DNA from: Promethearchaeota archaeon
Lineage (GTDB): Archaea > Asgardarchaeota > Lokiarchaeia > Sigyniarchaeales > SOKP01
Length of the DNA stretch: 58,180 bases
NCBI GenBank assembly: GCA_011364925.1
Contig: RDOA01000019.1
Location: 1-58,180, forward strand
Direction of reading: 5' to 3'
Shown in pieces: positions 1 through 58,180 of the stretch (the first letter of the stretch is position 1; each line of letters starts with the position of its first letter). Position numbers and translations under genes: made by a program. The notes under the pieces were generated by a model that was given only the letters and a program-made list of their open reading frames with translations, did no database searches and had not been told where the DNA came from.

Positions 1-440
1 TTCTGTAATTTAATTCTTTCAGATTCTTCTAAAGAAAGAGTCATATCAGTTATTTGGTCTCCAGAGATCAAGATATTTAGCTTTTTAGCCAATTCGCGTA
101 GATACCCAAGATAATATCCTATTCGATACACATTTTTTAGTCCCCCAAATACAAGGTATTCGTCGTTAATTGCTAGAATGATGCTATAACCAGATGTGTT
201 GTGAAGAATTATTTCTGTTAAAGCCCCATGAGCGGTTGCCTCACTTAACCTTAACCCCAGATCAATTAAAGCAGTACTAGAAGCTGATGTAGCATCAGCA
301 TCAAGTTCGGAGGAAGCAGCAGAAGCCACTTTCATACCAACCCTTGATAATACTGCTAAATTTTCTAGGTCAGTTCTTTCTTCCTCGAATCTTAAAATTT
401 TCATCATATTTTCTTGTATACCGGGAGCGAGGGACGACAT
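1..440 (-). CDS. Roadblock/LC7 (LAMTOR-like) domain protein, C-terminus runs off the window
   Basis: Not in the ORF track. Manual translation from ATG at 440 is open to the edge: MSSLAPGIQENMMKILRFEEERTDLENLAVLSRVGMKVASA...ATAHGALTEIILHNTSGYSIILAINDEYLVFGG. This fits the roadblock pattern (hhhs.dG.hhas ... G.l..hhh....G.hhh..h). Confidence 0.75.
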   Translation of the reverse strand, partial: MSSLAPGIQENMMKILRFEEERTDLENLAVLSRVGMKVASAASSELDADATSASSTALIDLGLRLSEATAHGALTEIILHNTSGYSIILAINDEYLVFGGLKNVYRIGYYLGYLRELAKKLNILISGDQITDMTLSLEESERIKLQ

Positions 441-546
441 TTAAAATCAGATTCCTTTTTGGAGTAAGAATTAATTAAATCGTAAATTATTATATTCTTT
501 TAATTTATATCATAAAATCTAGATTAATATATTTTATCATAAATCC

Positions 547-1278
547 TTAAACAAAATCTTTTAAATTCTTCTGCGTAGAGGGCGTGTTATCGAATTTGTC
601 GAAGGAATATCCTGAGATGTCAGTAATAACTTGCTTAATTTCTTCTATAATCTCTTCCAAAGATAAATGATCTGTATCAATTGTGAATATTTTTTTTGTT
701 TGATTGGCTGAAAAAAGAAATTGGTTGTAAAAATGAAGGATTTCTAACAAATATTTTTTATCATCTTCGTTCCATTCTTTTCTTAGCTTTTCAATTGATC
801 CTCTCTGCACAATTCTTTTTAGTATCGTATCTGGCTGAGCTGTGAGATATATGATGTAATCTTCCTTCCACTTTACCGATTTATACATATCTAGAATAAG
901 ATTATAGTCTTTTTCTTTAAGATAAAGGCTTTTTGAATATACTAAGACGCAAAAAGGCGTTCTATCCAGGATAATAACTCTACCATTATATCGATTATCA
1001 AAGTTTGTAACATTTTGATTTCTATGTATTAATTGTTGAAGAAAGTGAATTTCGCTCCGAAAGGCAATTTGTTTATTTTCAGATCCAAAAGGAAAGGGAG
1101 GAATTTTTATGTAACGTTCGGGAAAAAACTTAAATTTACTATTATCTCCTAGGAGATTTTTTAAGTAATTAAATACGGTGGTCTTTCCAACTCCATGTGC
1201 TCCAGCTATAGATATAATAATGTTGTCTTTACTTCCCTTATTGGTATAATAGGTTCTACTCAATATCTCTTTCTCCAC
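547..1278 (-). CDS. Deoxynucleoside/thymidylate kinase family P-loop kinase
   Basis: Walker A GAHGVGKTT, downstream FPER, ILDRT motif, IYL.A....I..RI..RG lid. Confidence 0.75.
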   Translation of the reverse strand: MEKEILSRTYYTNKGSKDNIIISIAGAHGVGKTTVFNYLKNLLGDNSKFKFFPERYIKIPPFPFGSENKQIAFRSEIHFLQQLIHRNQNVTNFDNRYNGRVIILDRTPFCVLVYSKSLYLKEKDYNLILDMYKSVKWKEDYIIYLTAQPDTILKRIVQRGSIEKLRKEWNEDDKKYLLEILHFYNQFLFSANQTKKIFTIDTDHLSLEEIIEEIKQVITDISGYSFDKFDNTPSTQKNLKDFV

Positions 1279-1397
1279 GCCGATTAAACTGTATCGTATT
1301 TAAAAGAACTTATGTAGTTAATTATAACACTAGAGATATTTGATTTTTCTTACTATTAAATTTATATATTAAAGGACAATGAGAACTACTCTAGAAA

Positions 1398-2510
1398 TTA
1401 GAAGTATACAAATAAAATTACTGAAACTATTGTATAAGCCATATTGGCGATAATAGTGGTGAGCAAGTTCTTATTAATTTCATAAACGATCCCTAAGAAT
1501 ATAAAGATCATCAAATTAGGGATAAAGAAATAAATTCCGATAGGTAATGTGAAAAAGAGGAAAAGAGCCGAGTAAACAAGAGCAACAATTAAGATAACAG
1601 CCACTCTACCAAGGAAATTATCCTCAAAATGTGCTTTTAGAGCGTTATGTAATACACCCCTGAAAGCGATCTCGATTGAAATAACTGAAAGACACATTAC
1701 TGTTATCAGTAATATTATAAAAATTAAATTTGTATTTTGAAGAATTAAGTATTGCTCTGCTTGGTTATTAAAAACATCGTTAAAATTGATTCCAGAATTG
1801 ACCATGAACTTAATTATTATTGACCAGAAATTATCGATTAGGATCAATCCAACGCTCCCAATTGCTCCAATAATTAAAGCAAGAATAATATATCTTTTAC
1901 TCGTCATTAAACCTAATTTTTGGAATTTGTGTTTTTTTGATATAATGTAATATAGGGGGTACACTCCAAAAATAATTTCAGTGATTTGATTTAAGAGAAT
2001 AAATGTGAAATCTGTTAATCCCAATTGTAATGTGAAAAGCATAGATACAACTAATTGAATCGTAACGAACGCAATTAAAGAATTAGCAAAAACACTTATA
2101 CCCTCTCTTAAATTCCATTTATTACGTTGTAGAACAAACCTTTGCTCGGGGACCAACTTTTTGTCTGTAAATATATATCCAGTTTTTCCTGAAGTCTTAT
2201 TATCTTGAACAACCGTTTTTTGTTCTGGTAATTTTTCTAATTTCGTATCACAGATAGGACATTGCTCTAAAACAGAAGAAGTAATTATTGATCCACATCC
2301 TGGACATTTACGGGATAAAACTTCTTTTTTTTTTAATACTGGTGTAATTTCTTGCTTTCCAGAGGTAGGTACGCCCGGTTTTATTTTTATGATAAGTTTC
2401 CCACATTTGGGATTAGGGCAATATACCATGTTTTCTTTAATAGTAGTACCACAATACACGCAAAATTTAGCTACTGACTGTTCTTCATCATCTTTTGACA
2501 TTATTCTCAA
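1398..2510 (-). CDS. Double zinc-ribbon + CPBP/Abi (CAAX protease II-like) membrane protein with degenerate catalytic motifs
   Basis: N-terminal CxxC pairs (CVYC, CPNPKC, CPGC, CPIC) followed by a multi-TM region containing LGL and IEIAFRG; the His motifs are missing. Confidence 0.65.
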   Translation of the reverse strand: MRIMSKDDEEQSVAKFCVYCGTTIKENMVYCPNPKCGKLIIKIKPGVPTSGKQEITPVLKKKEVLSRKCPGCGSIITSSVLEQCPICDTKLEKLPEQKTVVQDNKTSGKTGYIFTDKKLVPEQRFVLQRNKWNLREGISVFANSLIAFVTIQLVVSMLFTLQLGLTDFTFILLNQITEIIFGVYPLYYIISKKHKFQKLGLMTSKRYIILALIIGAIGSVGLILIDNFWSIIIKFMVNSGINFNDVFNNQAEQYLILQNTNLIFIILLITVMCLSVISIEIAFRGVLHNALKAHFEDNFLGRVAVILIVALVYSALFLFFTLPIGIYFFIPNLMIFIFLGIVYEINKNLLTTIIANMAYTIVSVILFVYF

Positions 2511-2661
2511 TAAAAAAGAAATTGTAGTCTGCTGAGCTGTACTTAGTTAATTATATAAAATGAGAAATTAAATATTTTATTGTTATTTTATACAAACAAA
2601 AAGATATAATAACATTTGATGGACTATAGCGCAAGAAATTCGCGAACTTATTATTGTATTT

Positions 2662-3924
2662 TTACTGGGAACCTTCTTTTATATGTTTTTTAAATTTTTT
2701 CGTTCTTGAATAGAGTTCCATTAATAATAAATTATGATAAAAAGAAATTGAATCAAAATATCCTTCTCCTAGATCAGATTTGTTCGCAAGTACTAAAGCA
2801 AGTTGAGCGTTTAATGCAGATTTCATAAGCAATTCAACGCCTTTGTAAATTAGATTCGGACTCCATGTTCCACGGTCAGGATTAGCCCACCAGGTAGTAT
2901 CAGAACATATACCTCTATCGTAAAACCATCTGGCAGTCTCAGTATACCTTTTTACTTCCCATTCATCATTTAATTCCAGATTTTCGACTAAATTCATTAA
3001 ATTGTTCAAACTCCGCATAATTTTCCAAAAGAGTGAATGAACGCGATTATCAGGATGATCCCATAAGGGATATGGAATATTTAAATTCATATCATCATAG
3101 GTGGTACTCCAACTAGATTCTTTTGGGATTATTTTTTCGTTATGAGTAGGAAAATATTTCTCTAGATTAGAGATAAACTCTATTTCTATTTCCTTTTCGT
3201 TGTTAATAAGTTCAAAAGATTTACTTAAGAAAGTTCTCTCAAACTTCTTTATATGATGACCAAATGTTTCTGCATCCATTGCTGTAATGCTGTATTTATT
3301 CTTTTCTTTTGTTTCTTGTTTAAAAGTAACTCCTAAATGTGCTACAAATTCTTTTGCGGTAATATCATTAAAGGCAATCTTGTTACTCAATATATCGTCT
3401 CTAAAGAATAGCATTAAACCATTGGGGGAAGTATAGATTTGATCGTAAACCCACTCGCTAGGGCAAGCTATACCACTCATGATTACCCATTTATACCCTT
3501 TTGAACGAATAAATTTTGCAACTTGAGAACTGATTGATAATTCAGGAGGAAAGAATCCAGTTCTTTTCCATTGTTGAAATTCTTGCCTAAGAATTTCTTC
3601 ATTCATTTCAATCTGGCGTTCTGCTTCTTTTTGTGGAATAAGGGGAAGGATAGGATGAAATTTTGCGGTCCCAACAATCTCAATTTTGTTATTCTGTTCA
3701 AGATTTTTCAATAACTCAATTGTGTCGCTTAAATTAAATTCTCTAAGCATTTCTATTAAGACAGCATTAATATTTAGACTAATTTTAACATTATCATGTT
3801 CCTCTAGCATCCTAAATAGAGGTTTATAACATTCTTTATCTATTTGCTTTAGTACCTCACTATTTTGAAAACTAGGTTGATACATGTGTAATAAGGGGGT
3901 CCAGTATATCATGTTAATATTCAC
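2662..3924 (-). CDS. Glycoside hydrolase family 57 (alpha-amylase/amylopullulanase-like)
   Basis: GH57 conserved regions HMYQP, HPILPL, FPPEL (nucleophile Glu) and MDAETFGHH (acid/base Asp). Confidence 0.88.
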   Translation of the reverse strand: MNINMIYWTPLLHMYQPSFQNSEVLKQIDKECYKPLFRMLEEHDNVKISLNINAVLIEMLREFNLSDTIELLKNLEQNNKIEIVGTAKFHPILPLIPQKEAERQIEMNEEILRQEFQQWKRTGFFPPELSISSQVAKFIRSKGYKWVIMSGIACPSEWVYDQIYTSPNGLMLFFRDDILSNKIAFNDITAKEFVAHLGVTFKQETKEKNKYSITAMDAETFGHHIKKFERTFLSKSFELINNEKEIEIEFISNLEKYFPTHNEKIIPKESSWSTTYDDMNLNIPYPLWDHPDNRVHSLFWKIMRSLNNLMNLVENLELNDEWEVKRYTETARWFYDRGICSDTTWWANPDRGTWSPNLIYKGVELLMKSALNAQLALVLANKSDLGEGYFDSISFYHNLLLMELYSRTKKFKKHIKEGSQ

Positions 3925-3973
3925 TCATTAATGATTTTATTATAATCATCAATTCCAAATTTATAACCTTTAG

Positions 3974-5524
3974 TTAATTTGTTTTAATTTGTTTCATCGC
4001 TTTCTGGCGCGAAATACAAGATGAACAATTACCACATGGTTCGTCATAATCCGCATAACAACTCCAAGTAACATCAATAGGGACATTCAATTCGTAAGCT
4101 AATTTCAATACTTCTTCTTTTGTCTTGTTAGAGAAAGGTATTAAAATCTCAATATTGCGTAAATCTTTATCATGTTTTGAAATTTTTATTAAATTTTCGA
4201 GATTTTGAAAGAAATTTTCTCCTACATCAGAAAATTTTTTTATATCCTCGTGAATGTGGCCCCCTATGATTTTATTACAGCCATACATCTCAGCAAAATA
4301 AGCTCCGACCGAGTAAAAAATTAAGTTTTTGAGGGGTATAAATCCTTCTGGAGCATTTTCAGCGGAGGGAATGGGGAAGCCCTCCATTCTTAAATCTACA
4401 GCGCCCATGATGTAGGACATTGGAACCTCTACCAAAGAAACTTTTGCTAATTCGGCTAGTTTTCTACTGGCTTTTATCTCTTTTTTAGGTCTCCATTTAT
4501 AATTTATAGATAATGCAGTGACCTCGTAACCATTATTTAAAGCCCAAAAAAGGGTCGTTGCTGAGTCTATACCGCCAGACAACATGACAATGACTCTATT
4601 ACTTGGATTCTTAATGGGAGAGCTCATTTTTATTCTTACAGCGTTGTTTATCGCTTCTTCTATCGGGGATATTCTAAAACCTAATGCTTTAGACGCAATT
4701 TTACCGTCGGCAATTATATCGCATTTCATTACATCAACCATTTCTGTACATATCCCAAACTTCGAGGAAGCTGACTCGTATGGAACATACTCATATTTTG
4801 GTGGAGGAATATTCAATCCAATATCCTTGATAGCATTTGTTACTTTTCGAACCAAATCTTTCATATTTAATGTCTCCAAACCGACTAAGTTATAGATTAC
4901 ATTGTCTTTTCCCTTCCCTAACGAAGCGTTCAAGAAAGCTGTCACCGCATCCATAACATAAATCGGCTGCATTGGAACTTCACCCGTTCCAGCAATATAT
5001 ACTTTCCCATCATAGATTTGCTCGATGATATCTGGTATTAACTCGTCATTTGATCCAAGAATATAAGACGGTCGAAAAATTACATAGGAAACATCACTAT
5101 TAATTAAAAGCTGTTCTGCTTTACTTTTTGAATAAAAATAATTATTGTTCGCCCATTCTCTCTCACCGTATTTTTCTACTCCTAGACCAGAAGGATAGAT
5201 AATTCTAGATACTCCCACATTTCTCGCAGCTTCAATGACATTTTTCAATCCTTTTATATTGACCTTTACAAACAGTTCTTTACTTCCGCAGACAATGTTG
5301 GCAAAATGAATAACTGCTTCGCAACCTTGAAATGCGGTCTCTAAATCTTTTACAGTAAAATTTTTAACTAAGAAAACCTCAACATTCTTGCTGGTTACAG
5401 ATTCGACAACTTCGCTCCTACGAACAATTGCATTTATCAATAAGTCTCTTTCTAAGGCTCCCTTGATCGTTTGCATTCCAAGATATCCATTTGCACCCGT
5501 TATTGCGATTTTTTGTTTTAACAT
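3974..5524 (-). CDS. queC: Fusion of an atypical SDR/NAD(P)-binding epimerase-like domain (aa 1-299) and 7-cyano-7-deazaguanine synthase QueC (aa 300-516)
   Basis: N-terminal TGANGYLG Rossmann motif, YFYSK (YxxxK) and RPS. C-terminal PP-loop LSGGIDS, FIPLKN, and Zn motif TWSCY...PCGNCSSC. Confidence 0.85.
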   Translation of the reverse strand: MLKQKIAITGANGYLGMQTIKGALERDLLINAIVRRSEVVESVTSKNVEVFLVKNFTVKDLETAFQGCEAVIHFANIVCGSKELFVKVNIKGLKNVIEAARNVGVSRIIYPSGLGVEKYGEREWANNNYFYSKSKAEQLLINSDVSYVIFRPSYILGSNDELIPDIIEQIYDGKVYIAGTGEVPMQPIYVMDAVTAFLNASLGKGKDNVIYNLVGLETLNMKDLVRKVTNAIKDIGLNIPPPKYEYVPYESASSKFGICTEMVDVMKCDIIADGKIASKALGFRISPIEEAINNAVRIKMSSPIKNPSNRVIVMLSGGIDSATTLFWALNNGYEVTALSINYKWRPKKEIKASRKLAELAKVSLVEVPMSYIMGAVDLRMEGFPIPSAENAPEGFIPLKNLIFYSVGAYFAEMYGCNKIIGGHIHEDIKKFSDVGENFFQNLENLIKISKHDKDLRNIEILIPFSNKTKEEVLKLAYELNVPIDVTWSCYADYDEPCGNCSSCISRQKAMKQIKTN

Positions 5525-5662
5525 TTCTTTGACTATTATTTCTGAAGCGAGTTTATATTTAGAGTCTATAACTTAAAAAAGGATTAAACGATCTAAAGTA
5601 TAAACTTTATGATTTTAAAGATTAAATTATATATATTAGAAAAAGATTGAAATTAGATTTCT

Positions 5663-6127
5663 ATGAGTTATAAAGTTATTGTTAAGGAAACACAAATAAA
5701 GTTTAGTGCTTCCCACTTTTTAAAAGAACCTTCTCAATGCTCAAAACTTCATGGTCATAATTACTATGTATCCGTTGAATTAGAAGCTCCTTTAGACGAG
5801 AATTATATCGTTGTAGATTTTATAGAGTTAAAAGAAAAAGTGAAATCTATAGCGGAACCTTTAGATCATCACGTTTTAATTCCTGAGTTATCTAATGATC
5901 TTACAATTTCAGAAACTTCAGAATCAATTGAAATTATAACTAACTCTAATAAGCGCTATGTTTTTCCCAAAATGGATGTGACACTATTACTTTTACCAGC
6001 AACCACTAGTGAGCTTCTAGCTAAATTTTTTCACGATAAATTAAAGGAGATATATCCACATAAGAGAATTACAGTAAAACTAGGAGAAACAAAAAGTTCT
6101 ATTGCCGTTTATCGAGGTGAAATGTAA
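5663..6127 (+). CDS. queD: 6-carboxy-5,6,7,8-tetrahydropterin synthase (QueD/PTPS family)
   Basis: FSASH, CSKLHGHNY, VVDF, LDH and TTSELLA motifs; divergent from queC. Confidence 0.88.
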   Translation: MSYKVIVKETQIKFSASHFLKEPSQCSKLHGHNYYVSVELEAPLDENYIVVDFIELKEKVKSIAEPLDHHVLIPELSNDLTISETSESIEIITNSNKRYVFPKMDVTLLLLPATTSELLAKFFHDKLKEIYPHKRITVKLGETKSSIAVYRGEM

Positions 6128-6136
6128 TAATCAGGT

Positions 6137-7240
6137 CTATTTTTCAATGATGGTCTCTTTAATTTTTGTACCGAAATGAGTTGCACCGGGACCGAGATAA
6201 ACAAGAACTTCATCCCCGATCTTTACGTCGACAATAGAAATTGGAACACCCTCAGAACTAACTAATCGAATCGTTTCTGCGTTTTGTCCAATATAATTGA
6301 TTTTCGTCTTTCCGACTTGATCCTTTATTTCTAATTCCAGCCGTATCATAGGACGCGTTTCTATTTTAACCCTGCCTACTGTAACGATTTTCCCCTCTCC
6401 GTTGGCATTTACCACAAGAACGCGATCTCCCCCCTTTAACTCACTTAGATATTTCGTTTCATACAATTTGTCTTCTTTATCGCTTGGAACTAAAATGTAT
6501 GCTGATACATCCCCTGCGTTTACTCTAAATGGTCTTGAGGAAACAAACTGAGTTTCGAAAACCTCCGCATGCACTAAAGTAAAACCTTTCGCAGTGCTAC
6601 CAACAAGCATTCCTTCTCCAGGTTTTAAAAGCGAAGTAGTATCAACACACACTCGCTCACTTTCAGGGATATTCTGAACATTGATGACTTTTGCTTTAGT
6701 TAATTCAATATTGTAGCCATTTACTATTAATTTTTTCAGTTCTAATATCTCATCTACATTGTGTGGTGTAATTAAGATTCCATCCGTACCAATTTCGAGA
6801 GTCTTTAGCATTAATTCTGCTTCTGTTAGGTTCTCAACTGAAGCTATCAGTTCTGTATCGCTAGTCTGCAATTGAGCGATAAGGTTTTCAAAAGGTATTA
6901 TCTTCCAATCGCTAGCTGATACTATAATAAAATCAATTTCATTAAATTTTGCTAACTCCATAACTTTTTGTTCGTCTGCCTTAACTTTCAACTCTAATTG
7001 AATCCCTCTGTTAACTTCTAATTTCTTACTGCTTTTAAGATGTTCAAGGTTGTCAAATACTAAGTTTTTAACGGGTAAAACTGTATCTCTGCTAAAAGTA
7101 GTAACACGTTCAATTTGGTTCAATTCTGAATAAGTCTCTTTAGAAACCATGAAATTAAGAAGATTCATGTTGAAAGCTTCCTGCATTAAAGCCTTAAAAT
7201 TATCCGTTTTTCTCTCGAAATTTAAAATTATCTTCTTCAT
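6137..7240 (-). CDS. aroB': 3-dehydroquinate synthase II (archaeal AroB')
   Basis: DWKIIPFENLIA, RVCVDT, RPFRVNAG, GRVKIETRP, QNAETIRL and HFG.KI.E.I.EK signatures. Confidence 0.93.
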   Translation of the reverse strand: MKKIILNFERKTDNFKALMQEAFNMNLLNFMVSKETYSELNQIERVTTFSRDTVLPVKNLVFDNLEHLKSSKKLEVNRGIQLELKVKADEQKVMELAKFNEIDFIIVSASDWKIIPFENLIAQLQTSDTELIASVENLTEAELMLKTLEIGTDGILITPHNVDEILELKKLIVNGYNIELTKAKVINVQNIPESERVCVDTTSLLKPGEGMLVGSTAKGFTLVHAEVFETQFVSSRPFRVNAGDVSAYILVPSDKEDKLYETKYLSELKGGDRVLVVNANGEGKIVTVGRVKIETRPMIRLELEIKDQVGKTKINYIGQNAETIRLVSSEGVPISIVDVKIGDEVLVYLGPGATHFGTKIKETIIEK

Positions 7241-7379
7241 TTAATTATCATCAAAGTTTGGACTATGAAAGCTTTATTGACATGAATTTTTTTACTATAT
7301 TAAATTCTATCAAATTTTTAAGTAAATAAAATCATAATAATTATAAAAGAGACACTATAAATTTTCGAGTGATTAGAAA

Positions 7380-8039
7380 GTGTGTGCTAAACTAAAAGGG
7401 AAACTTTTTCCCAGAAAAAGCAAAGAAAAAGAAGAGCTCGTGATTAAAGCTAAAGCTCACATAAGAAAAATAGCATTAGCAAATAAAACTTATAACAAAA
7501 GAGCAGAGATAGCAAGAAAGAACGCAAAAATAGCGTTAAAGAGAGGGGAAAGAAATAGAGCTAAAAACTATCTTATTCAACATAAACAATATCAGATGAA
7601 GGTGGATCGCGCAAACAATATTCGAGCCAAGATTGAACGCCAGATCGAAGCGATTGAGGAAGGACAGATGATTTCTATGACTGGAGACTTAATGGGAGGG
7701 ATTAGAGACGAGTTAAAAACTATTGCCGGTAGCGCAGCGCCTGAAAAAGTAGCAGAGATTGCGGAAGATTCTGAACAATATGTGTCAGAGATTGAAGAGT
7801 CAGCTGAAATCCTTGCCGGAGATCCCGAAATTGACCTAGCAATTGATGTTACTGACGAACTCAACCAACTTGAGACGGAGATGCTTTTAGAACAAGGTGG
7901 GCAAATGCCAGAAGTACCAGATGAAGAGCTTTCATATATTTCAGAATTCGATGAGATAGAAGAAGAACCCGAAATACGGACTAAAGCTAAGCTAGAAGAC
8001 GAAATAGACAAATTAAGAAAAGAGTTAGAAGGAAGCTAA
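7380..8039 (+). CDS. ESCRT-III subunit, Snf7 family (Vps20/Vps32/Vps60-like)
   Basis: Basic N-terminal helical hairpin (AKIALKRGERNRAKNYL..K.Y), acidic C-terminal half with EKVAEI and DELNQLE, MIM2-like MPEVP, and terminal amphipathic helix EDEIDKLRKEL. GTG start. Confidence 0.82.
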   Translation: MCAKLKGKLFPRKSKEKEELVIKAKAHIRKIALANKTYNKRAEIARKNAKIALKRGERNRAKNYLIQHKQYQMKVDRANNIRAKIERQIEAIEEGQMISMTGDLMGGIRDELKTIAGSAAPEKVAEIAEDSEQYVSEIEESAEILAGDPEIDLAIDVTDELNQLETEMLLEQGGQMPEVPDEELSYISEFDEIEEEPEIRTKAKLEDEIDKLRKELEGS

Positions 8040-8054
8040 AAAATTATAGCTTTA

Positions 8055-10151
8055 TTAAGTATAATATCTTTTTCTATCAAGCTCATTAGCTGAACCTCTT
8101 AAAAATTCTTCATCTTCTAAATCGGAATTTAGTGCTTCAATATTTTTTTCAATTATATATATTTCTTTTTGCAGGTTCTTAAAGTTCTTAAAATAATCGA
8201 TTTCAGAAATATCTCCAGATTCAAATTTGGAGTCTAAAGCTTTTAAAGTTTCTTCAAGGCTATATTTCTCTTTTTCTAAGTTAAACATCTTTTTTTCTCT
8301 TGATTTATCGTACTTCTTCGAATTGAAGCTAGAGTTTTCATTTGAATGATAAGGATCAGAATTACGATTAAATAAATCTGAGAGATGGTTTCGGGAGTAT
8401 TCTTGATATTTGGGGATTTTTCTAGAGTTTCCATTAGGACTATAATCAGCTGGATTGTTAAGAAAATCATTAAAGTTATTTAGTCCGTTTCTAGAAGGGA
8501 AGGATTGCTCGTATCTTTGTAGCTGTTCTAACTTTCTCATCAGTAAGTTTTTTTGATCTAAGTCAGAAAGGTCATTACCAAACCCTCTGCCGTATTGTTT
8601 AGGCTCATAGTTTTGTATTCTGTTAGTGTCGTAGAAGTTTTGTAAGAAAAACTCATTTTGATTATAGTTGGGAGGTAAATACTTACGCATTGCGTGCCCA
8701 AAGTAATTTAAGTCCTCGGGAGTTTGTATTTGGCTCATCCTCTGATTAGGAGGCTTAAGATTATTTTGATAAAGCATTTGATTATCGGGCATGTTTTGGT
8801 AGAGCCCATATGGATTCTTGTTGTTGTAGGGATTAATAACTTGGTTCTGAGGGAAATAAGGACCCTTATTCGATATTATATTAGGGTTTTGATTAAACAA
8901 AGTTGACGCTATGTTATATTCAGACATTTTTTTGTTTGAATTGACATTATTGTATTGACACTTCAAACTAAAGAACGAATTTATTGCTTCTTCAATATAG
9001 TTGGAAATATCACCTAAGTCAACTTCGATATTATATAACTTTTTAGCCGCTAACTTGTCGTAAATAACAGTTTCATCAAAGCATCGAGCAAGTAAGAGAT
9101 AGTCTAACACCCTTGAAATAGAATTTGGGGGAAGCGTAAATTCATATCTCCCATAAGGAAATTCAATATAGAGTTTCTTGAATATTTTCCCTCTTATTTG
9201 AACTTTAGTTAAATCCTTTACAGGAGCTTTAAATATACCGTCTTTTTTCCTCCTTCGCTTTCCATGTTCACGAACAAAAGATAAATCGAAATTGGTTATA
9301 AAGAGGATGCCTTTATTCTTCTTGTATTTATCCTCCGTATTAAGTCCGTTAGCCAATTTAGCGTATATTGCGTAAACTGGCTTTTCCTCCTCTGCCAAGT
9401 TGAGGAATTTAATATAATTCTTGAAGTAAAAAGTGATTTTATCGATGAACACTAAATTTTTTGAAATATTTACAATACTAGTGTTTATGGTATTCACATT
9501 ATTCTTAATAAAATCAATTATTGAAGTATAGCTTCGATTTAGATTTTCAAGTATGTCTTCAATGATTCGAATATTAGAATTCTGTTGCATGTAGATATCG
9601 AAAAAATATTCTTTATTAATTGATAAATGCTGGATAAAATTGCGAATCTTCTCTATCAGATTTTCTTTTGCGTATATAAACAGTTTAAAGAGCGCTAGTA
9701 AATCCAATTCCATAGTAGGATAATGATAACATTTAACGGGTGGAGCTCTTGCATCTAGGATTTTATTTTTTAATGAGTAAAGTGAATTTAATAGATCTCT
9801 AAGTGGATCTATAAACGAACGAGAATTTTTAATTAGTTCCATGAAATTTTTTTCAAGATCTTCTTTCTTTTCATAGATATTTATTATTTGATGAGAATGA
9901 CACTTTGGGCAAGACTTTAAGAGTTGGTTGGTTCTAACTATATTATCCGTTCCACAGTCTTTACAAGTTTTTTTATTGCCTGATTCAGGAACGATGATAT
10001 TTTTTGAATTACATTCTTGACATATATAAGTATCAATTTTTTCCTCATGCAAACAATCGGAACAACAACTAACACCACAATCTTCACAATAATAAGCTAA
10101 CTTTACATTTCTTTGACAGAAACGGCAGATTTGGAATTGTTGCTCCAACAT
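8055..10151 (-). CDS. Multidomain protein: B-box-like/zinc-ribbon cluster, coiled coil, PH/GRAM-like domain, N/Q/P/Y-rich linker and C-terminal steadiness-box (Vps23/TSG101-like) helices
   Basis: CRFC..YCEDC..CCSDC.H plus three more CxxC pairs; KGILFITNFDLSF (PH/GRAM pattern); C-terminal EKYSLEETLKALDSKFESGDISEIDYFKNFKNLQKEIYII. Confidence 0.65.
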   Translation of the reverse strand: MLEQQFQICRFCQRNVKLAYYCEDCGVSCCSDCLHEEKIDTYICQECNSKNIIVPESGNKKTCKDCGTDNIVRTNQLLKSCPKCHSHQIINIYEKKEDLEKNFMELIKNSRSFIDPLRDLLNSLYSLKNKILDARAPPVKCYHYPTMELDLLALFKLFIYAKENLIEKIRNFIQHLSINKEYFFDIYMQQNSNIRIIEDILENLNRSYTSIIDFIKNNVNTINTSIVNISKNLVFIDKITFYFKNYIKFLNLAEEEKPVYAIYAKLANGLNTEDKYKKNKGILFITNFDLSFVREHGKRRRKKDGIFKAPVKDLTKVQIRGKIFKKLYIEFPYGRYEFTLPPNSISRVLDYLLLARCFDETVIYDKLAAKKLYNIEVDLGDISNYIEEAINSFFSLKCQYNNVNSNKKMSEYNIASTLFNQNPNIISNKGPYFPQNQVINPYNNKNPYGLYQNMPDNQMLYQNNLKPPNQRMSQIQTPEDLNYFGHAMRKYLPPNYNQNEFFLQNFYDTNRIQNYEPKQYGRGFGNDLSDLDQKNLLMRKLEQLQRYEQSFPSRNGLNNFNDFLNNPADYSPNGNSRKIPKYQEYSRNHLSDLFNRNSDPYHSNENSSFNSKKYDKSREKKMFNLEKEKYSLEETLKALDSKFESGDISEIDYFKNFKNLQKEIYIIEKNIEALNSDLEDEEFLRGSANELDRKRYYT

Positions 10152-10327
10152 ATTTATAGTTTAACCCGACCTTATTAAAATTAAAAAAAACACAATTTTT
10201 GAACGCTGTATAGAAGAAAGTTTGAAAATTTACTACAAAAATAAGTATATTATATCGATATATACATATGTAATATCCCGTAAGTGCTAAATAATCGCAA
10301 GAAGAACCTATGAAATTATTATATTTA

Positions 10328-10624
10328 TCACTTGATAATTTTTACTTTTTGCCCTAAAGCCTGCCCAGGAACACCAGCTTTTTTGAAGTGAGCTCTAATT
10401 GCGCCTTTGTTCCCATGAGCTCGAGTTATTGTCCCTTTTAATTCTTTTCCCGTTGAACTTGTCCAGACTACAGTTCTTCCAATTAATTTATTTGCATCTT
10501 TTCTGCTATTAATATTAGGGAATACGATTATGCAGTGTTTGGGGTGTAAAGTGTGGCGACCTTGTTTATAGTTAGAAATTACACCTTCAAGTCCTAAAAT
10601 TTCTAATTTACTCAGTGACATCAA
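10328..10624 (-). CDS. rpl35ae: 50S ribosomal protein L35Ae (eL33)
   Basis: LIGRTVVW..STGK..KG.ITRAHGNKGAIRA.F..G.PGQALG; upstream AAAGGAG Shine-Dalgarno on the minus strand. Confidence 0.95.
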   Translation of the reverse strand: MMSLSKLEILGLEGVISNYKQGRHTLHPKHCIIVFPNINSRKDANKLIGRTVVWTSSTGKELKGTITRAHGNKGAIRAHFKKAGVPGQALGQKVKIIK

Positions 10625-10770
10625 AATTGACTCCTTTCTATTTCGTTTACACTTAAGGAATTGAGTTAATAAATTCTTAAAAAAATAAAAATTTTCCTAA
10701 AAAGAGCATAAGAAATAAATAATTTTAAAAAAGAAAACATTTTTGAAAATCTTTGCTTTATTATAGGTAA

Positions 10771-12150
10771 ATGAAGGTTGCGTTTAGTAGAATAAAACTT
10801 ACACCAAAGGATTATATTGGTAAGCCTATGGCAGGGTATTCTCGCAAAGATCCTTGTTTAGGGAAATTGGACGATATTTATGCGAATGGTGTGTTAATCA
10901 ATCACAATGATAAAAACACAAATTTACTCTTAATTTCAGTTGATATTCTGAAATTACCACTATCAATAGTAGAGTATATAAAAAAGAAGCTTACATCGAA
11001 GTATGAAATTTTAAATCCGGATGCAATAGTAATACACGCAACACATACCCATTCTTCGTTTGATCTCACAGGTGAATTCTATTATCTGGGAGGAATGTTG
11101 GCATTCTTTAAAGGTGTTATGTTTGCTGATAATAAAAACGACCGATTTATCGTTTGGATGGTCGATAGAATAATAAAAATGGTTGCGAAATTATTTAAAG
11201 ATTTACAGCCTTGTAAAATTGCTATAAAGAAAAAGAGCTATAATCCAAATTTAGTACTTAATCGAAGGTGGCCTAAGAGAAAGGTTTTACCAGATTTAGG
11301 AGTTATAGCTTTTAAACAATTAGATAACGATACTTTAATTGGTCTGATAATCAATTACTCGTGCCATCCTACCACATTATCTTTCGCGAATAACAAATTA
11401 TCTGCCGATTTTCCAGGTCGAGTGATTGCAAGAATTGACGATTTAACTAACAATAAAGTTAAATCCATTTATATAAATGGACCCTCCGGCGATTTAAACC
11501 CTATAACAACTTCAGGCGTCGATTTAGAGAAAATTGACAAAGATAAAACCTTAACCTATGATCAGCGAGGAACATACGAGCACACGAAAAAAATTGGGCA
11601 TATCATCGCGGAAGAAGCTTTAAAATTTGCTCGTTCTATAGCTGAATCCGAATATTTTAACACCATGGATATCGATGTGTATGCAAGAAGACTTTTAATT
11701 CCTCAAAAAGACGCAGTCTACCTCTCAAAGGTTTTCTTATCAAATAAGGTAAAATGGTTGATAAAAAAGTATTTCTTGTTTAAAGTTGCTAAGTTTGACC
11801 AAAAATACGTTACTTTTCCCTTCTTTATGGAGGAGCGTAGGCACCTACAAAAATATGGAAAAACCATTGTCCAATTTATAAAACTTACTGCATCTAACGA
11901 CGATTCATATGGGATAATTACAATACCAGGCGAATTATTTGAAGAGATTGGAAAAAGATTGATTCGAACAACCCCTACTTTAGAGAAAAATACATTCATC
12001 TTTCAAAATTCTCAAGACTGGATAGGATATTTATTTCCTTTAGAAACTTACATTACTGAAGGAGGTTATGAACCCTTTATGTGTTATAGTCCTCTGTGCG
12101 GTGCTTATATTGAAAATGGTACAAAAAAGCTCTTACATAAAATAAAGTAA
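10771..12150 (+). CDS. Neutral/alkaline ceramidase N-terminal domain family amidohydrolase
   Basis: MAGY, HATHTHSS, NYSCHPT, SADFPG, NG.SGD.NP, PGELF and GGYE motifs. Confidence 0.8.
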   Translation: MKVAFSRIKLTPKDYIGKPMAGYSRKDPCLGKLDDIYANGVLINHNDKNTNLLLISVDILKLPLSIVEYIKKKLTSKYEILNPDAIVIHATHTHSSFDLTGEFYYLGGMLAFFKGVMFADNKNDRFIVWMVDRIIKMVAKLFKDLQPCKIAIKKKSYNPNLVLNRRWPKRKVLPDLGVIAFKQLDNDTLIGLIINYSCHPTTLSFANNKLSADFPGRVIARIDDLTNNKVKSIYINGPSGDLNPITTSGVDLEKIDKDKTLTYDQRGTYEHTKKIGHIIAEEALKFARSIAESEYFNTMDIDVYARRLLIPQKDAVYLSKVFLSNKVKWLIKKYFLFKVAKFDQKYVTFPFFMEERRHLQKYGKTIVQFIKLTASNDDSYGIITIPGELFEEIGKRLIRTTPTLEKNTFIFQNSQDWIGYLFPLETYITEGGYEPFMCYSPLCGAYIENGTKKLLHKIK

Positions 12151-12388
12151 AAAACCTCCTTAATTTTCGAAATCACATTGAGATTAGTTCTTCGCAATAA
12201 AAATGGGTGGTTTAATATTGCTTAAAATAAAACCATAAATGTTATTTAAATTTGCCTCGATTAACTCAAACATTAGATTTTTTCGATTAAGCTTTAATAA
12301 AAGAAAGATTTTATCTCTTTAAGCAAAGTAAATATATCTTGAACTTTTTCTTCCTTTACTAAGTTCGAAATAAGAAGGCTTTATTTTA

Positions 12389-14179
12389 ATGGAAGCTAGG
12401 AAAAAAATCTGGATTTTTTCATTTGAATATGCAGGTGTGGCGAAAGTAGGAGGACTTGGAGAAGTTCCAGCTAATCAAGCAAAGCATTTAGCTGATCAGT
12501 TCGATATTACTGTATTTATGCCTTCTCATGGTCAACTTGATCATCTAAAAAGTAAATATACAATGAAAAAACTACCTTTTAGATGTATAGGCAAAATAAA
12601 TCCGACATTGTTTGGTTTGGAACAATCTGAAGCGAATTGTGATATTAGGTTTTATAAATTCAAGCTAGAAAATGTCAATATCATTTTACTTACTGGAGAA
12701 AATGCATTCACTTCAAAGTATTTAGATGATTTTACCGTGTATAATCCTGCAACAATAAGGGGTAAAATTGCGCTTTTTAGTTTGGGGATTCGCTGTTTGG
12801 TTAATCATTTTATAGAGATTGATAGGGCGAAATTACCTGACATTGTCCATCTCCACGATTACCATGTTGTTATTGGCTATTTTGGATTAAAGCAAGCTTT
12901 AGAAAAAAATGGATTGGATGTTTCTTCAATCTTAACTATACATTTATTAACATGGCCAAGATTTGAATACGAATTTTATAAATTATGTGGTATTGACGAC
13001 ACATCTATCAAAGTTTCGCTGAGTGAAGGGCACAGAATGCTGACCTTAAGAGATATTTATCAAATATCCAAGGAAAATATTGCAGATCACCAAGATCCTA
13101 CTGTTGAAAAAATAGGAGCAATTGTTTCAGATTTGGTAACTACAGTAAGCCAATCATATTTGAATTCAGATATCATTCCTAATTGCGGTAAAGAGATTAT
13201 TAAGTTTAAAGCTGATTTTGTATGGGACGGTTGTGATTGGGATTATTTCGAGATATTTAATAAAGTAAAAGAGATACATGGACCGGATATTCGCAAATTT
13301 CTCAATCAAGCATCTCAATCCGAAATAAATACTACAGATATGAAAGAATATCTCCTAAAGTATAAAATAGGAAATCTAAGCCAAAGTCCCTTAATTAGTT
13401 CTCAAAATGTATTAAACGCTATAAATCAAATTTCAAATGGAAATCAGTTTAGCAAAAATGGAACTATTAAACCTTTTTCAGATTCGGGGCCATTAATTCT
13501 GACAACAGGAAGAATTTCACCCCAAAAAGGTTTTGACACTATTTTAAAGGCAGTTCCGGAGGTGATAAAATTCATCCCAAACGCAAAATTTCTGTTCTTA
13601 ATATTACCAACAGATTATAGTTTGAACGAAATACAGAGCTATTCCAGTTACGTAAAAGAATATCCAGAAAATGTTCGAATAGTGTTTGGGGTTTCTTCGG
13701 AGATTTTCTATTTAGCACATTTAAGTGCTGATGTGTATTGTGCATTATCTAGGTGGGAACCTTTCGGAATAATGGCTTTGGAAGCAATGGCATGTAAAAT
13801 TCCCATTATTGCAACAAAGGTAGGAGGATTACAAGAAACGATTATTGATGCAGGATTATACCCAAAAATAGGAACTGGCATTTTAATATCAAAAGAAAAT
13901 CCTTCTCAGTTTGCTAAAGCGTTAATTTCTTTACTAAAATCTTCAGAAGTTGCGACTCTTGTAAAAGATACTGAGAGCCGTACGGTCTACAATGCGGATA
14001 CACTAAATGTTGTGAATCAAATACCAGATGAAGTTATAAAGTCCCATGTTCTTCTGAATCCGAATTTTTTTTTTAATATTAAGGAAAATTGTTATAAGAG
14101 GGTTAAGGAGAATTTTACTTGGAGTATTGTTTCTAAGAAATTGGCTCTCATATATCAAAATATTCTGAAAAATACATAA
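12389..14179 (+). CDS. glgA: Glycogen/starch synthase (GT5)
   Basis: KVGGLG motif, HLHDYH, GRISPQKG, SRWEPFGIMALEAM, VGGL.ET. Confidence 0.88.
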   Translation: MEARKKIWIFSFEYAGVAKVGGLGEVPANQAKHLADQFDITVFMPSHGQLDHLKSKYTMKKLPFRCIGKINPTLFGLEQSEANCDIRFYKFKLENVNIILLTGENAFTSKYLDDFTVYNPATIRGKIALFSLGIRCLVNHFIEIDRAKLPDIVHLHDYHVVIGYFGLKQALEKNGLDVSSILTIHLLTWPRFEYEFYKLCGIDDTSIKVSLSEGHRMLTLRDIYQISKENIADHQDPTVEKIGAIVSDLVTTVSQSYLNSDIIPNCGKEIIKFKADFVWDGCDWDYFEIFNKVKEIHGPDIRKFLNQASQSEINTTDMKEYLLKYKIGNLSQSPLISSQNVLNAINQISNGNQFSKNGTIKPFSDSGPLILTTGRISPQKGFDTILKAVPEVIKFIPNAKFLFLILPTDYSLNEIQSYSSYVKEYPENVRIVFGVSSEIFYLAHLSADVYCALSRWEPFGIMALEAMACKIPIIATKVGGLQETIIDAGLYPKIGTGILISKENPSQFAKALISLLKSSEVATLVKDTESRTVYNADTLNVVNQIPDEVIKSHVLLNPNFFFNIKENCYKRVKENFTWSIVSKKLALIYQNILKNT

Positions 14180-14204
14180 AGATTCTACTAAAGGAGTATA
14201 GGAC

Positions 14205-15377
14205 TTGATATTATCAAAAAAATCTGTAATCCTTATTTTAATTTCTACTTTTTTGATTAATACAGCCGCAATGGTAGTTTACACCTATACATCAACGTAT
14301 TTATTATATTTAGGTACAAGCAAATCACTAATGCAACTAATTGTCACTATCTTTCCTTTAACTGCATTTTGTTTTCCTCCATTATATGGATTCTTATCAG
14401 ACAAATATCAAAATCGAATAGTATTTCTTTTAATTGGAACATTCGGTATGATTTTTGCTTTTGTAATGTTATCGTTAACTCGTGATTTGATTTTTACAAC
14501 TTTATTCCTTTTTTTGTTTGGGTTTTTTATGGCTTCATCTAATATTTCTTTCACATTATATTCAGAGTTAGTAGAAGATGATAAAAAGTATGTATCCTAT
14601 CTTAATGCTATTATCGTTGCTGGATGGTTTATTGGAGCACAATTTGGAGGAATTGTTATTGATATTTATGGAATTGAGAATATTTTCTTATTAGTCTTAT
14701 CAATTTCTCTACCAAACATAATTTGTGTTGTTCTCATTCGAGAAAATAGACCTATGATATTAGAAAGCTATAACAATAGAGTTAATAAAAAGTTAAATGA
14801 TTTGAATACAAATGTCACTGAAGTAGAAAACTCAATTTCCAAATCAATTTATTATGGGTTATTTTTCAGGAATTTTAGCATTAAACCAATAATGCCTATA
14901 CTTGCCCTTTTAATGATTTCATATTTAGGTAATCGCTCTGAGGTAGGTTTTTTAATTGGTATAAATTTTTTCCTACAATTTTTTCTGATGCTGTTAGCAG
15001 GAAAGATAATTACGAGTAAAAATGTTAAAATGTTCATGGTTATGGGTTATACATTAAGCTCATTAACAATTTTTGGATACATCATCTCAACTAGTTTTTT
15101 TATTTATTTTTTCTTCCAACTTATATTTGCATTTAGCTACTCTATGCATTGGGCAGCTACGATTGTGTATATCACTCAAAATACGACACCTAAAAATAAG
15201 GGACAGATTATAGGTTATGCGAATGCTAGTGTATTTTCTGGAAGTTTTGTTGGGGGGCTCTTTTTCACCCTTTTATTAAGTTTTAATCCTAATTATTACA
15301 TGGCAATGTCTTTTATGATAATTTTTCCTATTATTTCAGTTGTAATTATTTCTCTTAAGTTCAAACCAAAAAGATAA
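14205..15377 (+). CDS. Major facilitator superfamily transporter
   Basis: About 12 hydrophobic segments; motif A GFLSDKYQNR; KGQ..G in the C-terminal half. Confidence 0.85.
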   Translation: MILSKKSVILILISTFLINTAAMVVYTYTSTYLLYLGTSKSLMQLIVTIFPLTAFCFPPLYGFLSDKYQNRIVFLLIGTFGMIFAFVMLSLTRDLIFTTLFLFLFGFFMASSNISFTLYSELVEDDKKYVSYLNAIIVAGWFIGAQFGGIVIDIYGIENIFLLVLSISLPNIICVVLIRENRPMILESYNNRVNKKLNDLNTNVTEVENSISKSIYYGLFFRNFSIKPIMPILALLMISYLGNRSEVGFLIGINFFLQFFLMLLAGKIITSKNVKMFMVMGYTLSSLTIFGYIISTSFFIYFFFQLIFAFSYSMHWAATIVYITQNTTPKNKGQIIGYANASVFSGSFVGGLFFTLLLSFNPNYYMAMSFMIIFPIISVVIISLKFKPKR

Positions 15378-17375
15378 TTATTTCTTGCTCCAAAAGCTGC
15401 TTAAATTCTGTGTTATAGCATTGGGTTTGTCTGGAACAATTTCTAACTCTTTCCGAATCCATTCAGCAATCCATTTGGATTTTTGTTTAAACCGCGAATC
15501 CATGAAAATGATAGCGCCTTTATCTTTTATTTTTCTTATGGGTCGACCTGAAGCCTGGTTAGCTCTTTGAATAGCTGGGTATAAATAAGCAAAATTCCAT
15601 CCTTGGTTATCAAATACTTTATCATAATATTTTATTTTTGCTTCAACTCGCGGAGTGGGCAAATGATACGGAAATCCCGCAATAATCACAGAATTCATAT
15701 GATCACCGGGATAATCTTCACCCTCTGAATTCCTTCCTCCGCACACGCCTAATAAAACAGCTCCATTCCGAGAGGATTTTGCCATCGATTTGAAATCATT
15801 CACGAGATAAGCATTTTCTGAGGCCGTAAGCCCAGGTTCCTCAATGAATAATTGCTTATTATTCTTTAAGGCTATTAAATCCATTCCATTTTTAACTAAT
15901 TCGTTTAGAATTTTATAGGAAGCGCAAAATATTCCAACATTCGCAGGCGTACAATATAAGACTTCACTTATTTTAGAGAGCATTTTCTTAAACATAGGGC
16001 TATTTCGGTTCTTCCCACGGGTGTCTACTCCTTCTGTAATTAATGCCTTAATGTTTTTTTTTTGAAAAGGCGAATCAGCAACAATACCCTTATACCCTTT
16101 ACCACTATTTTGTAACCCCATTAAGTTGTTATAAACATAGGGATTTACCGTCCCTGAAAGATGTACACTAGTGTAACACTCTCTTAGTATAGGAATCGCA
16201 ATTTCTCTTGGATCTAAGGCTACAATTTCCATCGAAATTGCAGTTTTTCCCTTAACTTGCTTAGTAGTATAGCAGAAGAAATAATTATCTAATAAACTAC
16301 ATTGCATCCATTTCATCCAAAACTCCGCAAGAGAGCCTAAAAAATCTCTTGAAATTTCACCATTTGCTAATTTTTCTTCATGAACAGATACACCAAAATC
16401 TTGAAGGTCTTCTATAAAGTTTTTAAATTCGTTCAGATTTGAAAAATGCATCATGGTATAGACTTGTTTTAACAGTTTCTCTGGATCTATCTCTTTTTCC
16501 ATAACAGTTAATTTTTTTTTCTTTCTGTCTAAATGGTTCAAAAGTGACTTTACAAATCTCTGCATGTCATTGGGTGAACGATACAGCTCTAAATCCTTTA
16601 AACATAATCTAAGCGAGTAAGGCGTCAATCTATCAGAATTAACTTCTGTTGCCATATCAATTACATTGTGGCATTCATCAAGGACTAAAATACACTCACT
16701 AAGTTCTTTATCTATGAATTGTAGGAAATTTTCTCGAATATAAGGATGAAAAATCCATTGATAATTACAAATAATTAACCTCATCTCTTTTAAAAGAAAT
16801 TTACTTAAAAAATACGGGCATAACATTTTATCTCTGCAGAAATGAATTAGCTCTTCAGCATCAACGGGTTTATTTAACAAATCGGGAGCTATATTAATTG
16901 GATTATCGTGCATATCCTTTTTCTTTAATAGATTCAGAAAATATTTGCAGCTTTTATTTTTCCTTAAATCTCCACATACTGCCATTGATTCTCGAGGTCC
17001 AAGCTTCAATGATAATAATATATCATTGAGACACATTTCGTTCCTACCTCTTATGGAGAGACCGTTTACTTTGATATTTAAATTATTTTTAACTAATAAT
17101 TCTGAAACTTTCGTGAGTTCCTTAATTATTCTTGTATTTTGAGCGTGAGTTCGACATAAATATATAATCTTTAAATTATTTTTTATCGCTAAAGGTAATA
17201 ACGCGCTTAAAGCAATGATTGTTTTACCCGTGCCGTTTGGGGCCGAAAGTAAAGAGTTCTTCTTATCTACTGAAGCTCTTTCAATCTGGATAATAATATT
17301 CTCTTGTTCTTGTCTAAATTGATCGTATGGGAAGAAATTTGAATATTTCATAACTGAACTCGTGAATTTACTCAT
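15378..17375 (-). CDS. xpd: XPD/Rad3-type Fe-S SF2 DNA helicase
   Basis: Q-motif FRQEQ, Walker A APNGTGKT, Fe-S Cys residues (GRNEMC, CPYF), DECH, SGT, SEG.D.PG, QASGRPIR. Confidence 0.9.
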   Translation of the reverse strand: MSKFTSSVMKYSNFFPYDQFRQEQENIIIQIERASVDKKNSLLSAPNGTGKTIIALSALLPLAIKNNLKIIYLCRTHAQNTRIIKELTKVSELLVKNNLNIKVNGLSIRGRNEMCLNDILLSLKLGPRESMAVCGDLRKNKSCKYFLNLLKKKDMHDNPINIAPDLLNKPVDAEELIHFCRDKMLCPYFLSKFLLKEMRLIICNYQWIFHPYIRENFLQFIDKELSECILVLDECHNVIDMATEVNSDRLTPYSLRLCLKDLELYRSPNDMQRFVKSLLNHLDRKKKKLTVMEKEIDPEKLLKQVYTMMHFSNLNEFKNFIEDLQDFGVSVHEEKLANGEISRDFLGSLAEFWMKWMQCSLLDNYFFCYTTKQVKGKTAISMEIVALDPREIAIPILRECYTSVHLSGTVNPYVYNNLMGLQNSGKGYKGIVADSPFQKKNIKALITEGVDTRGKNRNSPMFKKMLSKISEVLYCTPANVGIFCASYKILNELVKNGMDLIALKNNKQLFIEEPGLTASENAYLVNDFKSMAKSSRNGAVLLGVCGGRNSEGEDYPGDHMNSVIIAGFPYHLPTPRVEAKIKYYDKVFDNQGWNFAYLYPAIQRANQASGRPIRKIKDKGAIIFMDSRFKQKSKWIAEWIRKELEIVPDKPNAITQNLSSFWSKK

Positions 17376-17453
17376 AGAATTAAGTTTAATATAGAATTTT
17401 TATATTTGTAGACCATATAAGTTTATTTATTAATGCGTTCTTTTAATATAAAA

Positions 17454-18305
17454 ATGAGTGAAAATAATTCTGAAGGACAATTTCTAAAATTAAGAGAAAT
17501 TTTTAATGAGACTATTCTCAGAGATGTAATAATATTTGTTGCGTTATATTTATTCATTTTATCTCAATCTTGGAAGAATATTTTCTTATTACTATTTCCT
17601 ATTGTTTCGTTTGGGTTTTCGTTCTTTTTTAGAATTATTAATACAAATAAATTTCGCCTATTTTTAAGGATAGAAGGGGCCCAAATCACCTACAACCCCC
17701 TCGGATTAGAAAAAAAACACGCAAATAGATTAAACTTCTCATCAATCTTCCAATTAATTTTGTTGTTTTGGATTGGAGCAGAATCCTTTTATCATCCCCA
17801 ACTCCTTGACGCTTACGGTATTTTTTTCAATTTAGCCTTTATATTCTTCTTCACTTTTGGTTTTTATTGGGTACTGACTGATATATGGAAATACGCGAAA
17901 ATAACAATTGAATTAGAGGATGAGAATTTAATTTCTCTGTTAAGCTTGAGAAAATTTAAGCTGGTAGCTATCATTAATTTAATTAACTTCTGTTTCATTA
18001 ATTTGTTAAACCTAACTTTTACCATATTTATCAAAAATAATACAATTTTAAGTTTTAACCTACCTGGAACCGGAATTGAAAGTTCATTGCCGTTAAGATT
18101 GTCAATTGTCCCATTTATTACAATATTGGTTTCTCCTACAATAACTATTGTATTACTATTTATTATTTATAAGGGTTTACACTCTATCTCTCTCGCTGAT
18201 TTAAACAATTCTCTTACCGGAATACCCAGTGAGCAAAGAAACCTCATAATTCACAATTTTGAAAAAATCAACAAGAAACTTTTTCGCGACTTGAATAATG
18301 AATAA
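17454..18305 (+). CDS. Hypothetical integral membrane protein (about 6 TM)
   Basis: Long ORF with repeated hydrophobic helices; no family recognised. The second ATG (MSENN) was chosen; the track start is 17433. Confidence 0.6.
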   Translation: MSENNSEGQFLKLREIFNETILRDVIIFVALYLFILSQSWKNIFLLLFPIVSFGFSFFFRIINTNKFRLFLRIEGAQITYNPLGLEKKHANRLNFSSIFQLILLFWIGAESFYHPQLLDAYGIFFNLAFIFFFTFGFYWVLTDIWKYAKITIELEDENLISLLSLRKFKLVAIINLINFCFINLLNLTFTIFIKNNTILSFNLPGTGIESSLPLRLSIVPFITILVSPTITIVLLFIIYKGLHSISLADLNNSLTGIPSEQRNLIIHNFEKINKKLFRDLNNE

Positions 18306-18372
18306 ATTATTGCATAAAAATTTATTAAAACCGAATATATTATAATTATAAAATTCTAATAGTTGCTTGGGA

Positions 18373-18918
18373 ATGTCAGAGCAAACAGTACAAAAACATC
18401 AGTATCTTTTTAAAATCGTTGTAGTTGGGGACGGGGGAGTTGGTAAAAGCACTATGATACAAAGATTGATAACTGGACACTTCGTTCCGATGAAAATTAC
18501 GATCGGTACTGACTTAGCATCGTACGATATGAATATTGAAGACATTTCCGTGAAGCTACAAATATGGGATTTTGCTGGAGAAAAACGATTCAGATTCTTC
18601 TTGCCTAACTACGCTAGAGGTGCTCAAGGTTGCATCCTTTGTTATGATATTTCAAGGTACACAAGTTTTCAGAATCTTAATGAATGGTATAATATCGTGA
18701 AGGAGAATACAAACACAGATACAGTGTTTCTTCTTGTTGGTGGAAAAGCTGACCTTTCAGAATATAGAAGAACTGTAACACAAAAAGATGCAGAAGAATT
18801 ACAACAAGATTTAGACATTCCTCTTTTCTTAGAAACGAGTTCAAAAACGGGGGAAAATAACAAAAATGTGTTTGAAATGCTCACAGAAGCGATGTTAAAA
18901 AAAAGAAAATTAATATAA
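18373..18918 (+). CDS. Rab-like small GTPase
   Basis: YLFKIVVVGDGGVGKS (G1), TIG (G2), LQIWDFAGE (G3), RF, GKAD (G4), ETSSK (G5). ATG at 18373 preferred over TTG at 18367. Confidence 0.92.
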   Translation: MSEQTVQKHQYLFKIVVVGDGGVGKSTMIQRLITGHFVPMKITIGTDLASYDMNIEDISVKLQIWDFAGEKRFRFFLPNYARGAQGCILCYDISRYTSFQNLNEWYNIVKENTNTDTVFLLVGGKADLSEYRRTVTQKDAEELQQDLDIPLFLETSSKTGENNKNVFEMLTEAMLKKRKLI

Positions 18919-18939
18919 TAAGTTAATTCAAGAAAAAAG

Positions 18940-19878
18940 TTATTCTAATAAGTCTTTTAACTCGTTTACAGTAAGCTTTAGATATTTTGCTGTGATTAAA
19001 TCATTACTAAGTAATTTAAGAATGTTTTTCTTCCTCTTTTTGTTTAAGAACTCCTTCATTTTGCTCAGATCTGGCTCTTTATTCGTAACTTCGATTAACT
19101 TATTCTTGATTGCGTGATTAACAACTTTTTGACCGACATCAGTTCGAACGATAAGAAATGATTCTTCTTTAGTTGGTCCCCCGTAAGGGCTATAGGTTAT
19201 GTCAGAAAATTCCCCTGAATAATCAGTACAATATACGCAACCTTTCATACCCCCAGATGAACAAGCAAAACCGATCTTTAAAGAGGTTCTTTCAGCGCCT
19301 GTATTGAAGTCGCTTGTAAGTATTTTAGCAAGCCCTTGAAGATGACAGGGATTTGCCACGATCCCAATATCTCGTTTTCTATCCAAATATGCCTTCCCAA
19401 TTCCGGTAATTAATGGTCCTCCATTTTTATTAGGATGATCTGGAATGTATTGCTTCGCATCTTTTGCACTATCAACAACAACCGGGAAAGCCGCACCAAG
19501 TTTCTTTTCTTGAGGATTGCTTAACACAAAATGTTTTGTAACTCCTGAATCAAAAGCAGCCTTTACTAAATTGAATAGAGTATTGTCCTTATTTTTAGAT
19601 TTTACTTGGATTATATCCTTATAAACCCCTACTGCTAGGTCTACTCGAGTTTGCCCGAACATTTTCTGTTCGATCTCCGAAACAGGTAGAAAACTTCTTG
19701 GGCATGCATTATAACAAAGCCCAACAGTTTCTGCACATTCGTCAACAACATACGCCTGTCCTGTTTCTTTGTTAAAATCCATGTGGGGGCAAAAAGCGTT
19801 GCAACTACCGCAATGAATACATAATCCAGCATATATAACTTCGTTTTCGAGATCTTGACTCGACTTTTCAATTTTCAT
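18940..19878 (-). CDS. Coenzyme F420 hydrogenase/dehydrogenase beta subunit-like protein (FrhB/FpoF family) with N-terminal ferredoxin domain
   Basis: EVI..GLCIHCGSCNAFCP, CYNACP, NPCH, IGFAC, GCVYC.D...SDI, IVRT..G. Start taken at MKIEK; the track start is 19911. Confidence 0.8.
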   Translation of the reverse strand: MKIEKSSQDLENEVIYAGLCIHCGSCNAFCPHMDFNKETGQAYVVDECAETVGLCYNACPRSFLPVSEIEQKMFGQTRVDLAVGVYKDIIQVKSKNKDNTLFNLVKAAFDSGVTKHFVLSNPQEKKLGAAFPVVVDSAKDAKQYIPDHPNKNGGPLITGIGKAYLDRKRDIGIVANPCHLQGLAKILTSDFNTGAERTSLKIGFACSSGGMKGCVYCTDYSGEFSDITYSPYGGPTKEESFLIVRTDVGQKVVNHAIKNKLIEVTNKEPDLSKMKEFLNKKRKKNILKLLSNDLITAKYLKLTVNELKDLLE

Positions 19879-20162
19879 ATTGTAATTTTCCTTTAAAATT
19901 CGATTATTCAATCTATTATTATTGAATAGTAAAATAATTCATGGCATATAAATCTTGAATGAAATTTCACACTCTTCATTTTAAAGATGGTTAAGGATTT
20001 TTGGCTAAAATTTGTGATGTTTCAGTAGAATGGATTTGCTAAAATGATTCAATTTCTCAAATTCTTATTTTTGAAAATTTAACCTCAACACAAAGACATA
20101 TATAGTTAATTTTCTTATCATTCAATGATTATATTTACGATGCGAAAACCAAGGTTATATCA

Positions 20163-20537
20163 ATGGAAGCAAATCTAACAGAATATTTAGAATACTTGTG
20201 TAGTGAAAATGATGAAATAAACGATCTCATAGTTGTAAACGATGAGGGATTACCAATTGCCATGGCTACTTCTAACCAAACTTCAGATCAGACCCTTGTT
20301 TCGGGAATGTGTACAGCTCTTAATTGTATAGGTAGAGAACTCATACGAGAAATGCTGGAAGGAAAGCTTAAGCGCCTTTTAGTCGATTGTAGCGAAGGTG
20401 TAGTTTTAATTCAACCACTTAACCAACAAAGAATCTTAGTAGCATCGTGCAGCGATATGGCAGTCTTAAGCAAAATTGATGTTTCTTCTATACAAAGATA
20501 TATTATAACTCAACAGAATCACTTAGTAGCAATGTAA
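20163..20537 (+). CDS. Roadblock/LC7 domain protein
   Basis: IVVNDEGLPIA...VSGM.T.....G......L.G.L..LLV....G.VLI, the typical roadblock pattern; 124 aa. Confidence 0.85.
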   Translation: MEANLTEYLEYLCSENDEINDLIVVNDEGLPIAMATSNQTSDQTLVSGMCTALNCIGRELIREMLEGKLKRLLVDCSEGVVLIQPLNQQRILVASCSDMAVLSKIDVSSIQRYIITQQNHLVAM

Positions 20538-20635
20538 AATTATTAGGAATCAATGAAATTCGTACCACTATTTTCAGGGGGCTGAATATTATATTTAACG
20601 GGAAATTTTTGAGATCTAGGAAAGAATGAATAATA

Positions 20636-20917
20636 CTAATCGTCTTGATCTAAATAACGAGAACATGTCTCATCCAACTTCTTTATGATATGGACTCTAG
20701 TTTTCCAAGTTATCCAAGTACTTCCTGATTTTTCAAAAAAGAATCCATCATACTCTTCCTTCAACTTGGTTAGCGTTTTTTTCACAAAACTCCAAGAAAA
20801 TCCTGTTTTCTCTACAACTTCTGCTATTGCTATTGGTCGATTTATTTCAAGATCGTTATTAAAAAATTCAATAATCTTTTCAAAACCAGTTTTAAGGGCT
20901 TGGTTTTTATCACTCAA
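20636..20917 (-). CDS. Small winged helix-turn-helix protein
   Basis: PIAIAEVVEKTGFSWSFVKKTLTKL helix-turn-helix followed by a beta wing (FFFEKSGSTWITW). Confidence 0.65.
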   Translation of the reverse strand: MSDKNQALKTGFEKIIEFFNNDLEINRPIAIAEVVEKTGFSWSFVKKTLTKLKEEYDGFFFEKSGSTWITWKTRVHIIKKLDETCSRYLDQDD

Positions 20918-20960
20918 TTTTCTCTTTATCCGCTATTCTCGATTTAATAATTTGAATTAA

Positions 20961-22151
20961 TTATTTTTTAAATTTAAGGAATTCTCCCGATTTCATCATA
21001 TCACACGGCTTATAATAGGTTATTCCCGTTATTTTCACAATTTCTTCTAGTATTAGTGACCATTTTTCGTAATTATTTTTACCTGCTCTAAAAGGCCCCG
21101 GCATATCCATACCTGCTAACATGGTGTCATCGATAATTTTATAACTTTTAACAATTCCTTCCTCTAATAATCTACAACCTTCGTTTAACTGGATTGCGTA
21201 AAATTGTTCTAAATTGAATAACCCTGCTTTCTCAGGTGATTTAATCTTAGGTTTTCCTTCAATCCATTCATAGATGCCTTTACCAGTTTTCCTTCCGAGG
21301 TTTCCTTCTTTAAGGAGATTGGTAAGTGTTTTGCCAGGAGCAAATTCAGGGGATACAGTTTCAGCAAAATAGTTTAAAACATCAATTGCGATGTCAATAC
21401 CGAAGTAATCCCATTTTGCTAGTGGTCCCAAATCAGGAGGAGTTATAAAATCATTATCAATCTTTTCGTAAGGAATGCCTTTATTAGTAGCCATATCTAA
21501 TATCCAACTAAAAAAGGGGGAGGTTGAGATTGTTAGTCGATTTACTATAAATCCAGGCGATTCTTTCTCTATTTGTGCAATGTATCTTTTACCTTTGAGT
21601 GCCGGTAAATTTTTACCAATCAATACTCCTAAATCAAAGGTTTCTTGCGATGTCTTTTCTCCTTTTATCACTTCGATTAATCGTAGCAAGGGAACAGGCG
21701 TGAAAAAATGCATCCCTATGACTTTTTCTGGCTTATTGGATCCTTCAGCAATTTTAGTGATGCTCATAGTTGATGTATTTGTTGCCAGTACAGTATGTTC
21801 TGGTGAGGATTCACCGAGTTGCTTGAATAATTCTTGCTTTAATTCCATAACTTCTGGGATAGCTTCAACAATAAAATCAGCGTTTTTAACAGCAGTGATC
21901 AAATCCTTAGTAATAACAAGATTTTCAAGCAAAGAATCGGTTGTTAAATTTTGACCTAACTTACCTTTAGATTCGATTTTTTTTAAGCCAGTTGTTATAT
22001 AATTCTTTGCGTCGCTAAGTGCATTATTGTCAATGTCGTGTAAAATTACCTTGTTGAATAGATTTGACATTAAAGCAACTTGAGCGATTTCTCGACCCAT
22101 CGTTCCCGCTCCAATTACAGCAAATATTTTAACGCGACTAAGATCTACCAT
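20961..22151 (-). CDS. 3-hydroxyacyl-CoA dehydrogenase
   Basis: GAGTMG, VEAIPE, ATNTST, GMHFF.P, PGFIVNR, G.LGRKTGKG.Y and a duplicated C-terminal dimerisation domain. Confidence 0.92.
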   Translation of the reverse strand: MVDLSRVKIFAVIGAGTMGREIAQVALMSNLFNKVILHDIDNNALSDAKNYITTGLKKIESKGKLGQNLTTDSLLENLVITKDLITAVKNADFIVEAIPEVMELKQELFKQLGESSPEHTVLATNTSTMSITKIAEGSNKPEKVIGMHFFTPVPLLRLIEVIKGEKTSQETFDLGVLIGKNLPALKGKRYIAQIEKESPGFIVNRLTISTSPFFSWILDMATNKGIPYEKIDNDFITPPDLGPLAKWDYFGIDIAIDVLNYFAETVSPEFAPGKTLTNLLKEGNLGRKTGKGIYEWIEGKPKIKSPEKAGLFNLEQFYAIQLNEGCRLLEEGIVKSYKIIDDTMLAGMDMPGPFRAGKNNYEKWSLILEEIVKITGITYYKPCDMMKSGEFLKFKK

Positions 22152-22169
22152 ATTATTAGAAATCAGAAA

Positions 22170-23204
22170 TCATATAAAAAAAGTTACTATCAATTGATAA
22201 ATCGCGAAAGTACCTATTCCCATGAAAATCGATATTGGGAGTCCTGGCAAAATTTTATTACGTTTTAATCCTGAAATTGTAATTCCTGTTCCAATTAGAA
22301 TTGCAGCTGAAACTAAAATGACGATTAGAAAATTATTAGTAAAAAGAAGAACAGAAGAAGTAAGTAGACTGTAGAAAGCTAAATCTCCAATCCCTATCTC
22401 AAGTTTTGATGTATCATATACACTCTCTCCTTTTCTAATTCTTTCTTCTACCTCAGCTTTACTAGGGTCATTTTCGTCGTTATTAATGGATACAATATCA
22501 ATCATTGTTTTAATAGGTCCACGTTTATATAAGACAGCAAAAATGTCCCATAAAGATATGCCTATTAAAATGGCTAAAGTGCTCCAAAAAGGTAATACTA
22601 TGCTCATTGAAGCGCTAACTAATAGACTTATATATAATACTATGATATTTTTAATTTTGATTGATTTTGATGTGAAATAATAGAAAATGATAAGAAAAAC
22701 AAAAATAGCTGTTGAAATCGGGATGAAAATATTTGTAAACAAATAATAGAAATTAATTAAGAATATGGTTTCAGGAATTTGAACGAAGATTAGAAAAATT
22801 ATGACATCTAAAAACATCAATGTAATAAAAAAACTGACAAAGCCAAAACTAAGCCCAAAGATGTATTTTAATACGCCTACACCTAATTTTCGCATTAAAA
22901 AAATGATTGTAAACGCTGAAACCGCTGCAATTACAGTAAAGATTACACCGTTTAACACCACGCCTAGAACTCCATATTGATCCTCAGGGAAATAGCTCCC
23001 CTCAACTTGAACCCCCGCTACAACAAATGTGAGGTACGCTAAGACTCCAGCAAATAAAATAGCAATAATTATAGGTAATGGATATAAAGAAGATTTTACT
23101 CTATATGTGGGAAGAAAATGAGGAATGAAATCCTTTTCTATTATTTCCTTTTGTTGTTCTTGGCTTTCATCTTGAAAATCTAATGTTTCAGGATTAGTTG
23201 ACAT
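22170..23204 (-). CDS. Presenilin-family intramembrane aspartyl protease (A22)
   Basis: About 9 TM segments; catalytic motifs SLWDIFAV (YD equivalent) and IGIGD (GxGD); LPGLPISI (PAL equivalent). Confidence 0.9.
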   Translation of the reverse strand: MSTNPETLDFQDESQEQQKEIIEKDFIPHFLPTYRVKSSLYPLPIIIAILFAGVLAYLTFVVAGVQVEGSYFPEDQYGVLGVVLNGVIFTVIAAVSAFTIIFLMRKLGVGVLKYIFGLSFGFVSFFITLMFLDVIIFLIFVQIPETIFLINFYYLFTNIFIPISTAIFVFLIIFYYFTSKSIKIKNIIVLYISLLVSASMSIVLPFWSTLAILIGISLWDIFAVLYKRGPIKTMIDIVSINNDENDPSKAEVEERIRKGESVYDTSKLEIGIGDLAFYSLLTSSVLLFTNNFLIVILVSAAILIGTGITISGLKRNKILPGLPISIFMGIGTFAIYQLIVTFFI

Positions 23205-23473
23205 AGTAATATTTAGAGAACTTTTTACGACAGTAATTTAAAATTATAGAATTAATACTAACTTAAATATATAACAGTAATGGATTATATAATAATAAAA
23301 TTGAATTGTAAAACAATTCTTTCAAATCAAAGCATAGAAATAGTTAAAGATTTTTTGTTATCCAAGAGTTACATGCATCCATAAATCAAATAAAGTGCAT
23401 TGAATTATCTATGTCATGTAGATCTAACCATTCATAAGAATATTAAACTTCAGGATTAGCCAATAAACAAAAT

Positions 23474-24721
23474 TTAAAATGAGACATTTGGTAATTTTTG
23501 AATGAATTCTTTAACTAAATCCACTCGTTCTTTTCTATCTACTCTATTATATCTTAATGGGTAAAGTTGGTCAATCGTGAATTTGTATAACTTTATCCAA
23601 GTTTTTGCGATCTCACTTACTCTATAATGTTGTGCGATTTCTTTTGCATTGTTTCCAAACTCTGCCCTGAGATCGTCGTCCTTTAATAATTTTACTACGA
23701 ATTCCTTGAATTGATCTAAATTATTGGCTAAATAGCCCGTTTTACCATGACGGATAATATTACTAATACCACACGCATTTGCTCCAACGTTAGGAGTTCC
23801 TTGAGCCATCGCTTCAATTAAAACAAGTCCTTCAGCTTCAACCCAAGACCACAAACCTGTTAAATCTGCTGCATTATATAATTTCAGCAAATCTGGAAAG
23901 GGAACCCTCCCTTCATAAGATACAAAATCCCGATATTGCTTTTTCTTTATTAAATGTTTCACATGGTCTTTAGAAGGACCGTCACTTCCGACTAATAGCA
24001 AATGAGCATCAGGAACCTCGTCATGTACTCTTTTAAATATTTTAATAATTTCTAGTGGGTGTTTTTCTGGAGATAGTCGTGAAGCATAGAGAAAAATTTT
24101 CTTACCTTCTAAACCGTACTTCTCTCGAATTCCGTTCTCTTTCAAATTCGTATAGTATAAATCTCTAATACCATTAGTCATACATACAATTGGCTCTTTA
24201 AATCGAAAATCTCGTAATAAATCTTTCTTAGATTTAGTCGCCACATGAACAAAATCGTATTTATCAACTACATGGCGTTCGTATCTCCATATAAAATCTC
24301 CCTTAGTTAGCAATTTACCGATTACAGGTACGTATTGAGCAGTATAATATTGCATAGGACTATTGTGGGTTCCAATCATTGGAATGCCTAAATACTTAGC
24401 CCAATTGATTGCCATAGAGCCTATTACTGCGTGCGTATGGATGTGAGCAATGTCTAAATAATCGTGCTGACTAAAAAAGAATTTATGTATAGGAACGCTT
24501 AAAACGAACCCAGTATTATCTCCGATAATTGCGCCTCCAAGTTCATGAAAGTGTAGAGTTTTTGGTATTTCATATCCATTTTGGATTCTAGGAGCAAATA
24601 CGTGAACATTATGACCAAGGTTTGCAACTGCTTCTGAGAGAAATCTTACAGCATGAGCGGTTCCGTTGATTTGACTGTACATTGTGCTAAAGAATCCAAT
24701 GTCCAGCACTTGCTTGACCAT
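23474..24721 (-). CDS. GT4 glycosyltransferase (diacylglycerol glucosyltransferase-like)
   Basis: INGT, HIHT, THN, NGI, SRLSPEK, EAEGLVLIEAMAQG. Start moved to MVKQ at 24721 because the upstream 51 codons look like AT-rich promoter sequence. Confidence 0.85.
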   Translation of the reverse strand: MVKQVLDIGFFSTMYSQINGTAHAVRFLSEAVANLGHNVHVFAPRIQNGYEIPKTLHFHELGGAIIGDNTGFVLSVPIHKFFFSQHDYLDIAHIHTHAVIGSMAINWAKYLGIPMIGTHNSPMQYYTAQYVPVIGKLLTKGDFIWRYERHVVDKYDFVHVATKSKKDLLRDFRFKEPIVCMTNGIRDLYYTNLKENGIREKYGLEGKKIFLYASRLSPEKHPLEIIKIFKRVHDEVPDAHLLLVGSDGPSKDHVKHLIKKKQYRDFVSYEGRVPFPDLLKLYNAADLTGLWSWVEAEGLVLIEAMAQGTPNVGANACGISNIIRHGKTGYLANNLDQFKEFVVKLLKDDDLRAEFGNNAKEIAQHYRVSEIAKTWIKLYKFTIDQLYPLRYNRVDRKERVDLVKEFIQKLPNVSF

Positions 24722-24967
24722 AAGTAGCGTCCCAAAAGAGATATTTATAAAAGGATTATAAATAGATAGTTTATTATATAAACAAATATCTAGTCTAATT
24801 TTTAAACTAATTCTTTTATTAAAATTTTCGCGGTTTCTTAATAAAATCGCTAAAACCATTAATTTTATAAGCAATAATTTTGGATCGATTTTATTTTTTA
24901 AAATACTGAATTAAAATACAGAGTAATTTAATCATAATTATTTTGAATACAAAATTTTGGTAGATAG

Positions 24968-25462
24968 GTGGATAAATTTATGCAAAGTTACCATATACGG
25001 AAAAAAGAGAGAGAGATTAAAGATATTAATAAAATAAAAGGCATTTTGAAGGGAGGAAAATATGCCACAATTTCGATGTGCAGAGAAAAGGAACCTTATA
25101 TCGTTACTTTAAGTTATGGTTTTGACGAAGAACAATTTGCTTTATATTTTCACAGCGCGAATTTAGGATTAAAACTTGATATTTTAAAAGAAAATTCCTA
25201 TGTATGTGGTACTGTTATCGAAGATTTAGGATATATTAGCGGTGCTTGCTCACATAAATATCGTTCTATTATATTCTGGGGTGATATGATGATTATTAAT
25301 GAAATAGAAGAGAAAAAACATGGTTTTGATGTGTTATTGAACCATTTGGAAGAAAATCCAAGTAAAATGAAAAAACAATTTTTTAAAACCGAAAAAGCTT
25401 ATCGTGACACATGTATTATAAAATTGGCTATTAAAAGTATTTTTGGGAAAGCCTCTGAATAG
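24968..25462 (+). CDS. Pyridoxamine 5'-phosphate oxidase-like / NimA flavin-binding protein
   Basis: PYIVTLSYG, LYFHSA..G.KL..L..N..VC, YRSII.WG. Confidence 0.85.
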   Translation: MDKFMQSYHIRKKEREIKDINKIKGILKGGKYATISMCREKEPYIVTLSYGFDEEQFALYFHSANLGLKLDILKENSYVCGTVIEDLGYISGACSHKYRSIIFWGDMMIINEIEEKKHGFDVLLNHLEENPSKMKKQFFKTEKAYRDTCIIKLAIKSIFGKASE

Positions 25463-25534
25463 AACCTGATTAAAAACTTTGTGTGAATACCTATAATCAA
25501 AAAATTTTTTTTACTTGCATGACCATTTATAGAT

Positions 25535-25714
25535 ATGGATCCTACTGAAGAGAAAAAAATTATTGAGGAAATTTTACAAAATAGAAGGTTGCCATATTCG
25601 ATTGAGTTATTAGATATCGAAGGAGATAAATATACTGTAAGAAATAATTTTGGTTCTACAGTAGTATATTTCAAAAAAGATGATAATTACTTCCTAGAAT
25701 CGGAATTAGATTAA
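25535..25714 (+). CDS. Small hypothetical protein (59 aa), missed by the ORF track
   Basis: ATG 25535 to TAA 25714 encodes MDPTEEKKIIEEILQNRRLPYSIELLDIEGDKYTVRNNFGSTVVYFKKDDNYFLESELD. Protein-like composition; fills the intergenic gap. Confidence 0.7.
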   Translation: MDPTEEKKIIEEILQNRRLPYSIELLDIEGDKYTVRNNFGSTVVYFKKDDNYFLESELD

Positions 25715-25916
25715 TTCCATAAGTTTTTTTCTATTATTGTATTAAACAATTCTTTTATTGATCTCTTTATAAAGCAATAAATTTAAGCTCTATTTCAATT
25801 TTTATACGCTAAAAATGAAAGGCTAGTAAAGAAATATATATCCTAAAAGACATAAAATTATAAGATTATCATATCTTTATTTAACCACAGAAAGTAATAA
25901 ATTTTTAACAGAGCAG

Positions 25917-27068
25917 ATGGTAAAAAGAAAGCTTAAATCTAAGAGTTCTGATGAGAAATTCGCTGAAGAGTTTCGGGCGGTTACAGATAGTTCTACTTCT
26001 ATTTCAATGTACAATGAAAAAAGGAGATCAGTGTGTGTAATTCGCAAGAACTTAGCAAAGGATTATGAAATTGAGGTAGATTCTTCAGAAGCACCAGTGT
26101 TGAATACTATATTAGAATTTCCTCAACCATTTGAAACTTCAATGGCCTCACTAAACCTTCTTGAGAAGGAAGTCTTTCCACTGTTAGATGCTTTTAAAAA
26201 CACGTTTGGAGCTGAAAAAGAATTAAAGCTGCGATCTATTAAACTTGCGGTTGGTGGAAGTAATAATGACTATGTTACAATTCGAGAAAAAGATTTAAGC
26301 AAATATGATGTTAAACCAACATTAAGTGGCTTAAGAGATTTTATAAAGGAAAACAGTGATAGCATCTTAGGTTTTTTAGATAGTGAGTATGTTAGCGAAG
26401 AAGGAAATGTTATCTATCTAAAATGTGAGAAAAGAGATGTTACAGAAAATATTTATTCTATTAAGTTTTTAATCCTCGCTTCCATGCAACAGAGAGGTTA
26501 TTTTCTTCAACAAGAACATAAGTACTATGGTATGCAATTATTTGTTATTATAGAATCAAAAAAACCCAATGATGACAAAATACTTATGTTTATAAAGGAG
26601 TTAGGAATTGATTGGGAATTGATTTTTTTTAGAAGAAGATTGGCAATTCATGATTGGACTGAGATTGAATGCCAATTAAATTCTGACAATCTTAAAAGTT
26701 ATCTCCGGGTTAAGTACGACACTTTGAATTATTTTGACATCAATAATATTATCAGATTGATTGATAAGAATAAGTTACCTTTTAATGTCGCCGATAAGAT
26801 GGGATCTTTATTATATAAAATGAAATCCGAGAGATCTTCACAGTTACAAGAACGCCAAAATACTGATAACTTGGACTACGATAATTCTTTAACCAGTGGA
26901 TCAATTCAATCTATTGATGAGTATTCGTTAACACTGAAAAAAGCAGAGATAGCAGCAGCTGCGAAAATTGCTTGCGCTTATCTTGGTATCCAAACACAGA
27001 TAACGGTTGATCGAGATATTTCTGACGCTGAGATTATCAAATATCAAGAGGAATTAACTAATTTTTAG
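25917..27068 (+). CDS. Hypothetical soluble protein (383 aa)
   Basis: Long ORF with normal amino-acid composition; no motif recognised. Confidence 0.65.
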   Translation: MVKRKLKSKSSDEKFAEEFRAVTDSSTSISMYNEKRRSVCVIRKNLAKDYEIEVDSSEAPVLNTILEFPQPFETSMASLNLLEKEVFPLLDAFKNTFGAEKELKLRSIKLAVGGSNNDYVTIREKDLSKYDVKPTLSGLRDFIKENSDSILGFLDSEYVSEEGNVIYLKCEKRDVTENIYSIKFLILASMQQRGYFLQQEHKYYGMQLFVIIESKKPNDDKILMFIKELGIDWELIFFRRRLAIHDWTEIECQLNSDNLKSYLRVKYDTLNYFDINNIIRLIDKNKLPFNVADKMGSLLYKMKSERSSQLQERQNTDNLDYDNSLTSGSIQSIDEYSLTLKKAEIAAAAKIACAYLGIQTQITVDRDISDAEIIKYQEELTNF

Positions 27069-27131
27069 TTCTAATAAAATTACTTTAAGTGATAGTTAGC
27101 AAGAGAAATATAATTGTTAGTTTAACAAGCT

Positions 27132-28130
27132 TTAGATGAATTTATAAGATTCTTTCAGCAACTCGTGATTGATTTCTCCCACGGTTATACTATTTCCTGT
27201 TTTTACATTTGTCACTGTATATACTGCTGGCGCAAACAAACCCGGATCAATCGCATAAAAATCATAATTTGCGGCTTTAAATGTTTCGATAAAAGGTTTT
27301 CCATAGCTAAACGAAGTATTTGCAGGAGCTTTTTTTAGAAGCTCAAATATTTCATCTTGGTTTTCTTTTTCAACCTCAATGGTGTAATAGGTCATACCTG
27401 CAGCGCTAATTGAATCATTAGTGCGACCCATTGCACCCAAATCATCTTTAGCAATAGGAGCTACAGTAGCAATACCAAACCCATCTCTAATTACGTCTAT
27501 TGGAAATTTAATTTCGTGTAATTTATGAATCCCGGTTTCAACAATTCGCGCGGCAACTTGGATAGAACCCGTTAAACAAGCAGTCGGTGCAAAAAGAGCA
27601 TATGTCTTATTTGGTCCTACTCCGCATTTATCAGCTACTAATGTCATAACTTCCTCATTTGGCAAGGTAGCAGTCTCAAAAACAATAACAGCACAATCAG
27701 AATCATCATTGTAGTCCAATTCCTTAAATAATTTTTCAACTCTACTTTTTGCTCTCGCTGGACCTGAACCTAAGGACTCAAACACTTTCTTTTTTTTTAT
27801 AACACCATCCTTTTCTATTTCCTTTTTTAGTTTCACATTCCAACCAGCGAGTTGAGAAGCCATACAAGATATAATTGGATGGGAAGTATAAACGCTGACA
27901 CTTGGTAAAAAATTGCCCTCCAAGTTATAGGAGGTTAGTTCAACGGTTCCCAGACCTCCCATACAGATTTCACTAACGAGTTTTCCACCATTCCACGATG
28001 CGTTAGTCATATCTAAGACTGTTGCCCCATTATCGTGTTTAATAACTTTAGCTTTAAAATATTCGCTCCTATCTATTACTTTCTGGACAAGTTTAACTGT
28101 TAATTCATTTATTTTTATATGGTGTGTCAT
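27132..28130 (-). CDS. mch: Methenyltetrahydromethanopterin cyclohydrolase
   Basis: EICMGGLG, CMASQLAGW, GSGPARA, APTA...GSIQVAARIVETG.HKL, AMGRTND, DFY.IDPGLFAPA. Confidence 0.95.
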   Translation of the reverse strand: MTHHIKINELTVKLVQKVIDRSEYFKAKVIKHDNGATVLDMTNASWNGGKLVSEICMGGLGTVELTSYNLEGNFLPSVSVYTSHPIISCMASQLAGWNVKLKKEIEKDGVIKKKKVFESLGSGPARAKSRVEKLFKELDYNDDSDCAVIVFETATLPNEEVMTLVADKCGVGPNKTYALFAPTACLTGSIQVAARIVETGIHKLHEIKFPIDVIRDGFGIATVAPIAKDDLGAMGRTNDSISAAGMTYYTIEVEKENQDEIFELLKKAPANTSFSYGKPFIETFKAANYDFYAIDPGLFAPAVYTVTNVKTGNSITVGEINHELLKESYKFI

Positions 28131-28221
28131 AATTTTATTGTGTTTTTTTTAATTGAGTATTTAATATTAAATTCTTACTTTATTATATTTATATAAGTTT
28201 ATATTAAAATTTTTAAAAAAA

Positions 28222-29739
28222 ATGAGCACCCCAATCAATAGCCTAAGACTTTTAATTTCTGATTTAAATGAAACTAAAAAGTGGTTTTTAAATAAATTAC
28301 AGGGAAATGGCACCTTAGTTCATATTTACACTCATCTGGATGCTGATGGCTTGTCATCTGGTGCAATTTTAGGAAAAGCGTTCTATCGAGAAAACATTCC
28401 ATTTCAGATTTCTGTGTTAAGACAGTTAGAACGGGAAGAAATCTTAAAAATAGCAAACTATTATGAAGAAACAAAATGTCTCATGCTTTTTACTGATTTT
28501 GGGAGTGGTCAATATATAGAATTAATCGAAAAATTGAAATCTTTAAAAGAAGTTCCTTCTTTTATCGTTCTTGATCACCATTTGCCCCAAAAAATACCAG
28601 ATAAGAACGATATCAAACTTAAGGAAATATATAATAACTCCCGACCTTGGCATATTAATCCTTATTTTTATAATATTGATGGGAGCACTGAAATCTCAGG
28701 GGCAGGAATATGTTATTTTTTTGCTAAGGTTTTAAACGAACGAAACAAGGATTTATCTCCTATTGCTCTTGTAGGCGCCACTGGCGACATACAAAGCCAG
28801 GGACCTAACAACTCTTTTACCGGTTTAAACACCATTATTCTAGAGCATGCAATTGAGAACGATTTAATTGAAGTAATAAATGATTTGAATTTTTCACCGA
28901 TTAAACCTTTAAACGAAGCTATTTCGTATTCAAGTGAAATTAATTTGCCAGGATTAAGTGATAACACGAGCAAAATGTTAAAATTTTTACAATCTTTAGG
29001 AATATTGATGGAAAATTCAGATGGAAGCATAAAGACTTTAAATGATTTAAATCAAGATGAAAAACAAAAGGTTTCTGCAGGTATTATCGAATACATTTCT
29101 CTTAAACTTGACACTGAACCTTCAGAAATTATAAATAAACTTATAGTTAAGAGATATATTTTAAAAAATGAAGTAGTTGGATCCGAATTACACGATCTAA
29201 ACGAGTTTTCATATCTTTTAAACTCTTGTGGAAGGAGTGATAATGGGTCATTAGGGATTGCAATAGCAATGGGAGATAGGAGAATTGCTTACGATAAAGC
29301 TAAAGATCAATTAATCAACTACAAAAAATTATTAGTGCAATCGTTAACATGGTTACAGGAAGAAAATAAAATCCAATACAAAGACTACATACAATTCTTT
29401 TTTGGGGAAGACGTCATTCCAGAAAATATAATTGGAACGATTGCTTCAATGCTAATTTTCAGCAAAAGTGGAGAGATTGACCTGTCAAAACCTGTTTTTG
29501 GTTGCGCACGAAGGAAAGAGGAGGAGGTTTATAAGATATCTGGGAGAGCCCATCAAACTATTGTTGAAAACGGGGTAAATCTTTCAGAAGCTATTAGGGA
29601 AGCGTTAGAACTATCGAATCTTAAAGCTTTAGGTGGTGGACACCCTCCTGCAGCTGGAACAAAAGTTCCTGTCGATAAAATTGATCTTTTCTTAGAAAAT
29701 TGTAATACAGTAATTAAGAAGCAACTAAAAATAGATTGA
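28222..29739 (+). CDS. Archaeal RecJ/Cdc45-like DHH phosphoesterase
   Basis: HLDADGL, TDFGSG, LDHH, GATGD, LNSCGR, and DHHA1 motif GGGHPPAAG. Confidence 0.9.
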   Translation: MSTPINSLRLLISDLNETKKWFLNKLQGNGTLVHIYTHLDADGLSSGAILGKAFYRENIPFQISVLRQLEREEILKIANYYEETKCLMLFTDFGSGQYIELIEKLKSLKEVPSFIVLDHHLPQKIPDKNDIKLKEIYNNSRPWHINPYFYNIDGSTEISGAGICYFFAKVLNERNKDLSPIALVGATGDIQSQGPNNSFTGLNTIILEHAIENDLIEVINDLNFSPIKPLNEAISYSSEINLPGLSDNTSKMLKFLQSLGILMENSDGSIKTLNDLNQDEKQKVSAGIIEYISLKLDTEPSEIINKLIVKRYILKNEVVGSELHDLNEFSYLLNSCGRSDNGSLGIAIAMGDRRIAYDKAKDQLINYKKLLVQSLTWLQEENKIQYKDYIQFFFGEDVIPENIIGTIASMLIFSKSGEIDLSKPVFGCARRKEEEVYKISGRAHQTIVENGVNLSEAIREALELSNLKALGGGHPPAAGTKVPVDKIDLFLENCNTVIKKQLKID

Positions 29740-29762
29740 AGTGTTGAAATTGCCTTATTCAA

Positions 29763-31067
29763 TTAAATTTTATAAGTTTCTCCTGCCTCCGGTGCAACAG
29801 AATTAAAGTCTCTTTTAGTTAAGTCGTGAGCGAACGAAGTTGTTGACTTATCGTCACCATGCACACAAAATATTAATTTATCATCCTCACGAAACACCAA
29901 ATCGTCAATATATTCGTTTAGATGTTTTTTATCTGCATGACTAGAAAAATCATAGTAATCTACATTGCACTTAGCCTTAATAAACAGATTATAGGATTGA
30001 TTTCCTCTCTTTTTCTCCTCTTTGAACTCAAAAATCTTCTCATCAACTAACTTTCTCCCAGGAGTTCCTTCAACTTGATACCCAACCAAAAATACAGCAG
30101 AAGTAGGATCGTTTAGTAAACTAGGAATGTATTCAATAGCTGCTCCTCCTTTTAACATACCAGAAGGAGAGATAATTAATCCTTTTGTACCTTTTTTCAG
30201 CTTTTTTCTCCACTCTTTCGAGACTAACCTAGCTTTTTTCATAGCGGATTTATATCTTGTAAAATCTTTGAACGACGCTGGAAATTGGGAATATTCAGTT
30301 AATATCTTTCGAGCTAATCCATCGATAAATATATCATTTCTAACCCCGTACTTTTCTAACATTAAAAGTATTTCTTGTGATCGCGCAACGCCAAAAGCGG
30401 GAATGAGAACATTTCCACCGTTTTCAAGAATATTTAAAGTGTCGTTAATAAATGTCTTTTCAAGTTCTAATCTAATTGGATGATCTCTTGAAGAGTAAGT
30501 AGATTCTATAATTAATACATCAATATCAGGGATTTCTTTTGGTTGAGCTGAAGAGACTAAGTTCGTTTCTTGTGTATTAATATCTCCGGTATAAAGAATC
30601 CTCTTATTGTCTACTTCTACTAATATAGATACACTCCCAGGTATATGCCCAGCATTATAGAAGGTTATAAAAAAGTTGTCATCTATTTTCTGACGTACTT
30701 TATTATGTAAGAATACCGCATTTTCCCTTGTATTTCGTAGTTCTCTGTATCCAAAAGGATAAGGATAACTAGAAATTCTTATCATATCCTCTAGCAAAAT
30801 TTCCGATATCCGTAATGTTAATGGATTAGTATACAATGGAAGATTGTTTTTCTTAAATAATAACGGTAATCCTCCCGAATGATCTATGTGGCAATGAGAT
30901 AACGCAACAGCTTTAATATTATCAATATCTCCATTTGAAGGTAGTCTTTCCTCATTTGTAAATCTAACACCATAATCTAGAATGCATTGTGCTCCACCTT
31001 TCGACTCAATTAGAATAGATGAACGTCCTACTTCTCTACAACCGCCGAGGAATTTTATTATGGGCAT
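29763..31067 (-). CDS. Beta-CASP metallo-beta-lactamase ribonuclease (aCPSF2-like, no KH domains)
   Basis: GGCREVGRS, SHCHIDHSG, AGHIPGS, YTGD, ESTY, GYQ..GTPGR, FSSHAD, VHGD. Confidence 0.9.
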   Translation of the reverse strand: MPIIKFLGGCREVGRSSILIESKGGAQCILDYGVRFTNEERLPSNGDIDNIKAVALSHCHIDHSGGLPLLFKKNNLPLYTNPLTLRISEILLEDMIRISSYPYPFGYRELRNTRENAVFLHNKVRQKIDDNFFITFYNAGHIPGSVSILVEVDNKRILYTGDINTQETNLVSSAQPKEIPDIDVLIIESTYSSRDHPIRLELEKTFINDTLNILENGGNVLIPAFGVARSQEILLMLEKYGVRNDIFIDGLARKILTEYSQFPASFKDFTRYKSAMKKARLVSKEWRKKLKKGTKGLIISPSGMLKGGAAIEYIPSLLNDPTSAVFLVGYQVEGTPGRKLVDEKIFEFKEEKKRGNQSYNLFIKAKCNVDYYDFSSHADKKHLNEYIDDLVFREDDKLIFCVHGDDKSTTSFAHDLTKRDFNSVAPEAGETYKI

Positions 31068-31166
31068 AAAAAACTTTTTTTAAAATATAAAAAAATAGAA
31101 TAGCTTAAGTTAGGATAAATCTTCAGAAAATTTCAATCTTATGATTAGGAATAAAAAAAGAAAATG

Positions 31167-31925
31167 TCATTTTATTTTCTTTATCGTATTTGTCAATAAA
31201 GCAATAACATTATTAACATTCTTTCCAAAAATTTCTAAAATCTCTTCCCATGTGACTGGAGCTTCATCATCTTTCCAGCAGTCATAATCCGTGGACATAG
31301 CTACAGCAGCATATGGAATACCCGCTTCATTTGCTAGAATTGTTTCAGGAGCTATACTCATGTTAATTACATCAGCCCCCCAGATTCGAAACATTTCGGA
31401 TTCCGCTCTCGTTGAAAACCTCGGTCCTTCGATCGTAACGACAGTTCCTTTCTCGTGGAATTTAAGATTGAGTTCCATTGCTGTGTCAATAAGAAGTTTC
31501 CTTAATTCTTCCGAATAGGGGTAAGCCATTGCAGTGTGTTTTGCATCGCCAGGAGGGAATTCATCAAAGAAACTTACTTTTCTAAGGCGCGTAAAATCAA
31601 TAAACTGATCAAGTATGACGAAATCGCCTCGTCCAATCTCTTCTCTCAAACTACCGCAAGCCGTTGTAGCTAAGATGTGAGTACATCCTTGTGTTTTTAA
31701 TGCATGTATGTTTGCTCTGTAGTTAACATGCGTTGGAGGAATGGTGTGGTTTTGCCCGTGTCTAGCTATAAGAACAACCTCAACATCGTGTATTTTCCCT
31801 AATTTTAGAGGTGAAGTTGGTTTTCCATAGGGTGTACTTATTTCTATTTCTTTAACATCCTTTAAAATATCTGGATTATCTAGTCCCGAACCTCCTATTA
31901 TTCCGATTTTAACCATCTTACTCAC
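31167..31925 (-). CDS. mtnP: S-methyl-5'-thioadenosine phosphorylase (eukaryote-like copy)
   Basis: IGIIGGSG, RHG..H, ACGSL, EGPRFSTRAES, TDYDCW. Confidence 0.92.
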   Translation of the reverse strand: MSKMVKIGIIGGSGLDNPDILKDVKEIEISTPYGKPTSPLKLGKIHDVEVVLIARHGQNHTIPPTHVNYRANIHALKTQGCTHILATTACGSLREEIGRGDFVILDQFIDFTRLRKVSFFDEFPPGDAKHTAMAYPYSEELRKLLIDTAMELNLKFHEKGTVVTIEGPRFSTRAESEMFRIWGADVINMSIAPETILANEAGIPYAAVAMSTDYDCWKDDEAPVTWEEILEIFGKNVNNVIALLTNTIKKIK

Positions 31926-32022
31926 TATGTTTAGTTTCTAAAATAGATTTTTTATAATATTTAAAATTGCTCAAATTTTATTTTATTTTGTTTTAATAAA
32001 ATTAAAATGATGTGAATTTAAT

Positions 32023-32886
32023 TTGACAGAAAGAAAACACATAATTGATCTGGCAATTATTGGAGGTACCGGTTCTGATATCACTTTAGAAAATGTAGAA
32101 GAAGTAAAAATCTATACTCCTTATGGCCAAACCTCAGCAACGATAACAATAGGGAAATTTAAGGGGAAGAATGTTGCTTTCATTCCTCGCCACGGTATAA
32201 ATCATTCAATTCCACCTCATAATATAAATTTCCGTGCAAATATTTGGGCTTTAAAAAAGTTGGGTGTGAAATTCATTATATCCCCATCAGCTGTTGGTTC
32301 TTTAAGAAAAACGCATAATAAAGGAAAATTCATATTAGTAGATCAATACATTGATAGAACTAAACGAAGAACTGAAACTTTTTATGAAGGCGGTCAATTG
32401 TGTCATATTGGACAAGCTGATCCTTACTGTGAATATTTAAACGATCTTTTTTTTGAAACTGGGGAATCCTTGAATTTGAATATACAAAAAGGTGGAGTAT
32501 ACATTTGTATTGAAGGTCCAAGGTTTTCAACGAGAGCGGAATCAAAGATGTTTCGCCAATGGGAAGGGGATATCGTAGGAATGACAAATTATCCAGAGGT
32601 TGTTCTCGCAGCAGAAAAAGAAATTTGCTACTGTTGTATTGCGATGGTAACAGATTTGGATGTATGGGCAGGTGAATGTTCAAAATGCGGAATTGTTGAA
32701 TATGCTCAAAAATGCGAATATTGTGGGGGTAAAATAGAAAAGAGATTTGTAAACGTACCAGAAGTTTTAGAAACTATGGCCCAAAATTCCGAGAATTTAA
32801 AGATGTTGCTTGAAACAGCTATTGGAAAAATAGATGTAGAAAGAGATTGCACTTGTCACCATTCTCTTACAAATGCATTAATTTAA
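32023..32886 (+). CDS. mtnP: Second MTA phosphorylase paralogue with a zinc-ribbon insertion
   Basis: IIGGTG, PRHG..H, AVGSL, EGPRFSTRAES, TDLD; inserted CSKC...CEYC; C-terminal CTC. Confidence 0.85.
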   Translation: MTERKHIIDLAIIGGTGSDITLENVEEVKIYTPYGQTSATITIGKFKGKNVAFIPRHGINHSIPPHNINFRANIWALKKLGVKFIISPSAVGSLRKTHNKGKFILVDQYIDRTKRRTETFYEGGQLCHIGQADPYCEYLNDLFFETGESLNLNIQKGGVYICIEGPRFSTRAESKMFRQWEGDIVGMTNYPEVVLAAEKEICYCCIAMVTDLDVWAGECSKCGIVEYAQKCEYCGGKIEKRFVNVPEVLETMAQNSENLKMLLETAIGKIDVERDCTCHHSLTNALI

Positions 32887-32911
32887 TTTAATTTTTTTTA
32901 ATCTATATCTT

Positions 32912-34348
32912 TTATTCTTTTAATATCGGATTCCTTGCTGCATTAACAGCGTCTAATCTTCCAACGGGAGTATTCAGTGGTGCACTTTTTAAACGATCTG
33001 GCTCATTAAATGCTTCATCATAAATTTTATACATGGCTTCAATAAAGTTATCTAAAGATTTTTTCGACTCAGTTTCAGTTGGTTCCACCATCATTGCTCC
33101 ATTTACAATTAAAGGGAAATAAATTGTTGGAGCGTAATAACCATAATCCAGTATCCTTTTTGCAATATCTTCAGTTGTAACCTCATTTGGCAGATTTTTA
33201 TCCGTTAAAACAAATTCATGCTTACAAATTCGATCGTAAGGGAGATAATATTTTTTTTGGAGTTGAATCCTAAGATAATTTGCATTTAATACCGCTATTT
33301 GACCAACTCTCTTCAATCCTTCAGCACCTAATGAAAGGATATAGACATATGCACGCACGATTATCCCAAAGTTTCCCCAAAAGGCTTTTATTCTCCCAAT
33401 TGAATGATCGCGGTCTTGAGTACAAACGAGACCTTCATCAGTTGTAATAATACAAGGTGTGGGGAGAAATGGTATTAACTCTTTTATGACTCCTACTGGT
33501 CCTGAGCCGGGTCCTCCTCCTCCGTGAGGTGTTGAAAATGTCTTATGCAAATTTAAATGAACTATATCAAAACCCATATCTCTCGGACGACAGATTCCTA
33601 ACATAGGATTTAAATTAGCTCCATCATAATAGCACAATCCACCGTGTTTATGTACAATTTTGGTTATCTTAAGTATCTCCCTATCAAACACTCCTAATGT
33701 GTTGGGATTAGTAAGCATAATTCCCGCAACATCTCCTTGTTGCATTGCAAATTCAAGGTGGTCTAACGGAACTTCACCGTTCTGATTTGATTGCAGCTCA
33801 ATAATTGAAAATCCAGCCATTTTAGCTGATGCAGGATTAGTTCCATGAGCAGAGTCAGGGACGATAATTTTGTTCTTTTTTACTCCTTTCATCTCAAAAT
33901 ACTTTTTTATTATTAATAATCCTACTAATTCACCATGAGCACCAGCTGCTGGTTGTAGCGTAAAACCATCCATTCCAGTTATTTCAGCCAATAATACTGA
34001 AATTGCGTTTATAAGTTGGAGAGTGCCCTCATTTTCCTCTTGTAATGGATGGATTTGTGAGAATTCGGCTAATCTAGCAACATATTCATTAATTTTGGGG
34101 TTGTATTTCATTGTACAGGAACCCAGAGGATAGATTCCTGAATCAACCCCGTAATTCATTCTGCTTAGTTTAATATAATGGCGGACGATCTCAACTTCAG
34201 AAACATCTGGAATTGGAATATCATCCCGTAGCAAATTCCTTGGTATAATGTTTTCGAGTTTCTCGATTTCGATATCTAATTTTGGAATAAAGTTAGTATG
34301 AGTACTATTATTTCCTTTTTGGAAAATCAACAATTCTTTCTCATCCAT
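32912..34348 (-). CDS. gcvPB: Glycine dehydrogenase (decarboxylating) subunit 2
   Basis: YPLGSCTMKYNP, QPAAGAHGE, SAHGTNPAS, HLNLHKTF..PHGGGGPG (PLP Lys); start overlaps the gcvPA stop (TAATG). Confidence 0.95.
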   Translation of the reverse strand: MDEKELLIFQKGNNSTHTNFIPKLDIEIEKLENIIPRNLLRDDIPIPDVSEVEIVRHYIKLSRMNYGVDSGIYPLGSCTMKYNPKINEYVARLAEFSQIHPLQEENEGTLQLINAISVLLAEITGMDGFTLQPAAGAHGELVGLLIIKKYFEMKGVKKNKIIVPDSAHGTNPASAKMAGFSIIELQSNQNGEVPLDHLEFAMQQGDVAGIMLTNPNTLGVFDREILKITKIVHKHGGLCYYDGANLNPMLGICRPRDMGFDIVHLNLHKTFSTPHGGGGPGSGPVGVIKELIPFLPTPCIITTDEGLVCTQDRDHSIGRIKAFWGNFGIIVRAYVYILSLGAEGLKRVGQIAVLNANYLRIQLQKKYYLPYDRICKHEFVLTDKNLPNEVTTEDIAKRILDYGYYAPTIYFPLIVNGAMMVEPTETESKKSLDNFIEAMYKIYDEAFNEPDRLKSAPLNTPVGRLDAVNAARNPILKE

Positions 34349-35688
34349 TACGCAGTCCCCTCTGTATTATTGTTTGCTAACTCTAAGGCGTTAAATAGCT
34401 TTTCAATAGATTCCTTTGTATTCGATTCAGTTACGCAGATTAGAACAACATTTTTCATATGGGGATAATACTTTGAAAGTTGGAGCGGGGGAAGTAAGTC
34501 TTGTTTCTTGCATTCTCGAATTAGAGTACTAACATTAGGACATTTAACCATAAATTCATTGTATGTAGGTTTTGTGTTTAAAATTTCATAACCTGGAATC
34601 TTTTTCAGTTTATTCTTCACGAATTGAGATTTTTGTACGTTTTGAGTAGCGATTTCTCGCAAACCTGTTTTTCCAAGTGAAACAAGATAAATCAGCGCAG
34701 ATAATGAACACAAAGCTTGATTCGTACAAATGTTGGAACTGGCTTTCTCTCTTCGAATATGTTGTTCTCGTGCTTGTAAAGTCAGTAAAAAACCATTAAG
34801 CGTTCCGTTAATTTCCTTTGTTTTACCTACTAATCTTCCAGGAATTTTTCTTAGAAATTTTTCCTTCGCTGTAAAAATTCCTAATCCTGGTCCTCCAAAT
34901 GAAGGGTTAATCCCAAAGGATTGTCCTTCTGCCACAAATATATCAATATCTGTTTCACCCGGGGGCTTTAAGATACCTAAACAAGTAGGATCTGTCATAA
35001 CTTGGACAATTAAACAATTTGGATTTTTTTTTCTAATAAGATTCACTATTTTTGATGTATCTTCAATATCACCAAAAAAACTTGGATTTTGGAATAAAAC
35101 AGCGGCAATTTCTTGATTTAATTCATCATCTAACTTTTCCAAAGATATTATTTTATGCTTTATATCTTGACCCCAACAATAAGTTTTAACGACTTCAATG
35201 TATTCAGGGTGTATTCCTTCTATTAAGATTATTTGATTTTTACGTGTTATAGCGGAGGCCATTATAGCAGCTTCTGCAAGGGCTGTTGAACCATCGTACA
35301 TGCTTGCATTGGCGACATCCATTTTCGTAAGTCTAGAGATAACGCTCTGATACTCAAAAATTGCTTGTAAATAACCTTGACTAGCTTCTGCTTGATATGG
35401 AGTATAGGAAGTATAAAACTCTGACCGACTAACTACGAAGTCTACTAAAGTAGGAATGTAATGAAAATAGCATCCAGCTCCTAGAAAGGAATTAGAATAA
35501 ACTGCATTTTTTTTTCCAAGCTTTTTCAATTTCATCAAAACATCTGGTTCTGACAAACCCTCTGGAAGATTTAATCCGTTGATGAGTATATCCTTAGGAA
35601 TATCATCAAACAAATCTTCTATTTTATCAACACCTATTACTTTAAGCATTTCAGCAATAGTATCATCGTCGTGAGAAACAAAATCCAT
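34348..35688 (-). CDS. gcvPA: Glycine dehydrogenase (decarboxylating) subunit 1
   Basis: FLGAG.Y.H, YTPYQAEASQG, NASMYDG, LQAREQHIRREKA.SNICTNQ. Start taken at MDFVSH; the track start is 35709. Confidence 0.95.
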   Translation of the reverse strand: MDFVSHDDDTIAEMLKVIGVDKIEDLFDDIPKDILINGLNLPEGLSEPDVLMKLKKLGKKNAVYSNSFLGAGCYFHYIPTLVDFVVSRSEFYTSYTPYQAEASQGYLQAIFEYQSVISRLTKMDVANASMYDGSTALAEAAIMASAITRKNQIILIEGIHPEYIEVVKTYCWGQDIKHKIISLEKLDDELNQEIAAVLFQNPSFFGDIEDTSKIVNLIRKKNPNCLIVQVMTDPTCLGILKPPGETDIDIFVAEGQSFGINPSFGGPGLGIFTAKEKFLRKIPGRLVGKTKEINGTLNGFLLTLQAREQHIRREKASSNICTNQALCSLSALIYLVSLGKTGLREIATQNVQKSQFVKNKLKKIPGYEILNTKPTYNEFMVKCPNVSTLIRECKKQDLLPPLQLSKYYPHMKNVVLICVTESNTKESIEKLFNALELANNNTEGTA

Positions 35689-35746
35689 ATTTAACCACTC
35701 ATACTTCAAAAATATAAGGAATAAAATTAAAATAATGAATAAAAGT

Positions 35747-36151
35747 TTATTTTTTCTCTGCGTTTACAACTTCTTTATAGGCTTCTACTGATAAAAGGTC
35801 GTTAAGTTCGCTTTTATCAGAAATTTCTATCTTTATCATCCAACCCGAACCATAGGGGGATGAATTTACCAATTCAGGTTTATCAGCCAGAATATTGTTG
35901 ATTTCTATAATCTTTCCGGTTAATGGCATCATTAATTCACCAACCGCTTTTACAGATTCGATTTCAGCAACGCTACTTCCTTTATTCAGCGTTGTGTTTA
36001 CCTCCGGTAATTCTACATATACAATATCACCTAATTGATGTTGAGCATAATCTGTTATTCCAACACTAGCAACATTGCCTTCTATTCGAACCCATTCGTG
36101 CGTCTGGAGATATTTAAGTTCACTAGGGAATCTATATTCCATTATGTTCAC
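35747..36151 (-). CDS. gcvH: Glycine cleavage system H protein
   Basis: HEW, GITDYAQ..LGDIVYVELP, lipoyl-Lys motif ESVKAV, PY..GW. Confidence 0.95.
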   Translation of the reverse strand: MNIMEYRFPSELKYLQTHEWVRIEGNVASVGITDYAQHQLGDIVYVELPEVNTTLNKGSSVAEIESVKAVGELMMPLTGKIIEINNILADKPELVNSSPYGSGWMIKIEISDKSELNDLLSVEAYKEVVNAEKK

Positions 36152-36174
36152 AACTAATTTTAATTTTTTTTCAT

Positions 36175-37263
36175 TTAGACATTACGGTAAAATGGTGTAG
36201 GTACGACTATACCTCTAAGAGACTTATTTCGAACTTCTATTTCAAGCTGAGTTCCTTCTTCCTTGAATTGTTTCTTAATTAAGCCTAAGCCAATTGTTTT
36301 TTTAAGAGTTGGTGAGTAGCCACCTGAAGTTATATATCCTATTTCTTCACCATCCTTAAAAATTTTAAAGTTTTCTCTAAGGATACCCCTATCCAATAGG
36401 TTTAAGCCAACTATAACTCGATCGGTTCCTTGAGATTTCTGTTTTATCAATATTTTCTTCCCAATATAGTCAATGCCTTCCTTAGGTTTAACAAGCCAAA
36501 ACAAGCCTGCTTCTACAGGAGTTATAGAATCATTTATTTCATGACCATATAATGAGTAAGTTGCTTCTAATCTCAAGGAATCCCGTGCGCCCAAGCCTGC
36601 TGGGGATGCACCTAAATTAATTAACGCCCCCCACACATTTTTAGCGTGGATGTTGTCAAACGAAATTTCAAATCCTCGTTCACCTGTATATCCAGTTCTT
36701 GCTAAAAAAATGGGTATGCCGCTTAAATTACAGTGAGCAAAAAAAAACCTATTTATAGAAGCTAGATCGACATCAACCAAAGACTGAAGATATTCATCCG
36801 ATTTTGGTCCTTGAAACGCTAAACGACATCTTTCTTTCGATAAATTTGTAATTTTGACATTTTTAGTGCCAATATGCTCGGTTAACCACTGAAAGTCTTT
36901 TTCTATATTCCCTGCGTTAACGATCATTCTAAATCGATCTGGGGCCTCTTCATAATAGACCAGATCGTCAACTACCGTCCCGTTTTCGTAACACATGCAA
37001 GAATATTGTCCTTTTGAAGGTTCAAGCAAATTTAAATCATTAATCATAATGTATTGAAGAAAATCAATTACATCCTTGCCTTCTAGTAAAAATTCTCCCA
37101 TGTGAGAAACATCAAATACACCAGCATTGGTGCGTACTGCTTCATGTTCTTTTATAATGCTCTCATACTGAACTGGCATACTGAATCCCGCAAAATCAAC
37201 CATTTTTGCGCCTAATTTCACATGGATATCGTAAAGAGGAGTTTTTTTTAAGTCTGTAATCAA
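36175..37263 (-). CDS. gcvT: Glycine cleavage system aminomethyltransferase T
   Basis: KTPLY, FDVSHMGE, RTGYTGE.GFE, GLGARDSLRLEA, PF at the C-terminus. Confidence 0.95.
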   Translation of the reverse strand: MITDLKKTPLYDIHVKLGAKMVDFAGFSMPVQYESIIKEHEAVRTNAGVFDVSHMGEFLLEGKDVIDFLQYIMINDLNLLEPSKGQYSCMCYENGTVVDDLVYYEEAPDRFRMIVNAGNIEKDFQWLTEHIGTKNVKITNLSKERCRLAFQGPKSDEYLQSLVDVDLASINRFFFAHCNLSGIPIFLARTGYTGERGFEISFDNIHAKNVWGALINLGASPAGLGARDSLRLEATYSLYGHEINDSITPVEAGLFWLVKPKEGIDYIGKKILIKQKSQGTDRVIVGLNLLDRGILRENFKIFKDGEEIGYITSGGYSPTLKKTIGLGLIKKQFKEEGTQLEIEVRNKSLRGIVVPTPFYRNV

Positions 37264-37394
37264 ATCTACACCTAGTAATGTGTTTATTTTAATATTGTGA
37301 GTACAAAAGACAGAGAATTATTTAAGTTTTCAGACTAAAAAAAAAGAGAGCCTAGGGGAAAAAAATGGGTGAATATGTCAAAGTTTAATTTGGA

Positions 37395-37922
37395 TTACTC
37401 CTCAACCGGTATTTCAACCAAACTAATGACATCATACCCTTCCAATTTTTCACGCCCATGGAGGCTACCAGTGAGTTCTATAATAAATGCGACTCCAGCA
37501 ACTACGCCTCCAGCCTTTTCTATTAGATTACATGCAGCCTTAGCTGTTCCTCCCGTCGCTAGTAAGTCATCAAATATTAATACGTTGTCACCCTTCTTTA
37601 TCGCGTCAGTATGAATTTCTATCTTATCCGTTCCATATTCTAATTCATATTCTTCAGTGATTGTATCTGCAGGTAATTTACCTGGTTTTCGAATCAGTAC
37701 AAAACCCGCTCCTAACTGATAAGCTATAACACCACCCCAAACGTATCCTCTAGCTTCAATAGCAGCAACTTTCTCTATACCTTTCTTTTTATATTTTTTT
37801 ATTATAAGATCACAGGATTCTTTGAATGCTGTTGAATTTTTCGCTAAAGTTGTTATATCCTTAAATTGAATACCAGGTTTTGGCCAATCAGGCACATTCC
37901 TTATTTCTTTCAGTAAATCCAT
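37395..37922 (-). CDS. apt: Adenine phosphoribosyltransferase
   Basis: DWPKPGI.FKDIT, EARG, RKPGKLP, Y.LEYG, PRPP motif DDLLATGGT; upstream AAGGAG Shine-Dalgarno. Confidence 0.95.
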   Translation of the reverse strand: MDLLKEIRNVPDWPKPGIQFKDITTLAKNSTAFKESCDLIIKKYKKKGIEKVAAIEARGYVWGGVIAYQLGAGFVLIRKPGKLPADTITEEYELEYGTDKIEIHTDAIKKGDNVLIFDDLLATGGTAKAACNLIEKAGGVVAGVAFIIELTGSLHGREKLEGYDVISLVEIPVEE

Positions 37923-38139
37923 ATCATTCTCCTTTTATTTTTCTTTTAATATCTACTAATTTATGTATGGTAATTAAAAATTATATTTAATTGAATCGTC
38001 CATACTGTTATTGTCATAAAGATCGTATAATAATTAGAAAAAGATTAAATAATCATTAATTTATAAAAAATATATTAGACGATTTTATTAATTAAAATAA
38101 ATTCGATAATCTCTTTAAATGCTTGAGTAAAAGAACTAC

Positions 38140-38144
38140 GGTGA
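38140..38144 (+). promoter_or_regulatory. Putative Shine-Dalgarno GGTGA 6 nt upstream of ATA at 38151
   Basis: Sequence acGGTGAactaaaATAaaagta. Other genes here also carry SD-like motifs (AAGGAG before rpl35ae and apt, GAGGT before 48511). Confidence 0.5.
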
Positions 38145-38150
38145 ACTAAA

Positions 38151-39104
38151 ATAAAAGTACTCCTCTTTGGACCAGCGGGTGCGGGTAAAACATCGCTAAT
38201 GCGTACTACTTGCTTAGGATATAACTTCATGAAAGTTCTCAACTTAAAACCTACAAAAGGAGTTTCAAGGGAGAATTTTATTTTTAGAGGAATTATGGAA
38301 CTTTCAATATGGGATTTAGGGGGACAACAATTATATATGGATCGTTATTTTTCAGAAAAGCAAAGAGAGCTTGTTTTTTCTGAAGTAATGACTGCCGTTT
38401 TCATGGTTGATTCAGCGGCTGAGGAACCTAAGTTAAAAGATATATTTGATAATTTTATGAAATATATCTTTGAATTCAGCCCTGAAATTGATATGGTGTA
38501 CGTTTTACTGAATAAAATCGACCTTCAGGAGTCAAAAGAAGACGAAGTTTATGAATTTTTAGTAGAAGACATGACAGATGATTTAAAAAGTAGAGTGGCT
38601 TTTACTCCAGTATCAGTTAAGGAAGGAAGTGCCCAACATAGATTAATTGAAATTCTTGATTATAAAATTCAACAGAACACATTAGCTTTACAAAGACTTG
38701 GAAAAATCAGGCATATGCTAGATGAAATGAAGCTCACTACGCTTTCAGAATATTTTTTATTCAACCAACCCGACGGTCTACTTATAGCGTCAACTTTAGG
38801 AAAGTTTGAGCATAAACCTCTCCAATTTATGAAGTTTGAGTTAGGAACACTTGATAGTAATATCTATCAAATATTTACTAAAATTATGAACTTGTCTGAT
38901 TCTGCGATATCTCCTTTAGAATTATCTACAGTAATCTATGAAAGCGATAATAATTATATTTTAGTGCGAGAAGTGAGTAATGGCTCAGTGTTGATGATAG
39001 TAACAAAGAGTAAAAATGAGGAGACCTTTATTACTATCCTGAATTCCTTTAACGGAGAAGAATTTAAGAATTTGAAGAAATTCCTTAATAAAAATGAATT
39101 TTAA
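38151..39104 (+). CDS. RagA/Gtr1-like small GTPase with a C-terminal roadblock domain (proposed ATA start; the track start 38199 omits the P-loop)
   Basis: In-frame KVLLFGPAGAGKTS upstream of the first ATG; LKPT (G2), WDLGGQQLYMDRYF..QRE.VF, NKID (G4); C-terminal YFLFNQPDGLLIAST roadblock pattern. Confidence 0.8.
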   Translation: MKVLLFGPAGAGKTSLMRTTCLGYNFMKVLNLKPTKGVSRENFIFRGIMELSIWDLGGQQLYMDRYFSEKQRELVFSEVMTAVFMVDSAAEEPKLKDIFDNFMKYIFEFSPEIDMVYVLLNKIDLQESKEDEVYEFLVEDMTDDLKSRVAFTPVSVKEGSAQHRLIEILDYKIQQNTLALQRLGKIRHMLDEMKLTTLSEYFLFNQPDGLLIASTLGKFEHKPLQFMKFELGTLDSNIYQIFTKIMNLSDSAISPLELSTVIYESDNNYILVREVSNGSVLMIVTKSKNEETFITILNSFNGEEFKNLKKFLNKNEF

Positions 39105-39188
39105 TTGGTATGATGTAATTTATTCTCTATTTATGTTGTTTAAATTAAAAAATAAGAATTTATTAAATCGCGAAATTAATCTCTTAAA

Positions 39189-40031
39189 TTACGCTTCTTT
39201 ATCATGTAACTTTATTTTTGTTAATATGTGCTGTTTGGCATGATGGGGTCTTCTAATGACAGTATCGTTTGATTTTTCCAATTCCCTCGCTTGGTCACAC
39301 ATTAACGCAGCTGTTCTCATCATTTCATGCGCAGCTGCAAGTAATGGTATATATTCAGATCGTTCTTGAAGTTTAAAGCACGCCGTTCCAGTTACTTTTG
39401 ATACCGAGGCAGCTAACTCAAAAGCAGCAATTGCCTTAGCTTCAGCGTAAGGATTTGAAAATTTAGCAGTTTTTACAGCTTTGGTGGCATCAACAATGAT
39501 TTGGGGTAAATTAGGTGTTTTATTTTCTAACATGTCCATTATTACTTTATTTAATTCAATAGAAATAAGTTGGAGCGCCCCCGATATTGCAAGTACTTTT
39601 AATAAATCAGCGTTAAAACAACTCATTTCAACAGGATCTAAAAAAGGACGTCTAGCACCAATCATACTATCGCAATTAACAAGAATATATCCCATCCCTT
39701 TTTCTTGAATTTCATCAAGCGCTTTTCTTGCAGGAGCGTCAGAAATTACAATCGTTGGAATTCCTGCCTCTTTTGCCATTTCTCTCGCAGCTTTTGGACC
39801 ATCCAATGAAGCATTTGGGCTACTCATCAAAATAAGATCTGGTTGCCATCTTAATAAGTCTTCCATTGTCTTAGTACACATTTCTGGGGGGTGCATTTTA
39901 GCTCCAGAGGTCACTTCGTAAACGTTTATTCTTGTTGCTTCAGCTCTCTCGTCCATAAGAAAAGCAAGTAATAAAGATGAACCAATTGTTCCATTCTTTG
40001 ACACTCCTATTTTAAGAACTTTTTCACTCAT
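39189..40031 (-). CDS. mtd: F420-dependent methylenetetrahydromethanopterin dehydrogenase
   Basis: DERA, SGAKM.P, SPN...GP..ARE, D.MIGARR.FLDPVEM..FNAD, AAHEMMR.AA...ARELEK..D.V.R.PH. Start taken at MSEK; the track start is 40040. Confidence 0.95.
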   Translation of the reverse strand: MSEKVLKIGVSKNGTIGSSLLLAFLMDERAEATRINVYEVTSGAKMHPPEMCTKTMEDLLRWQPDLILMSSPNASLDGPKAAREMAKEAGIPTIVISDAPARKALDEIQEKGMGYILVNCDSMIGARRPFLDPVEMSCFNADLLKVLAISGALQLISIELNKVIMDMLENKTPNLPQIIVDATKAVKTAKFSNPYAEAKAIAAFELAASVSKVTGTACFKLQERSEYIPLLAAAHEMMRTAALMCDQARELEKSNDTVIRRPHHAKQHILTKIKLHDKEA

Positions 40032-40184
40032 TATTAACAACTTAGTTTGTATTATTTGAATAAATATAATTGTAGTTAATATACCTTCTATTTTTCAATA
40101 TTTTTATTTTTTTTTTAAAATTTTATAAAAGATAGATGTCTAATATTTAATACGATATTCAAAAAAATAAAGAGATGGGATTAA

Positions 40185-41096
40185 ATGGAATTAAATGGAG
40201 TAGAAATTGAAGATACTTTTTGTGAAGCGTTTGGAGCAGTTTTTACAAGAATTTTAGTAACTGCGATTGACGAAAAATGGGTCAAAATTGCTAGTCAAGT
40301 CGCAACGGGTTATGGTACTTCTACAATCCATTGTGATTCAGAAGCTGGCGTAGATGTATTCGTTTCTGCGAATGATACTCCTGATAGGCGACCAGGAGCT
40401 ATATTAATGTTTTTTAAAACTAAAAAAGAAAAAATGGATAGTGTATTGTTAAACAGAATTGGGCAATGCATATTAACTTGTCCTACTACAGCTTGTTTTG
40501 ATGCATTAAATTGTTCTCTCGACCCAGAAAAGGATTTTGAAATAAAAACTGGCTATAAACTCAAATTTTTCGGTGATAAATACGAAGAAAAAGTAGATGG
40601 TGTGTATTCTTTTGAAGCGTGGAAAATCCCGGTTATGGATGGTGAATTTGTGGTCCAGAGTAACTTTAAAGTTGGAAAAGGAATTGCTGGGGGCAATTTC
40701 TTGATCTTTGGAGAAACAAAGGAAGCGACCTTAAAGGCAGCTGAAAAAGCGGTAGAAGCGATTAAGGAAGTAGAAAATGTGATCACCCCTTTCCCTGGAG
40801 GAATTGCTAGATCTGGTTCAAAAGTAGGATCCCAATATAGTTTTTTAAATGCATCGACAAACGATCCCCTTTGTCCTACCCTACGTAATAAGATCGAGGA
40901 TTCTTTATTAGGGGAGAGAGATAATTACGTATACGAAATCATCTTAGATGGTGCGACGGAAGACGCCATCAAGAAAGCAATGAAATTAGGAATTCAAGCG
41001 GCTGCTAAAATTTCCGGTGTCAACAAAATTAGTGCTGGTAATTACGGAGGCAAACTTGGAAAATTTCAGTATCGCCTTCACGATGTTTTAAGTTAA
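40185..41096 (+). CDS. ftr: Formylmethanofuran:H4MPT formyltransferase
   Basis: NGVEIEDTF.EAF, TPD.RPG, RIGQCILTCPTTA, GIAGGNF, PFPGGI.RSGSKVGS, AGNYGGKLG. Confidence 0.95.
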   Translation: MELNGVEIEDTFCEAFGAVFTRILVTAIDEKWVKIASQVATGYGTSTIHCDSEAGVDVFVSANDTPDRRPGAILMFFKTKKEKMDSVLLNRIGQCILTCPTTACFDALNCSLDPEKDFEIKTGYKLKFFGDKYEEKVDGVYSFEAWKIPVMDGEFVVQSNFKVGKGIAGGNFLIFGETKEATLKAAEKAVEAIKEVENVITPFPGGIARSGSKVGSQYSFLNASTNDPLCPTLRNKIEDSLLGERDNYVYEIILDGATEDAIKKAMKLGIQAAAKISGVNKISAGNYGGKLGKFQYRLHDVLS

Positions 41097-41139
41097 ATCG
41101 CAACAAATGAAATTTTTTTTTAAAAAAAGTATAAAATTT

Positions 41140-42852
41140 TTATTTTAATTTTCTTTTTATTGTTCTTTGCGGTTCTTTTGAGATCTCTTCTAATTCTTTC
41201 TTTTCAACTTCTTCAGCGGCTTGTTTTGGTTCTTTCTTTTTGATTGAAGAAACCTTTTCCGTTTTTGAGGGTTTCTTTAGTGGTATCTCTTTTGGTTCAG
41301 AAGTTGACCTTTTAAATTTTCTGTATAATAAACCAACACCAGCTAAAAAACCAATTAGAAGTCCAATTGACAAAGCTATCCACGGAAGAACCGGTGTCAG
41401 CACATCAGGGATAATATTAATTTCTTGGGGTGCTAAGCCATAATTCGCATTAAGGCGAGTGGTTGCGCCATCTCTATCTGTTACTGATATATATACGTAC
41501 CACACTCCAGTGATTAACTCTTCCGTTCTAATTATTATTTTCATGCCACTTTGGTATTGTTTTGTTATATTATACCAATTATTATCACTATCTAAAAGAG
41601 AAACGGTAACATAAGCAATTGTATTTTCAACATCAATTACATTAAAGCGAAATACTAAATCTTCTCCGTAATTTACAGATACGCTTTGATTCACATTTAA
41701 TCCATTAACAGAGTACCCTTTGATTTCGGGAGGATTATTTTCGATGAGAATTAGTTTTGTAGCATTATCGTAACCGCCATATTGGTCTACAACTCCGATA
41801 TGCATCTGATAATATCCTAAAGGTTTACCAATACCTATTGAAAAAATTGTAGTAAAAGTCCAATCACCATTATTGGTCAATTGAATCGGGGCACCATTTC
41901 TCCCAATAGAATCTTGAATTACTAAAGAAACATTTAAATTTTCTGGCTTAGTGTAAGGATCAACATCTGTAACATTTAAATTAAGCGTGCAATCTTCTGC
42001 TCTCTTTAACGGATCTACCGAAAATGCTATCGAAGATTCTGCAATCTCTGGTGCAGAATTTAATACTTTAAAAGGATAATATGCAGCAGCAATAGTATTC
42101 CTTGAAGCATCGGAAATATTTATTTTTACATAATAAAAATCATTAGTAAAGTTAAACCTATCATCAATAACAGTAGAGAATTCGTTAATATTATTTCCTA
42201 CATTAAATAAATTGCTTTGAAGAGTTTCGTTATCATCATCAACGATAGTTACATTCCAATTGAAGTCGTAGGGCTGAGGTTCGTCGTTAACTATTAATTC
42301 TGCATAAAGAGTTTCGTTTAAGTGATATTCCGCTTTGTCAAGTGATAATAAATAGTTTGAATTAATTGTAAAATTTGTAATTGGAACAGTAGAACTAAGG
42401 AGCCCATCAGTAACGTTATAAATAAGATAACTAACTTCTTGGAATCCTAATGGATCGTTATATCTCGGAGTATAAGTGTAAGTAAAATTCGTATTCGTGC
42501 CAAGAACATAATCCATGTTAAAATTTTCCACCATATTATTTGAATAGTGAATTTCTATGATAGTATAATTCGGATCGAGAAAGGCTGATGCGTTAATGGT
42601 AAATTTAATTGATTCAAATAATCGATATGCGCTCGTTGAATTCCTAAAAATTGATGAATAACTTATAGGATTTTCATTAGCAGAACTTTTCAATTCCATC
42701 GTATCTGGAGAGTCAGAAAATATCCCCTTTTGTTCAAAATTTAAAATAAAATTATTGTTAATAACAGTTGAACATGCCCACATTGGAAGTAATATGGTCA
42801 TGAAAGCAAAGATAATCAATAATAACCTAATCGTACCAGCTTTTCTATTCAT
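41140..42852 (-). CDS. Type I membrane surface protein with Ig/cadherin-like beta-sandwich repeats and a Lys/Glu-rich cytoplasmic tail
   Basis: N-terminal signal/TM; repeats beginning NSAPEI and NNPPEI with V.D.D/E motifs; many NxS/T sequons; TM WIALSIGLLIGFLAGVGLLY followed by a charged tail. Confidence 0.65.
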   Translation of the reverse strand: MNRKAGTIRLLLIIFAFMTILLPMWACSTVINNNFILNFEQKGIFSDSPDTMELKSSANENPISYSSIFRNSTSAYRLFESIKFTINASAFLDPNYTIIEIHYSNNMVENFNMDYVLGTNTNFTYTYTPRYNDPLGFQEVSYLIYNVTDGLLSSTVPITNFTINSNYLLSLDKAEYHLNETLYAELIVNDEPQPYDFNWNVTIVDDDNETLQSNLFNVGNNINEFSTVIDDRFNFTNDFYYVKINISDASRNTIAAAYYPFKVLNSAPEIAESSIAFSVDPLKRAEDCTLNLNVTDVDPYTKPENLNVSLVIQDSIGRNGAPIQLTNNGDWTFTTIFSIGIGKPLGYYQMHIGVVDQYGGYDNATKLILIENNPPEIKGYSVNGLNVNQSVSVNYGEDLVFRFNVIDVENTIAYVTVSLLDSDNNWYNITKQYQSGMKIIIRTEELITGVWYVYISVTDRDGATTRLNANYGLAPQEINIIPDVLTPVLPWIALSIGLLIGFLAGVGLLYRKFKRSTSEPKEIPLKKPSKTEKVSSIKKKEPKQAAEEVEKKELEEISKEPQRTIKRKLK

Positions 42853-42859
42853 ATTTTAA

Positions 42860-45631
42860 TCATCTTCTTAATAGTTTATGTTTAATCTCTTTATTTTTAT
42901 ATATTAACACGATACCAATTGGAATCAATACAGGGAGTATGTAAAATACAATTAAGTTGAAAGTTGATAATTCCAACTGGATCTCAAAGTAATATCGAAC
43001 TATTGGAACATTTGAACTATCACGTAATTCGAAAGTATAAGATTTCTTTCCAAAATCATAAGGATTTATACTGGGAATTACTTCATAAATAATCCTATTT
43101 ATTCCTGGACCAAGGCCATTAAGATTCGTCGTTACACGGTCGCCGTTTACAAAAAGCGTAAAGGATTCTGATGTCTCTTGGTTGTTCTGTATAATCAAGA
43201 TAAATTGAACCGTACCACCTTGTTCTACGATTTCTGGAAAAGATACACTTAGAATTTCATATTTAGGTATTACATTAACATAGAATTGTTCTGTGTAGAT
43301 ATTCGTTTTTCCTTTTGAAATGACCATTGTCATATTAAGGCGATCCTCATTAGATAACGCATAATTCAATATAAAATTCACATTCTTAACTTCTTTTTCA
43401 GATAGTACTACTTCTTCTTTGTAAATTACAAGATCATCCTGATAGTAGCTAACATTAAAAATTTGAGAACTATTAGGCAAGAAGTTAGTTAAGGTCATAG
43501 AAACAAATCCGGATTCTCCATTTACTATAAAATTATCGTAGAAAAAATAGGAATAATCAAAAGAATGCCCAATAAGAACACTTACATTTATCATCAAATA
43601 GGTTGTACCCCCATCATTAAATTTAAAACTGATATTGTGACTCCCTATTTCAGCATCAAGTATAGTCGTTAGGTTAAAGGTGACATTAGTCAATACATTA
43701 GTGAAAAAGGTTAAATTTTGATAGCCTGGAATAATTTCGGATCCTTCCATTGAAACTGTTAAGTTTACATCTTGAGAACGCGTGTTGTTAACTGGGATAG
43801 TAATGTTTACAATTGGTCCCTGGTATAGGGTTTGAGGTAAGCCTAAAATAGGTGAAGCTACTAATCCTGAAATCACATTGAATCTCTTTAAGGTGTAAGA
43901 TGTTCCAAAGTTAGAACAATTAGCAAAAATTTGAAGGTAATATCCAGTCCCTAAATCTAAGACATCTGTAATGCTATAGACCATCGTTGACGATGTATCT
44001 ATAATTTGTTGGGATATTGTATCAAAAATTAGTTTTTCTGGTGTCTTAAAAATGTAAGTAATAGAAGCATCGTCTATTTTATATTCAATTGTGAAGGGTT
44101 CATATAGTTTAGTGGTAGTATTATAATATTTATCAGTTTTATAATACATATAAACGCTTGTAATGTTAAGAGAATCTTGATTAAAAATGTAATCGGGAAT
44201 TAGAGCAGTTACATTATAAGTAGAATTAAGCCTGGTAGCGTTGTAGATATTGTAAGCATTTAAATAAGCTTCGCACAACCGAAGATTAGCGTACAAATTC
44301 TTATCAGTATTAACAGGATCTATTGACTTTATATAAGAATTAACAGAAAGATCATAAAAAGAACTTTCAAAAGTATCGTATAAATCCCATGCGCGGTTAT
44401 AATAGGTAATGTTTCCTGTAAATTCAAAGAGTTTTAGACACGCTGACATCATAATAGCATTTGCCTCTAAATCTATATAGGTAGCGTTCACAATTGGTAT
44501 TCCAACCCAATTTGACTCTCTGAATTGTTCATAAGCATTAAATCCCGAATCCCATAGGGCATCCAATTTATTAAATAGAAAAGTAGCGTTCTTAAAGTAT
44601 GTAGAATCACTTTGCATTCCGGAATCAATCCAAAAATTTAATAGAGTAATAATTCCTAAAGCGTTTGTTTTTAAATACTTATACGTACTCCCTGGTTCTG
44701 ATGACCAATCGTTTTTTCCGTAATACTCAAAACCGCCATCAGTATTATCCCATAACTCGTTTAAAAGCTTATGTACTGTTGTGTTGGCTATTTCATAAGC
44801 GCTATTTTCAATTATAGTATCGAGATTGAGTTCGCTATAAATTCGATGAATTTCAAGAGCAGCTAATATAGCATACATATTGCTTTCTGCATATTTATCC
44901 GTTGTTGAATTATGATTGTAAAACCCACCATAGGTATCGTCTCGAAATTGAGATGAGTTTATTAATTGAAATGCTTCTTCAATTGAATCTTTAGGGGAAA
45001 TACTATTAATGCTTATACTGTCAATTTCGGTTCCAATGTTTTCAATTAATAGAAATATGGGCATAAGGTTATCAATTAAATATCGGGTATCGTCAAATAT
45101 TTTTCCTGTAGTGTTATCAACTGATCTTACGAAGCCATACTCATTTTGGACAATACTGTTTTGATACCATAAAAGAGAATCTCTTAATTTCAAATAATTA
45201 TCAAATGTGTCATAAGCATTTGTATCATCCTTCAAGAGAGTTTTATATAATAACAGATTATCAATTGAATATACTTTATCATTAGTTACTACTCCAAGAT
45301 TATTGCCCGTTCTATAATATGTATTGATATCAAAATCTAAATCTGATTTGTATTTAAATTTAAAAAAATTCCAAATATTAGTAAAATTAACTTTAAACGG
45401 ATCGACAAAAATCTCTGGACCAGCTGCCGAATTAAGATTGTTCACATTAGAAATATTGTTATCAAGTGAAAAAGGTTCTCTTTTGACATTGTTACTTTGA
45501 AATAATCCGTCGTTATAATATAAGAAACTAAACACAAACAGAAGTAGGAAAAAAATACTTAACAAAATTTTAGTGTTTCTATATCTCATTTTCCCTTTTA
45601 TTCGGAAAGTGAAAAAGTTATTGTAATTCAT
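42860..45631 (-). CDS. Large membrane-anchored surface protein: (alpha/alpha) toroid (GH76/AGE-like) plus Ig-like domains and a C-terminal TM
   Basis: N-terminal hydrophobic segment; helical repeats (KYAESNMYAILAALE, TNALGIITLL, ANAIMMSACLKLFEFTGN..YYNRA, LWD...GG); beta-rich C-terminal half; TM followed by KHKLLRR. Confidence 0.6.
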   Translation of the reverse strand: MNYNNFFTFRIKGKMRYRNTKILLSIFFLLLFVFSFLYYNDGLFQSNNVKREPFSLDNNISNVNNLNSAAGPEIFVDPFKVNFTNIWNFFKFKYKSDLDFDINTYYRTGNNLGVVTNDKVYSIDNLLLYKTLLKDDTNAYDTFDNYLKLRDSLLWYQNSIVQNEYGFVRSVDNTTGKIFDDTRYLIDNLMPIFLLIENIGTEIDSISINSISPKDSIEEAFQLINSSQFRDDTYGGFYNHNSTTDKYAESNMYAILAALEIHRIYSELNLDTIIENSAYEIANTTVHKLLNELWDNTDGGFEYYGKNDWSSEPGSTYKYLKTNALGIITLLNFWIDSGMQSDSTYFKNATFLFNKLDALWDSGFNAYEQFRESNWVGIPIVNATYIDLEANAIMMSACLKLFEFTGNITYYNRAWDLYDTFESSFYDLSVNSYIKSIDPVNTDKNLYANLRLCEAYLNAYNIYNATRLNSTYNVTALIPDYIFNQDSLNITSVYMYYKTDKYYNTTTKLYEPFTIEYKIDDASITYIFKTPEKLIFDTISQQIIDTSSTMVYSITDVLDLGTGYYLQIFANCSNFGTSYTLKRFNVISGLVASPILGLPQTLYQGPIVNITIPVNNTRSQDVNLTVSMEGSEIIPGYQNLTFFTNVLTNVTFNLTTILDAEIGSHNISFKFNDGGTTYLMINVSVLIGHSFDYSYFFYDNFIVNGESGFVSMTLTNFLPNSSQIFNVSYYQDDLVIYKEEVVLSEKEVKNVNFILNYALSNEDRLNMTMVISKGKTNIYTEQFYVNVIPKYEILSVSFPEIVEQGGTVQFILIIQNNQETSESFTLFVNGDRVTTNLNGLGPGINRIIYEVIPSINPYDFGKKSYTFELRDSSNVPIVRYYFEIQLELSTFNLIVFYILPVLIPIGIVLIYKNKEIKHKLLRR

Positions 45632-45756
45632 AATTAATCTGCAAATGATTAAAATTATTTTTTAATATCGATATATTTTTTAGAAAAATGTTCTTCTCTT
45701 TAAAATTTTTTTCTGAAAACCTTGTGGATTCAAGGATATTTTGACTTCAATTTTTG

Positions 45757-47250
45757 TTATTTGTTATCAATAGAATTTAAAATTTCTGAAATTAATACTC
45801 TTTTCTGTTCCATTGTATCTCTGTCTCTAATAGTAACAGAATTATCATCTAAAGAATCATAATCTATTGTAATACAATATGGCGTTCCTAATTCGTCTTG
45901 CCTTCTATATCTCTTACCAATTGACCCTGCAGTGTCAAAAAATGAAGTTATTCTGTGTTGTAACAATAGTTTATGTACATCTTTTGCTAAATTCAGTATA
46001 CTTTTTTTATTCCTTACTAATGGAAATACTGCAACATAATTAGGAGCGAGTATGGGATTTAGGTTTAACACTATTCGTTCATCTATTATATTGAATGTCG
46101 TTTCGAGAAGCGTGTAAATGATTCGATCGGGTCCAAATGCAATTTCGAGAATCTGAGGTACTTCTTTTGAACTAGAATCTGTACCCATTGGAATTTCAAA
46201 ATTTTGTTTTGAATATTCCCCATGCCGTTTCAAATCGTAGTCTGTCCTGTCGTGAATTCCACATATTTCTACCCACCCAAATTGTTCGGTGTTTATTTCT
46301 AAATCCCAAGCATCATCAGCATAATGAGCCATTTCCTGTGGTGAATGTTGTCTTAATCTAATTTTTTCTTCAGGAAATCCTAATTTGGAAGCAAGATGAT
46401 ATCCGAGATAAATGCAGTATGCGAAAGCTTGTTTTTTAAGAATTCCGTTATCTACAGCTTCTTTTAATGATATTTTATTAGGAAACCCAATTTTGCTTTC
46501 TTGAGATTTCCAATCAAGCAATGGTATTATATTTTCATTGATTTCATTATATTCTTCATAATTTAATTCTTGCTCTTTTCCAATAAACAATTGTATTTCA
46601 AATTGATCGAAAGCTCTCATACGAAGAACTAACTGTCGTGGAGAAATTTCATTTCGAAAAGCTTTCCCATATTGAAAAACCTTTATAGGATATTGCCTAC
46701 GAGCATCTTGGTTCAATCGATTAAACAATAAATACGTTGTAGTAGCAGTTTCCGGTCTTAAATATGCAATTACACCACTTCCAACGGATGTTTGGAGCAT
46801 TAAATTGTACTTTTCAACTCTTTCAAAAGAAGTATTACATTTTGGACAACCTAATCCGTGCTTCTTTACCAAATTCTCCATCTCCTCGAAAGATAATCCA
46901 TCTGATAATTCATCAGGTAAGCGATCTTGAAGAAATTTGTCTGCTCTTACCATAGTATCGCACTTTTTACAGCGAAATACTGGATCTATGAATCTTTCTA
47001 GATGGCCTGACGCTTCCCATACTTTTTTGGGCATTATTTCAGGGCATTCTACTTCATAGAACCCATAAGCTCTGAGTTCGCGTCTAAACAGCGATAAAAC
47101 ATTGTTTTTCATTGCCTTACCTGCTGGACCATAGGAATAGAATCCCGCTAAACCACCATAAATCTCTGGAGAAGGCCCCCATATAAAACCACGTCGCCGT
47201 AATAATGAATTAAAAGCGTCAATCTTATCCTCAATCTTCATTTTTATCAA
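45757..47250 (-). CDS. glyS: Glycine--tRNA ligase (archaeal/eukaryotic alpha2 type)
   Basis: RRRGF, EIYGG..G.Y.YGP.G, YLRPETA, GKAFRNEISPRQ...RMR.F, AHYA, GSIGKRYRRQDE.GTP. Confidence 0.95.
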   Translation of the reverse strand: MIKMKIEDKIDAFNSLLRRRGFIWGPSPEIYGGLAGFYSYGPAGKAMKNNVLSLFRRELRAYGFYEVECPEIMPKKVWEASGHLERFIDPVFRCKKCDTMVRADKFLQDRLPDELSDGLSFEEMENLVKKHGLGCPKCNTSFERVEKYNLMLQTSVGSGVIAYLRPETATTTYLLFNRLNQDARRQYPIKVFQYGKAFRNEISPRQLVLRMRAFDQFEIQLFIGKEQELNYEEYNEINENIIPLLDWKSQESKIGFPNKISLKEAVDNGILKKQAFAYCIYLGYHLASKLGFPEEKIRLRQHSPQEMAHYADDAWDLEINTEQFGWVEICGIHDRTDYDLKRHGEYSKQNFEIPMGTDSSSKEVPQILEIAFGPDRIIYTLLETTFNIIDERIVLNLNPILAPNYVAVFPLVRNKKSILNLAKDVHKLLLQHRITSFFDTAGSIGKRYRRQDELGTPYCITIDYDSLDDNSVTIRDRDTMEQKRVLISEILNSIDNK

Positions 47251-47445
47251 TTCCTTTCGTTAATAGTTATGTGAATCATTGTTAATATTTTTATTTTAAG
47301 ATTCTCCACTAAGTAAAAGGTTGTAAACAGTATTGAAATTCTAATTTTATAAAGTAAATTTTTATATAACTAAAAGATAGTATTATTATAATTTTAAGTT
47401 TTAAATTCAAATTAATTAGGATAATAAATTACTCCTTGATGTGTT

Positions 47446-48300
47446 ATGTTTTTCCAAGACTATTTTCAATTTTTTGATATATGGGACGGTATTGAGTCGG
47501 GCTTATATTACGCAATAGTAGGTTTTTATTTTCTAATATTTGCATATTTCCTTTTAATGAGATTTAGAGTTTCGAAAAAGCTCTATTGGTTTTACTTTGC
47601 AATTTTATTTTTGTTTCTAGCTGCAGGGAGAGGATTTTTCATTGTTTACTACTTTTACGCACCAGAACTCTATGGATCAATGCCAACTTTAGAATTAGTA
47701 GGATTGTTAATGTTTCTTTATAGATTAGCTACATTTTCTACATGGTTAGCCATAGCTTGTGTGATGGGTGTTTTTGGTACGCTCATCTTTCCTTCGATTT
47801 CTGAAAGCGATACCGATTCAGAAAAAAAAGATAATGTATCTAAAATTAAACAATTAATAAGAAATAAAAAAGTAAGAATATCCCTTAAAATCTGTTTGAT
47901 TGTAATCCCCATTATTGTAAGCATTCTCGCTTTAACCTTACCAGATTCACTACTTATGGATCCAGATTTCAATGAAGCGCCATATAATGCTGGAGTTACC
48001 TTAGTAACGATTTTTGGGTATCCCGCAGGTAGAGCTGTCCTCAATTTTATTCTCTTACCTTTAATGGTGTTTTTAATTCCGTTTACATTCGTTTATTTAG
48101 CGTTGAAAACATTTGGAGTTTTAAGGCGTTCTTACGCTTTAAATGCAATTGGATTCTTTATCTATTTTTTTGGAAGAATATCTCAAGGGATATTTGAAAC
48201 CTTTGGATTTCCCCATGTTGGAGCGATTTTGCCACCATTATTAATCTTACTCTCCTTATTAATTATCGTAATTGCAAATAACTACGAACAGTTGCGTTAA
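47446..48300 (+). CDS. Hypothetical polytopic (about 7 TM) membrane protein
   Basis: About seven hydrophobic helices with a charged loop after TM3; no catalytic motif recognised. Confidence 0.6.
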   Translation: MFFQDYFQFFDIWDGIESGLYYAIVGFYFLIFAYFLLMRFRVSKKLYWFYFAILFLFLAAGRGFFIVYYFYAPELYGSMPTLELVGLLMFLYRLATFSTWLAIACVMGVFGTLIFPSISESDTDSEKKDNVSKIKQLIRNKKVRISLKICLIVIPIIVSILALTLPDSLLMDPDFNEAPYNAGVTLVTIFGYPAGRAVLNFILLPLMVFLIPFTFVYLALKTFGVLRRSYALNAIGFFIYFFGRISQGIFETFGFPHVGAILPPLLILLSLLIIVIANNYEQLR

Positions 48301-48510
48301 AGATCAAAAATTATTATATTCTTTGAAATAAAATCGTTTTTTTCAAATCTTTTAGACTTTTTATAAATTCAATCTTAGAAAATACTAGTAGATTGTTAGG
48401 ATAGTGGAGATTTTAAAAAATAATTTTAAATAAAAATTTTAGTAATAATTTATTAAACTAAAAAAAAACTGTATTATTATAATTAATTTTAAACCAGATG
48501 AGGTCAATTT

Positions 48511-50139
48511 ATGTCAATCCATGGCAATCAATATATTTTACCCCTATTTAATACTCCTCAAAGAATACCCCCCATCAAGGAACACGATGAGTTAGCATTG
48601 GCGTTCTATTTATTAACAAAAAATGTAGATTCAGATGAGAGAATTGTCTCCTTTTCTAGACTACTTTGGCCATATCTCTGCGTCCAAGGTGTTATAAGTA
48701 CACATATAATTTTAGATGGGTTGAGTGTATTTTCGAAAAGAGATAAACTTTCTAATCCGCCTCGCCAACCGTTAATAGGTCATCTTCTAAGAAACATTGA
48801 GAATCGAACAGAGATTGAACAACTGAATAAAATTATAGAAGTTTTAAAATATACCGATAGCGAAGCAGAATCTCTGGGTGAAAGCGAGGAATCCGAGTTT
48901 CAGGAGTTAAAAATAGAATCTTTAATTGATCCAGAATTCCTTGTAACTTTAGTAAAACTATTACCTTTCACTGAATTTAAACCTGTAGCAGATTATATGC
49001 CATTGGAAGCGAACTTTACTACAGAGCAGGCTTTAGAGATTGCAGAGAAATATCGGAATACGGTCGATTATATGAAGGGGAACGCACTAAGGTGGAATAC
49101 ACAAATTGAATTGATTAGTAAAGAAGTAGATAAATGGTTAATCAATATCAATGTCCAACTAAAAGATATAGATTCTCGTTTCTCATCCCAGATTTCAAAG
49201 ACATCACAGTCAATTGATAAAAATCAAATTAATGATAAGATCGCATTGGAAAGCGATAAAATTGACCAATGGAAAGTTGCTGAAAAAAGAAGAGTAATTG
49301 AGAATATATCAGTGTTATTTAAAACAGCAGAAAGACAACTGGAAGAGATAATTAAGAAAAACAAACAGTTCACCCATTCAGATATGTTAAAAGGTAGAGT
49401 TTTTAGTGATCTTACATATCCATTTGAAAATCACTTTAAATACTTAATAGACGAAGGGAATAATTTCGTAAGTTCAATTACATCTATGACTCAAAAATAC
49501 ATGGAATTGAAAGAACGCGCTTTTGAAATCGATGCTGAAGCAAATAAAAAATTGGAAGAATTCAAATCCTCTTTAGATATGAAACTTCAAGATAGAAACA
49601 AAAATTTATCAGCATTCGAAGAAGAGAAACAACAAAAAATAACAGAAATTGGAACTCTACAAAAACAGGTTGAAAATTTATATTCTCAGATAAAATCCAT
49701 TGTTCAAACTAAAAATGGAAATTGCTTACAAGAAGCTAAAGACTTAATATCTTGGTCGTTAACTGATGATCAATCTGAGTTATTTTCTCGCCCAATAGTA
49801 TGGATTTATATGCCGTTATATGTTATGTTCGTTGAAAACAAAAAAAATATGGAAGAAAAAATGTTTTCAGTCTTTCCCGGAACTGTTACGACTGATCCAA
49901 ATAACATTTATAAGGAAGTTTCTGATGTTATGCTGAATTTAAAGCGTAGAGTTACTGAAAAAATTGAAGAAGATATGGCACTAAGATCTAATTTCGAATT
50001 TTCAAGCGAAAATAGGAATCTGCTCGAAGATCCAAGTTTAAAAAAGAAAATCCAACAAGGGATTTCCATTTTAAGAAACAGTGGGTTAATAAATGTTGAT
50101 ATGGAAAATGAAATTAGAACGAAATTGGATTCTATATAA
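48511..50139 (+). CDS. Hypothetical protein with a long central coiled-coil region
   Basis: E/K/Q-rich helical region at about aa 165-410, flanked by LLWPY and IYMPLYV beta-type segments; GAGGT SD upstream. Confidence 0.65.
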   Translation: MSIHGNQYILPLFNTPQRIPPIKEHDELALAFYLLTKNVDSDERIVSFSRLLWPYLCVQGVISTHIILDGLSVFSKRDKLSNPPRQPLIGHLLRNIENRTEIEQLNKIIEVLKYTDSEAESLGESEESEFQELKIESLIDPEFLVTLVKLLPFTEFKPVADYMPLEANFTTEQALEIAEKYRNTVDYMKGNALRWNTQIELISKEVDKWLININVQLKDIDSRFSSQISKTSQSIDKNQINDKIALESDKIDQWKVAEKRRVIENISVLFKTAERQLEEIIKKNKQFTHSDMLKGRVFSDLTYPFENHFKYLIDEGNNFVSSITSMTQKYMELKERAFEIDAEANKKLEEFKSSLDMKLQDRNKNLSAFEEEKQQKITEIGTLQKQVENLYSQIKSIVQTKNGNCLQEAKDLISWSLTDDQSELFSRPIVWIYMPLYVMFVENKKNMEEKMFSVFPGTVTTDPNNIYKEVSDVMLNLKRRVTEKIEEDMALRSNFEFSSENRNLLEDPSLKKKIQQGISILRNSGLINVDMENEIRTKLDSI

Positions 50140-50165
50140 ATTCGCTAGTCTTTTTTAATAAGAAG

Positions 50166-50831
50166 ATGTGTGCCAAAAAATTAGATCTTAGAAAAAAGAT
50201 CAATTTGAAAAGAAAAGCTTTAAGAACATATTTTTTACACATTGAGGAAGATTCTCAAAAGGGAGAAGTTAGTGAGCTCCAGCGAGAGATTCTGGAAGAA
50301 GGGATGGTATACCTCCAGATGAGACTACCCATTGATAAAATCACTAAAGATTTTGAGAATTCACTAAAAGAAAAGATAGAGCATAAAATTTTTCACGCAA
50401 GTATTCGAGAAGCAACAAAAAATGATCTTACTAGCGTCCAAGATATCTACAACAAAGCTTGGTTAACATCCAACACACCTTTCAGACCAATTGAGAAAGA
50501 TACTCTTAAAAAAATCTTTAATGACCCGGACACGGTTTTTCTTATTGCTAAGGTTTACGGCATCGATGGAGGATTTGTAATTTTAGATTTCGAAGGTGAA
50601 AATAAGGAATACGGAGTAATTGCAGGACTAGGCGTTTTACCTCGGTTCCAAGGTAAAGGGTTAGGAACGATTTTAGGTTTAGCTGCCTGGAATTACTTTA
50701 AGGAGAAAGGTTTGGAAGAATTAAGGTGCGAAGTTTATAAAGACAATCAGAAATCTTATAAATTTGTTAAAGGATTAAATTTTGAGGAATTTGGAAAAAA
50801 AATCTATCGTAAAGAGGATTTTGAGTTATAG
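50166..50831 (+). CDS. GNAT family N-acetyltransferase (copy 1)
   Basis: IREA...DL, acetyl-CoA motif GVLPRFQGKGLGT, N..S..F...L.F. Confidence 0.9.
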   Translation: MCAKKLDLRKKINLKRKALRTYFLHIEEDSQKGEVSELQREILEEGMVYLQMRLPIDKITKDFENSLKEKIEHKIFHASIREATKNDLTSVQDIYNKAWLTSNTPFRPIEKDTLKKIFNDPDTVFLIAKVYGIDGGFVILDFEGENKEYGVIAGLGVLPRFQGKGLGTILGLAAWNYFKEKGLEELRCEVYKDNQKSYKFVKGLNFEEFGKKIYRKEDFEL

Positions 50832-50910
50832 TATTATCGTTCTATAAAACCTTTTTATTTTTGGATCATTTATTGATTTTAATTGATAAGCTGAATTTTT
50901 TTATTCAATA

Positions 50911-51558
50911 ATGTCGCTTCCTCGTATGAATTTTAAGAAAAGAAGACTTCGAAGTATATTTCTAAGATTTGAGAAAAAAAGTAAATCAACTGATGAAATA
51001 GAGGACGATCTAATTACATCGGGGTTAGAGTACATTCAAATGAAGTTACCTGTTGCAAGAATTACCCCAGAATTCGAAAAAAAAATTACGGAAAAGATAG
51101 AACGCAATATTCTTCGAGCAAAGATAAGAGAAGCAAAATTAGATGATTTGGAGAGCGTTGTGGCTCTATATAATAGAAGCTGGTTGACGTCGAATACTCC
51201 TTATTCACCATTATCACTTGAATCCATAAAAGTATTATTCGAATATCCAGAAACTAAAATCTTAATAGCTAGAGTATATGGTTATGATGCTGGGTTCGTT
51301 ATCCTTGATTATGAGGGTCCACACAATCAGTATGGAATTATTGCTGGACTTGGAGTTATCCCTCGCTATCAACGGAAAGGTCTTGGAACTGTACTTGGAG
51401 TAGCAGCATGGAATTACTTTAAAAAGCAAGGAGTTAAAGAACTCAGATGTGAAGTATTTAAAGATAATAAAGTATCTTACAATTTTATCAAATCATTAGG
51501 ATTTGAAGAATTTGGAACAAAAATATATAAACAGGAAGATTTTGATGCATACTTGTAA
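50911..51558 (+). CDS. GNAT family N-acetyltransferase (copy 2, tandem paralogue)
   Basis: GVIPRYQRKGLGT; shares WLTSNTP, GFVILD.EG, AAWNYFK and LRCEV with copy 1. Confidence 0.9.
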   Translation: MSLPRMNFKKRRLRSIFLRFEKKSKSTDEIEDDLITSGLEYIQMKLPVARITPEFEKKITEKIERNILRAKIREAKLDDLESVVALYNRSWLTSNTPYSPLSLESIKVLFEYPETKILIARVYGYDAGFVILDYEGPHNQYGIIAGLGVIPRYQRKGLGTVLGVAAWNYFKKQGVKELRCEVFKDNKVSYNFIKSLGFEEFGTKIYKQEDFDAYL

Positions 51559-51594
51559 AATTTCATAATTATCCTTCAAAATAAAAAAGCTGAA

Positions 51595-52752
51595 TTGTTG
51601 ATGGTTAGAATTAAAAGCATAGAAACTGTAAAAGGATTCTCAATTTTAATAATTCTTATTTCAAACTCTATAAACTATTGGTTAATTTTCGGAGATGATA
51701 TGCAAGATATTTATGGGTTTATTATTACTATTTTAGAAGTGATTGGTCCAGCGTTATATATATTTGTTATATCGTTTTCAATTTCTTTCACATTAGATAA
51801 AAAAATGGGAACTTATCCTAAAAAAGCAAATCGAAATATAATCTTTAAACAAGCTTTCTTTTTGATATTGATAGGAATTCTATATAATATAATAATTAAT
51901 CCGAATTTGGCCTTCCCCTTCAATCTTTGGGGATGGAATATCCTTATCTTTTTAGGTTTTTCTCAAATTATTTGTTATTTAGCTTATAAGCTGGTGAGAT
52001 GGATACGTTTAGTTATTGGTTTATTTATCATTTTTTTAACACCCGGAATTCGAGAATTATTGTTTATAGTAAAAGATACAAATCTTTTAATGAACGCAAT
52101 CCATTTTGTAATTGTTTCTCCTTTTCCTAATTATTCGCTTCTACCATTTGCTTCAATTTCTTTTTTCTCTACTGTATTTGGGGAATATATATTTGAATCT
52201 ATATCCTTAAATTCAAACAGAGCAAATCTTCGTTCAACTCAGTCTATTATTAAATATGGCTTAGTGTTATTATTTTGTGGATTTATACTTCCCTTCATAG
52301 ATATTGGTTTGGTTGTTAATGCTGAAAATTTTAACCCCTTAATCTATCCTTTTCAGGAAGCCGTTCCATTATTAGTTGCTCACAATATATTGTATATCTC
52401 TGGGTTGCCCTTATTTTTATTAAAAGGGACTCCTTCTTTTCTATTTTTATGTATGGGGTTAGCATTACTAATTATTGGGATTTTTTATTATTATTCAGAT
52501 GTTCTCCATAATAAAAGCAGAATTTGTAATACATTTGATATGTTTGGGAGACACTCTATTACAATATTTTTTCTTCAATACTTATTCGTATGGATTTTAT
52601 ACCAAAAAGTTATAATAGTCTGGTATTTCCCATTCTTATTACTGTATTTAGCCATATTTGGGGTTTTATTTTTCCTATGGCAGGAAAATCATAATTCAAT
52701 CCTTTCGTTGGATTGGATCAAGAATAAAATAAGTGGAAAAACTGAAGATTAA
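51595..52752 (+). CDS. Membrane acyltransferase, HGSNAT/DUF1624-like (acyltransferase-3 superfamily)
   Basis: N-terminal RIKSIETVKGFSI (compare R..S.D..RG..I), multiple TM segments, WNIL..LG, FGRHSITIF..Q. Confidence 0.65.
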   Translation: MLMVRIKSIETVKGFSILIILISNSINYWLIFGDDMQDIYGFIITILEVIGPALYIFVISFSISFTLDKKMGTYPKKANRNIIFKQAFFLILIGILYNIIINPNLAFPFNLWGWNILIFLGFSQIICYLAYKLVRWIRLVIGLFIIFLTPGIRELLFIVKDTNLLMNAIHFVIVSPFPNYSLLPFASISFFSTVFGEYIFESISLNSNRANLRSTQSIIKYGLVLLFCGFILPFIDIGLVVNAENFNPLIYPFQEAVPLLVAHNILYISGLPLFLLKGTPSFLFLCMGLALLIIGIFYYYSDVLHNKSRICNTFDMFGRHSITIFFLQYLFVWILYQKVIIVWYFPFLLLYLAIFGVLFFLWQENHNSILSLDWIKNKISGKTED

Positions 52753-54179
52753 GGCTCTTCTTCTCTAAGAGAGTTAATTTTCTCGTTTACGAGGTTTTTG
52801 TTATATTCATCTTCTATTTCAGTGAAAGATTCTTTTGCTTTTTCAAAATATATTAGAGCTCTATCAAACATATGCTTAGAAACATAAATATCTCCTAATT
52901 TGGATTGAACATTAGCAGCCATCTTCGCATTATTTAAACTTTCAAATAGTTCTAGAGCTTCTTCATAATATAAAATTGCTTTTTGTTCATCTTGGATGTA
53001 GTCTTGAAAAATGGTAGCTACATGATATTTCATTTCAGCTATTTTTAATTTATCTCCAAATTTTTGGTAAATCTCCTTTGAATATCCGTAATAATCAATA
53101 GCTTTACTGTCCTCTCCTTTTAATGAGTAGAATTTGGCAATCGCTTCTAAAACAATCCCCTCTTTTATGTTTTCCTGGACCTCAAAGGTCCTTACAGCTT
53201 CTAGACTTTTCAAAAAGTAATCTTCTGCTTCTAGATCATTATCCCATAATGAATGTAAGTACCCTAAATAAAGAAAACACTCCCACTCTAGTCTTTTACG
53301 CGTAACAAGGGTAATCTGGTTTTTGATTGATTCAATCAATTCTAATACGCTTATTAAGCATTTATAAGATCGATTGTAATAGTCTTCTCCGAGATAATAA
53401 TAATATTTTCCATATTTTATGCGAGTCTGGATAATACCATAGGCATCATTTATATTCGTAAAAAATTCCAAGTTCCTTTTTAATAATTTCTTGACCCGTT
53501 CGTAATCCTTTAACGAAAGTAACACTTCAATTAAATTGCTAGAAGTTTTTATTGCTTCGACTTCCAAATTCTCTTGTTCAGCTAAATTTAACGCGTCTTG
53601 ATAAAATTGATATGAATTCTCAAAATCATTAATCAAGTAATAAACATTTCCTAAATTATTCAAAACTTGTACTTTTTTTACATTATCCTTTAGATCTTCT
53701 AAATAACTTAGGGTTCTATCAAAGTGATAAATCGCCTGATCAAAAAATCCAGTTTCCTCGTAAATTAGACCTAATTCGTTATGACTTATTATTATATTCA
53801 AAGTATTTTTTTCCTCTTTAAAATTTTCCAAAGCAAGTTCTAAATTTTTTAAAGCATTAGGAAAATCTCTCTTATTGTAAAATAAACTTGCTTTCCTTAA
53901 TAGAAGATCACCCATGTTTCTTCCTAATTTTTCACTTTCAGTTAATTTCTCTTCCAGTTCAGCTAACTCAAATTCAATTGATTCGTCATCAATTAAGTTA
54001 ACATTATAGTAGTCATCTTCTTCTTGGGTGTCACTGGAAGGATGTGAAAGACTTTCATGAGAAGAAAATAATCTTTTATTAAGTTCCTCGTTAAGGTTTG
54101 TAATTAAAGGTTTATTACAATTACGACAATAAGTCCAATAAGGTTCAATTGGTTCCTTACAAAATGGACAATGATTCAT
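52749..54179 (-). CDS. Zinc-ribbon + tetratricopeptide repeat protein
   Basis: CPFC..YCRNC N-terminus; repeated LG.IY...G..D.A..Y...AL TPR units. Confidence 0.8.
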   Translation of the reverse strand: MNHCPFCKEPIEPYWTYCRNCNKPLITNLNEELNKRLFSSHESLSHPSSDTQEEDDYYNVNLIDDESIEFELAELEEKLTESEKLGRNMGDLLLRKASLFYNKRDFPNALKNLELALENFKEEKNTLNIIISHNELGLIYEETGFFDQAIYHFDRTLSYLEDLKDNVKKVQVLNNLGNVYYLINDFENSYQFYQDALNLAEQENLEVEAIKTSSNLIEVLLSLKDYERVKKLLKRNLEFFTNINDAYGIIQTRIKYGKYYYYLGEDYYNRSYKCLISVLELIESIKNQITLVTRKRLEWECFLYLGYLHSLWDNDLEAEDYFLKSLEAVRTFEVQENIKEGIVLEAIAKFYSLKGEDSKAIDYYGYSKEIYQKFGDKLKIAEMKYHVATIFQDYIQDEQKAILYYEEALELFESLNNAKMAANVQSKLGDIYVSKHMFDRALIYFEKAKESFTEIEDEYNKNLVNEKINSLREEEP

Positions 54180-54290
54180 TACTCGATGATGTTATATTAA
54201 TGCTCGTTTAATTACAAATGAAAATTCGTTCATATATAATTTTTTAAAAATTCAATTAAAGAGTACATCAACGATTTCTTTTCATTAATA

Positions 54291-55211
54291 TTAGTTTTTT
54301 CTGCTATTCAAATACAATTTTAAATCTCTGTTTATTTCATCCTCGTTTAATCCTAAAGAATTTAAAAGGATTCTTAGCTGAATAATGGAGTTTTTCGCAT
54401 TTATTTCTTCAGCGACGCTTAATGCTTTAATGTATGTTTCTTTTGCTTCTTTTAACTCACCTTCATAAACTAAGAGTTCACCAATATAACTTAAACCCTT
54501 TAAAATTAACTCCGTATAATTTGAATCAATCGCTTTATTAGTCCCTTTTTTAAAATATATAAGAGATTGAAAAAGATCGTTATCTCTTTTTTTTAAAATA
54601 CCTAAATTAAAGTATGATACAATTTCACCCTTAGGATCGTCTAATTTCTTAAATGCTTCAAGAGATTTTTGATAAAGTTCATAAACAATTTCCCAATTCT
54701 CTTTTATTTCATAAATTTGAATTAGATTACCCAGACAATCAAGTAAATTATATATATCATCATGATCAGAGCATAACGCACTACACTCAAGAAAAACATC
54801 GCATGCTTGATCATATTGGTTTAGCTTGATTAGATTGTTTCCGATTCCTTTTAAGCATGTGATTAGTTCTTGAATCTGATTTAATTCAGTATAAATATCG
54901 AATGCGTGTTGGTAACTTTCAATTGATTTCTGATAATCACCTTTTTTAAAATAAAGCGTCCCTAATAAGCCATAAACGGCTGCTTGCCCTAATCTATCTT
55001 TCTGTTTCTGAAAATGTTTCAAGCAGATCAAATAATTCGTTTCTGATTCCTCAAATAATCCTAATTGTATTTGAATTAAACTAATATCACTAAGTTCCTG
55101 GATGTAGTTTGAATCTTTACCTATTTGCTCTAATTCCTTTAAATTAGCTAATTTTTCTTTAAGGAGGACTTCTAATTCTTCACGAGTATATTCGTCTTTA
55201 TCTTCTGTCAT
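54291..55211 (-). CDS. Tetratricopeptide repeat protein
   Basis: TPR consensus repeats, e.g. LLGTLYFKKGDYQKSIESYQHAF. Confidence 0.8.
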   Translation of the reverse strand: MTEDKDEYTREELEVLLKEKLANLKELEQIGKDSNYIQELSDISLIQIQLGLFEESETNYLICLKHFQKQKDRLGQAAVYGLLGTLYFKKGDYQKSIESYQHAFDIYTELNQIQELITCLKGIGNNLIKLNQYDQACDVFLECSALCSDHDDIYNLLDCLGNLIQIYEIKENWEIVYELYQKSLEAFKKLDDPKGEIVSYFNLGILKKRDNDLFQSLIYFKKGTNKAIDSNYTELILKGLSYIGELLVYEGELKEAKETYIKALSVAEEINAKNSIIQLRILLNSLGLNEDEINRDLKLYLNSRKN

Positions 55212-55246
55212 AAATAAAAAGGAGAATTAATTAATTTTAATAGCAT

Positions 55247-55684
55247 TCATTCTAAAAGTTCTTCTAAAATCTCAGCTGCGTTTTTCACGCATAGTCGGCA
55301 TTTTTTATCGAGTAAATCATTTTGACGGAAAAATTCTAGACCTTCAGGAGTATTAATGTCACAACCAATAATTTCCTTACAAATCATCGAACCATTTTTT
55401 TTAAGAAAACGGTAAGAAAATTCGTTTACAATTTGATAAGTCTTATCTTTCGCATCTGAATCATTACTTAAACCTAAACCATGCTTCAACCCTATAACCA
55501 TGTAAGCACCAGTAACAGCACCGCAAGTTCTACCGCTACGACCCATTCCTCCACCAAATCCAGTAGCTATTTTCAGAGCTATATCTTGATCTAATCCATA
55601 ATAGGGAGCAAAAGTGCCAAATATTGATTGTGCACAATTAAAATCTTTTTCAAAAATTGAGAGAGCTTCTTCTATTCTTGACAT
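55247..55684 (-). CDS. C_GCAxxG_C_C family putative redox protein
   Basis: FNCAQS, GFGGGMG...TCGAVTGA, GS..C, C..CV. Confidence 0.9.
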   Translation of the reverse strand: MSRIEEALSIFEKDFNCAQSIFGTFAPYYGLDQDIALKIATGFGGGMGRSGRTCGAVTGAYMVIGLKHGLGLSNDSDAKDKTYQIVNEFSYRFLKKNGSMICKEIIGCDINTPEGLEFFRQNDLLDKKCRLCVKNAAEILEELLE

Positions 55685-55792
55685 TTTAAATAACTATATG
55701 TTATATTTTAAACCTATAAGAAATATAAAATTGCGTATCTATTATATATTTAGAGATAGATCAGTAAAATTTCCCAAGCAAAAGGATTTTAT

Positions 55793-56905
55793 ATGAAAGT
55801 TAAAGCGAGATTATATGAAAAACTCGACAAAGATAAGGTTAAATGTCATATTTGTGCTAATGAATGCACCATTCTACCGGGGAAGATTGGAATATGTAGA
55901 ACAAGAAAGAATTTTGACGGAGAATTATTTACTTTAATATATGGTTCTATGATATCCTCAGGCAGCTTGGATCCAATTGAGAAGAAACCACTTTATAACT
56001 TCTGGCCAGGCGCGACAGCTTACTCAATTGCATCAATCGGTTGTTCTTTTAAGTGTCAGAATTGTCAGAACTGGTCTATTAGCCAAGCTAACCCAACGGA
56101 TAATGGAAAAGATGGATATTACGACTTTAAAGGATACGAGGGTCGTAGAATGTCTTTGGTTGAAATGACACCTGAAGAATTAGTAAAAAGAGTCGTTAAA
56201 AGTGGTGCTAAAACATTAGCTTATACGTACAACGAACCACTAATTTGGCACGAATGGATATTGGATACTGCTGAACTGCTTAAAAAAGAGGATATTAAAA
56301 CTATACTAGTGACAAACGGATACTCTACCCTTGAAGCCACGACAGAATTGATAGAAGTAGGAATAGATGCTGCTAATATCGACATTAAATCTATGTCAGA
56401 TGACTTTTATAAGAAAATCTGTGGTGTAAAATCAGTCCAGCCTGTTTTGGATACAGCAAAAAGATTTAAAGCCGGTGGAATTCACGTTGAAATTACTAAT
56501 CTCATTATTCCTGATTTAAATGATAGCGATGCTGAAATTGAGTCGCTTTCTAGTTGGATTTACGAAAATCTTGGAGATGATACTCCACTTCACTTCTCTG
56601 CTTATCATCCAGACTTTAAGCAACCATCTATGAAAAGAACTCCGTTTAAAACATTAGACAACGCCTATAACATCGCCAAAAGAATAGGGTTAAAATATGT
56701 ATATGTTGGGAATATAAATCATGAAAAAGGTGCAAATACTTACTGTCCAAACTGTAATCACTTGATTTTAGGGAGAAGTGGATACCGATTTACGAAAATT
56801 GACATTACAGAGTCAAAACTGTGCCCAAATTGCCAATACGATCTAAAAAACGATATCATAGGGGAAATTGACAAAAATCCCTCTCATAGATTTAGCTTCT
56901 TTTAA
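55793..56905 (+). CDS. amrS: AmmeMemoRadiSam system radical SAM enzyme
   Basis: C..C...C......G.C..R.N, DPIEKKPL, CSFKCQNCQN radical SAM motif, AYTYNEP, PLHFS, YVYVGN, T.CP.C. Confidence 0.9.
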   Translation: MKVKARLYEKLDKDKVKCHICANECTILPGKIGICRTRKNFDGELFTLIYGSMISSGSLDPIEKKPLYNFWPGATAYSIASIGCSFKCQNCQNWSISQANPTDNGKDGYYDFKGYEGRRMSLVEMTPEELVKRVVKSGAKTLAYTYNEPLIWHEWILDTAELLKKEDIKTILVTNGYSTLEATTELIEVGIDAANIDIKSMSDDFYKKICGVKSVQPVLDTAKRFKAGGIHVEITNLIIPDLNDSDAEIESLSSWIYENLGDDTPLHFSAYHPDFKQPSMKRTPFKTLDNAYNIAKRIGLKYVYVGNINHEKGANTYCPNCNHLILGRSGYRFTKIDITESKLCPNCQYDLKNDIIGEIDKNPSHRFSFF

Positions 56906-56944
56906 AAATTTAAAAATTATAATAAAAAAGATTTGAAGTTTAAA

Positions 56945-57625
56945 TTATAAGATTCCTGATATTGATACTCCTGGACCTAAAAGCAAGATAGCTTGTAAAA
57001 AGCAGAATCCAGCGATAATTAAGGCTAGAAATGGCCAAGATATTATTTTTGAAATAGCCATCAATGTACCTATGTAGAATTTTGCCGTAAGCGCTACAAT
57101 CGCAAAAACAATTATAAACAAAATAACAAAGAATAATGTAGGATTTATCCAAATTCCAATGAGCTGATAAGCTTGTCCAGGTATTGCCATAGCAACAATA
57201 GCTACAACGGCAGCTCCGGCTAAAAGTCCAACAACGCTAGCGATCGGGATATCGTTCATAGGTTTTAAAAATGTAAGGATTCCCAGTATAATCAGAAAAA
57301 CAGAAGTAAAAACGCTTGGTCCAGGCACTCCTCCTGCTTGTATAATATTATATGCAAATGGTCCACTTGGGGGTACGTTATACAACAATCCAGAAACTCC
57401 ACATAATAAACTCAAAACACCAACAACTATGCCAAAGTAGGTTAATACTTTTAAGAATTTTGTAATTTTGAAATCCCAATCCTCTACTTTCCTCTCCTTT
57501 ACAGAACCTCTTCGCTTTGCCTCGTATACTCCGTATATTAACCACATAACTCCCAAGATTAATACCATGAAACCAGCCATTCCTGCTAAAGGTATCAAAA
57601 ATACTTCCTTAAATTGAAAAATCAC
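56945..57625 (-). CDS. Hypothetical integral membrane protein (about 6 TM)
   Basis: Hydrophobic ORF with a GTG start preceded by the SD-like sequence AAAGGAGTGA. Confidence 0.6.
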   Translation of the reverse strand: MIFQFKEVFLIPLAGMAGFMVLILGVMWLIYGVYEAKRRGSVKERKVEDWDFKITKFLKVLTYFGIVVGVLSLLCGVSGLLYNVPPSGPFAYNIIQAGGVPGPSVFTSVFLIILGILTFLKPMNDIPIASVVGLLAGAAVVAIVAMAIPGQAYQLIGIWINPTLFFVILFIIVFAIVALTAKFYIGTLMAISKIISWPFLALIIAGFCFLQAILLLGPGVSISGIL

Positions 57626-57756
57626 AAAATTTCACTCCTTTAAATTAATTTAAATTTGTTATTATGTTGAATAACACGATCTAAGTATTTATATCATACC
57701 TAGTCCAATACTTGTTTACATCAAATTGTATCATATTGAAAACCAAGAATTAATGG

Positions 57757-58180
57757 TTACGATATAAATGATGTCGATTTTTTCACATAGTCTAAATAGG
57801 TGTTTATCTCATTATTCATTGTCTCATCATTCCAAGAATATTCCTTTTTCATAATCTCTGCTACTTTTTCAGCTGCTATAGAAGCTCGTTGGTGATGGAT
57901 CCAGAGCGACATTTCTGTTCGTCTACAAAATACATCGATTAAATGAGGGGATAGCTCGTATCGTAAAACGTAAAGAATTTCAGCGTGGATAAAGTCGTTT
58001 TCCTCAATAATTCGTTCTTTTAGAAATTCTTCCTCTTTTATCATATCGAGGATTTGAATTGCACCTTTTCCATATTGCTGATAGAGATGATCTGAAATAT
58101 CTTCATCAAGAATTACACCTGATTTCTTTAGTGCGTCAGACCAGTCATCTTTTTCAAGAGATATAATAAACGGCTGCCTG
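57757..58180 (-). CDS. glpD: C-terminal part of FAD-dependent glycerol-3-phosphate dehydrogenase/oxidase (N-terminus outside the window)
   Basis: The frame stays open upstream of the track ORF to the window edge: ...DISDHLYQQYGKGAIQIL...AEILYVLRYE.S.HLIDVFCRRT...A.IM.KEYSW. This matches the GlpD C-terminal domain pattern. Confidence 0.75.
   Translation of the reverse strand, partial: RQPFIISLEKDDWSDALKKSGVILDEDISDHLYQQYGKGAIQILDMIKEEEFLKERIIEENDFIHAEILYVLRYELSPHLIDVFCRRTEMSLWIHHQRASIAAEKVAEIMKKEYSWNDETMNNEINTYLDYVKKSTSFIS

Follow-up and report, generated by a model that had tools for sequence, protein, structure and literature searches.

A gene that joins QueC to an SDR, next to queD and with no queE nearby, raises the question of how its host obtains preQ0. 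QueC makes preQ0, the compound from which the modified tRNA base archaeosine is derived. The 7-deazapurine pathways lead to queuosine, archaeosine, deazaguanine DNA modifications, and toyocamycin-type antibiotics, and to our knowledge every characterized one depends on contraction of the CPH4 ring by the radical-SAM enzyme QueE. The gene lies in a 58,180-nucleotide stretch of a Promethearchaeota archaeon genome (contig RDOA01000019.1), referred to here as the window. In the literature on QueC in connection with Asgard archaea, fusions, SDRs, or salvage, we found no published description of an SDR-QueC protein.

Architecture of the fusion gene

The SDR half comes first and the QueC half second in a single uninterrupted reading frame, and queD is transcribed divergently from it (Table 1). 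The first-pass annotation of this DNA had described the gene and its head-to-head arrangement in the same way, and ORF reading and Pfam agreed with it. The window likewise contains no queE, queF, or arcS, as the annotation had noted. Pfam matched NAD_binding_10, Epimerase, and NmrA over aa 3 to 212 and QueC (PF06508) over aa 311 to 513, the latter with 162.5 bits (cut-off, 22). The NCBIfam equivalog TIGR00364 scored 135.1 bits, which is under its cut-off of 150.3. The Pfam and NCBIfam scans of the fusion protein detected no GATase domain, and the Pfam scan returned no ANL or carrier domain and only a partial NAD_binding_4 match (aa 123 to 184). The AF2 model had a pLDDT of 87.5, with a dip to about 62 in the linker.

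Table 1. Features of the fusion gene and its divergent neighbor queD
Feature	Residues (aa)	Position	Strand	Basis or remark
SDR-QueC fusion gene, whole	516 plus stop codon	3974..5524	-	ORF, Pfam
Extended SDR domain	1-299	4628..5524	-	Pfam and NCBIfam matches, conservation in 121 homologues, AF2, Foldseek
TGANGYLG glycine motif	9-16	5477-5500	-	SDR domain
R35-R36 of SDR	35-36	5417-5422	-	Invariant in 121 homologues
Y129xxxK133 of SDR	129-133	5126-5140	-	Invariant in 121 homologues
Short interdomain linker with Met300	300-309	4598..4627	-	pLDDT dip, variable columns
QueC domain	310-516	3977..4597	-	PF06508, TIGR00364, alignments to 3BL5 and 2PG3
SGGIDS of QueC	316-321	4562-4579	-	PP-loop
YKWRPKKE of QueC	342-349		-	Motif reading
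IPLKN of QueC	397-400 (PLKN)	4325-4336 (PLKN)	-	Motif reading
FSDV of QueC	431-434		-	Motif reading
Four Zn cysteines of QueC		4016-4060	-	Motif reading
Divergent intergenic region, AT-rich, 138 bp		5525..5662	.	Sequence reading
queD (6-carboxytetrahydropterin synthase)	154	5663..6127	+	PTPS match, intact catalytic residues

Conservation of the fusion

We searched for homologues of the fusion protein, listed the best 120 of 241 matches (E <= 0.001), and read motif columns from 121 homologues. The best 120 matches were about 493 to 570 aa long, and every one contained both SDR and QueC. The fusion recurs far beyond chance, with more than 120 full-length homologues that share 49 to 91% identity and all carry both domains. 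The first-pass annotation had suggested a search of Asgard genomes and would have given up its proposal for a fusion unique to this assembly; the search found the fusion in about 51 Asgard species genomes. In the tree, the fused QueC domains formed one clade with 100/100 support and a long stem.

The same annotation had cautioned that an internal Met at the domain junction (codon at 4627) might betray a recent stop-codon loss. The homologues contradict this: among the 121 proteins, 76 have Leu at residue 300 and 42 have Met. Because the column is mostly Leu or Met, Met300 is a hydrophobic helix residue and not a conserved start. With the architecture repeated down to 49% identity and the junction Met replaced by Leu in most homologues, the chance of an assembly or annotation artefact, or of a recent read-through of two genes, is negligible.

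The SDR domain

The SDR half has the features of extended SDRs, namely, TGxxGxxG, a Ser-Tyr-Lys triad with YxxxK, and a length of about 300 aa that includes a C-terminal substrate domain. The glycine motif, R35, R36, S112, Y129, and K133 were invariant in the 121 homologues, where the adjacent Y131 and K135 were not conserved; the NAD(P)-binding SDR that had been recognized from TGANGYLG and YxxxK is thereby upheld. The top Foldseek matches were extended SDRs, NDUFA9-like proteins, and UDP-sugar epimerases (target TM-scores of 0.65 to 0.81). By sequence and structure together, the closest relatives were NSDHL, NDUFA9-like proteins, UDP-sugar epimerases, and cinnamoyl-CoA reductase. R35 and R36 follow strand 2 and are common to the NDUFA9-like protein 9g83_P and cinnamoyl-CoA reductase. 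Judged by these motifs alone, the domain would be of the NADP type, with a preference for NADP(H). An alignment comparison of these SDRs with those encoded separately next to QueC (see below) found no cysteine conserved across both forms. Distant SDR homologues in Nitrosopumilus, Marsarchaeota, and Vicinamibacteria had no link to QueC and were uninformative on function.

The QueC domain

The QueC half resembles canonical QueC (3BL5 from B. subtilis, 2PG3 from P. atrosepticum, and the E. coli enzyme) in its SGGxDS motif, its four-Cys Zn site, and its queD neighbor. SGGxDS, Y342, R345, E349, R/K399-N400, F431, D433, and four Cys were invariant in the 121 homologues; the Zn ligands are C489, C497, C500, and C503, and Y490, directly after the first of them, was nearly invariant. 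The essential residues of E. coli QueC are Y35, R99, Y131 (for which Phe is partly tolerated), and Y189 (PMC13329287), and all of them have counterparts in the fusion.

Canonical QueC constitutes cluster 1 of PF06508 (PMC13329287). The fusion differs from it in its 300-aa N-terminal SDR, its score under the TIGR00364 cut-off, its separate long-stemmed clade, and its occurrence in a genome without queE. Two motifs also differ. The canonical YxQxHxxE is absent and reads YKWRPKKE, with Tyr, Arg, and Glu invariant; Gln is replaced by W, L, Y, or F and His by Pro throughout the fused family and the split forms (Yx[W/L/Y/F]RPxxE). Where canonical QueC has YPDC, the source protein has FSDV; Phe and Asp are invariant, and Cys is replaced by A, T, V, or S (F[P/S/N]D[A/T/V/S]). 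The Zn site is spaced Cx7C instead of the Cx8C of the canonical C(x)8CxxCxxC. The first-pass annotation had drawn attention to PLKN in place of the usual PxRN. The motif is indeed present, but it is a feature of a minor subclade and not of the family as a whole, as this position holds Arg in 96 and Lys in only 25 of the 121 homologues. In E. coli QueC the corresponding motif, VPxRN, contains the essential R99, for which the Lys of IPLKN is a putative stand-in.

The linked queD

The product of queD matched PTPS with 85.5 bits (Pfam), comes from the only PTPS-family gene in the source genome, and has intact catalytic Cys and His residues. One consistent His-to-Pro change separates fusion-linked QueD from the QueD of QueE-containing relatives. 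Scores between fusion-linked QueD and QueD from QueE clusters (196 to 210 bits) equaled those among the fusion-linked QueDs themselves. Every informative Asgard locus (49/49) had queD as the neighbor of the fusion, and the head-to-head layout recurs in other genomes. A complex prediction for QueD and the fusion protein scored 0.00, which counts neither for nor against their association. DUF166 adjoins queD in two genera; because 39 of 41 family genomes have it regardless of their pathway state, we rejected it as a QueE substitute.

Archaeosine and pterin genes in the source genome

The fusion is the sole PF06508 match in the 3.9-Mb source genome, which also encodes FolE, QueD, ArcTGT (contig C34), and ArcS and RaSEA (both on contig C70). 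An inventory of queE, queF, arcS, and tgt, which the first-pass annotation had advised, thus found ArcS and ArcTGT present, and neither QueE nor QueF. The QueF profile (PF14489) had no match in the genome. For QueE, the best TIGR03365 match was NrdG2, TIGR04508 gave zero matches, phmmer with three Asgard QueE queries gave matches of at most 30 bits, and the hallmark S-x-QGEG was absent from all six-frame ORFs of the source genome. The best QueE-like match in the source genome, on contig C48, was identified as NrdG2. Within the window, a radical-SAM gene at 55760-56902 had only a generic Radical_SAM match; weak QueE likeness of this kind is common to paralogues in genomes without any que genes, and we therefore rejected it as QueE. 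The source genome contains many uncharacterized radical-SAM genes.

Three pathway states in one family

The archaeal family that includes the source genome shows three states: QueE, QueD, and a plain QueC; QueD and the fusion without QueE; or none of the three. We sampled 41 genomes of the family, which are MAGs and, as relatives, not independent samples. An Asgard-type QueE (SxQGEG and Cx11CxxC motifs in the sister genera) was present in a QueE-QueD-QueC cluster in 13 of 15 genomes with a stand-alone QueC and in 0 of 17 fusion genomes. QueD was retained in all fusion genomes of the family sample (12/12). In the 13 family genomes without QueC, QueD had also been lost, bar one genome that was 90% complete.

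ArcS is nearly universal in the family, and 13 of the 41 genomes keep it without QueC, QueD, or QueE, so preQ0 salvage is common there. The preQ0 transporter YhhQ did not serve as a salvage marker: it is absent from the source genome, sporadic in the family (6/41), and unrelated to pathway state. FolE was likewise discarded as a dedicated first step, being found in only 3 of the 41 genomes; the others encode MptA, and neither gene follows pathway state. Because the occurrence of FolE or MptA is independent of pathway state, QueD is dispensable for pterin cofactors.

Separate SDR and QueC genes in Bathyarchaeia

In Bathyarchaeia, the same SDR and QueC subfamily is encoded by neighboring separate genes, and ArcTGT is kept. 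This adjacent-gene form is new here. All five metagenomic contexts (5/5) had the two genes side by side, as did Bathyarchaeia and, with the order reversed, one bacterium. The first-pass annotation had counted SDR homologues unlinked to que genes as evidence against its proposal; instead, stand-alone SDRs in other phyla adjoin QueC genes. The split QueCs bear the motif signature of the fused ones. We found neither QueD nor QueE in three Bathyarchaeia genomes with a split pair, all of which have ArcTGT, and in two of the three the SDR-linked QueC was the only QueC. MFS transporters adjoin two of the split pairs (loci L065 and L111). In the bacterium whose QueC and SDR genes are neighbors, QueD and QueE are encoded elsewhere.

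How the cassette may supply preQ0

The source organism probably obtains preQ0 by an undescribed route, be it synthesis or recycling. Our tentative explanation, to which we assign a probability of roughly 0.4, is that a distinct QueC subfamily, never without an SDR partner, supplies preQ0 without QueE; the SDR is part of the same protein in one Asgard family and the product of a neighboring gene in Bathyarchaeia and a few further lineages. The fusion and the divergent QueD would form a two-gene cassette that replaces the QueE-QueD-QueC cluster of sister genera and feeds preQ0 to ArcTGT, ArcS, and RaSEA for archaeosine. The QueC domain would still use ATP to turn a carboxylate first into an amide and then into a nitrile. 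Its SDR partner may perform an NADP(H)-linked redox step on a pterin or deazapurine carboxylate, a step that is absent from the canonical pathway and could make QueE dispensable. The support for QueE-less supply is comparative throughout, and some observations speak against it. The Bathyarchaeia genomes with split pairs have ArcTGT and no detected QueD or QueE; the SDR and QueC are therefore not strictly QueD dependent, which favors a salvaged substrate there. MFS transporters adjoin two split pairs. Salvage is also common in the Asgard family itself, the bacterium with the pair has both QueD and QueE, the source genome has its many uncharacterized radical-SAM genes, and we know of no chemistry by which an SDR could replace the radical ring contraction of QueE.

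The SDR domain may cover the position of QueE in the pathway, between QueD and nitrile formation. It is not homologous to QueE and carries neither Fe-S nor SAM motifs, so that an SDR acting in place of QueE would have to use nonradical chemistry. That the SDR and the diverged QueC form a QueE-independent, nonradical route to the 7-deazaguanine ring seems rather doubtful. Such a route might start from a 6-carboxypterin, either CPH4 from QueD (Asgard) or a pterin-6-carboxylate that is salvaged or otherwise made (Bathyarchaeia). Speculatively, ATP would activate the carboxylate while bound NADP(H) cycled the pterin ring through a dihydro or quinonoid state; opening at C4a-N5, closure between C6 and C4a, and loss of ammonia could then yield preQ0 directly.

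Salvage or recycling throughout the subfamily would have the SDR-partnered QueC turn an imported or recycled compound into preQ0. An oxidized pterin-6-carboxylate is one candidate; others are 7-deazaguanines such as preQ1, a 7-formyl derivative, and CDG or ADG from degraded tRNA or phage DNA. The SDR would make a redox adjustment, and in Asgard archaea the linked queD would provide an additional feed-in or couple the genes in their regulation. The split-pair Bathyarchaeia, the transporters at L065 and L111, and the 13 family genomes that clearly live on salvaged preQ0 are in keeping with this explanation. We still consider it somewhat unlikely: a QueD without a role would hardly account for an adjacent queD at every informative Asgard locus and its loss along with QueC, salvage of CDG or ADG needs no SDR, and no transporter is conserved beside the Asgard fusion, with YhhQ absent or sporadic. 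An ordinary QueC that converts CDG to preQ0 with ATP and ammonia is unlikely; an unrecognized nonorthologous replacement of QueE elsewhere in the genome would have to make the CDG, and the SDR would be an accessory with a structural or regulatory role, such as NADPH sensing in the style of NmrA or NDUFA9, or with an unrelated job. This explanation draws on the retention of the essential QueC residues, on the presence of the noncatalytic NADPH-binding complex I subunit NDUFA9, which shares the VRR motif, among the nearest structural neighbors of the SDR, and on the many uncharacterized radical-SAM proteins of the genome. However, the invariant Ser-Tyr-Lys triad argues for SDR catalysis, the weak QueE-like radical-SAM matches are equaled in relatives without QueC or QueD, and the only other recurrent queD neighbor, DUF166, occurs whatever the pathway state. 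The altered substrate-pocket motifs, moreover, are common to all SDR-partnered QueCs, fused or split.

Those pocket changes, in YxQxHxxE and YPDC, would also suit an enzyme with a different product, as would the TIGR00364 score below the equivalog cut-off. In that scheme the PP-loop domain would adenylate the carboxylate of CPH4 or CDG, and the SDR would use NADPH to reduce the acid so activated, as carboxylic acid reductase does, giving a 6-formyl or 6-hydroxymethyl pterin or 7-formyl-7-deazaguanine; preQ0 would be salvaged, and the cassette would represent a new branch of pterin or deazapurine metabolism. The resemblance of the SDR to cinnamoyl-CoA reductase and its weak match to NAD_binding_4 (thioester reductase) point the same way. 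Enzymes of the carboxylic acid reductase type, however, combine ANL adenylation, carrier, and thioester reductase domains; the fusion has no ANL or carrier domain and no Cys conserved across fused and split forms. The cassette replaces QueE-QueD-QueC beside the same QueD and is lost with QueD in the salvage genomes, which indicates the same end product. MptA or FolE persists without the cassette, and pterin cofactor synthesis is therefore independent of it. We regard a different product as distinctly unlikely.

Comparison with known systems

The fusion is like the crenarchaeal GAT-QueC in that QueC is joined to a second catalytic domain in an archaeal archaeosine context, but its partner is an NADP-type extended SDR instead of a glutamine amidotransferase. 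With ArcS and RaSEA in the genome, archaeosine formation does not require an alternative synthase. An SDR next to a PTPS/QueD-family enzyme also recalls the pairing of PTPS with sepiapterin reductase in biopterin synthesis. Sepiapterin reductase, PTR1, FolM, and dihydropteridine reductase are precedents for SDR redox chemistry on the pterin ring; these pterin-reducing SDRs are classical (about 250 aa), whereas the fusion SDR is extended.

The first-pass annotation had raised the possibility that 7-deazaguanine or pterin chemistry has a new branch here, in which the SDR might reduce preQ0 or a pterin intermediate; reduction of preQ0 would be an NADPH-linked 7-deazaguanine reaction like that of QueF. 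A new branch is still plausible, given a real fusion, undescribed in the literature searched, with intact motifs and a link to queD. The QueF-like role fared less well. QueF, the NADPH-dependent preQ0 reductase, is a T-fold enzyme with a catalytic Cys, and the SDR fold is unrelated to it. Because ArcS and RaSEA require the nitrile and no Cys for covalent catalysis is conserved across the fused and split SDRs, reduction of preQ0 by the SDR is unsupported.

A widespread group of sediment archaea lacks QueE yet retains the enzymes that flank it in the pathway, and has at that position a conserved NADP-type reductase bound to a diverged QueC. If these archaea make preQ0 without QueE, this would be new enzymology for building 7-deazapurines. 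If they salvage it, the finding would reveal a new exchanged micronutrient in Asgard and Bathyarchaeia communities and explain tRNA modification in archaea that lack QueE. In either case, the several hundred proteins now listed in databases as "7-cyano-7-deazaguanine synthase" would receive a corrected name.

An extended SDR fused to QueC and paired with queD

The SDR-QueC fusion joins an extended NAD(P)-binding SDR (approximately residues 1 to 300; Pfam and NCBIfam) to a QueC domain (residues 311 to 513; PF06508, 162.5 bits [Pfam]), and scores below the cutoff of the TIGR00364 equivalog (135.1 versus 150.3 bits; NCBIfam). The details given in the first-pass annotation were all found in the sequence, with two corrections: the YxxxK motif it named exists, but the conserved one is Y129-K133, and the lysine of PLKN is present but represents a subclade variant (of 121 homologues, 96 have Arg here and 25 have Lys). 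Invariant positions in 121 fused proteins were those of the SDR glycine motif, R35-R36, S112, Y129, and K133 and, in QueC, the PP-loop, Y342, R345, E349, N400, F431, D433, and the four zinc cysteines. R35-R36 is an NADP-type signature that also occurs in an NDUFA9-like protein and cinnamoyl-CoA reductase. Both domains thus look catalytically competent. An AlphaFold2 model (32 homologues) was confident (pLDDT, 87.5; pTM, 0.66), and its top structural matches were extended SDRs (Gox2253, the complex I subunit NDUFA9, and UDP-sugar 4-epimerases). A 2026 study of canonical QueC, which mentions neither SDR-QueC fusions nor Asgard archaea, describes the signature SGGxDS, YxQxHxxE, VPxRN, and YPDC plus a zinc motif, with Y35, R99, Y131 (Phe partly tolerated), and Y189 being essential (PMC13329287). 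The fused family keeps counterparts of all four residues. Its pocket flanks are consistently swapped, with Gln replaced by a hydrophobic residue, His by Pro, Tyr by Phe, and Cys by Ala/Thr/Val/Ser.

The gene order of the surrounding block (dNK, CAAX protease-like, GH57, fusion, queD, DHQS-II, Snf7, and a 698-aa zinc-ribbon protein) is kept by genomes of the genus and by a single genome from a different genus (loci L051 to L053 and L056). Other genera have only the queD-fusion pair of this block in common, and this association is all that is conserved around the fusion across genera.

A search of 5.8 billion proteins with the fusion gave 241 matches. The best 120 of these, all labeled as Asgard archaea, were 493 to 570 aa long and 49 to 91% identical, each with both domains. 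About 51 fused loci were present in "Promethearchaeota" MAGs (one genome scanned per GTDB species), so the fusion is not unique to this assembly. In a QueC-domain tree, all 20 fused QueC domains tested formed a single clade (100/100 support, long stem). Stand-alone QueC proteins from the same family of archaea fell outside it. The junction Met (residue 300), which had raised the caveat of a stop-codon loss, is Leu in most homologues. As the two-domain form is widespread, falls in one clade, and mostly has Leu in place of the junction Met, a recent stop-codon loss is refuted; on comparative sequence evidence, the fusion is old and conserved.

Coordinates of the fusion gene and of other features discussed
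Feature	Location	Strand	Remarks
SDR-QueC fusion	window 3974-5524	-	uninterrupted 516-codon ORF
queD	window 5663-6127	+	PTPS, 85.5 bits; head-to-head with fusion across 138 bp
Block around the fusion	window 547-10151
Radical-SAM protein	window 55760-56902	+	381 aa
FolE (GTP cyclohydrolase I)	G000:C19:30245-30823		window's own genome
queD-queE-ORF-folE island	L021:1017-3112		genome G104
QueE matches with in-frame stops (examples)	G038:C1:2125089-2125967; G047:C22:4121-5002; G006:C1:919375-920163
QueE-like/MptA/DUF366/QueD/QueC clusters	L039:4289-7958; L040:6028-9645; L045:3159-6787; L035:3294-6594
Distant SDR homologues	L141:4800-6852, L140; L125:5947-10005, L128

Absence of QueE from fusion-bearing genomes

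The inventory of queE, queF, arcS, and tgt proposed earlier was carried out on the window's own genome (3.9 Mb, 112 contigs, estimated completeness of 100%). It contains one QueC (the fusion), one QueD, ArcTGT, ArcS with RaSEA adjoining, and FolE; QueF, MptA, and YhhQ were not found. Nor was QueE: the top TIGR03365 match was an NrdG2 activase, TIGR04508 had no match, phmmer with three Asgard QueE/QueE-like queries against all six-frame ORFs gave at most 30 bits, and a profile of Asgard-type QueE gave 31.5 bits. The QueE hallmark S-x-QGEG, present in all three control QueEs, occurred in no ORF. A radical-SAM protein in the window, with no specific family assignment, weakly resembles an Asgard QueE-like protein (24.5 bits); it was rejected as a candidate, as members of its paralogue group also occur in genomes lacking que genes.

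In other Asgard lineages, sister genera of the same family among them, there is a QueE-QueD-QueC cluster, whose QueE is diverged yet recognizable (SxQGEG and a Cx11CxxC radical-SAM motif). Three states were seen among 41 sampled family genomes, which are related rather than independent, so that few evolutionary events may underlie the counts. Fifteen genomes had a stand-alone QueC, 13 of them with Asgard-type QueE; the other two are incomplete and also lack QueD. The fusion was present in 12 genomes from five genera, always with QueD (usually adjacent) and never with Asgard-type QueE. QueC was missing from 13 genomes, 12 of which also lacked QueD and QueE (the exception is one 90%-complete genome). 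ArcS was found in 39/41 genomes and in 12/13 of those without QueC. These genomes must import preQ0 or a relative; the known transporter YhhQ occurred in only 6/41.

Asgard-type QueE was absent from all 17 fusion genomes of the family and phylum samples. The TIGR03365 screen of fusion genomes covered the 14 of the phylum sample, one of which had a canonical QueE, in a separate queD-queE-x-folE island. The compact island of this kind seen in a fusion-bearing genome of the window's genus consists of queD, queE (Cx14CxxC type), a 125-aa ORF, and folE and could be a mobile or viral module for 7-deazaguanine. In two other families, strong Asgard-type QueE matches contained one to four in-frame stops (TAG, TAA, and TGA), which could reflect pseudogenes, insertions, or alignment across two frames.

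The fusion-linked QueD is essentially the QueD of QueE clusters (196 to 210 bits). Its sole consistent change replaces His by Pro close to the active-site loop, at a position flanked by the first zinc His and the catalytic Cys (HFLKE-P in 12/12 fusion-linked QueDs examined versus HFLKE-H in QueE clusters of the same family, from a comparison of the window's queD with loci L037 and L058 to L063), which suggests coadaptation with a pathway switch. Pterin cofactor synthesis is not the reason that QueD is retained, since MptA or FolE is present in all three states. FolE occurs in three family genomes, including the window's, all of which belong to the nine that had no MptA/GCYH-IB match, and MptA occurs in the remaining 32/41, which looks like nonorthologous displacement. 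The three-state pattern, the essentially unchanged QueD, and the queD-fusion pairing as the sole conserved association indicate that a QueD-plus-fusion cassette stands in for QueE, QueD, and QueC.

Other Asgard families have a tight cluster of QueE-like, MptA, DUF366, QueD, and QueC genes. DUF366 (PF04017, ~180 bits) lies inside the cluster in three of the four loci and is a candidate uncharacterized member of the archaeal preQ0 pathway. QueC of these clusters is also diverged: it reads YGSKED and FPDN, and its zinc motif contains an insertion.

Split SDR and QueC genes

A search with only the SDR domain as the query, against 1.84 billion representative proteins, yielded stand-alone SDRs of ~300 aa with 40 to 43% identity to the fusion SDR. 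A stand-alone QueC directly followed the SDR in 5/5 readable contexts, with overlapping or nearly abutting stop and start codons; in named genomes, such pairs occur in Bathyarchaeia. In a Nitrososphaeria MAG, the two genes are separated by 2.6 kb, and their order is reversed (QueC and then SDR) in an uncultured bacterium whose genome encodes QueD and QueE at other sites. The altered motif signature of the fused QueCs is shared by the split ones, and the partnership is therefore a feature of a subfamily, not an accident of one fusion. An MFS transporter adjoins the pair in two contexts. The three Bathyarchaeia genomes with the split pair had ArcTGT and neither QueD nor QueE; in two, the SDR-linked QueC was the sole QueC.

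More distant stand-alone SDR homologues (~100 bits) have cobalamin genes (cbiD and cbiG) as neighbors in Nitrosopumilaceae and MeaB with methylmalonyl-CoA mutase in Marsarchaeota and Thermoprotei. This branch may work on corrinoids.

Possible role of the SDR

The SDR-partnered QueC subfamily is conserved, serves as the sole QueC in QueE-less archaea that still have archaeosine machinery, and in Asgard archaea is obligately paired with QueD. We propose that it supplies preQ0 and that the SDR would add an NADP(H)-dependent step making QueE unnecessary. QueF-like reduction of preQ0 by the SDR, the leading idea of the first-pass annotation, is not favored because the nitrile is required by ArcS and RaSEA, and the fused and split SDRs have no conserved cysteine in common. 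The Asgard data favor use of the QueD product by the fusion. The Bathyarchaeia data show that the SDR-QueC unit can work without QueD, which favors a substrate that is salvaged or made in some other way. Both sets of data would fit, speculatively, a single substrate class, a 6-carboxypterin at some redox level; a nonradical ring contraction of any mechanism is likewise speculation. Rival explanations for the proposed QueE-independent step are pure salvage of a 7-deazaguanine, a QueE substitute not yet recognized with the SDR as an accessory, and a carboxylic acid reductase-like reduction to a different product.

We found no description of an SDR-QueC protein in the literature searched, and databases name the fusion proteins plainly "7-cyano-7-deazaguanine synthase." The split form in Bathyarchaeia without QueD and QueE is new and tempers a simple reading in which the SDR replaces QueE. 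Also new is the three-state distribution within one archaeal family together with near-universal ArcS, which implies that salvage is frequent in the family.
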